This document shows positions 1-64,000 of a stretch of 64,000 nucleotides of DNA, in pieces (within the stretch, counting starts at the first letter, position 1; every line of letters begins with the position of its first letter). This stretch comes from Callorhinchus milii (lineage: Eukaryota). The DNA is taken from assembly GCF_018977255.1 (NCBI RefSeq), contig NW_024704742.1:20648001-20712000 (forward strand), given 5' to 3'. The notes below the pieces were generated by a model, which saw nothing but the letters and a program-made list of their open reading frames with translations, ran no database searches and had not been told where the DNA came from. The position numbers and the translations under genes are program-made.

Positions 1-243
1 AAACTAAATACGAATTCTAAGGACAAAATGGAAATTAAATTGCTCAGGCATCAATTTGGCCTCAAACAGAGTAAGCTGGAGTTTTAATTGGACAGAGCAC
101 AAAATAACTGTACATAAAGAGAGTGTTTAAAGGTTATCTCAAAACATATTTCTAACTTAATTTTGAAAATAAATAAAACCACTGAATTTAAATGGCATTG
201 TTAATTAGGATCCTGAAATCAAAATTAATGAAATCATCTGAAG

Positions 244-620
244 TAATAATAAACCTTGTATTTGATGTAGTGCTTTATCACATCTTCGAGGCATCTCAAA
301 GAGCTTCACAGGACATACTGTAAAGTGAATTGACTGTGTATTTTGTTGGTGAAACGCGGCAGCCAATTGAGCAAAGCAGTGTCCCACAAACAGTCATGGA
401 TTGAGTTACCAAATTATTATAATTACTTTCTTTGAAGGGCTTATTATCCCTGGAAAAAATGATCTGCCAATTGACTAACAACCGGGTTCCTACTTACTGC
501 TAGCTAAACAGAGGCGTATGAAGTAAGGAAACTTGCTCAAGATTTCACCCTGCCTGGGAATCAACCCAGATCCCCTTGTTTGCAAGTCGAGTGCTCTAAC
601 TACTAAGATACAGAGTTCCA
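244..620 (-). mobile_element. tRNA-derived SINE, long variant, degenerate
   Basis: Reverse complement has the tRNA-like head, the ttgagcaagtttccttac...tttagctagcagtaagtaggaacccgg segment, the Deu-like body and an (ATT)n tail; collinear with copies at 30456 and 52472. Confidence 0.9.
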
Positions 621-3195
621 TAAGTAAAATGATTAATGTAACCAATAATCTGGAAGTATACTATAAATATCATATCTTTAGAAATCCTCTAACCAAACCA
701 ATCCCTGAAGCCACCATTTTTCAAATCAGGTTTTCTTCAATCTTAATTCATAAAATCTTATTTTATTGGATTAATGCATTAGCAAATCTATCCCTTCAAA
801 GCCATAGACCACAGAACATTAAACTACCATTACATAAATCATTATTTAATGTAATGATTCAAATGTAAGGAATATTTATTATTATTGAAATCAAATCTCT
901 GTCTCTGAATTATAGCTCTTTTCAAAATGTTATAACTGTATTTCTTAAATTATTTATTTCACCTTTTTAATATTGCATTCTGTCCTCCCACCCCGTCCCC
1001 CACGGGTGCACTATTCATGGGGTGAAAGGTGAGACATTTCATAACAGATTTGCTCTGATTGAAGCTGATATGAAATGTTACACTAGCCCATTCATTCCAA
1101 AAGATTGACAGTGGCACTGTACACTTTCTGCAGGAGGGGTTGGGATACACACCTGGCTCAATGCATCAAGCTTCCTCTTCAATGCATTTGATGTTTATAC
1201 AATCACAGACGTATTTACTCTGAATAATAATGTTAGAATATTAGAAATAGGATCTTGTTTGGATCTGTTATGCAGCACCTTTCATGTCTGGAGTTTATCT
1301 CAAAATGCTTCACAGGATTACCTGTAAAGTGTAGTGACTGCATTTTGTAGGCAAATGAAGAATATGGCAGCCAATTTGCAAGCAGCAATATCCCGCAAAT
1401 GACCAATTTTATTTGGGAGATTGTTGGTCAAGGCACTAGAAGAAACTCCCTTCTCTTTTGACCTGTTAAATAAGTATGTCCTTTATGCATACATTTGGGT
1501 CATATTTGATATATATTTGGGTCATTGTGCCATAGAGTGAAATGTGCCCAGTTTCTTCACACAAGGTTTTGATCTATGCAGTACTTTGAGGGAAGGGAAG
1601 AAGAATTTACAACAGACTTGTCCTCAGAGAGGGAAAGCCTACTCCAGGACATTCGGAAGACCATCTGGAAACAGGTCATCCATTTTCCCTCTTGGGAAGG
1701 AAAAATGGAGGAAAATATGTAAAGTAACACAAGAGTAAGCACAAAAATTGTACATTATTATGTGTTAGAGTGAGGAATAAATTAATTACATAATTTGCAT
1801 AAAAGATTTTGTAATTGGAGACTTATATGATAAAGGTTTTTATAGACTTTGTTTCCGCAATGCAGAAATTTGATTTGATATATCAAGGCTATGCAGCGTG
1901 CTGGATTCAAAACTTTAATAACGAGTGTTGTGGTGCTTTAGTGGATTCAGTAATAGAGAGATAAGATAGAGATTTTGACTCCGTAGAGGATGCTACTAGT
2001 CTCAGTCAATATCATCTGAGGAGATGCCAAACTGAAATTAGAGGCAGGAATATCATTGACAGATTTATAGGCAAAACATGAATACAATTTGCATTTATAT
2101 AGTGTTCATCACATTGGGCTGATGTCTCAAAGTGCTTGATACTGCTGGCTGGTCACTTGAGCTGGGAATGAGAGTCGAAAGGGTGGAGAGGAGAAAGATG
2201 AAAGAAAGCGCAGTAAAGCGGTGTGTCTTGAAACTGGCCTTGATTGAATGGAGAGAGGGAACAGTTCCAATGTACTCCGGGATGGAATGACTTGTACATG
2301 TGTGATGTATAATGATCTAAATTGGGATGATTTACATCAATGTGGCAAAATCTGAATTGGGCGATGTTTCTAATTCATCGCATTCTGCAGAGCTCTTGCA
2401 GATGTTTCTTTTGTGTAAATGTGGTGTTCCGTGAAACTTTACTGTCCAAGACATTCCTTCTTGGCCGGACTTGTCAGGCATCCATTCTATATAACTCTAC
2501 AAAACCACCAACAACAGCTTACGTTTATACAACACATGCACGTACAAAATCCATCTTTAAGTGCTATGCAGAATGAGATTAATTAGAAATGAAGTGAATG
2601 GAGGCAAACACCATAACTCGTTTGCACAAATAATGTCCTAGAGACAGGCAACTGAATAGAAATGTAGGCTTGAATTTGGATGAGAAGGAAATATAAAGTT
2701 AGGTTAACAGTGCGTTTACCTTTGCAGTGAATAAATAACAGTGGGAGCAGTGCAGGGCTCCTTTCAGTGCACCTGAATCACAGCATAAACACACACTCAT
2801 CCAAAGTTCTCGTGTACCCCAGAACTTGAACTCTGCAAACGATCAGGTCTCATTGGCTGTACATTCAGAAAGAACATTATTTGATATAATTTCTCACCTT
2901 AAGTGATTTTTATCCCCCTGAAATACAAGGCTCTTGCAACATGAACCACTGTTATGGAACTGATCAGTTGAAAAGGTCTTTATTGTGAATTAACTGATTT
3001 TTTTTAACACTCAGCACCAGTGATTAACTGAGCAAAGGAAATATAGACATAGACTTGTTTTTGTATGTTACAGTTTAAGATTTTAGAAGATGTGGAATGG
3101 CGAGGAATGCTGCATTTACTTAATAAAATACAGGAAATATCTGATTTAGAAATCCAGACTCATCTCTTGGAAATAGAATTTCCACAACCTGATCT

Positions 3196-3490
3196 GAACA
3201 GCAACAACTTGCATTTATATAACATGCCTCACACAGTATAGCGTCCCAGAGCGCTTGATAGTGGCGGAACTGGGGGGAGGGGGAGGTGACCTTAGGCAAG
3301 GTCAAAGAGGATGGTCTTGAGGCACGATCTGAAGGTAAGGAAGTAGAGAGCAAGGTGGAGGGATAGCAGAAGAATGGTGGAACGGAGGACACAAGGGACA
3401 AGCAGGAAGCTGGAGCCAGTCGAAAGGAGGCAGCAGGTAGTGGGTTTGGGAGTAAGCAGTTCAGAGAGGTAGGGAGGTGTCAGTGCTTGA
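3196..3490 (-). mobile_element. Degenerate L2 LINE 3' fragment
   Basis: (CAA)n tail then cttgcatttatataac; downstream sequence matches the antisense L2 ORF2 C-terminal region. Confidence 0.75.
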
Positions 3491-4387
3491 AGTCAAATGA
3501 ATAATTTACATTTATTAAAAAAACTGCAAAATTGCAGACAGCTAAACAATGATTAAAAACACAAACATTTTGCAATAAAAAGTCAGAATAATGGAACCAG
3601 GGAATAATTACAAGGTAGCAATGTAATCTCAGGGTCTTGAGAATGCTATAAACTACAAGAGTGGTTTACCATGACCACCTGAACACAGAGATTAGATTAT
3701 AGCCTTGCAATAATTTCCTGGTATCCTTTCTTATTTATAATATGTAGAGTTTTAATTTTACATGGACTTTTTAATATTGTTTCTCATCAGCCTGGATGAA
3801 GCTTTTACAAGTGCTCCATCTCCTTGACGTGTGGTGATGCTCACACAAGAGGATTATTGATGGCAACATCATTATTGCAAGAAATAATCTGCAGTTAATT
3901 GCTGGGAAAATTCTGCATTCAAATCCAGTATAAAAGCATGAAAGCAACAAAATTAAAGCAGGCAGGGGAGAGGAGGCATCTGAACGAGAACAAAGAAACC
4001 TCTTCACTAACACCAGCACAAGTATTGAAATAACATATTCCACCCAAACAAGTGTGGGAAGAACCGTGAAGAGATTTTAAATAGGGGAAATAGGACCCAG
4101 GTGAAGCATTAATTAGAAAGAGGCCTGGATTTGCTGCTGATGCTCCCGTCAATAAAATTAATTGGTTAATTAGTACATTTTATTTTTAGAACTACTGGCG
4201 TGCAGTTTCCCCTTAAGCCTTTTGACTGCTCAATAGCCTTTGCAGCTTTCAAACTCCGCAAATTTTTTGTGACTGATTGTTTGCAGTAATGGTCTGTAAA
4301 TCCACATAACCTGAATAATATAAAGTGAAGATTACAGAAACATATGGAACATAAAAAACTACTAATCTCTTCCGTTCAGTTATATAT

Positions 4388-4717
4388 GTGGAGTCCTGTA
4401 GCTCAGTGTTTAGAGCACTCGCTTTGCAAGCGAGAGACCTGAGTTCAATTCCAGGCAGAGGGCGAAACCTTGGGCAAGTTTCCTTACTCCACACACCTAA
4501 TAATAATCCCTCCAAAAAAAACAAAAAACAATAATAAATTGGTCATTTTCAATCTACGACTGTTTGTGGGACATTGCTGTGCGCAATTGGCTGCCGGGTT
4601 CGCCCACAAATATACAGTCAATTCACTTTACAGTGTGTTCTGTGAAGCGCTTTGGGACGTCCTCCTGACGTGAAAAGCGCTATATCAAATGCAAGGATTA
4701 TTATTATTATTATTATT
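4388..4717 (+). mobile_element. Young tRNA-Ala-derived SINE (short variant) with Deu-like body and L2-type tail
   Basis: A box tagctcagtg, anticodon arm ctcgc-tttgcaa-gcgag, B box gttcaattcc, tail gcgctttgggacgtcctcctgacgtgaaaagcgc plus (ATT)n; near-identical to 19026 and 42146. Confidence 0.95.
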
Positions 4718-5090
4718 TTGGGGGGCAGCTGCCATGCAAAACATTTGTTCCTTTGTAACTTACATCTTCACTGCCTTCTAGTTTATTTTCCATTTTTTCC
4801 AGCTAAGTTAATAAACTAAAATAATCCTTGCATTTGATATAGCGCCTTATCGCTTTATTAATTGGTTCAGAGAGCTTCTTTACTAGATTTTACTGTAATG
4901 TGTAGTGTGTATTTGTAGGTGAACTTCATAAGTTTCCACACTTGTTATTGACATACTACATTTGCCAGTTACTGGAGTTCATTTCATTGCTGTATACTCG
5001 TCATTTACAAAGTAATTTGGAGGAAATTATTGTGAAGGAAAATGAGAAGGCTCATTTTACCACCAAATTACTAAGGGCGAGAAAATAATT

Positions 5091-5703
5091 CTGAGAAAGG
5101 GAAAAACATAATGAATTCATATTTCATAGCCTGGACTTTTCAGCCTAGAACTATTTCAGGATGATGAGAGCTATAAATGCTATTATCAAAATTAATATTC
5201 ACAAATAAACATTTTTTCAGAAAAGGGATCATGCAATTGCTTTTGTAATAGTTGCATTTTATTTTTTTACGCACTCTGCGTTTGCTGGCAAACCCACTGT
5301 TACAGAATATTTACTTTACTTCAACTTCAAAGAAGTTTTCAAATTCAAAGATTTTTTCGTAATAAAAAATACACTGTTTAATAGTCGAACATTTGGATAC
5401 TGTATATATACATCGAAAATTTCACCTAGGTTTTTTTTTGGCCTTTTTGATATGTGTTTATAATGGAAAATACCATCAGTGGCTGACACAAGCAAAGGGG
5501 AAGTGTATAACCCCGAATGGAATTTTTACTCACTATTATCAATGTGCAAGACCATTTGATCTTAAAATTAAATTAAAATAAATGTCTATTTGTGAATGTT
5601 AAGCTTGATAATAGCATTCATAGCGTTCATCATCCTGAATATTTCTAGGCTGATAGGTTCAAGCTATGAAATATGAATTTCATTATGTTTTCCTCTTTTA
5701 CAG
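5091..5703. repeat. Long imperfect palindrome, probable non-autonomous DNA transposon relic
   Basis: About 5091-5215 is the reverse complement of about 5580-5703 (aaaacataatgaattcatatttcatagc / gctatgaaatatgaatttcattatgtttt); weaker symmetry continues inward to tgtatatataca at 5401-5412. Confidence 0.8.
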
Positions 5704-6149
5704 TGTTTTTTTGATTTAAGATGGTGCAAAATTCATAAATTTAATCCTACTTTGGAAGCTGGTTCTCTGTTGTTTTTAATGAAGTGAATGACCAGTTTCA
5801 TCTGAGGGAATTATTGGCCAGCACACTGGAAGTGACTTCATTCTCTTTTCGAATAGTGCCACAGGATCTTTAACGTCCACCTGAGCAGGCAGATAAGTCT
5901 TCGGCTTAATGTCTGATTCAATGACGGCCCCTGAGTTTGATTCTATAATTTAATTCAAACTTTATTTGCTGTAAAATCATTTTACAATTGGAAAGATAGG
6001 CAAATCAAATCAACAATTTTATTTTTTTCCTTTTTTAATATTTAAAATGTAGATTTGCTCATCTTTTGATGTTCTTGGCTATGCAGTGTTCTTTGATTGC
6101 AACGGCCGGCCAAAGATCTTCTCCTGAAGCCTTTGCTGATATCACTCGC

Positions 6150-6455
6150 AAACAGCAGGAAGCTTGCCAGGCAATGCTTTCAATGGGGAGCTATGAGGTT
6201 TTAACTGGTTGGACTCAGCAATGCCCTAATGCATACTCTGGGGTTTCCAAGGCTTGGCTCTTGCCAGCTTGCATCTAATACTCTCTGGAATTAAGTAAGC
6301 AGGATGCGTCCCTCCAGGGAAAGAGTGTGTTTTCCATTACATACACAGGAAATTCCCTCTGTTGGTGGGATGTATGGAATTAAGACTTTGGTTGGATACT
6401 CTTCAGGATGACAATGGGATTCACATGTGTTACACATCTGGTTGACCCCAAAAAA
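6150..6455 (+). mobile_element. Unclassified A-tailed repeat family, copy 1 (3' part)
   Basis: Shares ggaattaagtaagcaggat and aagcttgccag blocks with the 32.4, 39.4, 48.6 and 62.2 kb copies; ends gttgaccccaaaaaa. Confidence 0.8.
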
Positions 6456-6828
6456 TGCAAGTTGTTGTTTAAAGTTCTGCTTTGTAGGGCATTGCTATAA
6501 TTTACAGTTATCTAGTTCAGTTATGCTGTTGTCTCAGAAAATGACAGACAAAGCTGCATTATGTTGCCGACAACTCTATGACAGCTTTGAGCTGTCTTCA
6601 TGCTGAAATCAGCGGGAGTCACACTCGGATCAGTGGCTAGTTAATGGACTGGCTCGATCACAATTTTCAATGAAGTGATAATTATCACATCACGCTTCGC
6701 AATTGTCACCACCATCTTTCCAAACCATCCTCGCAATGGGAATGGGAATTTCTCTCCCTTTCCAAACAAGGAAGTGATTAACAATGTCAAGATTCACACT
6801 TGTTTAATGAAGTAAATAAAATAATTAC

Positions 6829-6845
6829 GCTGCCCTCTAGTGTCA
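6829..6845 (-). promoter_or_regulatory. Candidate CTCF site
   Basis: Reverse complement ACACTAGAGGGCAGC, one mismatch to the CCASYAGRKGGCRS core, in non-repeat sequence. Confidence 0.45.
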
Positions 6846-7929
6846 CAAAGGTTTTTATTGCAATTTTGTTTTTTCTCTTGGAGTGGTAATAATAATCCTT
6901 ACATAATCTCAAAGGAATTCAAAGGGAAATGCTGTCAAGTGTAGTGACTGTGCATCTGTACTAAACATTTTGCACACAGTAAAGTGAATCAACATATGAA
7001 TTGCTCGACGAAAGAAGACCAAGGACCATCCAGTTCGTCTTCCACCATCCTGGCAGTCGCATGACCATGTATTGTCCCAAACTATATCCTGTATCCCACA
7101 ATAACAACAATAACTTGCATTTATATAGCGACCATCACACAGGATAGAATCCCGGAACAATATTACTTCTATCTAAATCTAGACATGGGACTTCAAAACC
7201 CAAAACCATTTGACCAGAAGAATAATGCCACCAAATGAGCAAGGCTGATACATCAGGGGATGCAGGTATTAAAAAGGGCCCATTTCCAAATTAAGGCTGA
7301 ATATTAAGAATTTTTCAGATTTGCATGATTTGAAATTTCAAGACAAAATTGTGTCATAGGCTAAAACTAAGCAGAATTTTGGATTTCAGGGATATGTGAG
7401 CAATATCTCTGCCAGCAATGTACATATTGCTCCTGTGTCTGCAGCAGATGCATTCATTTGGTTCAAGCTGCCTTGCGCACACGCATGCTGAGCCTGAGAC
7501 AGCCGTCCTAACACAGCAGTCTGCAGCATTGGCCATGCTTTCCGTATGGCACTTGGCCTGGCAAGATTAATTGGTAATCTGTTTTTCCATGTCTCAGTAG
7601 CTCGCTTTTGTTTTATTCAACTGTATACAGCATTCCAGTTAAAGGTATTGAAGGGGTTCGGTGCCTGTGTTCAGAAAGTGAGGCTGGGAAGCAACAGGGC
7701 TCCCATTACTCTATCAACATTCCTGTAGTGAACACACACAACCAGACTACAGCTGCTGTTCACCAGCATTAACCTTTAGGTTTTTTTATTGGCTGCTGAA
7801 TTGAACTGGCCTGAGAAGTAACATATGTATTTAAAGCTCTTACTGGCATGATGTTATACCTGCCCTCTGACATGCCTTGCAATGCACCATGTTATCCTGC
7901 AAATAGTCTTTAATCATTGCTATTCATTG

Positions 7930-8185
7930 CAGTAGAACAAGAGGACATAAGGTTAGAGTTGTAAAGGGCAATGTCAGCACAGACACTAGGAAGTTTTTCT
8001 TTACGTAGAGACTAATCAATGACTGGAATAGGTTGCCAAGGAAAGGTTGTAGAGATCAGGACACTTTTCTCATTTAAAAAGCAGCTTAATGAGATAATGG
8101 GGAAATGGTAGGACGTGGTTATGGAAGGATGAGATTGGATGGGCCAATGGGCCTTCTTCTTTCAAACCAATCTCGTGATCTTTGT
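7930..8185 (+). mobile_element. CR1 LINE 3' fragment
   Basis: Reads as degenerate TRGH..R...GNV..DTRKFFFT.RLINDWNRLP followed by gatgggccaatgggccttct, typical of CR1 3' ends. Confidence 0.8.
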
Positions 8186-8344
8186 GCACAGTACACTTAA
8201 GGAGATAATCTGTGACTTTCTATTCTTCCCCATTTTTAAAGCCCGCCACAAGACCTTTTTTGATCATACTTATGGTCATTGCGCCCCTCCCTCTCCCCCT
8301 GCTACCCCGCGTGAAGGGCGCTATATAAATACAAAATGCAAAAG

Positions 8345-8474
8345 TAAAAGCCTCTCTTTCCCAACATGCCCCAGTTCTGACGAAGGGTCATGGACCCGAA
8401 ATGTTGACTAACTTTCCTTTCTCCATAGATGCTGCCTGACCTGCTGAGTGTTCCCAGCAACTTCTGTTTTTGTT
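8345..8474 (+). mobile_element. Penelope-like element terminal-repeat fragment inserted in an L2 tail
   Basis: Hammerhead motif followed by ctccatagatgctgcctgacctgctgagtgttcccagca, which I recall as a common chondrichthyan Penelope-type repeat; flanked by ctatataaat (8321-8330) and ctatatgaat (8475-8484). Confidence 0.75.
8373..8409 (+). ncRNA. Minimal type I hammerhead ribozyme motif
   Basis: AGTT-CTGACGA-A-GGGTC-ATG-GACCC-GAAA-TG-TT-GACT: conserved core boxes, perfect 5-bp stem II, 4-bp stem I with one G-U pair. Confidence 0.75.
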
Positions 8475-8512
8475 CTATATGAATGCAAGTTGTTGTTGTA
8501 AGCAGCAAGTAT

Positions 8513-8830
8513 GTGGAATCCTGTAGCTCAGTGGTTAGAGCACTCGCATCACAAGTGAGAGACATGGGTTCAATTCCCGGCAGGGCGAAATCTTGGGCAA
8601 GTTTCCTTACTCCACACGCCTGATAATAATCCTTCAAGAACAAAAACAACAATAACAATTTTTGGTCACTCAATTCGCAACTGTTTGTGGGACACTGCTG
8701 TGCACAATTGGCTGCTGCATTTCGCCCACAATTATACAGTCAATTCACTTTACAGTATATTCTGTGAAGCGCTTTGAGATGTCTAGAAGATTGAAAAGTG
8801 CTGTATCAAATGCAAAGAATCTTATTTATT
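8513..8830 (+). mobile_element. tRNA-derived SINE (short variant, older tail type)
   Basis: Full-length alignment by eye to the 4388 copy. Confidence 0.9.
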
Positions 8831-9909
8831 AGTAGCATAATTTTAAAAGTCATGTTGCAGGGTCTCATAAGCAATTGGCGGTGCCACTAATTGAAGCACA
8901 TATTCTATGCTGCTGCAGATGCACCCTGCTCTCAACATGGGTATCCTCATGATAAGGCAAGATGGTCCAAGCGAAGAACTCACTCCCAAACGGTTGACAG
9001 AAGCAATTCAGGTTCATCGAATGATCAAACGTTGCTAACAGACACTGAACAATCAAACTTTAAATTTCTCATAATCTTAGCCTTAAGATCATTGTCTTAA
9101 CATTTAAGATCATGATGACAATTCTTAAATTCAGTTTTCATTTGTAAGTTGGCCTTCTATGTATTTTTAAAGCAAAGATGAAGAATTTCTGGTCTCAGAT
9201 TCTTAATGTCTTGGAGAGCATTTGTGATGTCTTTGTTTGCTGTTCCCTCTGTAAACGACTGAATATATATACATAATATATATATGCCATTGATACTTTC
9301 AAAGTCCTTCTGACCCATACAGCTATCAATCAGATGTCATGTCACTGTACCTGTAGGGTTAATAATCCACAACCCTGAAGATTCAGCTGCTCACTTGATT
9401 TTCTTTTGATTCTGCACAACTGAGATCAAACAGGTCTTTGTCACTGCAAGACTCTCATGCCTTGTACAATCACTGCTGTTTATCCGCACGTCTATAGATG
9501 TCTGTTTTGTAAGACAATATGCACCTAATTTGTAAGGTACCTAACATTACAATCTATCTCTCCAGTACATGTTTCAAGGGTCAATTGTGACTGGTGTGAT
9601 TCAGAGATGAATAATTGAATGGAGACAAAGCAGCCTACAGAGGATTATGTGACTGCACTAGAGACTCAGAATGAGCTCATTCTGCATTGCTTTACTGACC
9701 TATCGTAAAGCATTTCTTTACTTAAGGATCTCTGCATGATGACATACACATAGGGGTGAAAAATATGAATGTTTCATATTTCACATTTCATATTTGGTGT
9801 CAGAAAACAATATGAGAATTCCAATAAATCATTGCTGAATGATTTGGGTCATTTCCTCCTCCACCCCTGACTTCAGCAGAAGAGTTTGTAATAATAACAC
9901 TGGGAGAAA

Positions 9910-10102
9910 TTCCTTGTGTCCTCCTTTGCCTACTTCAAGGCTCATCTCAAGACCTTCCTCTTTGACCATGCCTTCGGTCATCCTCTCACTTCCACCCCTC
10001 TTGATTCCAACACCCAGCGCAGACGCGAACCCTTGGCTGTTCAGTGCCTTGGAACGTCCTCCCAACATAAAAGGTGCTATATAAATGCAAGTTGTTGTTG
10101 TT
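9910..10102 (+). mobile_element. L2 LINE 3' end
   Basis: FKAHLKTFLFDHAF followed by the L2 3' stem-loop and (TTG)n. Confidence 0.85.
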
Positions 10103-10500
10103 CTTAACATCCCCTCTCTATCTGTGTTCAGGACCTGCCTCAAATATGATCACTTCGACTGTGACTTTTGATCACCTTTTCCCCCTCTTCCCACTCTCCT
10201 GCTTAGTTTCCAACAACATCACTGTAAAATGCTTTGAGACATTATCCTATGTGAAGGGTGCTGTATAAATCCAAATTATTGTTGCTGTTGTTGTTGAACA
10301 GGATTTTATGAAACTACACAGAACATTGCCTAAGTCCTTATTTAAGACAGTATGCAACTGATTGGTACGGAATTGGCTCTCTCCCCTACCCAAAATAGCA
10401 ATGACATTGAAATAATTAAGCTTAAGAATCATGCTGAAGTCATGGGGTAGGGGATGGGGGTGGGGGATGGGGGAGCAGAGTTCACACTTAAATTCAGTTC

Positions 10501-10718
10501 ATAATTATAATAATAATAATAATAATCCTTGCATTTGATATAGCGCTTTTCACGTCAACGTTCAAGCGCTTCACAGAACACCTGTAAGTGAATTGACTGA
10601 AGTCGTAGGATGAAAATGACCAATTTATTATTGTTTGGGTTTTTGGAGGGATATTAGGGTGGAGCAGGTCTCTCACTTGCAAAGCGAGTGCTCTAACCAC
10701 TGAGCTACAGGACTCCAC
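10501..10718 (-). mobile_element. Young SINE copy with multiple internal deletions
   Basis: Head and tail match the 42146 copy, but the B box and most of the Deu-like body are missing. Confidence 0.9.
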
Positions 10719-11310
10719 TAATGTGACTATTATCATATCAAATTGGTTATGAAACTTCACAGTTTTCACCCCAAAATATATATATCACATTTTTTTTGGA
10801 AAATATATATTTATTTGAAAATATAATGTTTAGTACAACAATAAACTCAAAAAAACACATAGTACAACATCTTCCCTTACATTCCTTTTTGCGTATCCCG
10901 ATACAAAATATTTTATTCTTTCACGTTACATTTTTGGGGGGACGCTCTCCTATACAGATATCACAGTGCTAGCAATATTACCTCCTAACGGAATGAGAGG
11001 CATGTGTGAGCGTGGTTTGCTTCATTCAATCAATGGGAATATACCTCTTTTCCAGTTCTGCTGAATAAGTTACTGATCTATCTTTTCCATATTGCATCCT
11101 TATGAGGCTGAGATGAGTCAACTTTCATTAGTTTCTTTAGTTTGTCAATGGTTCATCTACAATTATTGGTCTCCCATTCACGCTTCTCCTCAAAATCATT
11201 TTAATATAAAGTGCATTTATGGGAAGGAGACCGCACACAGATTGGAACAAATACTATAACCAATGTTAAAAGATGTGAGATCAAGGGAAACTGAATTTTT
11301 TTGTTAAATT

Positions 11311-11730
11311 AATAATAATCCTTTCATTTGACATGGCGCCTTTCACGTCAGGAGGATGTTTCAAAGTGCTTCCATGATTTACTGCAAAGTGTAGTGACTG
11401 TATTTTGCCGGTAAATGCAACAGCCAATTTACACACAGTAATATTCCACAAACAGCCATGAAGGGAAGGATTAATTTTTATTGGGGAATTGTTGGCCAGG
11501 ACACTGGGAGAGACTCTCCTTTCTTTTCGAATAGTGCCATAGCATCTTTATCATCCACCTGAACAGCACAGAAATAACCTTGGAGGAATATCTCTTCCAC
11601 AGGCTGGTGACTCTTACTTAGCACTGCATTAGTTTCAGCCCAGACTTTGAGCTCAATTACCTAAGATTCGGTTTGAACTCACAACCTTCTGACTCAGAGA
11701 CAAAAATGTTACCAACTGAGCCAGTTTGCC
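11311..11730 (-). mobile_element. Older Deu-domain SINE, near full length
   Basis: Antisense tRNA-like head (cacaaccttctgactcagag...accaactgagccag), Deu block (gaatagtgccatagcatcttt...ccacctgaacag) and L2-type tail. Confidence 0.8.
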
Positions 11731-13203
11731 ACTTCTTCATTATAAATTCTCTTTACAATACTCTGATAACATTATTAGAAATGTATTTTTTAGCAATAAT
11801 GGGAAAGATGCAGCCTGAATAAAAGTTTAACCCTGTGTAAAACTAACATTGGAAACAATAACGTTTCTCAGTAGGAAAAGAAAAAGGCACAGGTGGCAGC
11901 CTGCTTGCTATGAAGTTTACTCTTCAAGCTAGGTAATTTACACTCTACATGTATTAAAATTCAGATTGTGCATCCAATGCATATATGTACCACACATCCG
12001 AAAGCTATATTTTATGCATAAATTCATTTTTCTGAAATTGGTCTCTTAGGAATTTGGTATTTGATTTCTTTCAAAATGTATTAGCTGTCTGTTTTCATCA
12101 ATTGAAGGCAAATATTCTTTTTGGTAGCATTCAGCACTCTAGGTGGTCTTGTGATGTGATGCTCTTCAAAGCTGACTCTCCTAAATGCTTGCTTAGAGAA
12201 AGACAGCGAGTTATATAGCTGTCATCGTTTCTAGCTGTGTACAGTCAGTTCTTGTGTAATTGTCATAGATAAAAGGCACCAGCCAATGAATCTTATTATG
12301 AAGGTGCCCATGAAGTGTGACTGTGATGAGCTGCACTGTTTTGCACGGACACCAGAGATCTTGCTGTGAATATTACCCTTCAGGAACCATATCATTGACA
12401 TAGGATCTATGGGAACATTTATCACTCTGCAAAAATTAGAAAGTAGCTGAAATTTCAACAGTAAAAGCATTTGACACTCCTTGAAACTAGCAGAACTCCA
12501 GCTGACAGCAATGATAACTGAATCGATCTTTGTTTCAGAATTCTCTTTCCTCATATAATTTTCTTTTAGTTAACCCATGTTTATAATAACCATAGTAATA
12601 ATAATTGTTACATTTTTGATATGGAGCCTCAAGGATATCTCAAGCTTTTAATCACCTTTCTCCTCCCAACCCACATTCCTCAACACACACATCCCTCCCC
12701 TCCAGCTCGGGCTCCAAATTAACGGTGAAGTACTTTGAGGCTTCCTCCCAACGTGAAAGGCACTATCTTAATGTAAATTGTTGCTGCTGTTCTTGTAATT
12801 ACAGGTGTTGTATCTTACCATAGAGCACCGCTATTCAGTTTACACTTTTCTATTGATCCGAATGGAATCCTATGTGTTTTCCTCCATGTTTGGGTTCATT
12901 TGGGTTGAGCAAATGTGACATAAAATTCAAAATCAAGAAACAGATGAGACAGCCAAATGACTTTCCTTCAAAGCGGATTGCATTAATGAGATGACGCTGT
13001 CTGAGAGTCAAATAAACCCATAGTATGGTACATAAATAAAATAACTAATCATCACACATATCGTGTAGTGCTATTCTGGTTTACATTATCAGTCTTCAGA
13101 AAATAGAAAAAAATGAAGGATGCCATTTCCTGTCTATGGGAATGTTAGTTTTTGCTTCAGTATTGATACAAGTCATTTCACAATATGATGCAATTGTTAA
13201 CTT

Positions 13204-13420
13204 CAACAACAACAACAAGATTCCATTTATAGAGCGCCTTTCACATCGGGAGGACGTCCCAAGGCGCTGGACAGTTGGGTCAGGATCCGAGCAGGGGGGA
13301 AATGGTCAGGGTGAGGGGAGGGAAGGGAGGGAGGGAGCGAGGAGGGGGTAGTGAGTCGAGAAGGGAGCTGAAGGTACGGTCAAAGAGAAAGGTCTTGAGT
13401 CCGGCCTTGAAGGAGGAAAG
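13204..13420 (-). mobile_element. L2 subfamily A 3' end
   Basis: Close reverse-complement match to about 46585-46849, with a single copy of the 3' repeat unit. Confidence 0.92.
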
Positions 13421-14824
13421 AAAACTAAACACAGACGTAATGTGTACACAATTTATAAATCACTAATTAAAGCAATTCTTTATGATACTGGACAACTACT
13501 GATTGTGAGACACATATATAATTTAGATGTATTCTTTCTATCTCTCTCTCCATTTATATATTATATATATTCGCCCACAAAATATACAGTTAATTTATTT
13601 TGCAGTATATTCTGTGAAGCACTTTGAGACGTCTTGAAGATGCGATAAGGTGCTATATCAAATGCAAGGATTATTACATTATTATTATTATTATATATGC
13701 CTTCTCTCTCCATCTAGCTCACTTCCCAGTGGAAATCGACATGTAAGTGGACAGTGCTGCTGGTCACCTTCCACAGATCTTAGCATTGTTCTGGGACATC
13801 TGCGCAATGAAATGTGTTCCTCATCTTGAACATTTAATGTTAAATTCACTTTAATCTTTTGACGATTTTTTTTTAAAATCACTTGTTTCTGAAAATGGGG
13901 TAAGTTGAGTGGGCCACTCTCATTCCTATGGTCTTCCTATTTCTACATATTGACTTGCATCTGCCGCTGAACCAAATGGTTACTGGGAGCAAGCTTTTTG
14001 GAGAGCTGGCCAGAAAGTGGGATTGGCTCCTATGAATGCCAGTGCAAAAACATCAGTGCGGACTTCATGGGCCGAATGGTTTATTTTTTTAACATTCCAA
14101 TTATTCTATGAATGCAAACATTTCCTAAAAGGAGAGAAACTGCGGCTAACTATTCAACAAAGGTTTGGTGTCCTAGTTTTCTTTCTGCAGATAATTATTG
14201 TTGGTGAATGTGCACATTATTTACATATCAGTTCCTAGCCAGAATGTCCTTTGCCAGACGAATGCCCAGCAAGTCATTACACATGAATATGTTAAGTTCA
14301 CTTGCTCAACAAATGCCTCATTCACTCTGTCTCAGTCTACTGTTTCTAGAGTGTAGGTTTGAAAGCTGTGACAGGGTACGTGCATGGCTATTAAGAAATT
14401 ATATAATTTTAAGACGTGGATGAAGACTTTACTATGTAATGCACAAATGCTTGCGCAGAGCATGTATAACAACCCATGTAAATCCATGTGGTAAAACCCC
14501 TAAAGAACATTTAGAATACTGAAACCATCCTTCTCTTGTTGAGATAAATCAGCAGATGTATGCCCTGAAGAAGGTTTGTGGTGTGCTGCACATTTAGTTG
14601 TAAAACATGGTATCAATATGGATATGCCAGAGGAAAAAAATGACCGTAGCCATGGAGTATGCTGAGCTTTGACAGTCTGCCCGTGCAATGGAGAGAGAAA
14701 TGAGATGAAAACCGATCCAGGCAAATTTTATTACAACATTTTTACGTACAAATCCAACATAAACACGTTTTTTAAAGGAACTAGTCCTAACATTATAAAG
14801 CTTGCATTTATTATAGCACCTACC

Positions 14825-15046
14825 ATAGAACCATAGAAACACACTGCACAGGAGGAGGCCATTTCATCCAATTTTTGTACATTGGTGCTTACTGCTTCAA
14901 GAATCCATCCAGTCTATTCTCAATTCTTTCTTATACCTTTTGCTCTGCATATGCTTTTCCAATTCTTTTTTAAAAGCCTTCTTTCAACTCTGATCTAGCA
15001 GCTACCCCACAAATCATTCCATACCCTGACAATAATAATAATAATA

Positions 15047-15077
<31 letters not shown>

Positions 15078-15240
15078 CCTAAGAGAGAAGAAGTTCTTCC
15101 GAACTTCCGAACCTTTTTACTCCCTTGTCATGCTCTGGAATTCATACCCTCTTCTTCTTGAATCCCCTGCCAGAGGAAAGTTGTTTTTCCATCTAATTCT
15201 CTCAAACTATTTCAATATTCGTCATCTTCCACCTTGATTT
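14825..15240 (-). mobile_element. Degenerate CR1 3' fragment interrupted by an (AAT)n run
   Basis: catagaaccatagaaac tail, caggaggaggccattt; (AAT)n at about 15032-15075. Confidence 0.6.
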
Positions 15241-15339
15241 TTCCACAAGAAATTATTCTGCAGGAAAAGAGTGCTTGATCATAGAGTTGTAAATACTTAA
15301 TCGAAGGGAAATTAATGTAGCAGATGGGATTTTTTCCAA

Positions 15340-15810
15340 TGCCCTCCTCACCTTCAATGCCTTCCACGGCCTTGCTCCTTCCTACCTCTGTGACCTTCTA
15401 ACCCCATATCAACCTGTGTGCTTCCTCCGCTCAGCAGGCTCCAGCCTGCCCCATGTCCCCCGCACGGCACTCCGCACCATTGGCGGTCAGGACTTCAGCC
15501 TCTCTGCCCTCACCTTTGGTACTCCATCCCACATTCCATTCTCTTTGCTCACTCCCTTGCCTCCTTTAAGACATGTCTCAAGAGAGAGAAGGGCCAAATA
15601 GCTGAAAGCTAACCCACAGATGGTGGGGCAGATAGGGCGGGGGGCATGGTGCAGGCCAGTGTTAGCTGACTGGAGGTGGGGCCAGGTTGGTTGGGTTGCA
15701 GAGGTGGAGAGGGGTGGGAGAACCATGGAGGGATTTGAATGTGAGGATGAGAACTTGAATTTAATCTGGTGGGTATGAGGCAGATCTCTGGCCTGTTTCT
15801 GAACATTGGC
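15340..15810. mobile_element. Two abutting L2 ORF2 C-terminal fragments in opposite orientation
   Basis: Plus strand LRSAGSSLPHVPR...IGGQDFS...FKTCLK to about 15581; the antisense of the same region follows. Confidence 0.75.
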
Positions 15811-18800
15811 AGTGAACAATTTGTAACATTTGTACTACAGCCAATGAACTTACTCATGCTGCAAAAGAATCTAATTTAAAACATTATATTGTACAAATAC
15901 TCTTAAGAACAGTCGCTGGTGCATGACAGATGGCTGACAACGCACCGACAACATGCACTGTACTGAACAGCAAAACCACAAATAAACTGAGAATGTTTTG
16001 CACTTAGATAATGATTATACATTTAAATGAGCAGAGGATCTCCACATTTTACGGGTTATGGTGTAGAAAGATTGACTGGATTGTTAAACCAAATAATTAT
16101 GATTAGAGGAGATGCAGAGAGCTGGCAAATTAGAATTCTCTCCATAGCATCTGGTATGTTTTTGGGGAGAATCAATGTGATGCAATTATTATTTATTTTA
16201 CACAGGTTTAAACACATTTAAATATATGTTCTCTGTGCCCATGTGCTCAGATTAATGAATATTGAGATTCCTGATTCCAGTATTATAAAGACAGTGAACA
16301 ACACCATGTTCCCCTTGTGGTTCAATTTGGGTATGACTAGTGATAGGGGAAAACCAGAATTTATATATTTCATGTGCGACGATTCTCACCCCTAATTGTA
16401 TACCCGCATTATGACAAGGCGCCTGGTGTACCAGGTGGCCTCTGTATCAGTCCTTTCTCTGTATTATGCAAGTTCCCTCTCTGAGTGAAACTCCGCTAAT
16501 GAGAATATACACACAACGACAGGTAGTCACAATGGCTTATTACACAACAAAGAGATGCATTCATCAGCATCTTTCGCACTACCAGACAGCTGGCTTTAGC
16601 AAAAACCTGCTTGTGTTTCCTCCTTCCCTCGTCGATCTATACAGAGATTCAAGAAGCACTGAACAGAACAGAAAACAGTGTTTCTTTGGTTCTTAAATCC
16701 TATGTCTAACTTACACTAACCGGAACATGATAACTTGCAGCATTAAGAAATAGAAAATACCCTAAAACTAATCTATGACTCTAGCAGCCTTACCCAAAGT
16801 TGGTTAACAAAGAAAAAACAATCTTGGCCTAGAGGCAAGGTGGATTAGAAAAATAACTGAGAATAGGAGAGGATCAGTTCATTTGTCAAAGGGTGACTTT
16901 CCATGCACTTTGTTTAGTGAATGTGTTGATGTGGGTTAAGCACTGATCTGTTCCTTGAGTGAGCTTTGTAAATTTATGCCTGTGCGCTTATAAATGAGTG
17001 TAATGCAAATTCAAAATATAATTTAGTGGTACATTTATAATTTCATGTTATTTTGTCATTTAAATTATATTACAGTTGTGCAGAGATAAATTTTATACAT
17101 GGAATGCACAGAGCAAAATTACCTCCTTTATCTTGTTCAGTCAGTTGATTGAGGGAAAGCCAGGCTTTCTTCTATTCAGCCACGTAGTAGATTCCAATTT
17201 CTCAACCCATAAATAAAATGAAATTCCTATTTATCATTTTAAACTCTGATTATTCGAAGCAAAACTTGCTGCAATTTTGCATTTTAAAAGATTATTTATA
17301 TTTTCATTGCATTCAAGCTCTTTCTCGAAGGGCCTTTACAAAATAAATCTGAGGAAGTCAAGCTGTGGTTTTACAAAGAAATTGCAGTTAGAACAGAATA
17401 CAAAGAGTCCCACAGAGCTGAGATCTTCTGAAAGAATAATAGTGGAGCAGAGTACTACAAATGGCTGTTAAAGCTGGTTCTATAACAGCATTTAAGAGGG
17501 AATTAGATAAATACTTGAGAAAATAATGTTAAAGATGATCGGGGAAAGAGCAGAGGAATGGAGTGCTGCAGTTGGGGGTCGGAATGCATTGATGGCAATG
17601 CCATTCTTTGGATAAGACATTAAACTGAGGTCCCATCTGCCTGGATGTTAGAGATACCATAACACCATTCGAAAAGAGAAATGATTTGCTCCCAGTGTCC
17701 CAGCCGAAAGGTAGTTCACAGCTTTACAATCCACTTTTAGCTTAAATAGTAGAAGTGATCAAGGTAGCATTTGACTATCTCCTCTGACCTTCCTTAATTC
17801 TCTTACTTCTGTTTGAGGTAAGAAAACGTGGATATCTTCTGGTATTGCCAATTGTCCACTATTCTCTAGGCATGTATAAAAGTTACTATCAGCAGTTGTA
17901 CCAATTGCTATACCTGGTGGATCCTGTGTGGAAGTGCCCTACAGATGGGGTATGAACATAATTTATCTACTTGAGATTCTCACACTGCTTCCATTGTGCC
18001 AAGGGAGGCGGCATCTTTTCCTGTAACTGCACTGCAAGCAGAGGCAGATTTTGACTACCAACTAAGAAGTTGCGAATGGCAGAACTGTGCTCATGCGGAC
18101 TTCAGCACATCACCAGATACTACGTGTTGGCTGGAGTATACAGAGTGGCTGTTGCTGAACTAGAAAAGTCCTGTCCACTGTCTCTGCAGCGGGAAAATGA
18201 CTAGCTTAGCGGTGCTTGTCTGCATATTAATAAAAACAAATTTCACCCTATTGGTCTCAACTCTTTGTCCCTTCACCAGTACGAACACATCTGACTAGAT
18301 TCTATGGAACAATATTGGAAATCCTCAAGGCGTTTATCTACTAAAAGGGTTTTAAATAAGATTTTTTTAAAAATCAAAATAATGTACGAATCCAAAGTCA
18401 ACCTTAATTTTTGAGTTCTGCCATCCAAAAAATATTGTGCCCAGTTTTGTTTCGTACGTGTTGTTTCTTGCCTGCATCAATTTCTATTGGAACGCATGGC
18501 TGGAGTCCAGCCATATCAAGGTCAAAACTCACACTGTGCAAACTGTGAAAGGGACTGGACCACACAAACAAACTGTAAGGACATGCATTATCCGGTCAAT
18601 AAATAGATCTTGTCTTGTGAGTTGTGCTAATCTTGTGCAAACACACAAATTCAGAGGAAATTACATGTGTCCTTAACAAGTAATTTAAAGGAGTACTGGA
18701 TTACCTGAAATTCTTGTATTGTTGTATTCTTAGACCTGGGAAGAAGTTTGTATGTGCAATTTTTATCCTTTAGTTGTCTGTGCCCTTTTTCTTTATTTAT

Positions 18801-18874
18801 GTGTTATTTTTTAAGGGATTGATATATTATCTCCTGAACAATAGTTTCAGAACAAGCCACAGGAAGTATTTATT

Positions 18875-19400
18875 TACCTAGAGAATAATCAACAACTGGA
18901 ATGAGTTACCAGGAACTGTGGTTGAGATCAGGATGCTGGACTCATTTAAGAAACAGCTTGAATCTGTGATGGGAGGATGGGAAGGTGGGTATTCTGAATG
19001 GGTGAGATCAAATGGTTTAAGCCCTGAGTCCTGTAGCTCAGTGGTTAGAGCACTCGCTTTGCAAGCGAGAGACCTGAGTTCAATTCCAGGCAGAGGGCGA
19101 AACCTTGGGCAAGTTTCCTTACTCCACACAGAGCCTAATAATAATCCCTCCAAAACCAAAAACAATAATAAAATTGGCATTTTCAATCTACGACTGTTTG
19201 TAGGACATTGCTGTGCGCAATTGGCTGCCGCGTTCGCCCACAAATTTACAGTCAATTCACTTTACAGTGTGTTCTGTGAAGCGCTTTGGGACGTCCTTCC
19301 GACGTGAAAGGCGCTATATCAAATGCAAGGATTATTATTATTATTATTAAAGGCCTCCTTCATCCTAGTCTATCTTATCCGATCTTGTGTGATCTTGTGA
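18875..19400 (+). mobile_element. CR1 3' fragment split by a SINE
   Basis: RIINNWNELPGTVVE...FKKQLE before the SINE; aaggcctccttc...gatcttgtg tail resumes after 19349. Confidence 0.7.
19026..19349 (+). mobile_element. Young tRNA-Ala-derived SINE
   Basis: Near-identical to the 4388 and 42146 copies; intact A and B boxes. Confidence 0.95.
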
Positions 19401-22344
19401 TTCCTGTTTTGTGGTTTTGTTGGGGCTAGTGCTCAAAGGGTTAAATGCATGCTTGTACAACTTCCATCTGTAAATCTCTGCAAACAACAGTGCAAGAGGA
19501 ATCACCATCTATTCAGTGATAGATTGAAAAAAAGGTTGGAAGAAATTCTCATATCAGCTGCTGCTGCTCCGAACCTGATAGCAGGCTGATTGAGGTAATG
19601 GGAGAAGGCTTTTACAATGTATGATCAGTGGTGCTGTCCCAGGAGCAGGTCCCCCCAGATATCTCACTTGCATTATCCCTCCTCACAGCAGCTGTTTCTT
19701 TGCTGTTTTCATCTGTCCCTGGTGATTAATTGTAACCTTCTGCAGAGTGATAGAGCTAATTAGGAAAAGCATGATCTAATCCACGTTTTGTTGCTTTGCT
19801 GCAGCTGATGTTATGAGCGACATTTCCAGAGTCAATTTTCTGTGCTTGTTTCACAGCACATATTTTGCAAAGGTTCCAGCATAATTGGAACAGGAGGCTT
19901 GGGTTTATTTGCTACAATGGTGTGATAATTCACAAACATGAAATGATGAGTTTTTCTGGGGTCTTTGGTACAGCAGCTGGGAAAGTACGTAACACACCAA
20001 ACATAAAAGATATTTCATCCTTACATCTCGATTTGTGTTACACAGTTTTGTTTTCGTTGCTTTTCTTCACCTGAAAATAAAACTCAGTCACGACACCTTG
20101 CAGTACATCCTGTGAAAAAGCGCTTTGAGACGACCTCCCGGCATGAAAGATGCTATGCTAAATGCAACGATTGCTATCCTTTTTTTCCTTTACGTGTGTT
20201 TCCATGTCACTGTATAAAAGTGTTCAGCACCACCTCAAGGAGTTTAGAAATGACCATGTAATATATTTCCCCAGCCTGAAGTTGATTGAAGGCAGTATTC
20301 CTGACTCAACACTATTGCAAATAATATTCTAATCATTACAACCTTAATATAGTAGTTATTTTATATCTGATTTGGTTTAAGGAATTTATCAATTCCTCAA
20401 GCATCTTTAAATCTGTTTTAAGTACATCAGGTTCCAAAGCTCTTTATTGTGACAATGAAGAGGCTATAGATTATTCAATAGTCTCAGCATTTACCTGCTC
20501 CAATGTTATAGTTATGGAGACAGAAATCTGGGGCAATCCTTGCAGTACGAGCCGAGTCAGATTTTGCCTGGTCATTCACAATGCTCAGAAGTTGGAGACT
20601 GCAGTACTACAATGATGTGGACTTCAGTGTACTGTATGCTCAGAGTGCTGGACTTTGGATGCAGATCCAGTTTGCAGAGTGCAACTGAATTCTGCTTTTC
20701 TGTTTCTTGCAGCATTGCATAGACAGTGGGAGAAAGCGTAGAGATGCGAAGGACAATTTCAGCACAGAAACTGGGAATCATTTCTTGACATAACTTGCAA
20801 TAAATATCTGGAATGGGTTACCAGGAAGAGTAATTGAGGCCAGGCCAGACCTATTTAAGAAATGGTTTGATGCTGGAATGGGAACACGATAGGGTGTGTT
20901 TCATGGAAAATACGATCAAAGGACCAAATCTTTTGCAATCTTGTGAATTTTTTTATGATGCTTAGTTGGTATACACAGAACAAGAAAGGTCTTTCTTGGT
21001 TGGATCCTTGATCTCAGCAAAGGTAGGCAATATCAAGCAGGATGACAAGGAGGTATTACAGTTGGTACTATTGTTTCTGGCCAGGGGAAAAAGAAAATAG
21101 GTCAAAGGTCTTGCCATCCACATTGGAATCTCCTTTCCTAAGAGAGTACAGCCGCCAAGTGTTGGTGAGACTTCTAATGAATGAGAAAACGCTGATGGTG
21201 CAGCTGCTAGCGAGCGGTAGATCAGGCAGCCAGAGTTTGTTTTTAAAGTATAAAGCTACTGTTTTTGGCAGCGTTTCCCACCAGCTGCCTTCATACTCAG
21301 CAGATGTGCATTGCCAACAGTGCAAGAGTACTTTTCTTTATAACTCTGGAGCACTGCCCATTTAATAGCATAGGGAATGTTTCAGTACAGCCCTGGTATC
21401 ATCCCAAATATCTTTATTACTAATGGGAAGGAGAAAGTGCAATGTTTCATAGCGGGATCCATCTGTTATGAGTTTTGTCACAGAAAATTTTGTGAAACAT
21501 CCCAAGTTTCAGCTCAATTTGTTATATTTATCAAACATTTTCCTCCAATTGTTTATTTCTAACAATAAAACTTTACGCACAACAAACTGTCATTGGGTTT
21601 GTTTCTTATTCTTCAGGTTTCACTTTAGGCTTTGGCTTTCCCTAACTGAGCCCTTTGTGGAAGCTCATACGGTAACAAGAGGAAAAAATATTTACTCAAA
21701 ATAACTCCATTGAACAACATCTATTTTGTGCATGTTTGACTTGTAGAATACCATGTAGGTTTAAAGTTATATTGAGCAAAAAATACAGTTTGGTGTTACA
21801 TTCTTTTTAAATGCAAGTGTCATTTTGTGTGCCAGTGACAGTATTAATTATTGTTTTTTTCATTAAGATTTATTTGGACATTTACGGAATGGTAGATTAG
21901 ACAAATGAAAAGATAGTCGGCAGAGCTAGTGTGAAATAATAGCTTACGGAAATGGATTCAGGAAGAGATTACAGTGTTAGGGCCAATGGCAGAAGAAGCT
22001 GCAATTTAGATGTACTAGTAAGATTGCAGGAGTGTTAGTCTGCAAACTCACAGGGATTATCATGCACCAGTGAAGAGTAAGGTAGAACCAATCATTATCA
22101 TGTCATTCGCTTTCACTCTTTGCTCAAACAAGGGGGAGGGGGAGGGAGGGTGAACATGTGAAAGATTAGTGCTAATGCTTTAAGCATAATTTCCAGTTGC
22201 AGAGAGTTTAAACTAGGTCTCTTTATCCCTTTGAAGGTCAGGAAAATAAATAAGAATCAAAATTACTAGATACAGAATGGTATGGATTCTTTATCATAAC
22301 GAAAATTTCCTTCAATGTCTTTTATAGGGGAGGGGAATTGTAAT

Positions 22345-22660
22345 AAATATTCTTTGCATTTGATATAGCGCCTTTCACATTAGGAGAATGTTTCAAATCA
22401 TTGCCACCAATTTTAGGTTTTTAATCCACTGATATACTTATAACGTTCATCTGGACGGGTAGACAGGACCTCCGTTTAATGTCTCATTTGAAGGACGACA
22501 CTGACCCTAGCACTGCAATCCAGTGTTAGTGTAGAATGTGAACTCAAAGCTCTGAGTGTTAGCATAGACTGTGCGCTCAAAATTCAAGTCAGCTTGAACC
22601 CACCACCTTTTGACTTAATTAATTTTATAATTTTATAAAGCTAACAATTGAGCCAGGCTG
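22345..22660 (-). mobile_element. Degenerate Deu-type SINE
   Basis: Tail ttgcatttgatatagcgcctttcac, body tttaatgtctcatttgaaggac, head ttgaacccaccacctt...ttgagccaggctgac. Confidence 0.65.
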
Positions 22661-23196
22661 ACAGCATTGAAGTGAGGTTGCATCAATGTTTCAAACGATA
22701 AGATTTCTATTTATCCCTCCCACAAAGGATATGTATATAAATATGTATATATACATATGCTTATGTTGTTTTGCATTTGATTCATTTATTGAATGGCGGT
22801 GGTGTGGTTCGTGCTTGTAAGCGAGCTCACTAGAAGCATTGAGGAGGCTCAGCAGAGAGCTGTTCACCAGGGTTTGTAAAACCCATCTTATATTGTGTGA
22901 CCGGGCAGAGGCAGAAAGAAGGGATTAATCCTCCGGGTCAAGGACACCTGCAGTTAGCAGGGGAGTGTCACGTCCTGAGATTGGAGCTGGGTGGGGAGGG
23001 AGGGAATATAACTGTTGTCGGAGGGGGAAGGAAGTGGGTCTGGTAGAGAAGCAATACTGTACTGTAGACTCTGCTGACAGTGCTTCGAAAAAGTGAAGTT
23101 AACCATGAAGAATCAAAATGATTTAATGTTATTTAATCACAATGTGTTCTCTCGTTATGTGTAGACTTCATTTAAATTAAGATTTCAAACATCTTA

Positions 23197-23498
23197 GTGG
23201 ATTCCTGTAGCTCAGTGGTTAGAGCACTCACCTCGCAAGCAAGAGACCTGGGTTCGATTCCCGGCAGAGCAAAACATTTGGAAAGTTTCCTTATTCCACA
23301 TGCCTGATAATAACTGCGCAAGAAAAAACACAATAATAAATTGGTCACTTCAATCAACGACTGTTTGTGGGTCACTGCTGTGCTGCTGCCTTTCACCCAC
23401 AAATATACAGTCAATTCACTTTTCAGTATATTCTGTGAAGCACTTTGAGACTTCTAGAAGACATTATAAGGCGCTATAGCAAATGCAACGATTATTAT
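23197..23498 (+). mobile_element. tRNA-derived SINE (short variant)
   Basis: A box, B box ggttcgattcc, Deu-like body and tail. Confidence 0.9.
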
Positions 23499-25649
23499 AA
23501 ACATGATTTAACCTTTTAAAATGATCTCAATAAAATTATTGGGGAGTAGTTAGTAAGATAAATTAGTCATATTGAAGTATAAAAACTATCAATCATACTA
23601 TTCAGATACAACTCCACATATGATGAATAGATAAGATATGAAACCAGGGAAATTAACAAATTTGGTGTAGAACCTAAAGTTACTATAAAGATCTGAGATG
23701 AGATTGTACATACCATTTCAGAATTTAATTTTTTAAGTGTGAAGATGAAACCTCTTTCAACCTAAATGCTGCAATAAGCATTCAAGCAATAATGATCATG
23801 AAGACCAATATGACACAAAACTGTCAGAAGTTCAGTAAGGAGGATTAAAAATAAATTTCATAGCAAAAATGAAATGCCAATTTCACAACAGAGGCATGTG
23901 AGCCGAAATTCCTTTCAAACATTGAAAGAGTTAAGTTATCAGTTTATGATTTTCTTTTCTTGCCGGGTCAGTGATGCTCAGCTCAAATATTCCAGGAGAG
24001 GTGTACATCATCCCAAGAAACTTCCCGGCGGTGGGAAAGCAGCACAGTCAATCACAACCCGGCATGTGAAGGGCCCTCTGATTACCCAGTTAGTGAGATT
24101 GATGAGCTCCGTCACGAGCAATGACATAACAAGGAGGAGCTTGTAAGTTAATCTGAGCAGTGTCTAGTGAAAGGCTTTAAGCGGGGCATGATCTGTAACT
24201 TCAGAAAATACGATGTTCACTGTCTGCTGCTGCTTCATCCTGCATAATGCGTCAAAAGAGTATACCAGTGTGTCAATCCCCCTCACAGTCACCCCTGCAT
24301 AAGGTGGCTTGAAAACTGTACACACGTCATAAAGTCAATTCATCTTTATTAAACTACTGTGTGGTGGTTAGATAGAAAGTTGTGTAAGTGGCATGATATA
24401 GAGATAATAGGTCATTAAGCTGATAGAAGCGTGACGAATAATGTAATTCATACAAAATAATTGTTTTTTCAGACGAGGATCACCACGAAAAATTTTACAC
24501 AATAGATAAAAAGTGTGATATTTCTAATAAAGATTACAGCATACAATTGTTTTGGAAAATACATTGAGCCAGCTGTGAATACAGCAGTTCTTTTGCATCA
24601 ATTGTAATATGCTCCTCTAATTAATTCTCTCAGTTTGTTCTGATGTTTAATTTCTTAAGGAGTTTGTTCCGTTCATTTGTTTTAAATTAATTCTCACAAC
24701 TCTGCATTGTTTTGCTGATCACATTGTTGTGTTGTTAATTAGTCACTTCTGTGGATTAATCGATCAATTACTTTTGATCTGCGGTTGTTTTGAAGCTATT
24801 TATCATTATTTTTGCATATTGACTTCAATTATGGTTCTCTCTATTTCATGCAGAGTGACTGGTATTTCATGCTGTCTTGTGCATTCCGTTCTGCCCTCCT
24901 TGATGTATCATTTTAATTGATTGTTATTTCATGCGGATTATCTTGGCGTTCATTTGCATTTATCTATACTCAGTGCACAAGTATTGATTTGTGTTGCACC
25001 ATACTGAGTGTTGTTCTGTATTTGTCTCCGTGTTGTGAAATTGCCGAATGTTCATCATCTTTTATTGCACTTGACGTTCCCGGCTACAGTACAAAATAAA
25101 TCAAATTACTCTTAACATCACCAAAATAACTATCACATCATGCACCATATTTTTCACTTCTATCTTTTTTATTGCTGGGATAACAGAAATGTCTGCCTGT
25201 TCAGTGGACATTAAAGATCCCATGGCACTACCTGAAAAGAGAAGGGAGTAGCCTCCAGTGTCCTAGCCAATATTCCCCCAGATATTGGTCACTCACTTCA
25301 TGGCTATTTGTATGATAAATTGGCTGCCACATTTGTTTATAAAAACACAGTCATTGCACTTTACAATATATGCTATGAACCATTTGAGACTCCCTTCCGA
25401 CATAAAAGGCAGTGTGCCAAATATAAGAATTATTGTTATAATATCATGTTTTCCATTTGTGATTATCTTGTGTGCTATGAAATAATGGAAGCCTCTGACA
25501 ACACCGGAAGAATCTGCTTGTTTCTCCAATGCATCTAAGAGAAAATTATAAGTTTGGTGAGTGGAGGAAAGTGGAGGAGTATCTACATGGTTCTTTTGGA
25601 AAATGCTTTATTTTGGGTGGGTCAGACTGGAGGGATCAAATTCCTCTCA

Positions 25650-26195
25650 ACACCAACAACTTGCAATTATATAGCATCCTTCATGCGGGGTAGTGTCCCG
25701 GAGCACTTCACAGTGGCGGAGTCTGGTAACAAGCGAGGGGGAGAGGGAGGGGGGAGGTGACTGTAAACATGATCAAAAAGGAAGATCTTTAGGTGGGATT
25801 TGAAGGTGGAGAGGGGGCAAGGTGGAGGGATTGAGGGAGAGAGTTCCAGAGTCTCGGGGGTGTAGTGGCTGAAGGCATGGCCACCGATGGTGGAACGGAG
25901 GGCACAAGGGACAAACAGGAGACTGGAAACAGCCGAGTGGAGGCAGCGGGTAGTGGAGTGGGGAAAATCAGGTCTGATAGGTAGGGAGGTGTGAGGACAT
26001 GAACAGATTTGAAAACGAGTGAGAGGATATTGAAATCTCTCCATTCAGTGGAGCCTGACAAGGACTGGTGTGATGGCGGTACGGAGTTTCATGTGGGTGA
26101 GTCTCTGGGCATGCAAAGTTTTGAATTAATTGGATTTTGTGTATGGTGGAGCTGGGGAGACCAGTGAGGAGGTCATTAGAATAGTCCAGCCGGTT
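25650..26195 (-). mobile_element. Degenerate L2 3' fragment
   Basis: ORF track shows RLDYSNDLLTGLPSSTIHKIQLIQN and FKSHLKIFLFD in shifting frames; CAA-type tail. Confidence 0.85.
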
Positions 26196-26320
26196 GTTCG
26201 GTTTAAACAATTCTCTTTTAAACAGAACACTTCCTGTAGGATAATATTTTGGAGGATATCACAAAGGCAGGGTTGAAAAACTGAGCAAGAGCACGCATTG
26301 TAATTGAACCACAGCAATGC

Positions 26321-26371
26321 CAATGATGGCATGGCAAAGAACCAATGATGGTTTTTGCAATGCCATCATTG
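26321..26371. repeat. Near-perfect hairpin (about 23-bp stem, 4-nt loop)
   Basis: caatgatggcatggcaaagaacca-atga-tggtttttgcaatgccatcattg. Confidence 0.85.
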
Positions 26372-28711
26372 ATCTCTGCTTTTTGTAATGATCATCTGAA
26401 TACCTTAACCTAGCTCTCAGCAATTAGATAAGCTTCGGCTTTTAAGCATTGAATAAAGGTGTCTTAGAGGAGAGATGTTACATATGTGTACAGTATAAGA
26501 TGCTAATTAGGATTGACAAAGTAAATCCACACAATACTTCAGACATGCTAGAAGCTGTAGGACAAGAGATCACAACCTACCTTCCCACTCCCTCCTCGGT
26601 GGGCAATGGCCTGCTCCATATTCCCCATCCTGCACACCCCACCATAGACGGTCAAGCCTTCATGTGAAGGTACTAAATAAATTAAATTTGTTACTGTTGT
26701 CGAATTTATTTATGAAAAAGTTTGACGGCAGGATGGTTATTATGGAAAGATGAATTTGAATGGGCCAAAGAGCTTTTCCAGACAAATCTCTAGTATGATC
26801 TTATAATTTTACAATCATCACTAATGCCCCATTGAAATGATCAAAACTAGTAACATAATTGCAAATTGATGTATTTCAGCTTTAATTTAAATTGATTTGT
26901 TGTTACAACAATATAAATCAAAACTTACATCATATGCAATTAAATTGGCCATAAAATAATCCTTTATAATAATCCTTACATTTGATATAGCATCTTTCAC
27001 ATCTGGAGGACATCCCAAAATGCTTTACAGGACATGCTGTAAAATGCAGTGGTTCTGTGCTTTGTGGGCGATAGTATTGAATCTATATCTATATTTTATC
27101 AGTGATGGGAAGCATCTTCTGTCAACTAATTGTCTTAGTAAATTACAAATGATAATAACATTCTGCAGCCTTCCAGTGAATATGCCTTATTAGTCTAATG
27201 TTGATACGATAGAGAATTATAATTTGCTGTGGTTGCAAGCATTCACTTATTATATCCACTTGTGAATTGTTATTCTTCATAGAGCAGCAACGAATAGAGT
27301 TAATTGTTCTTCCACTATAGTAAATCAATCTTGAAGCTGACACTGAGGGGTATACAATTATTTTTTTAAAATGAATTTCAGAAGCAACTATGCTGAATCT
27401 TCTTTTCCAATAAAGAATATTTTGTTTGCAATTTGATCAATTTGTGAACTTATTTAACTTTAACTCTGCAAAAAAAACGAGTACAACTTTTGAACAAAAA
27501 CGTTTTTATCACACAACAAAAATGTATAAGCACCCTTCATGTGTGTAGCATCTTGGAGTGCTTAACAGTGGCAGAGCTTGAGGGCGAGTCGAGAGAGATC
27601 AGAGGTGACTATGGGCAACATCTATAACAACAACTTACATTTATATAGCATGTAAGATAATATCTTGGAGCACATTACAGTAATGAGGTCGGAATCAGAG
27701 CAAAGGATAGGGGTGGGGGGAAGGGGGAAGTTGATGTGAAGACGGATAGAGAGAGGCGTAGAAGGAGGCAGTTTGGGATAGAATCCACAAATTTCCCTCA
27801 ACAAGCTCTGAAACGCCACTGCCTTCAATCTCTCCTGCACAAGGCTCTGTGAGTCTATCACCACCATCCTTGGCTTAGCCCACCAGCTCCCTATCCCTCA
27901 GCAGACACAATGCAAAAAAATAACTTATTTAGCACATTTCATGTCAGGAGTTCATTCCAAAGCATTTGAAATAAACTTTAAAGATCCTCTTCCTTATCTT
28001 CAAATCCTCCATGTCCTTGCCCCACTTTAACTCTGTAATCTCCTTTGATTCTAATCCCCCTCACACTCCTTCTGCATTACAAATCCTTACTCGCTTCTTA
28101 TCTGTCTGCACCATTGTTGGAGAAGCTTTCAGCCACTTTCGGAACTCATCTAAAAACCTATCTCTTTGATCAGACCTTATGGTCACCTCCCCTATCTTCC
28201 ATTCTAGTGGGAAACAAGAGAAGGTGGAGTGGGATAGACACAGGCCTTTCACCTCTGGGACCTGGACTTGAACAGCTGGCTTGAAAATCTTGAAAATGGT
28301 GTAAATGGGTGCATTTTCAACCTCCTTTAACCTATTACTTAATGAGCATGAGTTTACACCAAGAGGCTTAGGGATTATCTGACTCAGTGAGGCCAAAGGA
28401 TGGCTCATGCGGGGATTGTTAAACTATTGCAACAGTGCAGCATTCCTACGAGATTGAGTCTGAGGTGTATTGTTGGAGGCAGAGTAGATGGACTTACACT
28501 CTGAATCAAACATTGTTGTACCTGACCTGGGAGTGCTTGATTGTGACACCGTTTGGCTGAAATGGGGAAAGTGGTTCATTTCTGAGCCCTGATATCACTT
28601 CGAATGATTAGGAAAAACAATTGTAGAATTGTTTTCTGCAATACTATATTGTTATTAGAAAAAACACCACTAATGCTAACAGCAAGTGAAGAATAGACCT
28701 CTAGGAAATTG

Positions 28712-29817
28712 ACTTGTTAGCAAAATTGAAGACTATGGGATTAAGGGAACAGTAACAGCATGGATCTGAAATTGGCTGGGAGACAGAAAGCAGAGGGTAG
28801 TGGTGAACAGTTGTTTTTTCAGACTGGAGTGGAGTATACAGTGGTATGCAGTGGTATACCCCAGGGAATCAGTATTAAGACCACTACCAGGATAATAACA
28901 GACTGTAGGAGGGCATAGACAGGCTGGTGAAATGGGCTGTCACATGGCAGATGGAATTTAATGCAATGAAATTATACATTTTGGGATGAGGAATGAGGAG
29001 AGGCAATATAAGATAAATGGTACAATTATAAAGGGGGTGAAGGAATAGAGAGACCTGGGTTTTCACATACATAAATCTTTGAAGGTGGCAGGACAAGTCG
29101 ACAAAGCTGTTAAAAAGTATATGGGATCCTTGGCTTTATAAATAGAGGCATAAAGTACAAAAGCAAGGAAGTTAAGTTGAACCTTTACAAATCACTGGTT
29201 AGGCCTCAGCTATAGTATTATGTCCCACTCTGGGCATCATATTTTAGGAAGGATATCAAAGCCTTGGAGAAGATGCAGAGGAGATATACAAGAATGATAC
29301 CAGGGATGAGGGAATATAATCATGTGGAAAGGCTAGAGAGGCTGCGATTATTCTCCTTCGAACAGAGAAAGTTAAGGAGAGATTTTATGGAGGTGTTCAA
29401 AATTAAGAGGGGTTTTGATAGAAGGGTTTTGAAAGGGCTCTGAGATGCTACCCTGCATGGAGGGTGCTATATAAGTGCAAGTTGTTGTTGTTTTGTTGTT
29501 ATAGAGTAGATAGGGAGAGACTGTTTCCTCTGGCGGGTGGGTTGGTAACCCAGATTTAACATAATTGGCAAAAGAACCAGATGGGAAACAGGGAGAATTA
29601 TTTTACCTAGAGGGCTATTACTGTCTGAAAGGGTGGTGGAAGCAGATTCAATAATAACATTCAAAGGGGAATTGGTTAGGCACTTAAAAAGGAAAACTTT
29701 GTAGGGCTATGGGGTAAGAGTGGAGGAGTGGGACTAGTTGATTTCTCTTTCAAAGAACCTGGCACAGATACGATGGGCCAAATGGCCTTCTTCTGTGATG
29801 TAAGGTTCAATGATTCT
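28712..29817 (+). mobile_element. CR1 LINE 3' fragment (RT C-terminal part), disrupted, with a short L2 tail inserted at about 29422-29500
   Basis: WL.DRKQRVVVN, PQG-SVL, LVRPQL.Y.VPLW, gatgggccaaatggccttcttctgtg tail. Confidence 0.9.
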
Positions 29818-30455
29818 GGGAGTTTGATGCAGCAAGCAATGCATTCTGCATTCTTATGAATAATTCTGAGTTGATGCTCGAAAACTGATAAGGCAATGAA
29901 AGCTAAATTTACATACTTTAGTGGTCATGTTACAGTTGAACAAATAGGAAAGAAAGCAATCTAAAAATATCAGCCTTCTTTGGTTTAGAAACTGTGAATA
30001 ACTGATTCTGATATGTCTTCTATGAATAATTGAAAACATTTAAGATACAATTTTTTGCTTTTAGTTTCTCTGCTAAATTTCTGATCACCTGAACGCCTAT
30101 AACATCAAGATATCTTGAGGTATCTCAAAGCATTTCACAAGAAATTGTGGTTTACTAAATTAACTATGTATTTAATAATCCTTGCATTTGATATTTTCGT
30201 ATTTCTTATCTGCCTTATTAGTGGACAAACATGACAGCCATTTTAAACACTGCAGGGTTCCACAAAGAGCCATGGAATGAATATTCCAGGAGAAACTTGC
30301 TTCTCTTTCCAAATAATAAAACCATAGAAATTGACAGTAAAGAAGACAGCCATTCACCCATTGTGTCTGTGCTGGGTCTTTCAAGGAACAACCCATTCAG
30401 TTCCATTTACCTGGCTTTATATCCAAATCCCTGCAATTTTTTTCCTCCTGTAGCC

Positions 30456-30853
30456 GAGTCCTGTAGCTTAATGGTTACTCACCTCACCTCGCAAGTGAGA
30501 AACCTGGGTTTGAATCCCAGCAGGACCAAATGTTTGGCAATGTTTCCTTACTCCACACACCTCTGTTTACCTAGTAGTAAATAGGAACCCGGTTGTTAGT
30601 CGATTGGCGGATCGCTTTTCAGCGGTAATAATTCCTTAAAAAAATAATAATAATAAATTGGTCACTGAATCCATGACTGTTTGTGGGACACTGCTGTGCA
30701 CAATTGACTGCTGCGTTTCGCCCACAAAATATACAGTAATTCATTTTACAGTATATTCTGTGAAGTGCTTTGAGACGTCTCAAAGAGGTGATAAGGTACT
30801 ATATCAAATGCAAGGATTATTATTATTATTAGTATTAATATTATTATTATTAT
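30456..30853 (+). mobile_element. tRNA-derived SINE (long variant)
   Basis: Head, ctctgtttacctagtagtaaataggaacccgg segment, Deu-like body, (ATT)n. Confidence 0.92.
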
Positions 30854-30984
30854 TCTATCTAGTCCGCTCTTGAAAGCTAATATAGATTTTGCCTCAACCA
30901 CTAAACCTGGCAAGGCATTCTACATCCTAACAATTCTCTGCATAAAGAAAAAATATTCAGAACTCCCCTACCCTCACCTTTTTG

Positions 30985-31290
30985 CTATTAATGGTGGAGC
31001 AGAGGGTGCGAGGGACAAGCAGGAGGCCTCTGCCAGTCGAGTGGAGGTGGCAAGTAGTAGATTGGGGAGTGAGGGGGTAGGAGAGGTAGGGAGGTGCCAG
31101 GGAGTGAAGGGATTTGAACATGAATGTGAATATCTTGAAGTCAACCCATTTGGTGACAATCAGACTCAGGCAATGTGGCGGAGGTGGAGGAAGGCCGTCC
31201 TGGTCAAAGACCAGATGTGGTGGAGGAAGGACAGCTGGTGGTCGAACTAGATTGCTGACTGGTTCAGTGAGTCTCAAGGAGAACCCAGGG
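30985..31290 (-). mobile_element. Degenerate L2 ORF2 fragments
   Basis: Antisense DFKIFTFMFKSLHSLAPPYLS. Confidence 0.8.
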
Positions 31291-32363
31291 AGGTTGAGGA
31301 GTTCAGATCACAGGAGTGAAGACATTGACTGGAGCCAAGGAGTACAGCTTCCATTTTACCTAGAAGGTTTAATCTAATCTGAAGAAACTGGTGTGGTGCA
31401 CAACAGGTAGAGGAAAATCTACATTGGATTTTCTTTGTGTGTGATCAAGAGTAATGTTTGTGGGCTCGCTTGTTAACTGGCCTTTAGTCAGTTTCTCATA
31501 TTCTCCACCATCTCAGTGCATGAGTCAGAGTCTAGCCATTTGTGTTTAGTGTTTGGTGTCAGCAGCATTGCACAGTGTTTACTGAATCAGCTGTAATAGA
31601 AATGTTACTGTGAATGTAGTACATTCTGTAATTTTTTATAAGTTGCCAGATGGCTCAGCGTGAGGTAATTGCCACCAGGGAAATGGCTCAGAAGCCGTAA
31701 TGAAATTTGTTAGATGCTGTAAACAATAGCGCTAACTTTGCCTTAGATAGTTCTCCCCTCATTGTTTGCTCAAGGCTCTCAAATTCAAATCAAGGATCAT
31801 TCGACAGGTGTTGTATCCAAGTAGAAAACACACAAAATATAGAAACAATGCACATGTTATCATTTAAAAAAATCAAACATAATTTCTTTCTTGCCCAGTT
31901 ACACCACAAGTTTGCATCAATTATGTTTGCGAAATAATATAAGGATTTGCAACAGAGATCTGAAAGTTTAATCTTCCTGGCTCTCTGTATAAGTAACTAT
32001 GAACGAGAATAATAACAATAATAATCCTTGTGTTTGGTGTGGCACCTTGCACCATGCCAGGATGACATCTCAAAGTTCACAGGATATATTGTAAAGTGTA
32101 GTGACTGTGTATGTGTAGACAAACATGGCATCCCATTTGCACACCACAATGCCCCACAACTCCCACCCAAGAAGCGAATGACCAACTTTATTTGGGAAAT
32201 TGTTGCCCAGCACTGCCTTCTCTTTAAGACCAAATAATAATTTGGTCATTCAATCCATGACTGTTTGTGGGACACTGCTGTCCGCAATTGGATTTACGGT
32301 ATATTCTGTGAAGAGCTTTGAGACATCTCAAAGAAATAATATTGCACTGTATCAAATGCAACG

Positions 32364-32397
<34 letters not shown>

Positions 32398-33230
32398 TCC
32401 ATGCAACTCACTTATATGTGAAAATCCCAGAGATAGTTTGTTGGCATGGAATGTGCACTCTCTTCCTGGGGGGACAGATCCTGCTTACTTAATTCCGGAA
32501 AGTATTACGCACAGGTTGGCAAGATCCAAGGTTTGGGGACACCAGAGTGTGCGATGGGGTACTGTTCGAGACTAACCAGCTAAAACCACAAAGCTTGCCA
32601 TTGACATTGCTGTCTGGCAAGCTTTCCCACTGCTTCGACCATCCTACCCATTAGGGCTTTGGGTTAACAGAAGCTGAGTGGGATGACTCCCTGCCCCCAG
32701 TGACAGGTCTGTCCTTTCAGGTCCTGCCAATGAGCCAGTGCTGTCATCAGTAGTGCCCTGGAATACTGCAGACCCGCCTGGCTCAGGAACCAGACTACAG
32801 AGGACTGGTTCAATTCTGACATTCTGTTGCCAGGCTTTCAGCTCCAAGGAGATCCTGTTTATCTCACCCCTGAAGAGGATAGTCACTAGTTTGTCGTTCG
32901 ACATCCGACAAGCTTGGGTTTGAGCCCCCACTCGGTGGACGGTAGGTACAAGACACGCCCTGTGAGCTTCCCGGTGGGCAACACAGCTCAGCAGGAAATG
33001 TGAGAAAGCATTGCATTGCCACCATTTTCCTGTCCGCAGCTCGGGCACATGACCCTTCCCATTGAGCGATGGAGGTGCGGAGTTTAAGCAGCAGCTGGTT
33101 GCCTCTCTGCAGGGCAATCGAGGTGGATTCCATCCAGGCACTGCATGTACAATCCCACTCATTCCCAAACCACACAAAACCTACTGAGTCACAGATTCCA
33201 TCCCAATGGTCCATTCCTTCCAAATGTCAA
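32398..33230 (-). mobile_element. Unclassified A-tailed repeat family, longest copy; possible CRE-like LINE 3' end
   Basis: Collinear with the 38.8-39.4, 48.4-48.9 and 61.9-62.4 kb copies; encodes SIALQRGN near its 5' end. Repeat status is firm, the CRE assignment is tentative. Confidence 0.75.
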
Positions 33231-34244
33231 TCAAGCAAAAGCTCTAATCTATTGTTCCATTCCCACATTACGTCTCAAACTGCCCTCCTTCAGTCAGTTG
33301 TGCAGAAAGTTAGTCTACTTCCCAGGACAAGATGATGAAGTAAATAGATAGTATGTTTTCAGCATGTGTGATGACACTGATTTCTGGATCTGTAATGTTG
33401 CAGCTGTTATACTGGAGCTCAACACTGCAGTGACAAACAATCTCTCTGGATGGATCTCAGCACATCCGAGTGTGATGTAGTTCCTGAGATGACTACACTG
33501 CTACATTTGTCTATGAAGTACACAGTCACTACACTTGATAGTATACATTATGAAGCACATTGAGACATCCTGCTGACACAAAACGCACTATTCCAAAGGC
33601 AATAATTATTATTTATGATTATGTTATAAGTTAAAGCAGTATATATAAGGCATATTATTGCATTCTGTAGCACTAAAAGTTACAAAACTAATTGATAACA
33701 CAGAACATATTTAATGAGTTAGGGACAGAACAGGAAAATATGGTGGAGAAGATCATCTTGTAGTGTACTGGATAATAGGGAACGTTTCTAGGTTCTTGGC
33801 CTGACAAATAACCAAAGACCCTAAAGGTTTCAAAGCAAACAGTTTGTAATCTCTCAGAAGAGTTGAAAACTGACTTGGGAATGAACAAACAAATTGTGCA
33901 GTAAACACGGCCTTGCGCATAGCAGTGAGTGGTAGCTGCTTTCTTCTATACTCAGGAGATGTTCTACAGGTGTTGCTTGTGCACAATTTCCGATGATATA
34001 TGATCAGGTTATAGCTGCTTTGCTGAGGTGAGACAAATTGCTTTGTCTATTTCCCTGGCACAAGGGAATGGCTTGGTAACAACAACTTGCATCCCTATAT
34101 GCAGGATAGTGTCTCAGAGTGACAGTGCTGCCAGTGTTTTGGACAACTTAAATACGGTGTTAAATATCCATCCAGCTTCTAATCCATGAAAAATGTATTT
34201 CGTGTCAATGTGTTTTTTTCTCTCACCACTACTGCCAGGGAATA

Positions 34245-34570
34245 ATAATATGCTTATTATTATTAATATTATATGCTTGTATTTGATATAAATCGCATCA
34301 CACTAAAATATTTCGAAAGTGCTTCACAGATGTTAAGTATAATGTCTATATTTGTGGCAAACACAGCCGCCAATTTTCATACACGAAAAGATCCCAAAGC
34401 ACCATGACTTGAATGACCGTTTTATTTTGGAGGATAGTTGGCTTGGACAGCAGGAGAAACTCCTTCTCCTTTCCAATAGTGTTACAGAATCTTTAACATC
34501 CACCAACAAGCAGCAGTGGCCTTGGTTTAAGGTCTCATCTGAAGGACAACACCTTTCACAATGTATCACT
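34245..34570 (-). mobile_element. Degenerate Deu-type SINE
   Basis: aatctttaacatccacc...ggtttaaggtctcatctgaaggac block plus tail. Confidence 0.7.
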
Positions 34571-35024
34571 CATAGAATCATAGAATTATACAGCAGAGAA
34601 GGAGGCCAATCGGCCCATCGTGTTTGTGCTGGCTCTTTGAAAAGTGCTATCCAAATCAATCTCCCGCTCTCTCCCCATAGCCCTGAAAACTTGTCCTCCC
34701 CAAATAATTATCTAATTATTGCTCTACTTGTAATCAACAGAAGTTTCACCGTGAACTGTGAGTTAAAGTCTTGACAAAGAGCCTGAACCCACGAACATCT
34801 GCCTTAGAAATAACAAGTCAAGCTGATACTCACAAATCCCCATTGACAAAAATACAACAGGTCATTTATGGAGCTGTTTCAACTGGAGTCTATTACTGGA
34901 GTCTATTTTGCTGTATATCTCAATGGGTATCACTTAGAATTACCATCAACCCACAAGAATTCTGCTCCAGAAGTAGATTGTGAGTGAGTAGGGTTTCTGC
35001 AGAACAGTGTAACTTATACCTAGT

Positions 35025-35842
35025 AACAACAACAAAATGACATTTATAGAGCGCCTTTCACATCGGGCGACCGGACACACAGGGCTCAGGACCCGAGCAT
35101 GGGGTAGGGGTGGAGTAGGGGTGAGGGAAGGCAGAGAGGTGAGAAGGCAACTGAAGGCACGATTGAAGAGGAGGGTCTTGAGACCGGCCTTGAAGGAGGC
35201 GAGGGAGAAAGCGAGGCGAAGGGACTGCGGGATGGAGTTCTGGGATGGAGTGTGGGGTCATAGAGGCTGAAAGCCCGGCCTCTGATGGTAGTGCGGGTCG
35301 GGCGAGAGACATAGTGCAGGCCGGAGCCCGCTGAACGGAGGGAAGTAAGAGAGGACAAGGCCATGGATGGTCTTGAAAGTGAGGACAAGGATCTTGAATT
35401 CAATCCTCTGGGGGATGGGGAGCCAGTGCAGTTGGGCGAGGGTGGGAGTGATGGGGTCACGGAGCCTGGTGCGCGAGAGTACACGAGCTGCAGAGTTTTC
35501 GATGATCTGCAGCTTGTGAAGGGAAGCGTTGGGAAGGCCGATGAGGAGGGAGTTCCCGTAATCGAGCCTTGATGTGACGAATGCGTGGGTGAGGGTTTCG
35601 GCAGCCTGAGGGGTGAGGCAGTGGCACAGTTTTGCAATGTTGCGGAGGTGGTGGTATGCAGTGCCGGTCATGGCGCGGATGTGGGGGAAAAGGACATTTC
35701 AGGGTCAAACAAGATACCCAGGTTCCTGACTGGCTTAGTGAGGTTGAGTGTGCAGCCGTGGAGGCTGATGCTGCCAGCGCCTGAGATGCGGAGGTGCTGG
35801 CGTGCGCCAATCAGGAGGGCCTCAGTCTTGCTGACCATAAGC
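35025..35842 (-). mobile_element. L2 subfamily B, 5'-truncated
   Basis: HHLRNIAKL...[14 protein letters not shown]...[15 protein letters not shown] with frameshifts; (CAA)n tail. Confidence 0.95.
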
Positions 35843-36224
35843 AGTCCCCATTTTTATGTGACTCAGATTCTTTATTTAGGAATCTTGTTCAGAAATACCG
35901 CATATTGGACCCCATTAGATTACATTGTGTCAGGTGGTTTAATTTACCATCACTAGCGAAAAAACATGTGAATAACCTAAACATGCTATTCTAGTAAATG
36001 GGAAAAGTACATAATCACAAAAGAGCTTGAATAATAATATTCCTTGCATTTGATAAAGCATGTTATCACATCATCGAGAAGTCTTAAGAGCTTCAGAGGA
36101 TATACTGTAAAGTGGATCGACTGTGTATTTTGTGGGCAAAATGCTACGAGGAAAACTGCATAATGCTTAACATGTAACACAGAGTTATGACGGGTTTTAA
36201 AATCACTTCATTGTTAAGACAAGT

Positions 36225-36239
36225 GTGCCATCTGGAGGC
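36225..36239 (-). promoter_or_regulatory. Candidate CTCF site
   Basis: Reverse complement CCTCCAGATGGCAC, one mismatch to the core consensus. Confidence 0.4.
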
Positions 36240-37539
36240 AACAATGTGAGAGTTCTAAATGTTTTGTTTTGAAGATGACCGGGTGTAAAACTCAGCAATT
36301 CACCATGGGATTCCTCGGGTAAGGACTTCCAATTCAGAAATAAGGAAATATGATCATGGTGACCCACTGGAAACTTGTCTCCAGAAACAGACTGTGTCAG
36401 AACAGAATCCTGTAGAATTGTGTCTGGGACTCAGAGCTCTCACTAAAGAATCCGATAGAAAATCACTGAGTTTAAGCTCCTGTAAATGTGTGTAAAAATG
36501 CAACTGAAGTGACTGATAATCACTGATTATCATAAATATAAAATCTGAAGCCTTTAACTTCCATATATATGCTATATTTTAGGTAAAATAATTGTTTTAT
36601 ATTATTATTGATAGACAGTTCGCCTACAAGATGCACAGTCACTGGACTTCACAGCAAATGCTGTGAGGTGCTTTGAGATGTCTTGTTAACATGAAACCCA
36701 CTACATTAGTTGAAAGTATTATTATTCATTTATCTTATAGCAGAGTATTACATTATGATTAATTTGGAGTTCACAATTGTATAACTTCATCATAGAAAGT
36801 TACAAAAGTATTTATCAGTATTGTCGCAATTTTTCTCCATAAAACACACGCTTTACAGTATATCCTGTGAAACAATTTCAGATGTCCTGCTAAGGTGAAA
36901 GGCTCTCTACCAAATGTAAGGAGTATTATTATTTTTTGATAACAATGTCCCTTCACACTATTTCTAAAACTTGATGTAATACATCATAAAAATAATATGT
37001 TATTAAACAAATTTTACTCAGGGATTTTTTCCTGGTTAATCCCAGATTTTACAGACAACTCTCTCATCACCACAGGATGTCTGACTGTAACAGAAAAAGT
37101 ACGTTCACAATTATTAATTATTTACCTGGACTGGGAGAGCTCACTGTTATAACTGTCCTGTTAGAAGTGATCTGCACAAAAGAAATAACACAAACATCAG
37201 AAGCTCCTGTCCTCACATAAAAGTGTTATTTCAAAGAACTATCATAATTTGAGTTAGGAGAGAAATAACGTATGAACCTCAATGGTTATTAAAGACATTG
37301 AAATACCTCATCATTATTTAGAAGCCAAAATGTCACCTTTAGCTCCTTTCTATTCATTTTGTGCTGCTTTTAAATGTTTTTGCTTGATATATGAAATGGA
37401 AGTCATTCCCATGCTACGCCATAATATCTAAAAATGAAATAATAATGTGGATTTGTGATGTAATTAGTAATTTTTAGGTATTTCTTATCAGATTCCTTAA
37501 CTATCAAACTTCGAAAACTTTGAATGCGCTGACAGACGC

Positions 37540-37885
37540 ATAATAATAATCCTTACATTTGATGTCGCACCTTATCACGTCTCAAAGCATTTCACCAGAC
37601 TTACTGTAAAGTGTAGTGACTGCGTATTTTGTAGGCAAACATGGCAGTCAATTTCTGCATGGCAGTGTCCCATAGAGAGACATGAAGTGAATGACCCATT
37701 TTATTTTAGGGGATGATTGTCCAGGATCCAGGATCCTGGGAGAAACTCCCTTCTAATCCCATGTCAATGGATCTTTCCAGCTGAACAGACAGAATGGACC
37801 TCAGTGTAACATCTCATCCAAAGAATGGCACCTCCAAACATGCAGCGCTCCCCCAGCACTGCATTGGAGCTTCATCCTATAATTT
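37540..37885 (-). mobile_element. Degenerate Deu-type SINE
   Basis: Tail, Deu body and aacatctcatccaaagaatggcacctcc...cagcactgcattggag. Confidence 0.75.
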
Positions 37886-38145
37886 GCTTGGACATCGCTG
37901 AGCAACTCATCATAGTGAAACTGATGCAAAGAATTGCACTTTGTGTAAATCTCCACTAGAGTGCAGCTGAGGCTTCTGAATGAGGTGCATTTGTAGGGAA
38001 CACATACGTAGTTGCCACAACTTTTACTGACGACAGTGAATATGCTCTCTCTTTGGACCATCCACCTGCCCATCAAGACACCCAGCTCTCCTGTTGGACT
38101 CTGTCAGTAGGATGGGCAAATGAAGGCACAGATGTCCTGCCTAAA

Positions 38146-38290
38146 AACATAAGAACATAAGAATTAGGAGCAGGAGTAGGCCATTCAGCCCCTTGAGCCT
38201 GTCCCGCCATTCGATAAGGTCATGGCTGATCTTCTGACCTAACTCTAATTACCTGCCCTATCCCCATATCCCCTAATCCCTCTATTTTTT
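38146..38290 (-). mobile_element. CR1 3' end
   Basis: (AAGAACAT)n tail; close match to 56869-57015. Confidence 0.9.
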
Positions 38291-39438
38291 AACCTTCTTC
38301 TTCAGCCGTGCTTACGGCCACCTCGCCCACCCTCGGAGTCAGGCTCCACCACTGTTAAGCGCTCTGAGACGCCATCCTGAGTGGAGGGTGCTACGTAAGT
38401 CCAAGTTGTTGTTGTTGTACATATGCAATATTAGTTGAAGCATAGGGACAAAGCAGCTGTTGGCCAGGAGATGGTGCTGTTCACCACAAAAAGCTCAGAT
38501 GTTGTGGGCAAGTCATCACCAAAGATCATTCAATAAGTTCCTCAAGATGCCCACCAAAGAATGGTAATACACATTCCAGTGTATGAGAGAAGTATGACCA
38601 TAACACCAAAGTCAATGAAACTTCCTGTTAAGGTGGACTTCAAAGACCTTGTGATAATATTGAAAAACATTTTTCCAATTAAAAAATTGTAGTCACGTGA
38701 CTGTAGGACTTTGTGGTGCTCAATTGACTGCCATGTTTGCCTACAACTACACAGACACTACACTTGAGAGCAATTTAAAACATTTCAACCTTATAGGTGC
38801 CAGATCAAATCAAAAGTGTGTCTGAGTTGTGCGCAGGAAGATGGTGGCAATGCTCTCATGTGTTTCATGCTGAGCTGTGCTGTCCACCAGGAAACTCAAA
38901 TGGAGTTCCTAATACCTGCCATCCACCTGGTGAGGACTCAAACCCACACTTGTCAGATGTCAAATGACCAAATCCCTGACTGTTCAGTGCCTTGGGACAT
39001 CCTCCCGACATGAAAGGCGCTATACAAATGTAATTTTGTACTGTATTGGCTATACTCTTTGGGAGGATGTAAACAGGGTTTCCTTCAAGCTGATCAGGCT
39101 CCCAGGTGACATGTTTGGCAACAGATGTCAGAATCAACTAGTCAGTAGTCTGGTTCCTGAGCCATACGGACATGCGGTCCTCCGGGGCACTGCTGATAAC
39201 AGCACAGCCAGCTTGGCTCATCGGTAGCACTTGGTAGGGCAAACCAGTCACTGGGGCAACAATTGTTCCCATCCAGCTCCTATTAACCTGCAAGCCAAAA
39301 CCTTGATGAGTAGGGTGGTCCTAGCTGGACAAGCAGCGACTAAGCTTTCAATGCTAAGATATCCCAACACACACTCTTGTGTCCCCAAGCCTTGGCTCTT
39401 GCTAACCTGTGCCCAATACTTTCCGGAATTCAGGTAAG

Positions 39439-39684
39439 CAACAACAACAACAACAAGATTCCATTTATAGAGCGCCTTTCACGTCGGGAGGACGTCCCAA
39501 GGCGCTGTACAGTTGGGTCAGGACCCGAGCAGGGGTGAAATGGTCAGGGTGAGGGGAGGGAAGGGAGGGAGCGAAGAGGGGGTAGAGAGTCGAGAGGGGA
39601 GCTGAAGGCACAGTCAAAGAGAAAGGTCTTGAGACCGGCCTTGAAGGAGGAAAGGGAGGAGGCAAGGTGAAGGCACTGGGGGAT
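39439..39684 (-). mobile_element. L2 subfamily A 3' end
   Basis: Reverse-complement match to about 46555-46849. Confidence 0.93.
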
Positions 39685-39710
39685 AGAAGCAGAATGAGCA
39701 CTCTGTGCTT

Positions 39711-40288
39711 ATCGGCCTTCCGAACTCTTCCATCCTCATCGGCCTTCCGAACTCTTCCCTTCATAAGCTGCAGATCATCCAAAACTCTGCAGCTCGTGTA
39801 CTCTCACGCACCAGTCTCCGCGACCCCATCACCCCCACCCTCGCCCGACTCCACTGGCTCCCCATCCCCCAGAGGATCGAGTTCAAGATCATCGTCCTAA
39901 CCTTTAAGGCCATCCATGGCCTTGACCCTCCTACCTCTCTGACCTGCTGACTCCCTACCAACCTGCCCGCTCCCTCCGTACATCAGGCTCTGGCATGCTC
40001 CATGTCTCCCGCTCGACCCGCCCTACCATTCCAGCCTCTCTACCCCCACACTCTGGAACTCCATCCCTTGGTCTCTTCCCCTCGCTTCCTCCCTTGCCTC
40101 CTTCAAGGCCGGTCTCAAGACCTTTCTCTTCGACTGTGCCTTTGGTCTTCCTCCCACCTCTCTGCCTTTCCTCACCCCTACACCACCCCTCCCCCATGCT
40201 CGGGCCCCGACATCTGACTGTTCAGCGCTTTGGGACATCCTCCCAACGTGAAAAGCGCTCTATAAATGTAATGTTGTTGTTGTTGTTG
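39711..40288 (+). mobile_element. L2 subfamily B, 5'-truncated
   Basis: [18 protein letters not shown]...[14 protein letters not shown]; 3' stem-loop and (TTG)n. Confidence 0.95.
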
Positions 40289-40954
40289 AGCCTACCAGGG
40301 ACAGAATGCCCATTTGAATCCAATAAATATTAATTTGAATTTCCATGTCTAGGTGGGATGCATGGAATTCTCAGTTTCGATTGGATATTGTTAAGCATGG
40401 AGATGGATTTCTGCAATCAGCTGACCCCCACCCCAACAATTAAATGATTTGTTTGAGTTAAGTATGCTTAGTTTTATTAGCTAGAGTCAAGCTGACCTGC
40501 AGAATTACAAAATCTTGATCATAAAATGTTCTTTTGATTACATGAAGGTTGCTTATGCCTGTTAGTAGGTCTCAAAATGACTTGCACAACTGCTATCTTG
40601 ATTATAAATGTTGTTTTAGTTAAATTCAGCTGAATTGCAGTACTTCTATCCAAGCATAATGGGTGTCACAGGATAACTCGTATAACACAAGATAAAATAG
40701 TATGAGGAAATATCGTTATGCTGTGTATTGTATTATGAAGAGTTAAATTGGCTAAGAAAGAAGTGAATTTGTTATTGTAGTTGGAATTTGTTGTGTCGTG
40801 ATAGTCCTGTGGTTTACTCAGAGTCAGCCCAAGGCCAACATGATTAGAATATTCAGATGGGTGAAACCGTGCTGACGTACCCTCAGTAGCCTAATGTTAC
40901 AGGACCAAGGAAAACAGAAACAGGAAGAGGTCATTCAGCATATTCATCAAGGAT

Positions 40955-41515
40955 ATGTCACCTCTCGGCTGAACTATTCAAATGCCCTCCTCGCTGGTCT
41001 CCCCTCCACTATCATTCATAAAATCCAGGACATCCAGAACTCTGCCGTCCACATTCTTACCCGTACTAAACTCCACTCCCCGATTACCCCAGTCCTTGCC
41101 AGACTGCACGGGCTGCCTGTCCCAGAGAGGATCGACTTCAAGATCCTCACTCTTGTCTTTAATTCCCTCCACTCCTCTGCACCCTCTCTGACCTCTCTCC
41201 TCACTACAGTGCCCGTTGCCTTCGCTCCACTGGGTCTGGCATCCTCCTTGTCCCCCGAATCCTCCGCTCCACCATTGGTGGCCGAGTCTTCAGCCACTAT
41301 GCCCCGAGGCTCTGGAACTCCCTTTCTCACTCTCTTCACCTCGCCCTCTCTCTTCCTATTTTCAGGTCTTGGCTAAAGACCTTTCTTTTCTACCGAACCT
41401 TTGGTCACCTTCTTCCCCCTCCCCCTGGCTCGGCCCCAACATCCATTATTGGGAAGCGCTCTGAGACGCCATCTTGCGTGGAGGGCACCATATAAATTCA
41501 AGTTGTTGTTATTGT
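40955..41515 (+). mobile_element. Older L2 3' fragment
   Basis: [16 protein letters not shown]...[12 protein letters not shown]; tail ataaattcaagttgttgtt. Confidence 0.9.
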
Positions 41516-42000
41516 TCTTGTATTCCACTAGTCATTAGATTTTGGTAGATCTTTTAATCTCAATACTCCACCCATTGTGCCATCCTTCTTAATATCTCTG
41601 TATGCTACTTATCTGTCTTTCACAAAGTCACAAGATTGGTTTGAATGAAGAAGGCATTTCGACCCATCTGATCTCATTCCTCAAGAACACTAACCATACC
41701 ATGAATTTGGTGTCCTGGCCTCAAACCTCTTCCTGGCAACCTGTTCCAGTCATTAATTACCCTCTGGGCAAATAAAATCTTCCTGGTAGCTGTTCTGAAA
41801 TTACCTTTTGCATCTCTAAACCTATGTCCTCTTATTCCCCTGTCCTGGTGTATCCTGGAGTATTGTCCTGGGTTCATTTTTACAATCTCATTTAAAATTT
41901 TATATACCTAGAATAGGTATTCAGCCCTTGGCGTTGATGCCATTGCATAAATGTAACTGAAAACTCCAGCAAACCGCTTCCTCGTTTAGATAAACGGCCA

Positions 42001-42142
42001 GTGTCTGTCTGTCTGTCTGTCTGTCTCTGTGTGTGTGTGTGTGTGTGTGTGTTTGTCAGTCTGTCTGTATGTCTGTCTCTGTGTGTGTGTGTCTGCCTGT
42101 CTCTATTTGTCTGTCTGTTTGTGTATGTCTGTATGTCTGTCT
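42001..42142. repeat. Compound (TCTG)n/(TG)n microsatellite
   Basis: Directly visible. Confidence 0.95.
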
Positions 42143-42145
42143 TTT

Positions 42146-42463
42146 GTGGAGTCCCGTAGCTCAGTGGTTAGAGCACTCGCTTTGCAAGTGAGAGACCTGA
42201 GTTCAATTCCAGGCAGAGGGCGAAACCTTGGGCAAGTTTCCTTACTCCACACGCCTAATAATAATCCCTCCAAAACCCAAAACAATGATAAATTGGTCAT
42301 TTTCAATCTACGACTGTTTGTGGGACATTGCTGTGTGCAATTGGCTGCCGCGTTCGCCCACAAATATACAGTCAATTCACGTTACAGTGTGTTCTGTGAA
42401 GCGCTTTGGGACGTCCTCCCGACGTGAAAAGCGCTATATCAAATGCAAGGATTATTATTATTA
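42146..42463 (+). mobile_element. Young tRNA-Ala-derived SINE
   Basis: Near-identical to the 4388 and 19026 copies. Confidence 0.95.
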
Positions 42464-42464
42464 A

Positions 42465-42724
42465 TAGGGTGACCTTATTTTGTAAACCAAATCCAGGGAA
42501 AGATAGCAAAAAAAAATGAACTCACAACAATTCCTGATGCTGGCAGTACTGGAGAAGATAGTTGGATTAATGGCTGTATTTCTCTGATGAGTGTATATGT
42601 TTTAAAATTTTATTGTTCTTGCTCAGTTTGTTGCTGAAATCAAGACAGGACAGATTTGGCCCCCAGGGATACAATACCTCAACTGGTGACTGTCTCCAGA
42701 AATTGGGGATGAATGGTCACCCTA
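42465..42724. mobile_element. Non-autonomous hAT (Blackjack-type) MITE
   Basis: Perfect 10-bp terminal inverted repeats TAGGGTGACC (42465-42474) and GGTCACCCTA (42715-42724), 260 bp, no ORF. Confidence 0.75.
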
Positions 42725-44505
42725 CTCTATAAGGTCCCCTCTAAGTCATCTTCTCTCAAGCCCAAAGAGCCCTACCTTGTCTAATCATTGCTCATATGTC
42801 ATTCCTCTAGCATTGGGGATCATCCACATTGCTCTCCTCAGCACTTATCTAGGTTCTTGGCAATTCTGTCATCGTCATGGCAACTAGAACTGTATGCAGT
42901 GCATATTATTACTGTTTAAACATCGCTATATATTCTCTCTCTGAAGTTTTCTGGTGAAGAGCCTTTCAAAACAACCCTTTTGTGAAGAAATGATTCCTGA
43001 TCTCAGTTCTAACCCTCTTATTTCTGATTTTAAGACCGTGCCCCTTGTAATAAATCTTTCTACCAGAGAATAGGGACATCCATTATTTAACCTGCCAATT
43101 CCTTTCCTTACTTTCAATAGCTCAATGAAATCACCCCTCAAAATAATAATAAATCCTTGCATTTGATATAGCGCCTTATCGCGTTGTTGAGACGTCTCAA
43201 AGCACTGAACAGAATATATTGTCAAGTGAATTGTCTTGTATATTTTGTGGGTGAAATGTGACAGCCACAAAGAGACGTGGATTGAGTGACCAAATTTTTT
43301 TTCAGGGATTATTACCCCTGGAAAGCGATAGGTTTCTGAATGCTTTCAGAGCAGTCACAAACATGTGCCAACTTACAACCACAGACTACCCAGGCACTTA
43401 TTATAGCCCTTTCATAGCCCTTTCAACCTAGATATTAATCAAATGACCCACCTCAGCATTTCCTCCGAGACTGGTATATCAAGTTATGCAAAGTTCGCTG
43501 ACTACCCTCACAAACATTGCATGAATTAATATTGGCTCTCTCGATAATTGAGTTTCAGAGAAGCGAGGTACAGATACGTAACCTGGAGCTGGAGAGACAG
43601 ATATGACATTAATTCCAGGCTATCAATGTCCTCTGCAACAAGTCTGTCATCGAATAGAAAAAAAATAATGGTGATTTCTTGAGACTGGGCCATGAACCAT
43701 GACAATATAACGGTCATAGCGCAATTCCCTTCATTCTATTATATATTTTGTAGTCTGAGCTTTAAAACCGTCTTGATGCCTCATTAATTCTACATTCTGA
43801 TGGGCTTTGAAGTCAAATTATACTGAGGATTAATCCTAAAGCAAACATAATTCACAGACTTGATTGCTGATATTTGATAGTCTGCCAGTACATTGTGTAC
43901 TGTAACCTACTTGAAAGATTTTGCAAACTTGTCCTTGTCAAGATATGTGTGCTGTATGAAAAGACATCCCACAGTGGATTCATCAGACGTCTGGCAGCAG
44001 GGATTCTTCATTTCACAAATGTGCTGGCTTGTAAATGAAGATGAAGGCTTTAATATATTGCAGCGGGTTTTGTGATAGAGAGAAATAACAGCTGATCATC
44101 AACCATGACGTAAACATATCAAATATGTTAAGGAAAAACAAACCTGCCCCACGCCCGTGAGGAGGTCACTCTCACAGATGTGAGAAATGTGATCTCAGCC
44201 AAGATCCCAGTCCGATTCTGTGTTCCCACAAATAGAAATGCCCATTTGTAACTTCCAAATTCCTTCCAAAGGAAAATCCCTGGTCTCAGTCGAGGTTGAC
44301 ATTCCAGTGCAGGGCTGGAAAAGCGCTGCATTGTTGAAAATGCAATCTTTTGCATGAGACATTAAATCCATTTGCCTGTTCAGGTGCACCTGAAAGATCC
44401 AATAACATTATTCGAAAAGACAAGGGAATTTCTCTCAGTGTGCTGGCCGACAGTCCTCCAAATAAATTTGGTTGTTGACTTTATAGTTGTTTATGGGACA
44501 ATTGG

Positions 44506-44758
44506 ACAACAACAACAAAATGACAACAACAAAATTACATTTATAGAGCGCCTTTCACGTCAGGAGGACGTCCCAAAAGGCTGAACAATCAGGTGTCGGG
44601 GCCTGAGCATGGGGGAGGGGGGGTGTAGGAGTGAGGGAAGGCAGAGACGTGGGAGGGCAACCAAAGGCACGATCGAAGAGAAGGGTCTTGAGACCGGCCT
44701 TGAAGGAGGCAAGGGAGGAAGCGAGACGAAGGGACCGTGGGATGGAGTTCCAGAGTGT
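44506..44758 (-). mobile_element. L2 subfamily B, 3' piece of a split element
   Basis: (CAA)n tail through gatggagttccagagtgt; continues at 46850. Confidence 0.95.
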
Positions 44759-46694
44759 CCGACAAATCTGGCTGGACCTCCTCAAAATTTACCGCTCCAC
44801 TCTAGCCTCGGCCAAGTCGTCCTTCTACTCCAGGATAATCCTGGAGGCGAAGAACAACCCCAGGCTACTGTTTTCCACCACATCCCGACTCCTCCGTCCC
44901 CCCCGCCACCCCGCGCAGGTCATCTCCTCCAACCTTCACTGCGAGGAGATGCTGGATTTCCTTGAATCCAAGATCAAGGGAATCCGCTCCGCGGTCACTT
45001 CCCCTCCAACTTCCACCCACCACCCACCCCTTCCCTCCCACACTCCGACTCCTACCCATCCTCCCCTACACACCTTCGTACCCGTTTCCCCACCCTCTGT
45101 CACTGAACTCATCCTATCCCTAAAACCAACCACCTGCTCCCTTGACCCCATCCCCACTCCACTCCTTATCTCCCAGCTCCACTTTCTTGCCCCACACATC
45201 ACTGACATCATAAACCTGTCCCTCTCCTCTGGCTCTGTCCCCATTCCATTAAAAACTGCCATCATCACGCCCACCCTGAAAAAACCCTCCCTTGATGCGT
45301 CGCAGCTATCAAGCTACCGGCCCATCTCCAACCTCCCCTTTCTCTCCAAGGTCTTGGAAAGAGTTGTCGCCTCCCAACTGCGCTCTTTCCTCTCCACCCA
45401 TTCTCTTTTTGAACCCCTTCAGTCAGGTTTCCGTGCTGCTCATAGCACAGAAACTGCCCTGGTCAAGGTCACCAATGATATCCTGACCATCTGTGACCAG
45501 GGCTCCCTCTGTCTCCTCGTCCTCCTCGACCTATCGGCAGCATTCGATACGGTCGACCACGCTATCCTACTCCACCGCTTGTCCTCCCACCTCAACCTTC
45601 AAGGCACTGTCCTTGAATGGTTTAGCTCTTACCTTTCCCACCGTCTTCACTTCGTCTCAACGAATGGCTTCTCCTCCACCCCCCGTACTGTCTCATGTGG
45701 TGTCCCTCAGGGCTCTGTCCTCGGTCCCCTCCTCTTCACCCTCTATATGCTCCCCCTTGGTGACATCATCCGCAAACATGGGGTTAACTTCCACATGTAT
45801 GCGGATGACACCCAACTCTACCTTTCCTCCTCTACTCTCAACTCCACGACCACCGATGTCCTGACAGCCTGCCTGTCCGACATCGAGTCCTGGACGAGAG
45901 ACAACTTTCTTCAGCTCAACGTGCGAAAAACCGAGGCCCTCCTGATTGGCTCACGTCAGCGCCTCCGCACCTCAGGCGCTGACACCATCAGCATCCAAGG
46001 CTGCACTCTCCACCTCTCAAAGCCAGTCAGGAACCTCGGCGTTTTGTTCGACCCTGAGCTGTCCTTTCTCCCTCACATCCGCACCACAACTGGCACCGCC
46101 TTCCATCACCTCCGGAATATCGCCAGATTACGGCACTACCTCACCCCTCACGCTGCTGAAACCCTGGTTCACGCCTTTGTCACCTCAAGGCTGGACTATG
46201 GGAACTCTCTCCTCGCCGGCCTTCCCGGCACCTCCCTCCACAAGCTGCAGGTCATTCAGAACTCTGCAGCTCGTGTACTGTCCCGCACCAGGCTTCGGGA
46301 CCACATCACTCCCACCCTCGCTCGCCTCCACTGGCTCCCCATCCCCCAGAGGATTGATTTCAAGATCCTCATCCTCACCTACAAGGCCATTCACGGCCTT
46401 GCTCCCTCCTACCTCTCCAACCTACTATCCCCCTACCTACCTGCCCGTACCCTCCGTTCCTCTGGCTCCGGTCTGCTCCACGTCCCCCGCCCCAACCGCC
46501 CTACTATCGGTGGTCGGGCCTTCAGCCTCTCAGCCCCGAGGCTCTGGAACTCCATCCCCCAGTGCCTTCGCCTTGCTTCCTCCCTTTCCTCCTTCAAGGC
46601 CGGTCTCAAAACCTTTCTCTTTGACCGTGCCTTCAGCTCCCCTCTCGACTCTCTTCCTCCTCCTCGCTCCCTCCCTTCCCTCCCCTCACCCTGA
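44742..46694 (+). CDS. L2 ORF2 reverse transcriptase, uninterrupted but lacking the N-terminal APE endonuclease (650 aa from ATG 44742; ORF track starts at GTG 44631)
   Basis: [49 protein letters not shown] (45798-45809), SRLDYGN, LHWLP; no stops or frameshifts. Confidence 0.93.
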
Positions 46695-46849
46695 CCATTT
46701 CCCCCCTCCTCTCTCCCTCCCTTCCCTCCCCTCACCCTGACCATTTCCCCCCTGCTCGGGTCATGACCCAACTGTGCAGCGCCTTGGGACGTCCTCCTGA
46801 CGTGAAAGGCGCTCTATAAATGGAATCTTGTTGTTGTTGTTGTTGTTGT
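44759..46849 (+). mobile_element. Young L2 subfamily A LINE, 5'-truncated, 2.09 kb
   Basis: Intact RT frame, short 3' UTR with stem-loop gcgccttgggacgtcctcctgacgtgaaaggcgc and (TTG)n tail. Confidence 0.97.
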
Positions 46850-48013
46850 GGGGGCAGAGAGGCTGAAAGCCCAGCCATCCATGGTAGGGCGGGTCGGGCG
46901 AGAGACATGGAGCAAACCGGAGGACACTGAACAGAGGGAGCGGGCAGGTTGGTAGGGAGTCAGCAGGTCAGAGAGGTAGGAGGGGGCAAGGCCATGGGTG
47001 GCCTTGAAAGTGAGGACGATGATCTTAAACTCGATCCTCTGGGGGATGGAGAGCCAGTGGATTTGGGGAGGGTGGGAGCGATGGGGTCATCGAGCCTGGT
47101 GCGCGAGAATACACAACCTGCAGAGTTTTGGATGATCTGCAGCTTGTGAAGGGAAGAGTTGGGAAGACTGATGAGAAGGGAGTTTCCATATCGAGCCTTG
47201 ATGTGACGAATGCGTGGGTGAGGTTTTCGACAGCCTGAGGGTTGAGGCAGTGGTGGAGTCTGGCAATGTTGTGGAGGTGGTGGTAGGCAGTGCCGGTCAT
47301 GGCGCGGATGTGGGGGAGAAAGGACAGTTCAGGGTCAAACAAGACACCCAGGTACCTGACTGGCTTAGTGAGGTTGAGTGTGCAGCCGTGGAGGCTGATG
47401 CTGCAGGCGCCCAAGGTGCGGAGGCGCTGGCGTGAGCCAATCAGGAGGGCCTCGGTCTTGCTGACATTGAGTTGGAGAAAGTTGTCCCTCGTCCAGGACT
47501 TGATGGTCGGTCAGGACGCCAGTAGTCCTGGAGTTGAGGGTGGAGGCAGAGAGATAGAGTTGGGTGTCATCCGCATATATATGGAAATTTACCCCGTGTC
47601 TGCGGATGATGTCACCAAGGGTGAAGAGGAGAGGACCAAGGACAAGCCCTGAGGAACACCGCACGAGACATGGAAGAGAAGCTGGAGGAGAAGCCGTTTG
47701 CTGTGATGAAGTGGAGACAGTGTGAAAGGTAGGACCTGAACCAGTCAAGGACAGAACCTTGAAGGTTGAAGTGGAAGGAGAGGCGGTGGAGGAAGATTGA
47801 ATGGTCCACGGTGTCAAAGGCAGTGGAAAGGTTGAAGAGGACAAGGAGGCAAAGGGAGCACTGGTTGCACATGGTCAGCACGGAAACCCAATTGGAGGGA
47901 TTCATGGAGGGAGTGGGAGAAGAGGAAAGGGCGAAGCTGGGAGGCAACGGCTCTCTCAAGGACCTTGGATAGGAAAGGGAGGTTTGAGATGGGCCAGTAG
48001 CTGGACAATGGGC
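46850..48013 (-). mobile_element. L2 subfamily B, 5' piece of the split element (disrupted RT)
   Basis: [32 protein letters not shown] in several frames. Confidence 0.95.
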
Positions 48014-48436
48014 AGTGTGCAAATTGGCTGCCATGTTTGCCTACAAAGACAGTCTTTCTAAACAAAACTTTTAGAAAAGCAATTGAACCAATTTTTTAAA
48101 TATTGTACAAATCTCTGTCTGAGATTCAATCAGAAGAGGGCAAGAGCATTACATTTCAAGCTGAGTAATTCTGACATCTCTTTTCCAGAAACTTTAATCC
48201 CCTTCAATACATCAGGGAGTGCTGTGGTGCACAGAAGACGTTACCTCTGAAGAAATATTAAGATATTAAACACTGCAAATAGTTGCCTATTTTTCCTGCA
48301 GTATAAAATAACCATTTTAAAACTGCACTGAAAGAGTCAAAAGTCTCCTCAAATTTATTAATCTCCTCAAAAATAATTTGTAACTTTTGTTAAAAAAAAC
48401 TAATGATCATAAACAGCATTAACTTATTTTTCAAAC

Positions 48437-48930
48437 TTTTTTTTGTACAGCCGAGTGTCTGATACATTCTGAAACCCATCATCATGCCAGAATGGGAGTT
48501 GCATATACGTATGCCACCTACACGTGGAAATTCTTGTGTTGGAATGGAATACAACTTTCTCCCTGGAGGGATGCATACTGCTTATGTAATTCCAGAGAAT
48601 ATTAGGCACAGGTTGGCAAGAGTACGTGTTGGTGTACTGTTGCAGTTCAACCAGCTAAAACCGCATAGCTTGCATTGAAAGCACTGTGTGGCAAGCTCCT
48701 TGTTCAGCTGGGACTACCCTATCCATTAGGGGCTGTCCTTCCAAATCCTATTGACACACAAGGCTAGCTGATCATCAGTGGTGCCCTGAAGTACAACAGA
48801 TCGATTTGGCTCAGTAACCAGAATTCCAAGACCACCGCAGAGGGCTGGCTTGATTCCAACAAGTTAACAAGCGAGTCACCTTAGGGCCAGTCCATCTCCA
48901 AGGAAGTACCGCTTACTGCTCTGCCCTAAG
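48437..48930 (-). mobile_element. Unclassified A-tailed repeat family copy
   Basis: Same blocks as the 32.4 kb copy; reverse complement ends tcagacactcggctgtacaaaaaaaa. Confidence 0.8.
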
Positions 48931-50654
48931 GAGCATAATTAAGGACAGTGATTCTTGTATTGAAATATAAAATAGCATATTGTATTAAGAATATACACAT
49001 TATACTGATTTTAATGATAGACCAGATTGTTTAAAGACAGACTATTCATTAATTTGAATAGCTGCAAGTCAATGGATTATTGGCATGTTTACTTAAGTAT
49101 TGTGTTGCTTTCCATTTGAATCTGTTGCTTCCAGGTTAATTTAAACTTCTAAATGTCCCCTCCCCATGTTTCTTTGTCCCAGATCTCTTTTATTATTTTT
49201 CTTTCTGTCTTTTAACAGCATAATTTATTTAGTATCTCTCAATAATAAGAATAATAAGAATAATAATCTGTACAATTACTACAGCACGGTTCATGTCAGA
49301 AGATTCATCCCAAAGTGCTTCACAGGATATTCTGTAAAGTTCAGTGATTGTGTGTTTTGTGAACAAACTGTTACCAGCCTATCTTAAAAATAATTCTTCA
49401 TATCTCCAATCTCCATTTCCTTCAGTTCTCACTCCACTCTTCTGAATCTTGATTGATTTCTTTCAGAACACTCCTTATCCTTCTCTTCCTCCTGCAATTT
49501 GAATATTGCCACTTGCTCTGGTTTGCCTTGAGATCATATTCTGTCTTGTCATTCCTTTGCATTCCTTCCCAAGTCTAGCCTTGAACCTTGAATTCAAACA
49601 TTAAGCAATGCACACAATATGATAATCCTAGAGAAAATATATAGAGGTTTAATTTGTGGTATTCCTTAATGCAATTCCTTATGAGAAATCTTGTAAGAAA
49701 ATCTATGGACTCAGAGAAATTTGTTCCGGTCATTGATCTCGGACATCCATGAGATGCCAGCCATACTTCCCGTTTGCATAACACGGATTCCTTCTTAAGA
49801 AGTAGTACAGTACAGGACACTACAATACAATGATAGAGTGCCTTTCACGTCACATAGACATCCCAAAGCATGTGAGAATTCTGGCAGGAGTGAGGTGAGG
49901 CTGGGAGCTGAGCGAGATGAGAAGGAGAGATATGACTAAAAGCGTCAGAGAGGTACATTTTGATGCATACCTTTAAAAAGGGGAAGGAGGGAGCAATGTC
50001 AGACAGACCTTGGAATAGAGTTCCAAATTAGCCCCCTGTATAATTGATTAATTGCAACAATATGTCATTTTTAAAAAATATATATTTTTAAATGTTATTT
50101 TATATTCTTTTGTGTAAGGAACCAACTGTATTCAGTTGAATTAGAGACAGGTGTGTGAGCCCGGAGGACAGCAGAAGCTATGACTAATAACTCCTCACAG
50201 AGAATCATTGGGGTAAGCTTGTTCATTGTTTGTACAGTGACCTAAATAAATGAATTGGTGTGATTGTCGTGAAATTACAGAGGAAGTATAGGTTTGGATT
50301 TCACTGATCATTGTTACTGACAGTACTTGTTTTTGCAAATAGACAAAGCTGCCTTCCAATACCAATCCTGGCATTAGGTGGGATATCAACTGCAGCCTTT
50401 TTCTGTAATGGCAAAGTCTGTTGTCAAATACTCATCACTCTGACCCATTTACCCTTGAACTCAGCAAACAGCAGCATGTCTTGCATAGCCAGAATTTCAA
50501 AATAATTATAGGATGTATATGTAATGTGAAAAGTTAGTTAGGTGGAAGATATCCAGTGAGCTAAGAAATTGTTCAAGCAAATTAGTCTTCACGTTTGTCC
50601 TAATTCTGTCAAATATTGCTTACCCTCTGACAAAATGTCATTTACTAGGACTGA

Positions 50655-50980
50655 GCTCCAAGATGGCCTCGTTGGTAAAAGTGTCACATACTATAGCACA
50701 GGTTTTAGTTTTGTTTCCTTGTCTGTGGTGAGTTAACTGGAGCTTCAGTCGAGCTCAGTGTTCCTGGGCTAGTGAAGGGGGAAAGTCATCCAGTGCCTCT
50801 GCTCTTGAAAGTTATTCAGCGATCCTATACTTGAAACGATTCACGTGCAGAATGTCAAGTAAGGACAGGTTCTGACTTGGCTGTGTTATTGTTCCTCCAT
50901 AGTCAATGCTCGCTCTCTGGGTTCACACATCATGAATGGGCAGTTAGACAATATACCAGAGTGCTGTCAGTGTATCTGTA
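50655..50980 (+). mobile_element. Degenerate SINE-like repeat of a further family
   Basis: Similar to 59785-60075 (gtcaagtaaggacaggttctgacttggctgtg versus gtcagatgaggacaggattggattttgctgtg). Confidence 0.55.
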
Positions 50981-51609
50981 TTCTAGCATGAGTTAATTAA
51001 TGCCTTTAGCATCAGAGAAAGAAAGAAAAAGAAATTATTGACCGATTCAGTTATGACAAAAGTATGTTTATGCACAGCATGATGGAAAGAGGCTTTATGG
51101 TTATATAAATCACCATCCCTCCTAAATGACATGATCACCAAAGCAACAGAAGGTTGAAAGAATGTTGGAGAGTTTCTACCAGGGAGTATATGATAGCCAT
51201 GAAACAGCAACAAACTCAGGAAGCAAGAGGTGCAATTTAAAGCTAATTTCCTACTGGGACTATTATATTGGAAAGGCTCGACATTGGCACTACAATATTC
51301 ACAATACTGGCTCAATGTACTAATGAAGTAAGTTCTGTCATTGTAGCTAATTGCTGTGTTTCGCCCACAAAATACACAATCATCTCCCTTTACAGTATAT
51401 TCTGTGAAGTGTTTTGAGACGAATTGAAGACGTGATAAAGCGCTATATCAAATGCAAGGATTATTATTATTAAAGATAACTAAACTACTGCACGTTTTAA
51501 AGCAGAGGGGAAAGCTGTATTCTGCCTATACATGACCTGCAGTGGATAGATCCAGCCAGCTAAACAAAGTCTTCTGGTAGATTCCAATCGATAAATCATT
51601 CTCACCAAT

Positions 51610-51772
51610 CCATATCCCTCCAAGGAGAGAGTGCAATTCCTACTCCAGACACAGGGAAATTTCCATGTGTAGATGGCATACATATGTGGAACACTCTCAG
51701 TCTGGTTTTGATATTGTTGAGCATGGCTGTGTTCTCATATGTGTCAGACACCTGGGTGAGCAAAATAAAAAT
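51610..51772 (+). mobile_element. Unclassified A-tailed repeat family, short 3' copy
   Basis: ccctccaaggagagagtg...atttccatgtgtag...gtgtcagacacctgggtgagcaaaataaaaa. Confidence 0.7.
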
Positions 51773-52329
51773 CATTTTTCAAATTGATCAGAGCACAGTT
51801 TTAATATTTTAAAAATCTATAAAACACCCTTGTTCAATTGTTCCTTCCACGTTCGCCTACTTTCTATTGGTAATGTTATTGAATTTTGGAACATTGATGT
51901 GCAAAAACACGATTTGTGTTCAGTGTAACTGCGAATGTATTATAAATATATAAAATGTAAAATAATTTAGCTCTTGCTATTGCTGCATAAAGTTCATGAT
52001 ATTTGTTTTTTTGACATATGAATCCTTTTGGTTCAATAATGCAGTCTATCAAGTTGCTGTTGAAGTTACAGTCCATGCCTAGGGCTGTTGTAGTCTATTA
52101 CTCATTTCTAGAATAAGTCAGAATACCAGTTGTGTTTTCAATTAGTTGATTCATTCTTACTGCTAGTTGTAGTTCAATAATTTGATCTGGCACTGTTAGG
52201 TTTTAGTGGCTGTTAATACAAATCCATTATTGATCTTGTGTTTTGCCCACAAAAACATAGTCACTACACTTCACAGTATATTCTGTGAAATGCTTTGAGA
52301 CATCTCGAAGATGTGATAAGGCACTATAT

Positions 52330-53437
52330 CAACTGTCCTTTCTACCCCACATCTGTGCCATGACCCGCTCTGCTTTCCCCCACCACCGCAACATCACCGG
52401 ACTCCGCCACTGTCTCACACTACAGGCCGCCAAGACCCTCATACACATTCATAACATCCTGGAGTCCACAATGGAGTCCTGTAGCTCAGTGGTTAGAGCC
52501 CTCATCTTGCAAGTGAAATACCTGTGTTCGATTCCCGGCAGGGCGAAATATTGGGCAAGTTTCCTTGCTCCACACACCTCTGTTTACCGAGTGGTAAGTA
52601 GGAACCCATTTGTTAGTCGATTGGTGGATCACTTTTCCAGGGTTAATAATCCTTAAAAAAAATTATAATTTGGTTACTCAATCCACGACTGTTTGTGGGA
52701 CACTGCTGTATGCAATCGGCTGCCACGTTTCGCCCACAGATATACAGTCAATTCACTTTACAGTATATTCTGTGAAGCCCTTTGAGATGGCTAGAAGACA
52801 TGAAAAGCACTATATCAAATTCAAGGATTATTATTATTATTAATTATTATCCAGGCTCGACTACGCAAACTCCCTGCTTGTCGGCCTCCCCAAATCCTAC
52901 CCTCCATAAGTTGCAGATCATCCAGAACTCTGGAGTCCATGTCCTCTCCCACACCAGGCTCAATGACCCTGTCAACACCATCCTCACCCGACACTACTGG
53001 CTTCCCATTACACAGAGGATACAGTTCAAGATCTTGGTTCTCACTTTCCAAGCCCTCCACCGCCTTGCTCCTCCCTACCTCTGTGACCTCCTAATCCTCT
53101 ACCAATCTGCCCACTTCCTCCACTTAGCGGGCTCCGGCCTGCTTCATGTCCCCCATCTCGCCCACCCCACCATTGGCGGGCGGGCCTTCTGCCACTCTGC
53201 CCCCACCCTCTGGAATGCCATCTCTCAGCCTCTCCACCTCGCTCCCTCCCTTGCCTCCTTTAAGACCTGTTTCAAAACCCTCCTCTTCGACCGTGCCTTC
53301 AGCCACCCTCCTTCCCCACCCAGCCCTCCACCCTGCCCGATCCCGAACCCCAGCTTGAGTCCGAAACACTGATTGTCCAGTGCCTTGGGATGTCCTCCCA
53401 ATATGAAAGGCACTATACAAATATAATTTTGTTGTTA
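52330..53437 (+). mobile_element. L2 3' fragment split by a SINE
   Basis: HHRNITGLRHCLT..AAKTLIH before the SINE, SRLDYANSLL and YWLPITQRIQFKIL after it. Confidence 0.9.
52472..52849 (+). mobile_element. tRNA-derived SINE (long variant)
   Basis: Full head, body and (ATT)n tail. Confidence 0.92.
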
Positions 53438-54651
53438 TATCTGCTAACTTTGTATGGAATCATATTGATAAGTTAGGGTGGGTGGAAAATTCCAATTTGT
53501 TATTCTAAACTTTTCTACATGTTCTTGACAGATCAATGAAACCATTTGATGTGCAGATAAAGGGAAGTTATTTTCAGAGTAATTCTTTTAAAAAGGCTAT
53601 CTTTATTCTCTTTCTTGTACAAAGCTTTCTTGAAGTGTTAGCCTGGCTCAGTTGGTTAGCACTCTCGCCTCTGAGTGAGAAGATGTGGGTTCAAACACAA
53701 CTTCAAGACTTTGAATTCACTTTATGATATGTCCCTGACATGAAAGGCACTATACCAAATGCATGGCTTATGATCATTAATAATAATAACAATAATAGCA
53801 ATAATGAAGCTACAGAACTCCACTGTCTCCCTTTTAGTGTGGCTGACTGTAAACCTTTCATTGTTTGGCCACCAGGTTGTCTCACACATGTGAAAAGTCA
53901 TCAATACTATTTAATACTATTGAAACCAAGCTGAGAATGTTCCATATGGAAAGGTTTACATACATTTCATGGAAAAAATACACATTTGAAGTTTGATTGT
54001 TTTTTTTGGTCAGCCAGGTATCTGGCACTTGCTTAAGAGTATCCCAAGCCAGACTGAGAGCTTTGTGTATCCCATCTACCTATGGTATTTCCTATGTCTG
54101 GAATGGAAGTGCAAAGACATCAGGTTCGTGACAAAAATTTCAGTCTCACAACTTGTGTTCAAGGCTGAATTTCAGCTCTGGGCTGAATTTGATTGTTTTG
54201 AACAAATAATAACAACAGCTTGCATTTATATAGTGTCCTTCACACAGGGTAACATCTTGAAACTCTTATCAATTTCACTAATAGTTTAAGTCAAATACTC
54301 AGAGTAGATATTATGTGGCACATTGCAAATGCCCAGTTCATTTCTTGATTAGGATCCTAAACAAATTTATATAAATCAATTTGGATGTGCAAGTTAATAA
54401 ATTATGCAACTTTTATTACCCCTGTATATGCACTGCCAAGTAGTACTGGATTAAGTGCTGTGATATTTATGGCTGTCCTGTCAACTTTTAAATTTATTCA
54501 GTCAACTTTGGCTCCTAACTTCAAGATTCCATATCTATGACAAGAGGGCATAAACTGAAGCTTAGAAGAGGAAAGATGGCCAGTTCAGGTTTAGTTTCTT
54601 ACTGAATTGATTTGGACTCGCAAAATGATTTGGACTCAGATACAGAAAGTA

Positions 54652-54995
54652 TCTGCCCACTCCCTCCGTTCATCGGGCTCCGGCCTGCTCCACGACTCCC
54701 GCCCGACCCACCCTACCATTGGTGGCCGGGCTTTCAGCCTCTCTGTCCCCACACTCTGGAACTCCATCCCACGGTCCCTTCCCCTCGCTTCCTCCCTTAC
54801 CTCCTTCAAGGCCGGTCTCAAGACCCTTCTCTTCGACCGTGCCTTTGGTCTCCCTCCGACCTCTTTGACTTTCCTCACCCCTGAACCACCCCTCCCCCAT
54901 GCTCGGGCCCCGACAACTGACTGTTCAGCGCTTTGGGGCATTCTCCCGACGTGAAAGGCACTGTATAAATATAATTTTGTTGTTGTTGTTGTTGT
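54652..54995 (+). mobile_element. L2 subfamily B 3' end
   Basis: [10 protein letters not shown]...IGGRAFS...[14 protein letters not shown] and (TTG)n. Confidence 0.93.
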
Positions 54996-56233
54996 ATGGT
55001 CTCGAAATTTGCAGAAGACACCACACTGTGGAGAGTATGTTCAACACATCTTGGCGAGTCCATAAGAAAGGATATGCATATAAGATAGCCAATAACATAT
55101 CTAAAGAGAGTTTAGGAGAAATTTATGCAGAGAATGGTGAGAATGTGAAACTCGCTGCTGGTGGCTGTGGTTGAAGTAAAAAGCATCAAATATTGAAGAG
55201 GGTGAAGCGAATAGAAAGGTTTGAGTGAGTGGATGAGGAAAGTGGAGGCAAGTGTGGAATATAACCACAAATATGGTTTATTTGTGCCAATGACCTTCTT
55301 TTTACCCAGAGGGTAATTTATAAAGAGTTGGGAGACAGTGGAGGCAGAACATGCCATCAAATTGAAGAGGGAATTGGATAGCTATTTGGCAAAGAAACTG
55401 ATTGAAGCATTTAAGAAAAAAAGTGTCAATAGTCTTTTTTGGTCCTGTACATTTCTACATTCCCATCAAAAATAATAATCTTTCCATTTGCTATAGCGCT
55501 GTATCACATTGTTGAGAAATCTCAAAGCTTTTCACAAAATTTACTCCAAAGTATAGTGCCTGTGTATTTGTAGTTGAACTCAGCAGGTAATTTGTGCACA
55601 GCAATGTCCCACAATCTACAGTAAATCAAGGGTCGAATAACAGAAAACATTTGCTTTCGTAACTCAAATGCAGTTTCGTTACAAGCAAAATGGAATAATA
55701 TTTAGCTTTCTACACACAGTGGCAGCATGCGTTATTCAGCACTGTGTGATGAATAGATAGTTGTGAACTTCAGTATGGAGCACACCAGAATGTTGAATAA
55801 AAAGTACATTTCAGTGTATTGAATCCTTTGAAAATAATAATGATGAAAATGTTTTGGTACCTTTATAGTTGTATATTTAATACCTAATCTCTGGAATTCC
55901 CTGCTTCTAACCGTCTATCTTTAAATCCCACCATAAAACCCATTTATTTCACCATGCTTATTGCCATCTCCCCCTTCCTCCTCCCCTTGCTTGATACCTA
56001 ACCCCATCTTTGTACAGTGCTCCTATATGAAGGATAATATAAAGTAGAATCATAGAATCCTACAGCATAGAAGGAAGCCAATGGACCCATCCTGCCCGAG
56101 CTGGCTCTTTGAAAGAGTTATCCAACTAGTCCCACTCTCCTGCTCTCACCCCATAGCCCTGCAAATGTTTCCTTTTCAAGTAAATATCTAATTCCCTTTT
56201 GAAACCTACTATCGAATTTGCTTCCACCACTCT

Positions 56234-56868
56234 GTGACGTCCTGTAGCTCAATGTTTAGAGCACCCACCTCACAAGTGAGAGTACCTGGGTTCGATTCCC
56301 AGGCAGGGGTGAAATGTTGGGTATGTTTCCTTACTCCACACACCTCTGTTTACCTAGCACTAAATAGGAACCTGGTCGATTGGAGGATCTCTTTTCCGGG
56401 GGTAATAATTCCTTCCAAAATTTAATAATGATAGTAATAATTTGTATCAGCAACATTAACAACATTAATGTTAGTAACAATTAGATAATTTTTCATCTGA
56501 CTGTCAGTCCACCAGCAAGCTAAGACAAAATTATGCTAGCCACATACATGGATTTCTATTTGCCGCATGATTTCAAACCATGTCACTGGTAACATCACTG
56601 CATTTGTTGCCTGGCAAACTGTTTGTCTCAGGCACGAGATTCTGCACCATCAAAAAAAGACATGTGGTCACTCAATCCATGAATGTTTGTGGGACACTGC
56701 TGTGTGCAATTGACTGCCTCATTTCTCCCACAAATATACAGTTCAATTCACTTTACAGTATATTCTGTGAAGCGCTTTTGAAACACCTCGAAGATGTGAT
56801 AATAATAATAATAATCCTTGCATTTGATACAGCCTTATAAGGCACTATATCAAATCAAGGATTATTAT
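56234..56868 (+). mobile_element. tRNA-derived SINE (long variant), interrupted at about 56425-56663
   Basis: Head half to about 56422; body resumes at tggtcactcaatccatg. Confidence 0.8.
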
Positions 56869-58210
56869 AAGAACATATGAACATGAGAATTAAGAGCAGG
56901 AGTAGGCCATTCGGCCCCTCGAGCCTGCCCCACCATTTGATAAGATCATGGCTGATCTTCAGACCTAACTCTAATTACCTGCCCTATCCCCATATCCCCT
57001 AATCCCTCTATTTTTTAAAAAATCTTTCAGTCTCAGCCTTGAAGATGTTCGAGGACTGAGCATCTGCAGCCTTCTGGGGTAGTGAATTCCATAAATTAAC
57101 TACCCTCTGAGTGAAGAAATGTTTCCTCAACTCTGTTCTAAAAGGCTGACCCTTAATTTTAAGACTGTGACCCCTGGTTATAGATTCTCCTACCAGGGGA
57201 AACAGACCCTCAGTGTCTACTTTATCAGCCCCTTAAGAATCTTATATGTTTCAATAAGATCTCCCTAATTCTTCTGTACTCTAGAGAATACAGCCCTAGT
57301 TTATTCAGCCTATCATCATAGATCAGTCCCCTCATCCCAGGAACTAACCTAGTGAATCTACGCTGCACCCCCTCTCGGGCAAGTGTGTCCTTTTTTAAAT
57401 AAGGAGATCAAAACTGCACACAATACTCTAGGTGCGGTCTCACCAAGGTCCTATACAGTTGCAGCAAGACTTCCCTACTCTTGTACTCTAAACCTTTTGC
57501 AATGAACACTAACATGCCGTTCGCCTACTTAGTTGTTTCCTGCACCTGCAAACTAACTTTTTGAGACTAATGTACAAGGACACCCAAATCCCTCTGAACA
57601 CTAACACTGTCTAATCTCTCCCCTGCTAGAAAATAATCTGTTTTTCTATTTTTTCTACCTAGGTGAATAACTTCACACTTCCCCACATTACATTCCATCT
57701 GCCACCTACTCGCCCACTCCCCTAGCCTATCTATATCCCGTTGCAATCTTTTTGCATCATCCTCAGAGCTTACTCTCCCACCTAGTTTAGTGTCATCTGC
57801 GAATTTAGATATGTTACATTCAATGTCCTCATTAAGATCATTGATGTAAATTGTAAATAGCTGAGGCCCAAGCACTGATCCTTGTGGCACTCCTGCCAAT
57901 TCGAGAATGACCCTTTCTCCTTACTCTCTGTTTTCTACCCATTAGCCACTCTTCAATCCATGCTAATATGTTCCCATTAATCCCGTGGGCCTTAACCTTG
58001 TGCAATAGCCTTTTGTGTGGCACTTTGTCAAATGCCTTTTTAAAATCTAAATATAATACATCTACTGGTTCCCCCCTATCTAACCTGCTAGATACATCTT
58101 CAGAAAACTCTAAAAGATTAGTTAAGCATGACTTCCCTTTTGTAAAGCCATGTTGACTCTGCCTAATCTTGTTATGGTCTTCCAGGAATCCCATAACGAC
58201 ATCTTTAATT
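56869..58210 (-). mobile_element. CR1 LINE, 5'-truncated, disrupted RT
   Basis: [45 protein letters not shown] split over frames; AAGAACAT-type tail. Confidence 0.95.
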
Positions 58211-59139
58211 AATTATATATTATATATTATAAATTGCCCCCCCTACTGTAATATAACATACTAGGAGTTCTTAGCTGAACAAGCAGTGTAAAGTTTACAA
58301 TTGCACTGTTTTTGTTGGATTAATTCCTGTTGTACCCCAAAATGTACCTTGTGTACCCTAATCACTTGTCTTTCTTAAACTAGACCTATGTTCTCCTGGC
58401 ATAGGCAAGTAAGGAGGCCTAATTTAGACCTCCATTAGCATTGTTGAAGTATTAATACAGGCAGTGCAAATTGATTTGGGCTCTGCTCAAAATAGATTAC
58501 CCAGACATAAGTGTGCTACCCCAGTGATAAAGCCATTAGACAGATGGCATCTCATTCAGTCCAAATAAAGCAATCTCTACAATTAAATCATGTCTGAATG
58601 CCTTCCTTCACAAAAAAAGTCTGGATACATATCCAAATAGGTCAAGAGATCTGATAGACAAAGCTAATGTGGTATTAATACTACTAATGGCTCATGAAAT
58701 GTATTCAGAGTAACTGAGCAGTCGAGAGCAAGAAGGTCCCAGAGACACACATTTATCATGGTCATAACCTCAACATCATTGGCATTAAATTTATGACTTT
58801 CAGAAAATTTTTAAATGCAGTCTTAATTTGGAAGCTGGATTTCTCCTGTTCTTTTTAAAAATTGTGGAAAATTGGCCTCCAAATGATAACAAAATAAACC
58901 TTACATTTGATATAGTATCTTTCCACATCAGGAGAATGTCTAAAAGCACTTCACATGATATACTGTAAAGTGTAAAGACTGTGCAGTTGTGGGGGACCAC
59001 GACAGCCAATTTTGTGCACAACAATGCCTTGCAAACTGCCAGGAAATGAATGACTATTTGTTTTATTTGGGTGGACTGTAGGCAAGGAGACTAGGTAGAA
59101 ATTTCCTTCACTATTCAAATAGTGGCATTAGGACACTTT

Positions 59140-59509
59140 AATAATAATAATCCTTGCATTTGATATAGCTCTTTATCACGTCCTCAAGGCTTCTCAAAGT
59201 GCTTCACAGAATTTATTGTAAAGTGAATTGACTGTATAGTTTGTGGGCAAAATGTGGCAAGCTAATTGTGCACAGCAGTATCCCACAGACATTCGTGGAT
59301 TGAATGTCAAAATTATTATTATTTTATTTTTTTGGAAGCGATTATTACCCCTGGAATGATCCGCCAATCAACTAACAACAGGGTTCCTACTTACAGGTAA
59401 ACAAACGTGTGGAGTAAGGAAACTTGCCTAACGTTTCGCCCTGCCTGGAAATCGAGCTCAATCCTCTCGCTTGTGAGTCAAATGCTCTAACAAAACTCTA
59501 CAAGACTCC
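59140..59509 (-). mobile_element. tRNA-derived SINE (long variant) nested in an older Deu-type SINE (about 58890-59570)
   Basis: Deu sequence caaatagtggcattaggacacttta resumes as ttcacctgaacaggcagatgaggcc after the inner SINE head. Confidence 0.85.
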
Positions 59510-59784
59510 CCAGTTCACCTGAACAGGCAGATGAGGCCTTGTTTTGATGTTTCATTCAAAGAACGGATGACATTGGAAATTAATAATAATAATAATCCTT
59601 GCATTTGATAATAATAATAATCATTGTATTTGATATAGCGCTTTTCACGTCTTCAAGACGTCTCAAAGCGCTTCACAGGATATATTGTAAAATGAATTGA
59701 CTGTATGTAAGAATTTTCCAAAATTCCATATGACCTTGAAGGCAATGGTATTAAAGGCTCAGACCTAGCGAAATTTTAAGTCTC

Positions 59785-60075
59785 TGGTTCCATCTCAGGT
59801 CTGTGGAAAGTGAACTGATGTCAGCCAGCAGGGTTGCAGTTGAAGCTGCAACTGGTTTCAGAGTCCCAAACTAAGGAGGATCAAATCAGATTCAATCTTG
59901 ATTTTCAATCTCCTCCATTCTTTGATGGAAACATCAATCAATGAAACATCACACTCTGGCCTGTGACAGAGGTGTGATTGCATGGGTGTCAGATGAGGAC
60001 AGGATTGGATTTTGCTGTGATACTCACGGCTATTGATAATAGCTTGCCACTTTGGAAAGCTATTTGCACCATTTG
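59785..60075 (+). mobile_element. Degenerate SINE-like repeat, same family as 50655-50980
   Basis: Mutual similarity; ggttccatctcaggtctgtg B-box-like start. Confidence 0.5.
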
Positions 60076-61149
60076 AGCCAAACTCGAGTATTGGGCAAAA
60101 GGACTGCAAAAGCGACTCAAACATTTTCAGAAAAGGAGGGAGAGGGTGGAAAATTAAGGAAAGAATTTGGCATTAAACGTAACAGTAAATGCTATGCCTC
60201 TTCTATTTCTTAGAGTATCTGTGGGAAGAATGCAATCAAACAGTATTACAACTTACTTTCCTTCTGTCTTCTTTTGCCTCAGACCTTGTCAGTAATACCT
60301 CTGGGATGTTAACCTTTTTTAAGAAGCAACATAGATCCATCATCTTCAAAAGACTGTGAACAACATGTGGTGCAGGAATAATTTACACAGTGAGAAGTTG
60401 CCTAATTGGAGCCTGCTCACCAAGTGCTACAGTGTCAGGAGACCCACTGGTACTTTAATGCTAGTAACAGCGCACAAGAAATATCTGCTTGAATCAGAGC
60501 AGAGCCGATAAATGTTGTAAGCTGGTGCAATTGACTTTCCCTGTAGTAGTTAGCAGCATTGTATGGCATCTCTTGCTCTAATAAATGGATATGCTGAACA
60601 GACTTTGATGGTCGTAAAGCACTTATTCTCTTGCACTCTGACAGGGTCATAACTAAAATTCAGCGAGTATATTTTCTAATCAATATCCAATCAAGCAACT
60701 CAGCTTAGACTGTAACACTGTTAGGCTAAGATAGTGGTTTGCACCTTATCATTGGATTTTCATCTCGGCTAACCTTTCAATGGGAATACTGCTGAAGAGT
60801 CTCTATTGCATTGTGTTTTCATTCGGTTCAAGCCACTAATTCCTCAGACTGCATTAAGTTTCTGCTCAGTGCTTAACATCAAAGGGATCTTATTATTATC
60901 ATTATTAATAATAATAATAATCCTTAGTAAAGAATCTATATAAAATGTAATCATCACAAAGACTTTCAAGTCTTCCTTCGGATGAGACAGCACCTCCGAC
61001 AATGCAACACCTCCCCCAGTGCTGCATTGGAGTGTCATCTTAGACTTTGTGATTCCAATGTTGTACTTGGACCCACAATCTTCTGACTCAGAGGCAGGAG
61101 TGCTGCTTCTGAGCCAAGGTATCCTATCCATGGAGTAGTTTTGTTTCCT

Positions 61150-61500
61150 ATTCTTATTTCATATAAGTAATATCTTGCATTATTTGTATTGAACTTCATT
61201 TGCTAATTTGATAGGATACTATCAAGCTTCTTTGCTGCCCCTTTTGATTCTACAGATCCCCTAACTTCATGTCATCTGCAAGTTTAATAACCTTACACTA
61301 AGTCTGTGAATCCAGCTCATGAATGCATACAAGGAATAGGAAGAGATCCAGAACAGACCTCTGAGGCACCTCACTTAAAGCCTTTCTCTGTTTTGACCTA
61401 CCATCCATAAGGACAGCCCTCTGATTCCTTCCTTTCAGCCAAGTTTGAATCCTTAAAAGACTGCATTGCCTTTGATATTCCGTCCCATCATCATGGATTT
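61150..61500 (-). mobile_element. Very degenerate CR1 RT fragment
   Basis: IQTWLKGRNQRAV...EVPQRSVLDLFLFLV and a downstream KLADD-like motif. Confidence 0.75.
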
Positions 61501-61864
61501 CATCTGTGTAGAAATGGGTAGAGGAAAAACAAACCTGGCGCATTCCTTTTCTACACAGTTTGTTGAACAACCCATTACTGTCCCATTTTGTTAGCAGCTT
61601 GAAATTTAGTGCTGTACACAGATGGAGATGCGCAGAAGCCCTTATTGGGACACCAGAAACCTTGGTTATTGCTCAGTTCAGACAAAGCTACGTGTCAAGC
61701 AACAGATCACTCAGAGACATGGTGTTGGACTCAATCTCATTCATACGTTATCAGGCCCAATTTAGCAGGTCTGCATTCAGTCAAGTAATGCAATCATTTC
61801 TGTACCACAAGGTACTGGCAGACATATTACTTTTTTATGGAGGTGGTACACTTGTCATTCATAC

Positions 61865-62403
61865 TATCATCCTTAGGTGGCAGGTAAGCAGGGCCTCCTT
61901 GGAGCTGAACAGGAAACAGAATGTCAGAATTGAATCAGCCCTCTGTGGTGGTCTCAATAGTCCGGTTCCTGAGCCAGGCAGATCCGTACTATTCCAGAGC
62001 ACTGCCGATGACAGCACAGCCAGCCTGGCTCATCGGCAGACCTAGAAGGCAGATCAGTCATCCCACTCAGCTCCTGTAAATATTGCAACCCAAAGCCCAA
62101 ATCGGCAGGGTGGTCCTAGCTGGACAAACAGTGGAAAGGCGTGTCAGACAGTGATATCAATGGCAAGCTATGTGATTTTACCTGGTTAGACTCCAGCAGT
62201 ACCCCATCCCACACTCTGATGTCACCTGTGCTTCGGGAATTAGGTAAGCAGGATGTGTTCCTTCAGGGAGAGAGTTCATATTCCATTCCAACAATCTATC
62301 TCTGAGATTTCCATGTGCAGAAATCTCAACTTGGATTGGATAATCTTAAGCATGGTAATGGGTTTCCGCTTGCGTCAGACACCCAGCTGATCAAACAAAA
62401 ACA
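61865..62403 (+). mobile_element. Unclassified A-tailed repeat family copy
   Basis: Collinear with the 32.4 kb copy; ends gcgtcagacacccagctgatcaaacaaaaaca. Confidence 0.8.
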
Positions 62404-62544
62404 TTCAGACTAGAAATAGAGAAGGTACTTGAGACCCCCAAAATCAACCCATTGTTCTCTCCTCAGCCTCTTGTGGCAATTGACATTAAACAACGAAAAC
62501 ATGTCCTTGACCTCATTGCTAAGTTCACTGAAGGGGAACAGAAG

Positions 62545-63140
62545 AACAACAACAAATTACATTGGTATAGCACTGCTTATCACATAGGGTTGAGTGTGGA
62601 AAGAAAATGGAGACAGGTGAATATAACCACGGTCAAAGAGATAGGTTTTCAGTAGGATTTTAAAGATGGTTTGAGAAGGGATGAGGTGTAGGGATTTTGG
62701 AAGGGAGTTCCAGAGGATGGTAGGGGAATAGTGAATGAAAGTCACTTTGGTCATATGTTGTGTCTGAGGTGAGAGAAGGGGGAGGTGCAGACACACATAG
62801 GTCTGTTAGCTAAACTGAGGGGCAAGTAGGTGAATGAGACAGAAATTACTGCATCACAGAAGTAAATTTGGGTGAGGGATTGTAGGCATTTGTAGGTAAA
62901 GAGTGCTAATTTTGAAAGTGATTTCTTGACAGCTCTATATGAATGTGAGTTGAATTGTATTGTAGGGGTGGGAGGGATGAAGGATTAAGCTCTGAGATAT
63001 GCCACAGGTGATCATGTAATAGTGATAGGAAAAGCCATTAGAGGAAACAAAATGCAGGTTGTGGGACAGCTGGAATTGAAATCCCCTAAACGTGAATGAA
63101 AGAAGAGAGACGACTAAGGAGGATTGAATGATCAACAGTG
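62545..63140 (-). mobile_element. Very degenerate L2 fragments
   Basis: LWNSLPKSLHL...LKTYLFD and HFVSSNGFS...TCGISQ. Confidence 0.7.
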
Positions 63141-64000
63141 CAAAAGGAGAAGCCATAAACAACAGAGACAAGATATATCAGTGGCCAAAAATAAACATTA
63201 ATTGGATTTGTTCAAATGTTATCTGCAAAGCTTTTCCTTACGCTAAGTGCTGATAATGTGATTTAGATACATTTCTTCTTGGAAAAAAATAGTCTGTCTT
63301 CCTGAGGCACGAATAGGAAACTTTGGAACGATAACAGTTTGAAATGCCACATAGTTATTTCTAAAATGTTATTTGTTTTAATCTTGGGTATCACACATAG
63401 GGGTCTTTCAAATACCAATTGGTAAACATAGAGATATATTTGATCCTTGTTTTCTCCTCCACAAGCAGATACAATTGCTATTGCTTTAGAAAACAATGTG
63501 TGATTGTGCCTACAGATTTACAGCATGATACAAAGCTCTGAAACTCATCAGAGCTGAATTCTGAGCTGAGTATGATGTATGCAGGGCTCCTTGGGGAGAC
63601 TCACTTTACTTCCCAAGGTGCTTTTTCTGGTGAAAGGGGCCCTTTATCTTGCCATTTTTCCTCCGAGCACATTTCATTTAACCCTATCAACACAGCATGA
63701 AAGCCCTAAAAGTTTATTGCACAATTATAAACTGGAAGTGTCAGCGTGAGTGATTTCCTGCAGTGCGTTATTACTCTGCTCTGCCCTCTCTTCCCCTCCT
63801 TCGGTCTGTGACTGCTGTTCTGTCAGGTGAAGGCTGCACTGCATTTTTCAGCAATGTCAATAGCAACAATAGTTCACACATGACAGCAATCCCTTATCCC
63901 ATTCATCCCGCTCTCTCTAGAGGAAAGGTTGTAGTGATATCATTCAAAGGTAATTGATCAAAATAAAGATAAATAATAAAAAACAGACACCCGGATTTTC

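Follow-up and report, generated by a model that had tools for sequence, protein, structure and literature searches.

Six repeats in a Callorhinchus milii window very probably derive from one old LINE family of the AP-endonuclease type

Results

Copies of the repeat in the window

The window analyzed here is a stretch of 64,000 nt of Callorhinchus milii DNA (contig positions 20648001-20712000), and the genome searched for further copies was the 991.5-Mb assembly. The window carries dispersed copies of a repeat, one of which, a stretch of 833 nt at 32398-33230, had been singled out in the initial annotation and is referred to as the flagged copy. All six homologous copies that were claimed at that stage were recovered using self-BLAST of positions 32251-33350 together with two family HMMs built from genomic copies, with nhmmer E-values ranging from 2e-185 to 6e-7. 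The copies, the parts of the flagged copy and several weaker fragments are listed in Table 1, in which model positions refer to the long model (3' end near position 4260).

Table 1. Positions of the repeat copies in the window and of the parts of the flagged copy
Feature	Position	Strand	Remarks
Copy	6149..6464	+	model 3958-4257; common 3' end, A-rich run
Flagged copy	32397..33152 (nhmmer extent 33152-32391)	-	model 3387-4203 of ~4260; E 2e-185
3' UTR remnant of flagged copy	32397..32643	-	247 nt; terminal ~65 nt and A tail absent
Putative family stop codon TAG	32644..32646	-	majority frame open to ...SPNG*
Remnant of ORF C-terminus	32647..33152	-	three-frame translation; family majority frame
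Cys-His knuckle CxxC...H....C	32975..33047	-	in two frames here; end coordinate approximate
Peptide STSIALQRGNQLLLKL	33080..33127	-	helix-like stretch directly upstream of the Cys-His knuckle
Flanking DNA, MDHWDG inside	33153..33230	.	no genomic copy matches
Copy, 5' piece	38815..39441	+	model 3497-4113; cut off by insertion
Insertion in the 38815 copy	39442-40290		849 nt
3' piece of the 38815 copy	40291..40439	+	model 4121-4257; reaches common 3' end
Copy	48417..48938	-	model 3671-4258; common 3' end, A run
Short copy	51612..51782	+	model 4118-4260; common 3' end, A-rich run
Weak 3'-end fragments, absent from the initial annotation	54108-53989, 53944-53853	-	nhmmer E 1.8e-12, 1.1e-9
Further weak fragment	58265-58412	+	nhmmer
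Copy	61862..62410	+	model 3659-4283; common 3' end, A-rich run

The 5' ends of the six copies vary, with model starts at 3387, 3497, 3659, 3671, 3958 and 4118, and five of the six share a 3' end at model 4257-4283 that reads ...cagacac.c.gctgacc-like, both as had been described. All five copies with this common 3' end continue into a short, decayed A-rich run, and the copy at 61862..62410 has CATTCA at both of its junctions. The copy reported at 38815-40432 had been taken as the longest one, which holds for its span only, as its length is due to the 849-nt insertion.

The boundaries of the flagged copy had to be redrawn. It was placed from 33230 onwards, yet its real 5' boundary lies at 33152, and positions 33153-33230 have no match in any genomic copy. 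The hexapeptide MDHWDG (33213-33196), which had been read as lying upstream of the peptide, is for that reason flanking sequence and unrelated to the ORF. The copy is truncated at both its 5' and 3' end according to nhmmer with the long model, and BLAST against 29 genomic copies agrees. It is the only one of the six that falls short of the common 3' end: it lacks about 65 nt and the A tail, and at 32397 it abuts an (AAT)n run and another abundant repeat. Genomic copies run about 65 nt beyond this point, to ...GTCAGACACCCGGCTGACC and then an A run. The lost last ~65 nt were not found within 31000-32500.

Abundance and insertion footprints

The flagged 833 nt yielded at least 11982 first-look candidates in the genome, and the 40 that were scored all had E <= 1e-99. 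At least about 12000 first-look matches and the divergence of the copies bear out the initial view of an old and abundant lineage. Identity to the 3' consensus is 80-91% for the 29 best genomic copies (mean 87%) and 70-81% for the copies in the window, the flagged copy standing at 81%. Towards the 5' end of the element, the first-look candidates, which are lower bounds from queries of unequal length and not copy numbers, drop from 11982 (3' 833 nt) to 1681, 923, 183 and 48. This fall of more than 200-fold is the pattern that 5' truncation produces.

The 3' end of the model is reached by 43 genomic copies, 38 of which have an A run of 4 or more and sufficient flank for analysis. Without exception, these 38 copies show a ...GACC-like end followed by approximately 5-11 A. 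The insertions are dispersed, the flanks of the 38 copies being mutually unrelated. Target-site duplications (flank match score ≥ 8) were detected in 12 of the 38 copies, or in 11 of 37 when counted independently, with L040 and L044 treated as a duplicated locus. In the control, 1.35% of 1406 mismatched flank pairs reached this score (Mann-Whitney p 5.5e-5). The duplications measure 8-13 nt and mostly start 0-7 nt after the A run and end at the 5' junction. An earlier test based on longest common substrings and a short HMM had given no excess of duplications (5.8 vs 5.6), because its boundaries were wrong. The common 3' end, the variable 5' truncation and the target-site duplications agree with the A-tailed, target-primed retrotransposition that had been proposed from the window alone.

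Coding sequence of the flagged copy

Three-frame translation shows that roughly two thirds of the flagged stretch consists of decayed coding sequence. It would hold the last ~170 codons of an ORF, frameshifted, followed by 247 nt of UTR. The ORF remnant at 32647..33152 contains several frameshifts, in-frame stops and an internal deletion of about 28 nt near 32835. In natural copies, the C-terminal region of this ORF aligns to the matching part of full-length proteins that carry an AP endonuclease (APE) and a reverse transcriptase (RT).

The peptide that had drawn attention initially was rightly taken as coding: it lies in the true frame of the element, as given by the majority translation of 29 copies. 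The expectation that SIALQRGN would be kept in an open frame holds for the frame and fails for the residues, since the family majority reads ...LIGLQRGKQLLL..., with LIGLQRGKQ where the flagged copy has SIALQRGN. The majority translation of the 29 copies continues via ...LIGLQRGKQLLLKL... into a CxxC...H....C knuckle. The homologous stretch of another copy, L041, aligns to residues 1071-1164 of relative P0115 (E 1.5e-5), which span the pre-knuckle region and the knuckle. The flagged copy itself retains CPSCGQENGGN at 33047-33015 and SHFLLSC in the next frame. A knuckle is present in the last quarter of 132 of the 138 long relatives.

Past the knuckle, the ORF extends for about 130 codons to a stop, and after a variable G run the frame is open in several natural copies (e.g. 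L007 and L048). A profile of the C-terminal tail of the relatives matches seven of the 1297 six-frame pieces of the family (best E 5e-5), all seven on the sense strand and at the expected location. BLASTP of the post-knuckle tail against the relatives gave no match at E ≤ 0.1, so the tail step is based on the profile. The family stop most likely lies at 32646-32644, with SPNG at 32658-32647 in the window copy. Counted from this position, the 247 nt present and the ~65 nt lost would make a UTR of about 310 nt; the long 3' UTR of the initial annotation is mostly coding.

Reconstruction of the full element

Longer genomic copies were found stepwise towards the 5' end and translated. These copies lead to an RT, which supports the initial reading of the repeat as the 3' end of a LINE. 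The stretch L018:2820-3209:- matches Pfam RVT_1 with E 1.1e-9 and 38.7 bits (cut-off 29.6), and RT motifs 4-7, RQGCPLSP and FADD among them, align cleanly in 14 natural pieces without stops, drawn from ten copies. Further upstream of the RT, seven copies (L063, L067, L068, L069, L070, L071 and L072) carry a linker and, before it, an AP endonuclease. The endonuclease motifs of the WNV, LQE, VY.P, GDWN, IDH and SDHWPV types occur in canonical order in natural translations of L067, L068, L069, L070 and L072, namely ATWNVNSL and LTLQEM in L068, VYIPQK and LMGDWN in L072, and AIDH and SDHWPV in L072, L067 and L070. By BLASTP, the pieces align inside the Exo_endo_phos domain of relatives: the L068 piece to P0007 residues 134-189 (E 1.4e-8), L072 pieces to P0018 residues 245-292 (E 1.6e-7) and P0013 residues 352-414 (E 6.7e-7), and the L067 piece to P0001 residues 414-452 (E 2.7e-7), where E-values of the endonuclease pieces (1e-5 to 1.4e-8) refer to a small local database. 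Pfam searches with single endonuclease, linker and C-terminal pieces gave no significant match (best Exo_endo_phos_2, E 0.17). As single pieces stay below Pfam significance, the endonuclease is called from the motifs and the BLASTP alignments to relatives.

The pieces of the family are colinear with proteins that contain both APE and RT, in the order APE, linker, RT, post-RT region and C-terminal knuckle. One copy, L002, covers model 2146-4256 in a single alignment, and L018 also joins the RT and the tail. A shared 5' terminus was observed in that 8 of 45 non-self matches to L068:2900-3750 start at query 36-50 and none earlier. The true start of the element would accordingly lie near L068:2935-2949, some 650 nt before the endonuclease, with the leader of ~650 nt represented by one copy. 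The rough consensus comprises 3976 nt, and the full element would thus be about 3.9 kb long, with ~980 codons from APE to stop. From 5' to 3' it would read: a leader of ~650 nt, APE, linker, RT, the CxxC...H....C knuckle, a tail of ~130 codons, a UTR of ~310 nt (...CTGACC) and a short A tail. This layout was assembled from about 12 broken copies; no intact copy was seen, and coverage of the 5' half is 1-7 copies per column. The length and start codon of the ORF are thus provisional, and an ORF1 or an N-terminal domain may be present. The pieces are probably parts of a single ORF, and no ORF1 was seen in the poorly sampled 5' region. RNase H was not matched in 17 natural pieces scanned, nor in 12 checked relatives, and it occurs in 2 among 120 relatives listed.

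Relatives were collected with a profile of RT motifs 4-7, built from the 14 natural pieces and run against 1.84 billion representative proteins, whereas a word-based protein search with one decayed RT piece had found nothing. The profile gave 10600 matches at E ≤ 0.001, of which 9 had E ≤ 1e-30 (best 2.1e-37). Environmental sequences are found among the nearest relatives, together with elements from chytrids, microsporidia-like fungi, green and brown algae and Blastocystis. The named ones come from Batrachochytrium, Amphiamblys, Chlorella, Ectocarpus, Blastocystis and Smittium, along with one Taxus record. In all twelve long matches picked from the top 20, Exo_endo_phos precedes RVT_1 and further Pfam families are absent. 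The relatives P0001-P0020, from environmental and transcriptome assemblies, share the order of the family (APE, linker, RT, knuckle and a LLGG...RFL-type tail), with identities over RT motifs 4-7 of mostly 40-55% (range 33-57%). They are 1190-1400 aa long and differ in an N-terminal extension of 70-230 residues before the endonuclease. The NPGP signature of a 2A peptide was found in 1 of 231 relatives, at an internal position.

Discussion

The six repeats are, with high confidence, dead and 5'-truncated insertions of one old, abundant LINE family of the AP-endonuclease type. A SINE does not fit, as the 5' ends vary and run into an ORF and a fixed Pol III head is lacking; six tRNA-like matches lie in the window, all outside the copies, and an Rfam scan of 30000-42000 returned a tRNA-like match alone. 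A terminal hairpin GUCAG...CUGAC was tried as a recognition signal and rejected: five natural 3' ends fold no better than shuffled sequences (z -0.79 to +0.43), and the hairpin is present in one of the five minimum-energy folds.

The initial annotation had assigned the repeat to the CRE type, i.e. LINEs that lack an AP endonuclease and have a restriction-like nuclease after the RT. The founding members of CRE insert site-specifically in spliced-leader genes. Two observations go along with such an assignment. The family has a Cys-His knuckle after the RT, as CRE/SLACS and other LINEs with a restriction-like endonuclease do, and its RT profile scores 41 bits against solved R2 proteins and 28 bits, over 64 positions, against human L1 ORF2p. 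However, the group description in excerpts of PMC13708176 gives CRE-type elements no APE, a nuclease C-terminal to the RT and site-specific insertion, and the family departs from it in each respect. The same copies carry an AP endonuclease 5' of the RT, Exo_endo_phos is the sole nuclease family in the 12 full-length relatives that were checked, and the insertions are dispersed, their flanks being unrelated and target-site duplications present. The 5' extension proposed in the initial annotation did uncover an RT. A PD-(D/E)xK pattern was not found after the knuckle in the tail consensus of the relatives. The QRGN-type stretch, too, aligns to the pre-knuckle region of APE-type relatives. The CRE reading is refuted because the 5' extension leads to an APE-type LINE, an outcome that the initial annotation had itself named as speaking against it, and we leave it practically no chance. 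The accompanying premise that a LINE with a restriction-like endonuclease would be unexpected in a vertebrate was weaker than stated, as passages of PMC5753468 report R4 and R2 in vertebrates.

Within the APE-type LINEs, the clade can be narrowed down by resemblance only tentatively. Membership of Vingi is defined by RT phylogeny, and the likeness noted here is one of description. By its build, the family resembles Vingi, which serves as a lead. Vingi elements are compact and dispersed, with a single long ORF that has an N-terminal APE followed by RT and no RNase H; the family has an APE before its RT, dispersed insertions, no RNase H match in the pieces scanned and probably a single ORF. The family measures ~3.9 kb with ~980 codons from APE to stop, compared with 3128 nt (3.1 kb) for Vingi-2_Gav in the relevant section of PMC5786205 and a single Vingi ORF of 993 aa in that of PMC3708506. 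Vingi is characterized in excerpts of PMC13708176 as compact, with a single ORF and no RNase H, and as the sister of Ingi; passages of PMC5753468 place it in hedgehogs, reptiles and a human relic, X12_LINE. Examples named across the corresponding sections of PMC5786205, PMC3708506, PMC13708176 and PMC5753468 are Vingi-1_ACar, Vingi-1_EE and Vingi-2_Gav. Unlike this Vingi record, the relatives found here come from fungi, algae and protists or are unnamed, and have a longer N-terminus. Our literature search returned no relevant paper on Vingi in sharks. Ingi/L1Tc of trypanosomes, the sister of Vingi, likewise has a single ORF with an N-terminal APE and then RT according to parts of PMC3708506 and PMC13708176. 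It differs in having RNase H and an N-terminal 2A peptide, whereas the family lacks RNase H in the pieces scanned.

A place in an L1/Tx1 or RTE-related clade is possible. That the family belongs to the L1/Tx1 group rather than to a Vingi/Ingi-like or other clade seems unlikely to us. L1 elements nick the target with an APE, prime at the 3' end and leave an A tail, target-site duplications and heavily 5'-truncated copies, and they have a C-terminal Cys-His motif. The family leaves the same insertion footprints, with an A tail, 5' truncation and target-site duplications. Its RT has FADD and a motif 4 of the RQGCPLSP type, a CxxC...H....C motif lies towards the C-terminus, and some neighboring Atlas clusters have zf-RVT in 18-30% of their members. 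On the other hand, L1 has an ORF1, whereas none was seen in the family, in which the 5' region is poorly sampled, and the named relatives are fungi, algae and protists. The 28-bit score of human L1 ORF2p, the sole L1 reference, lies below that of R2 and weighs little either way. We consider it equally a long shot that the family is the branch found in vertebrates of a lineage of compact LINEs with a single ORF that spans eukaryotes and is largely undescribed, either outside the named vertebrate clades or basal to Vingi/Ingi. Such a lineage would have an N-terminal extension, APE, RT, a Cys-His knuckle and a conserved LLGG...RFL-type tail, and two hot spots of 5' ends could point to a structure within the element that gives rise to tail-only copies.

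These hot spots also bear on the origin of the short copies. An apparent fixed, SINE-like start at 32835, suggested by many matches beginning at query 396, is an artefact: the window copy has an internal deletion at this point, and in the matching copies the family sequence runs on into the flank. The 5' ends do still cluster more loosely, at model 3654-3699 and 4113-4130, which simple random truncation does not predict. The copies of ~600 nt and ~140 nt could stem from one or several non-autonomous derivatives that consist of the tail only, e.g. an internally deleted or SINE-like element, and that the LINE mobilises in trans. Seventeen of the 38 analyzed copies start within model 3654-3699, and among about 13 incidental or window copies, which are less biased, four start at 3657-3695 and four at 4113-4130. 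Short copies are 79-84% identical to the window copy and long ones 70-78%, although this identity sample is biased to the best-scoring matches. Non-autonomous derivatives are reported for Vingi, Ingi and RTE in the relevant passages of PMC5786205. Nevertheless, the 5' ends within the cluster differ nucleotide by nucleotide, as in pausing and not as from a fixed master, a tRNA-like head is present in none of the copies, and the short copies have no 5'-leader sequence joined to them. On balance, such derivatives appear improbable.

The likely mechanism of insertion is drawn by analogy from the established working of APE-type LINEs. The AP endonuclease would nick the target DNA, and the RT would prime at the nick and copy the element RNA from its 3' end. 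This copying would usually stop early and leave many tail-only copies with short target-site duplications.

The result is mainly of value for annotation, in that an abundant old repeat now counts as an ordinary APE-type LINE instead of one of the exotic CRE type. The observation made initially is essentially right and its exotic interpretation is wrong; the eight-residue motif in one decayed copy was real coding sequence that pointed to the wrong family. The 3' end of the family could be a SINE partner, a relationship for which tables of SINE-LINE pairs are part of PMC3747384. Judged by its build, the compact element found here, with APE and RT and without RNase H, may be a candidate for an old Vingi-like lineage.

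Regions flanking the endonuclease and reverse transcriptase

The 5' leader of the LINE family is covered by a single old copy at the genomic locus L068. Upstream of its endonuclease, this copy contains an open frame of 178 codons (L068:3071-3604, forward strand). This frame has no match in Pfam and none to the N-terminal regions of the full-length protein relatives that carry both an APE-type endonuclease and a reverse transcriptase; it could be due to chance, or represent an N-terminal domain or a remnant of ORF1. In these relatives, which were obtained by a profile search of the protein database, the endonuclease is preceded by an N-terminal region of 70-230 residues. They (P0001, P0005, P0007, P0025, P0115 and others) also share a conserved C-terminal tail of the LLGG ... 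RFLQ type beyond the Cys-His knuckle, and LLGG is located within the last fifth of the protein in 85 of the 138 long hits. No Pfam family was found for either the tail or the N-terminal region.

Clustering of 5' ends

The 5' ends of the LINE-family copies are concentrated in two narrow zones of the family model (a long nucleotide HMM), at positions 3654-3699 and 4113-4130. The first zone contains the 5' end of 17 of the 38 copies analysed. Of the roughly 13 copies in a less biased sample, four begin at model positions 3657-3695 and four at 4113-4130. Just downstream of the first zone, the sequence contains a G run along with an inverted repeat of 9 nt (CCTTGGAGC...GCTCCAAGG).

Other repeats adjoining or interrupting LINE-family copies

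An abundant SINE-like repeat adjoins the truncated 3' end of the LINE copy flagged in the initial annotation, and self-BLAST within the window returned matches to it at 20 or more other places. At six places in the window (4393, 8517, 19028, 30457, 52475 and 56239), ARAGORN detected a tRNA-Ala/Val-like head. The insertion that splits another LINE-family copy into two pieces consists of two arms, in inverted orientation, of an abundant repeat. Runs of (CAA)n and (TTG)n mark its boundaries, and it has 30 other matches within the window. The initial annotation regarded this insertion as L2.

Features in the window
Feature	Position	Remark
SINE-like repeat	32251-32396	
(ATT)n run	~32365-32397	Accompanies the SINE-like repeat 32251-32396
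Further copy of the SINE-like repeat	30457-30850	tRNA-like sequence at its start (Rfam tRNA, 38 bits)
LINE-family copies in the 5'-end zones	Starts 61862, 48927, 51613	
849-nt insertion	39442-40290	Interrupts the third LINE-family copy

Apparently duplicated and adjoining copies

Two pairs of genomic loci contain the same element copy with the same flanks, namely L040/L044 (G000:C4:47373593 and 47349413) and L052/L053 (G000:C4:7112357 and 7086439). The loci within each pair lie 24-26 kb apart, one pair being inverted and the other direct, and they look like local segmental duplications rather than independent insertions. On the reverse strand of L063, the 3' end of a second LINE-family copy is located directly 5' of the long copy spanning L018+L063, and thus copies of this family occur in tandem or nested.
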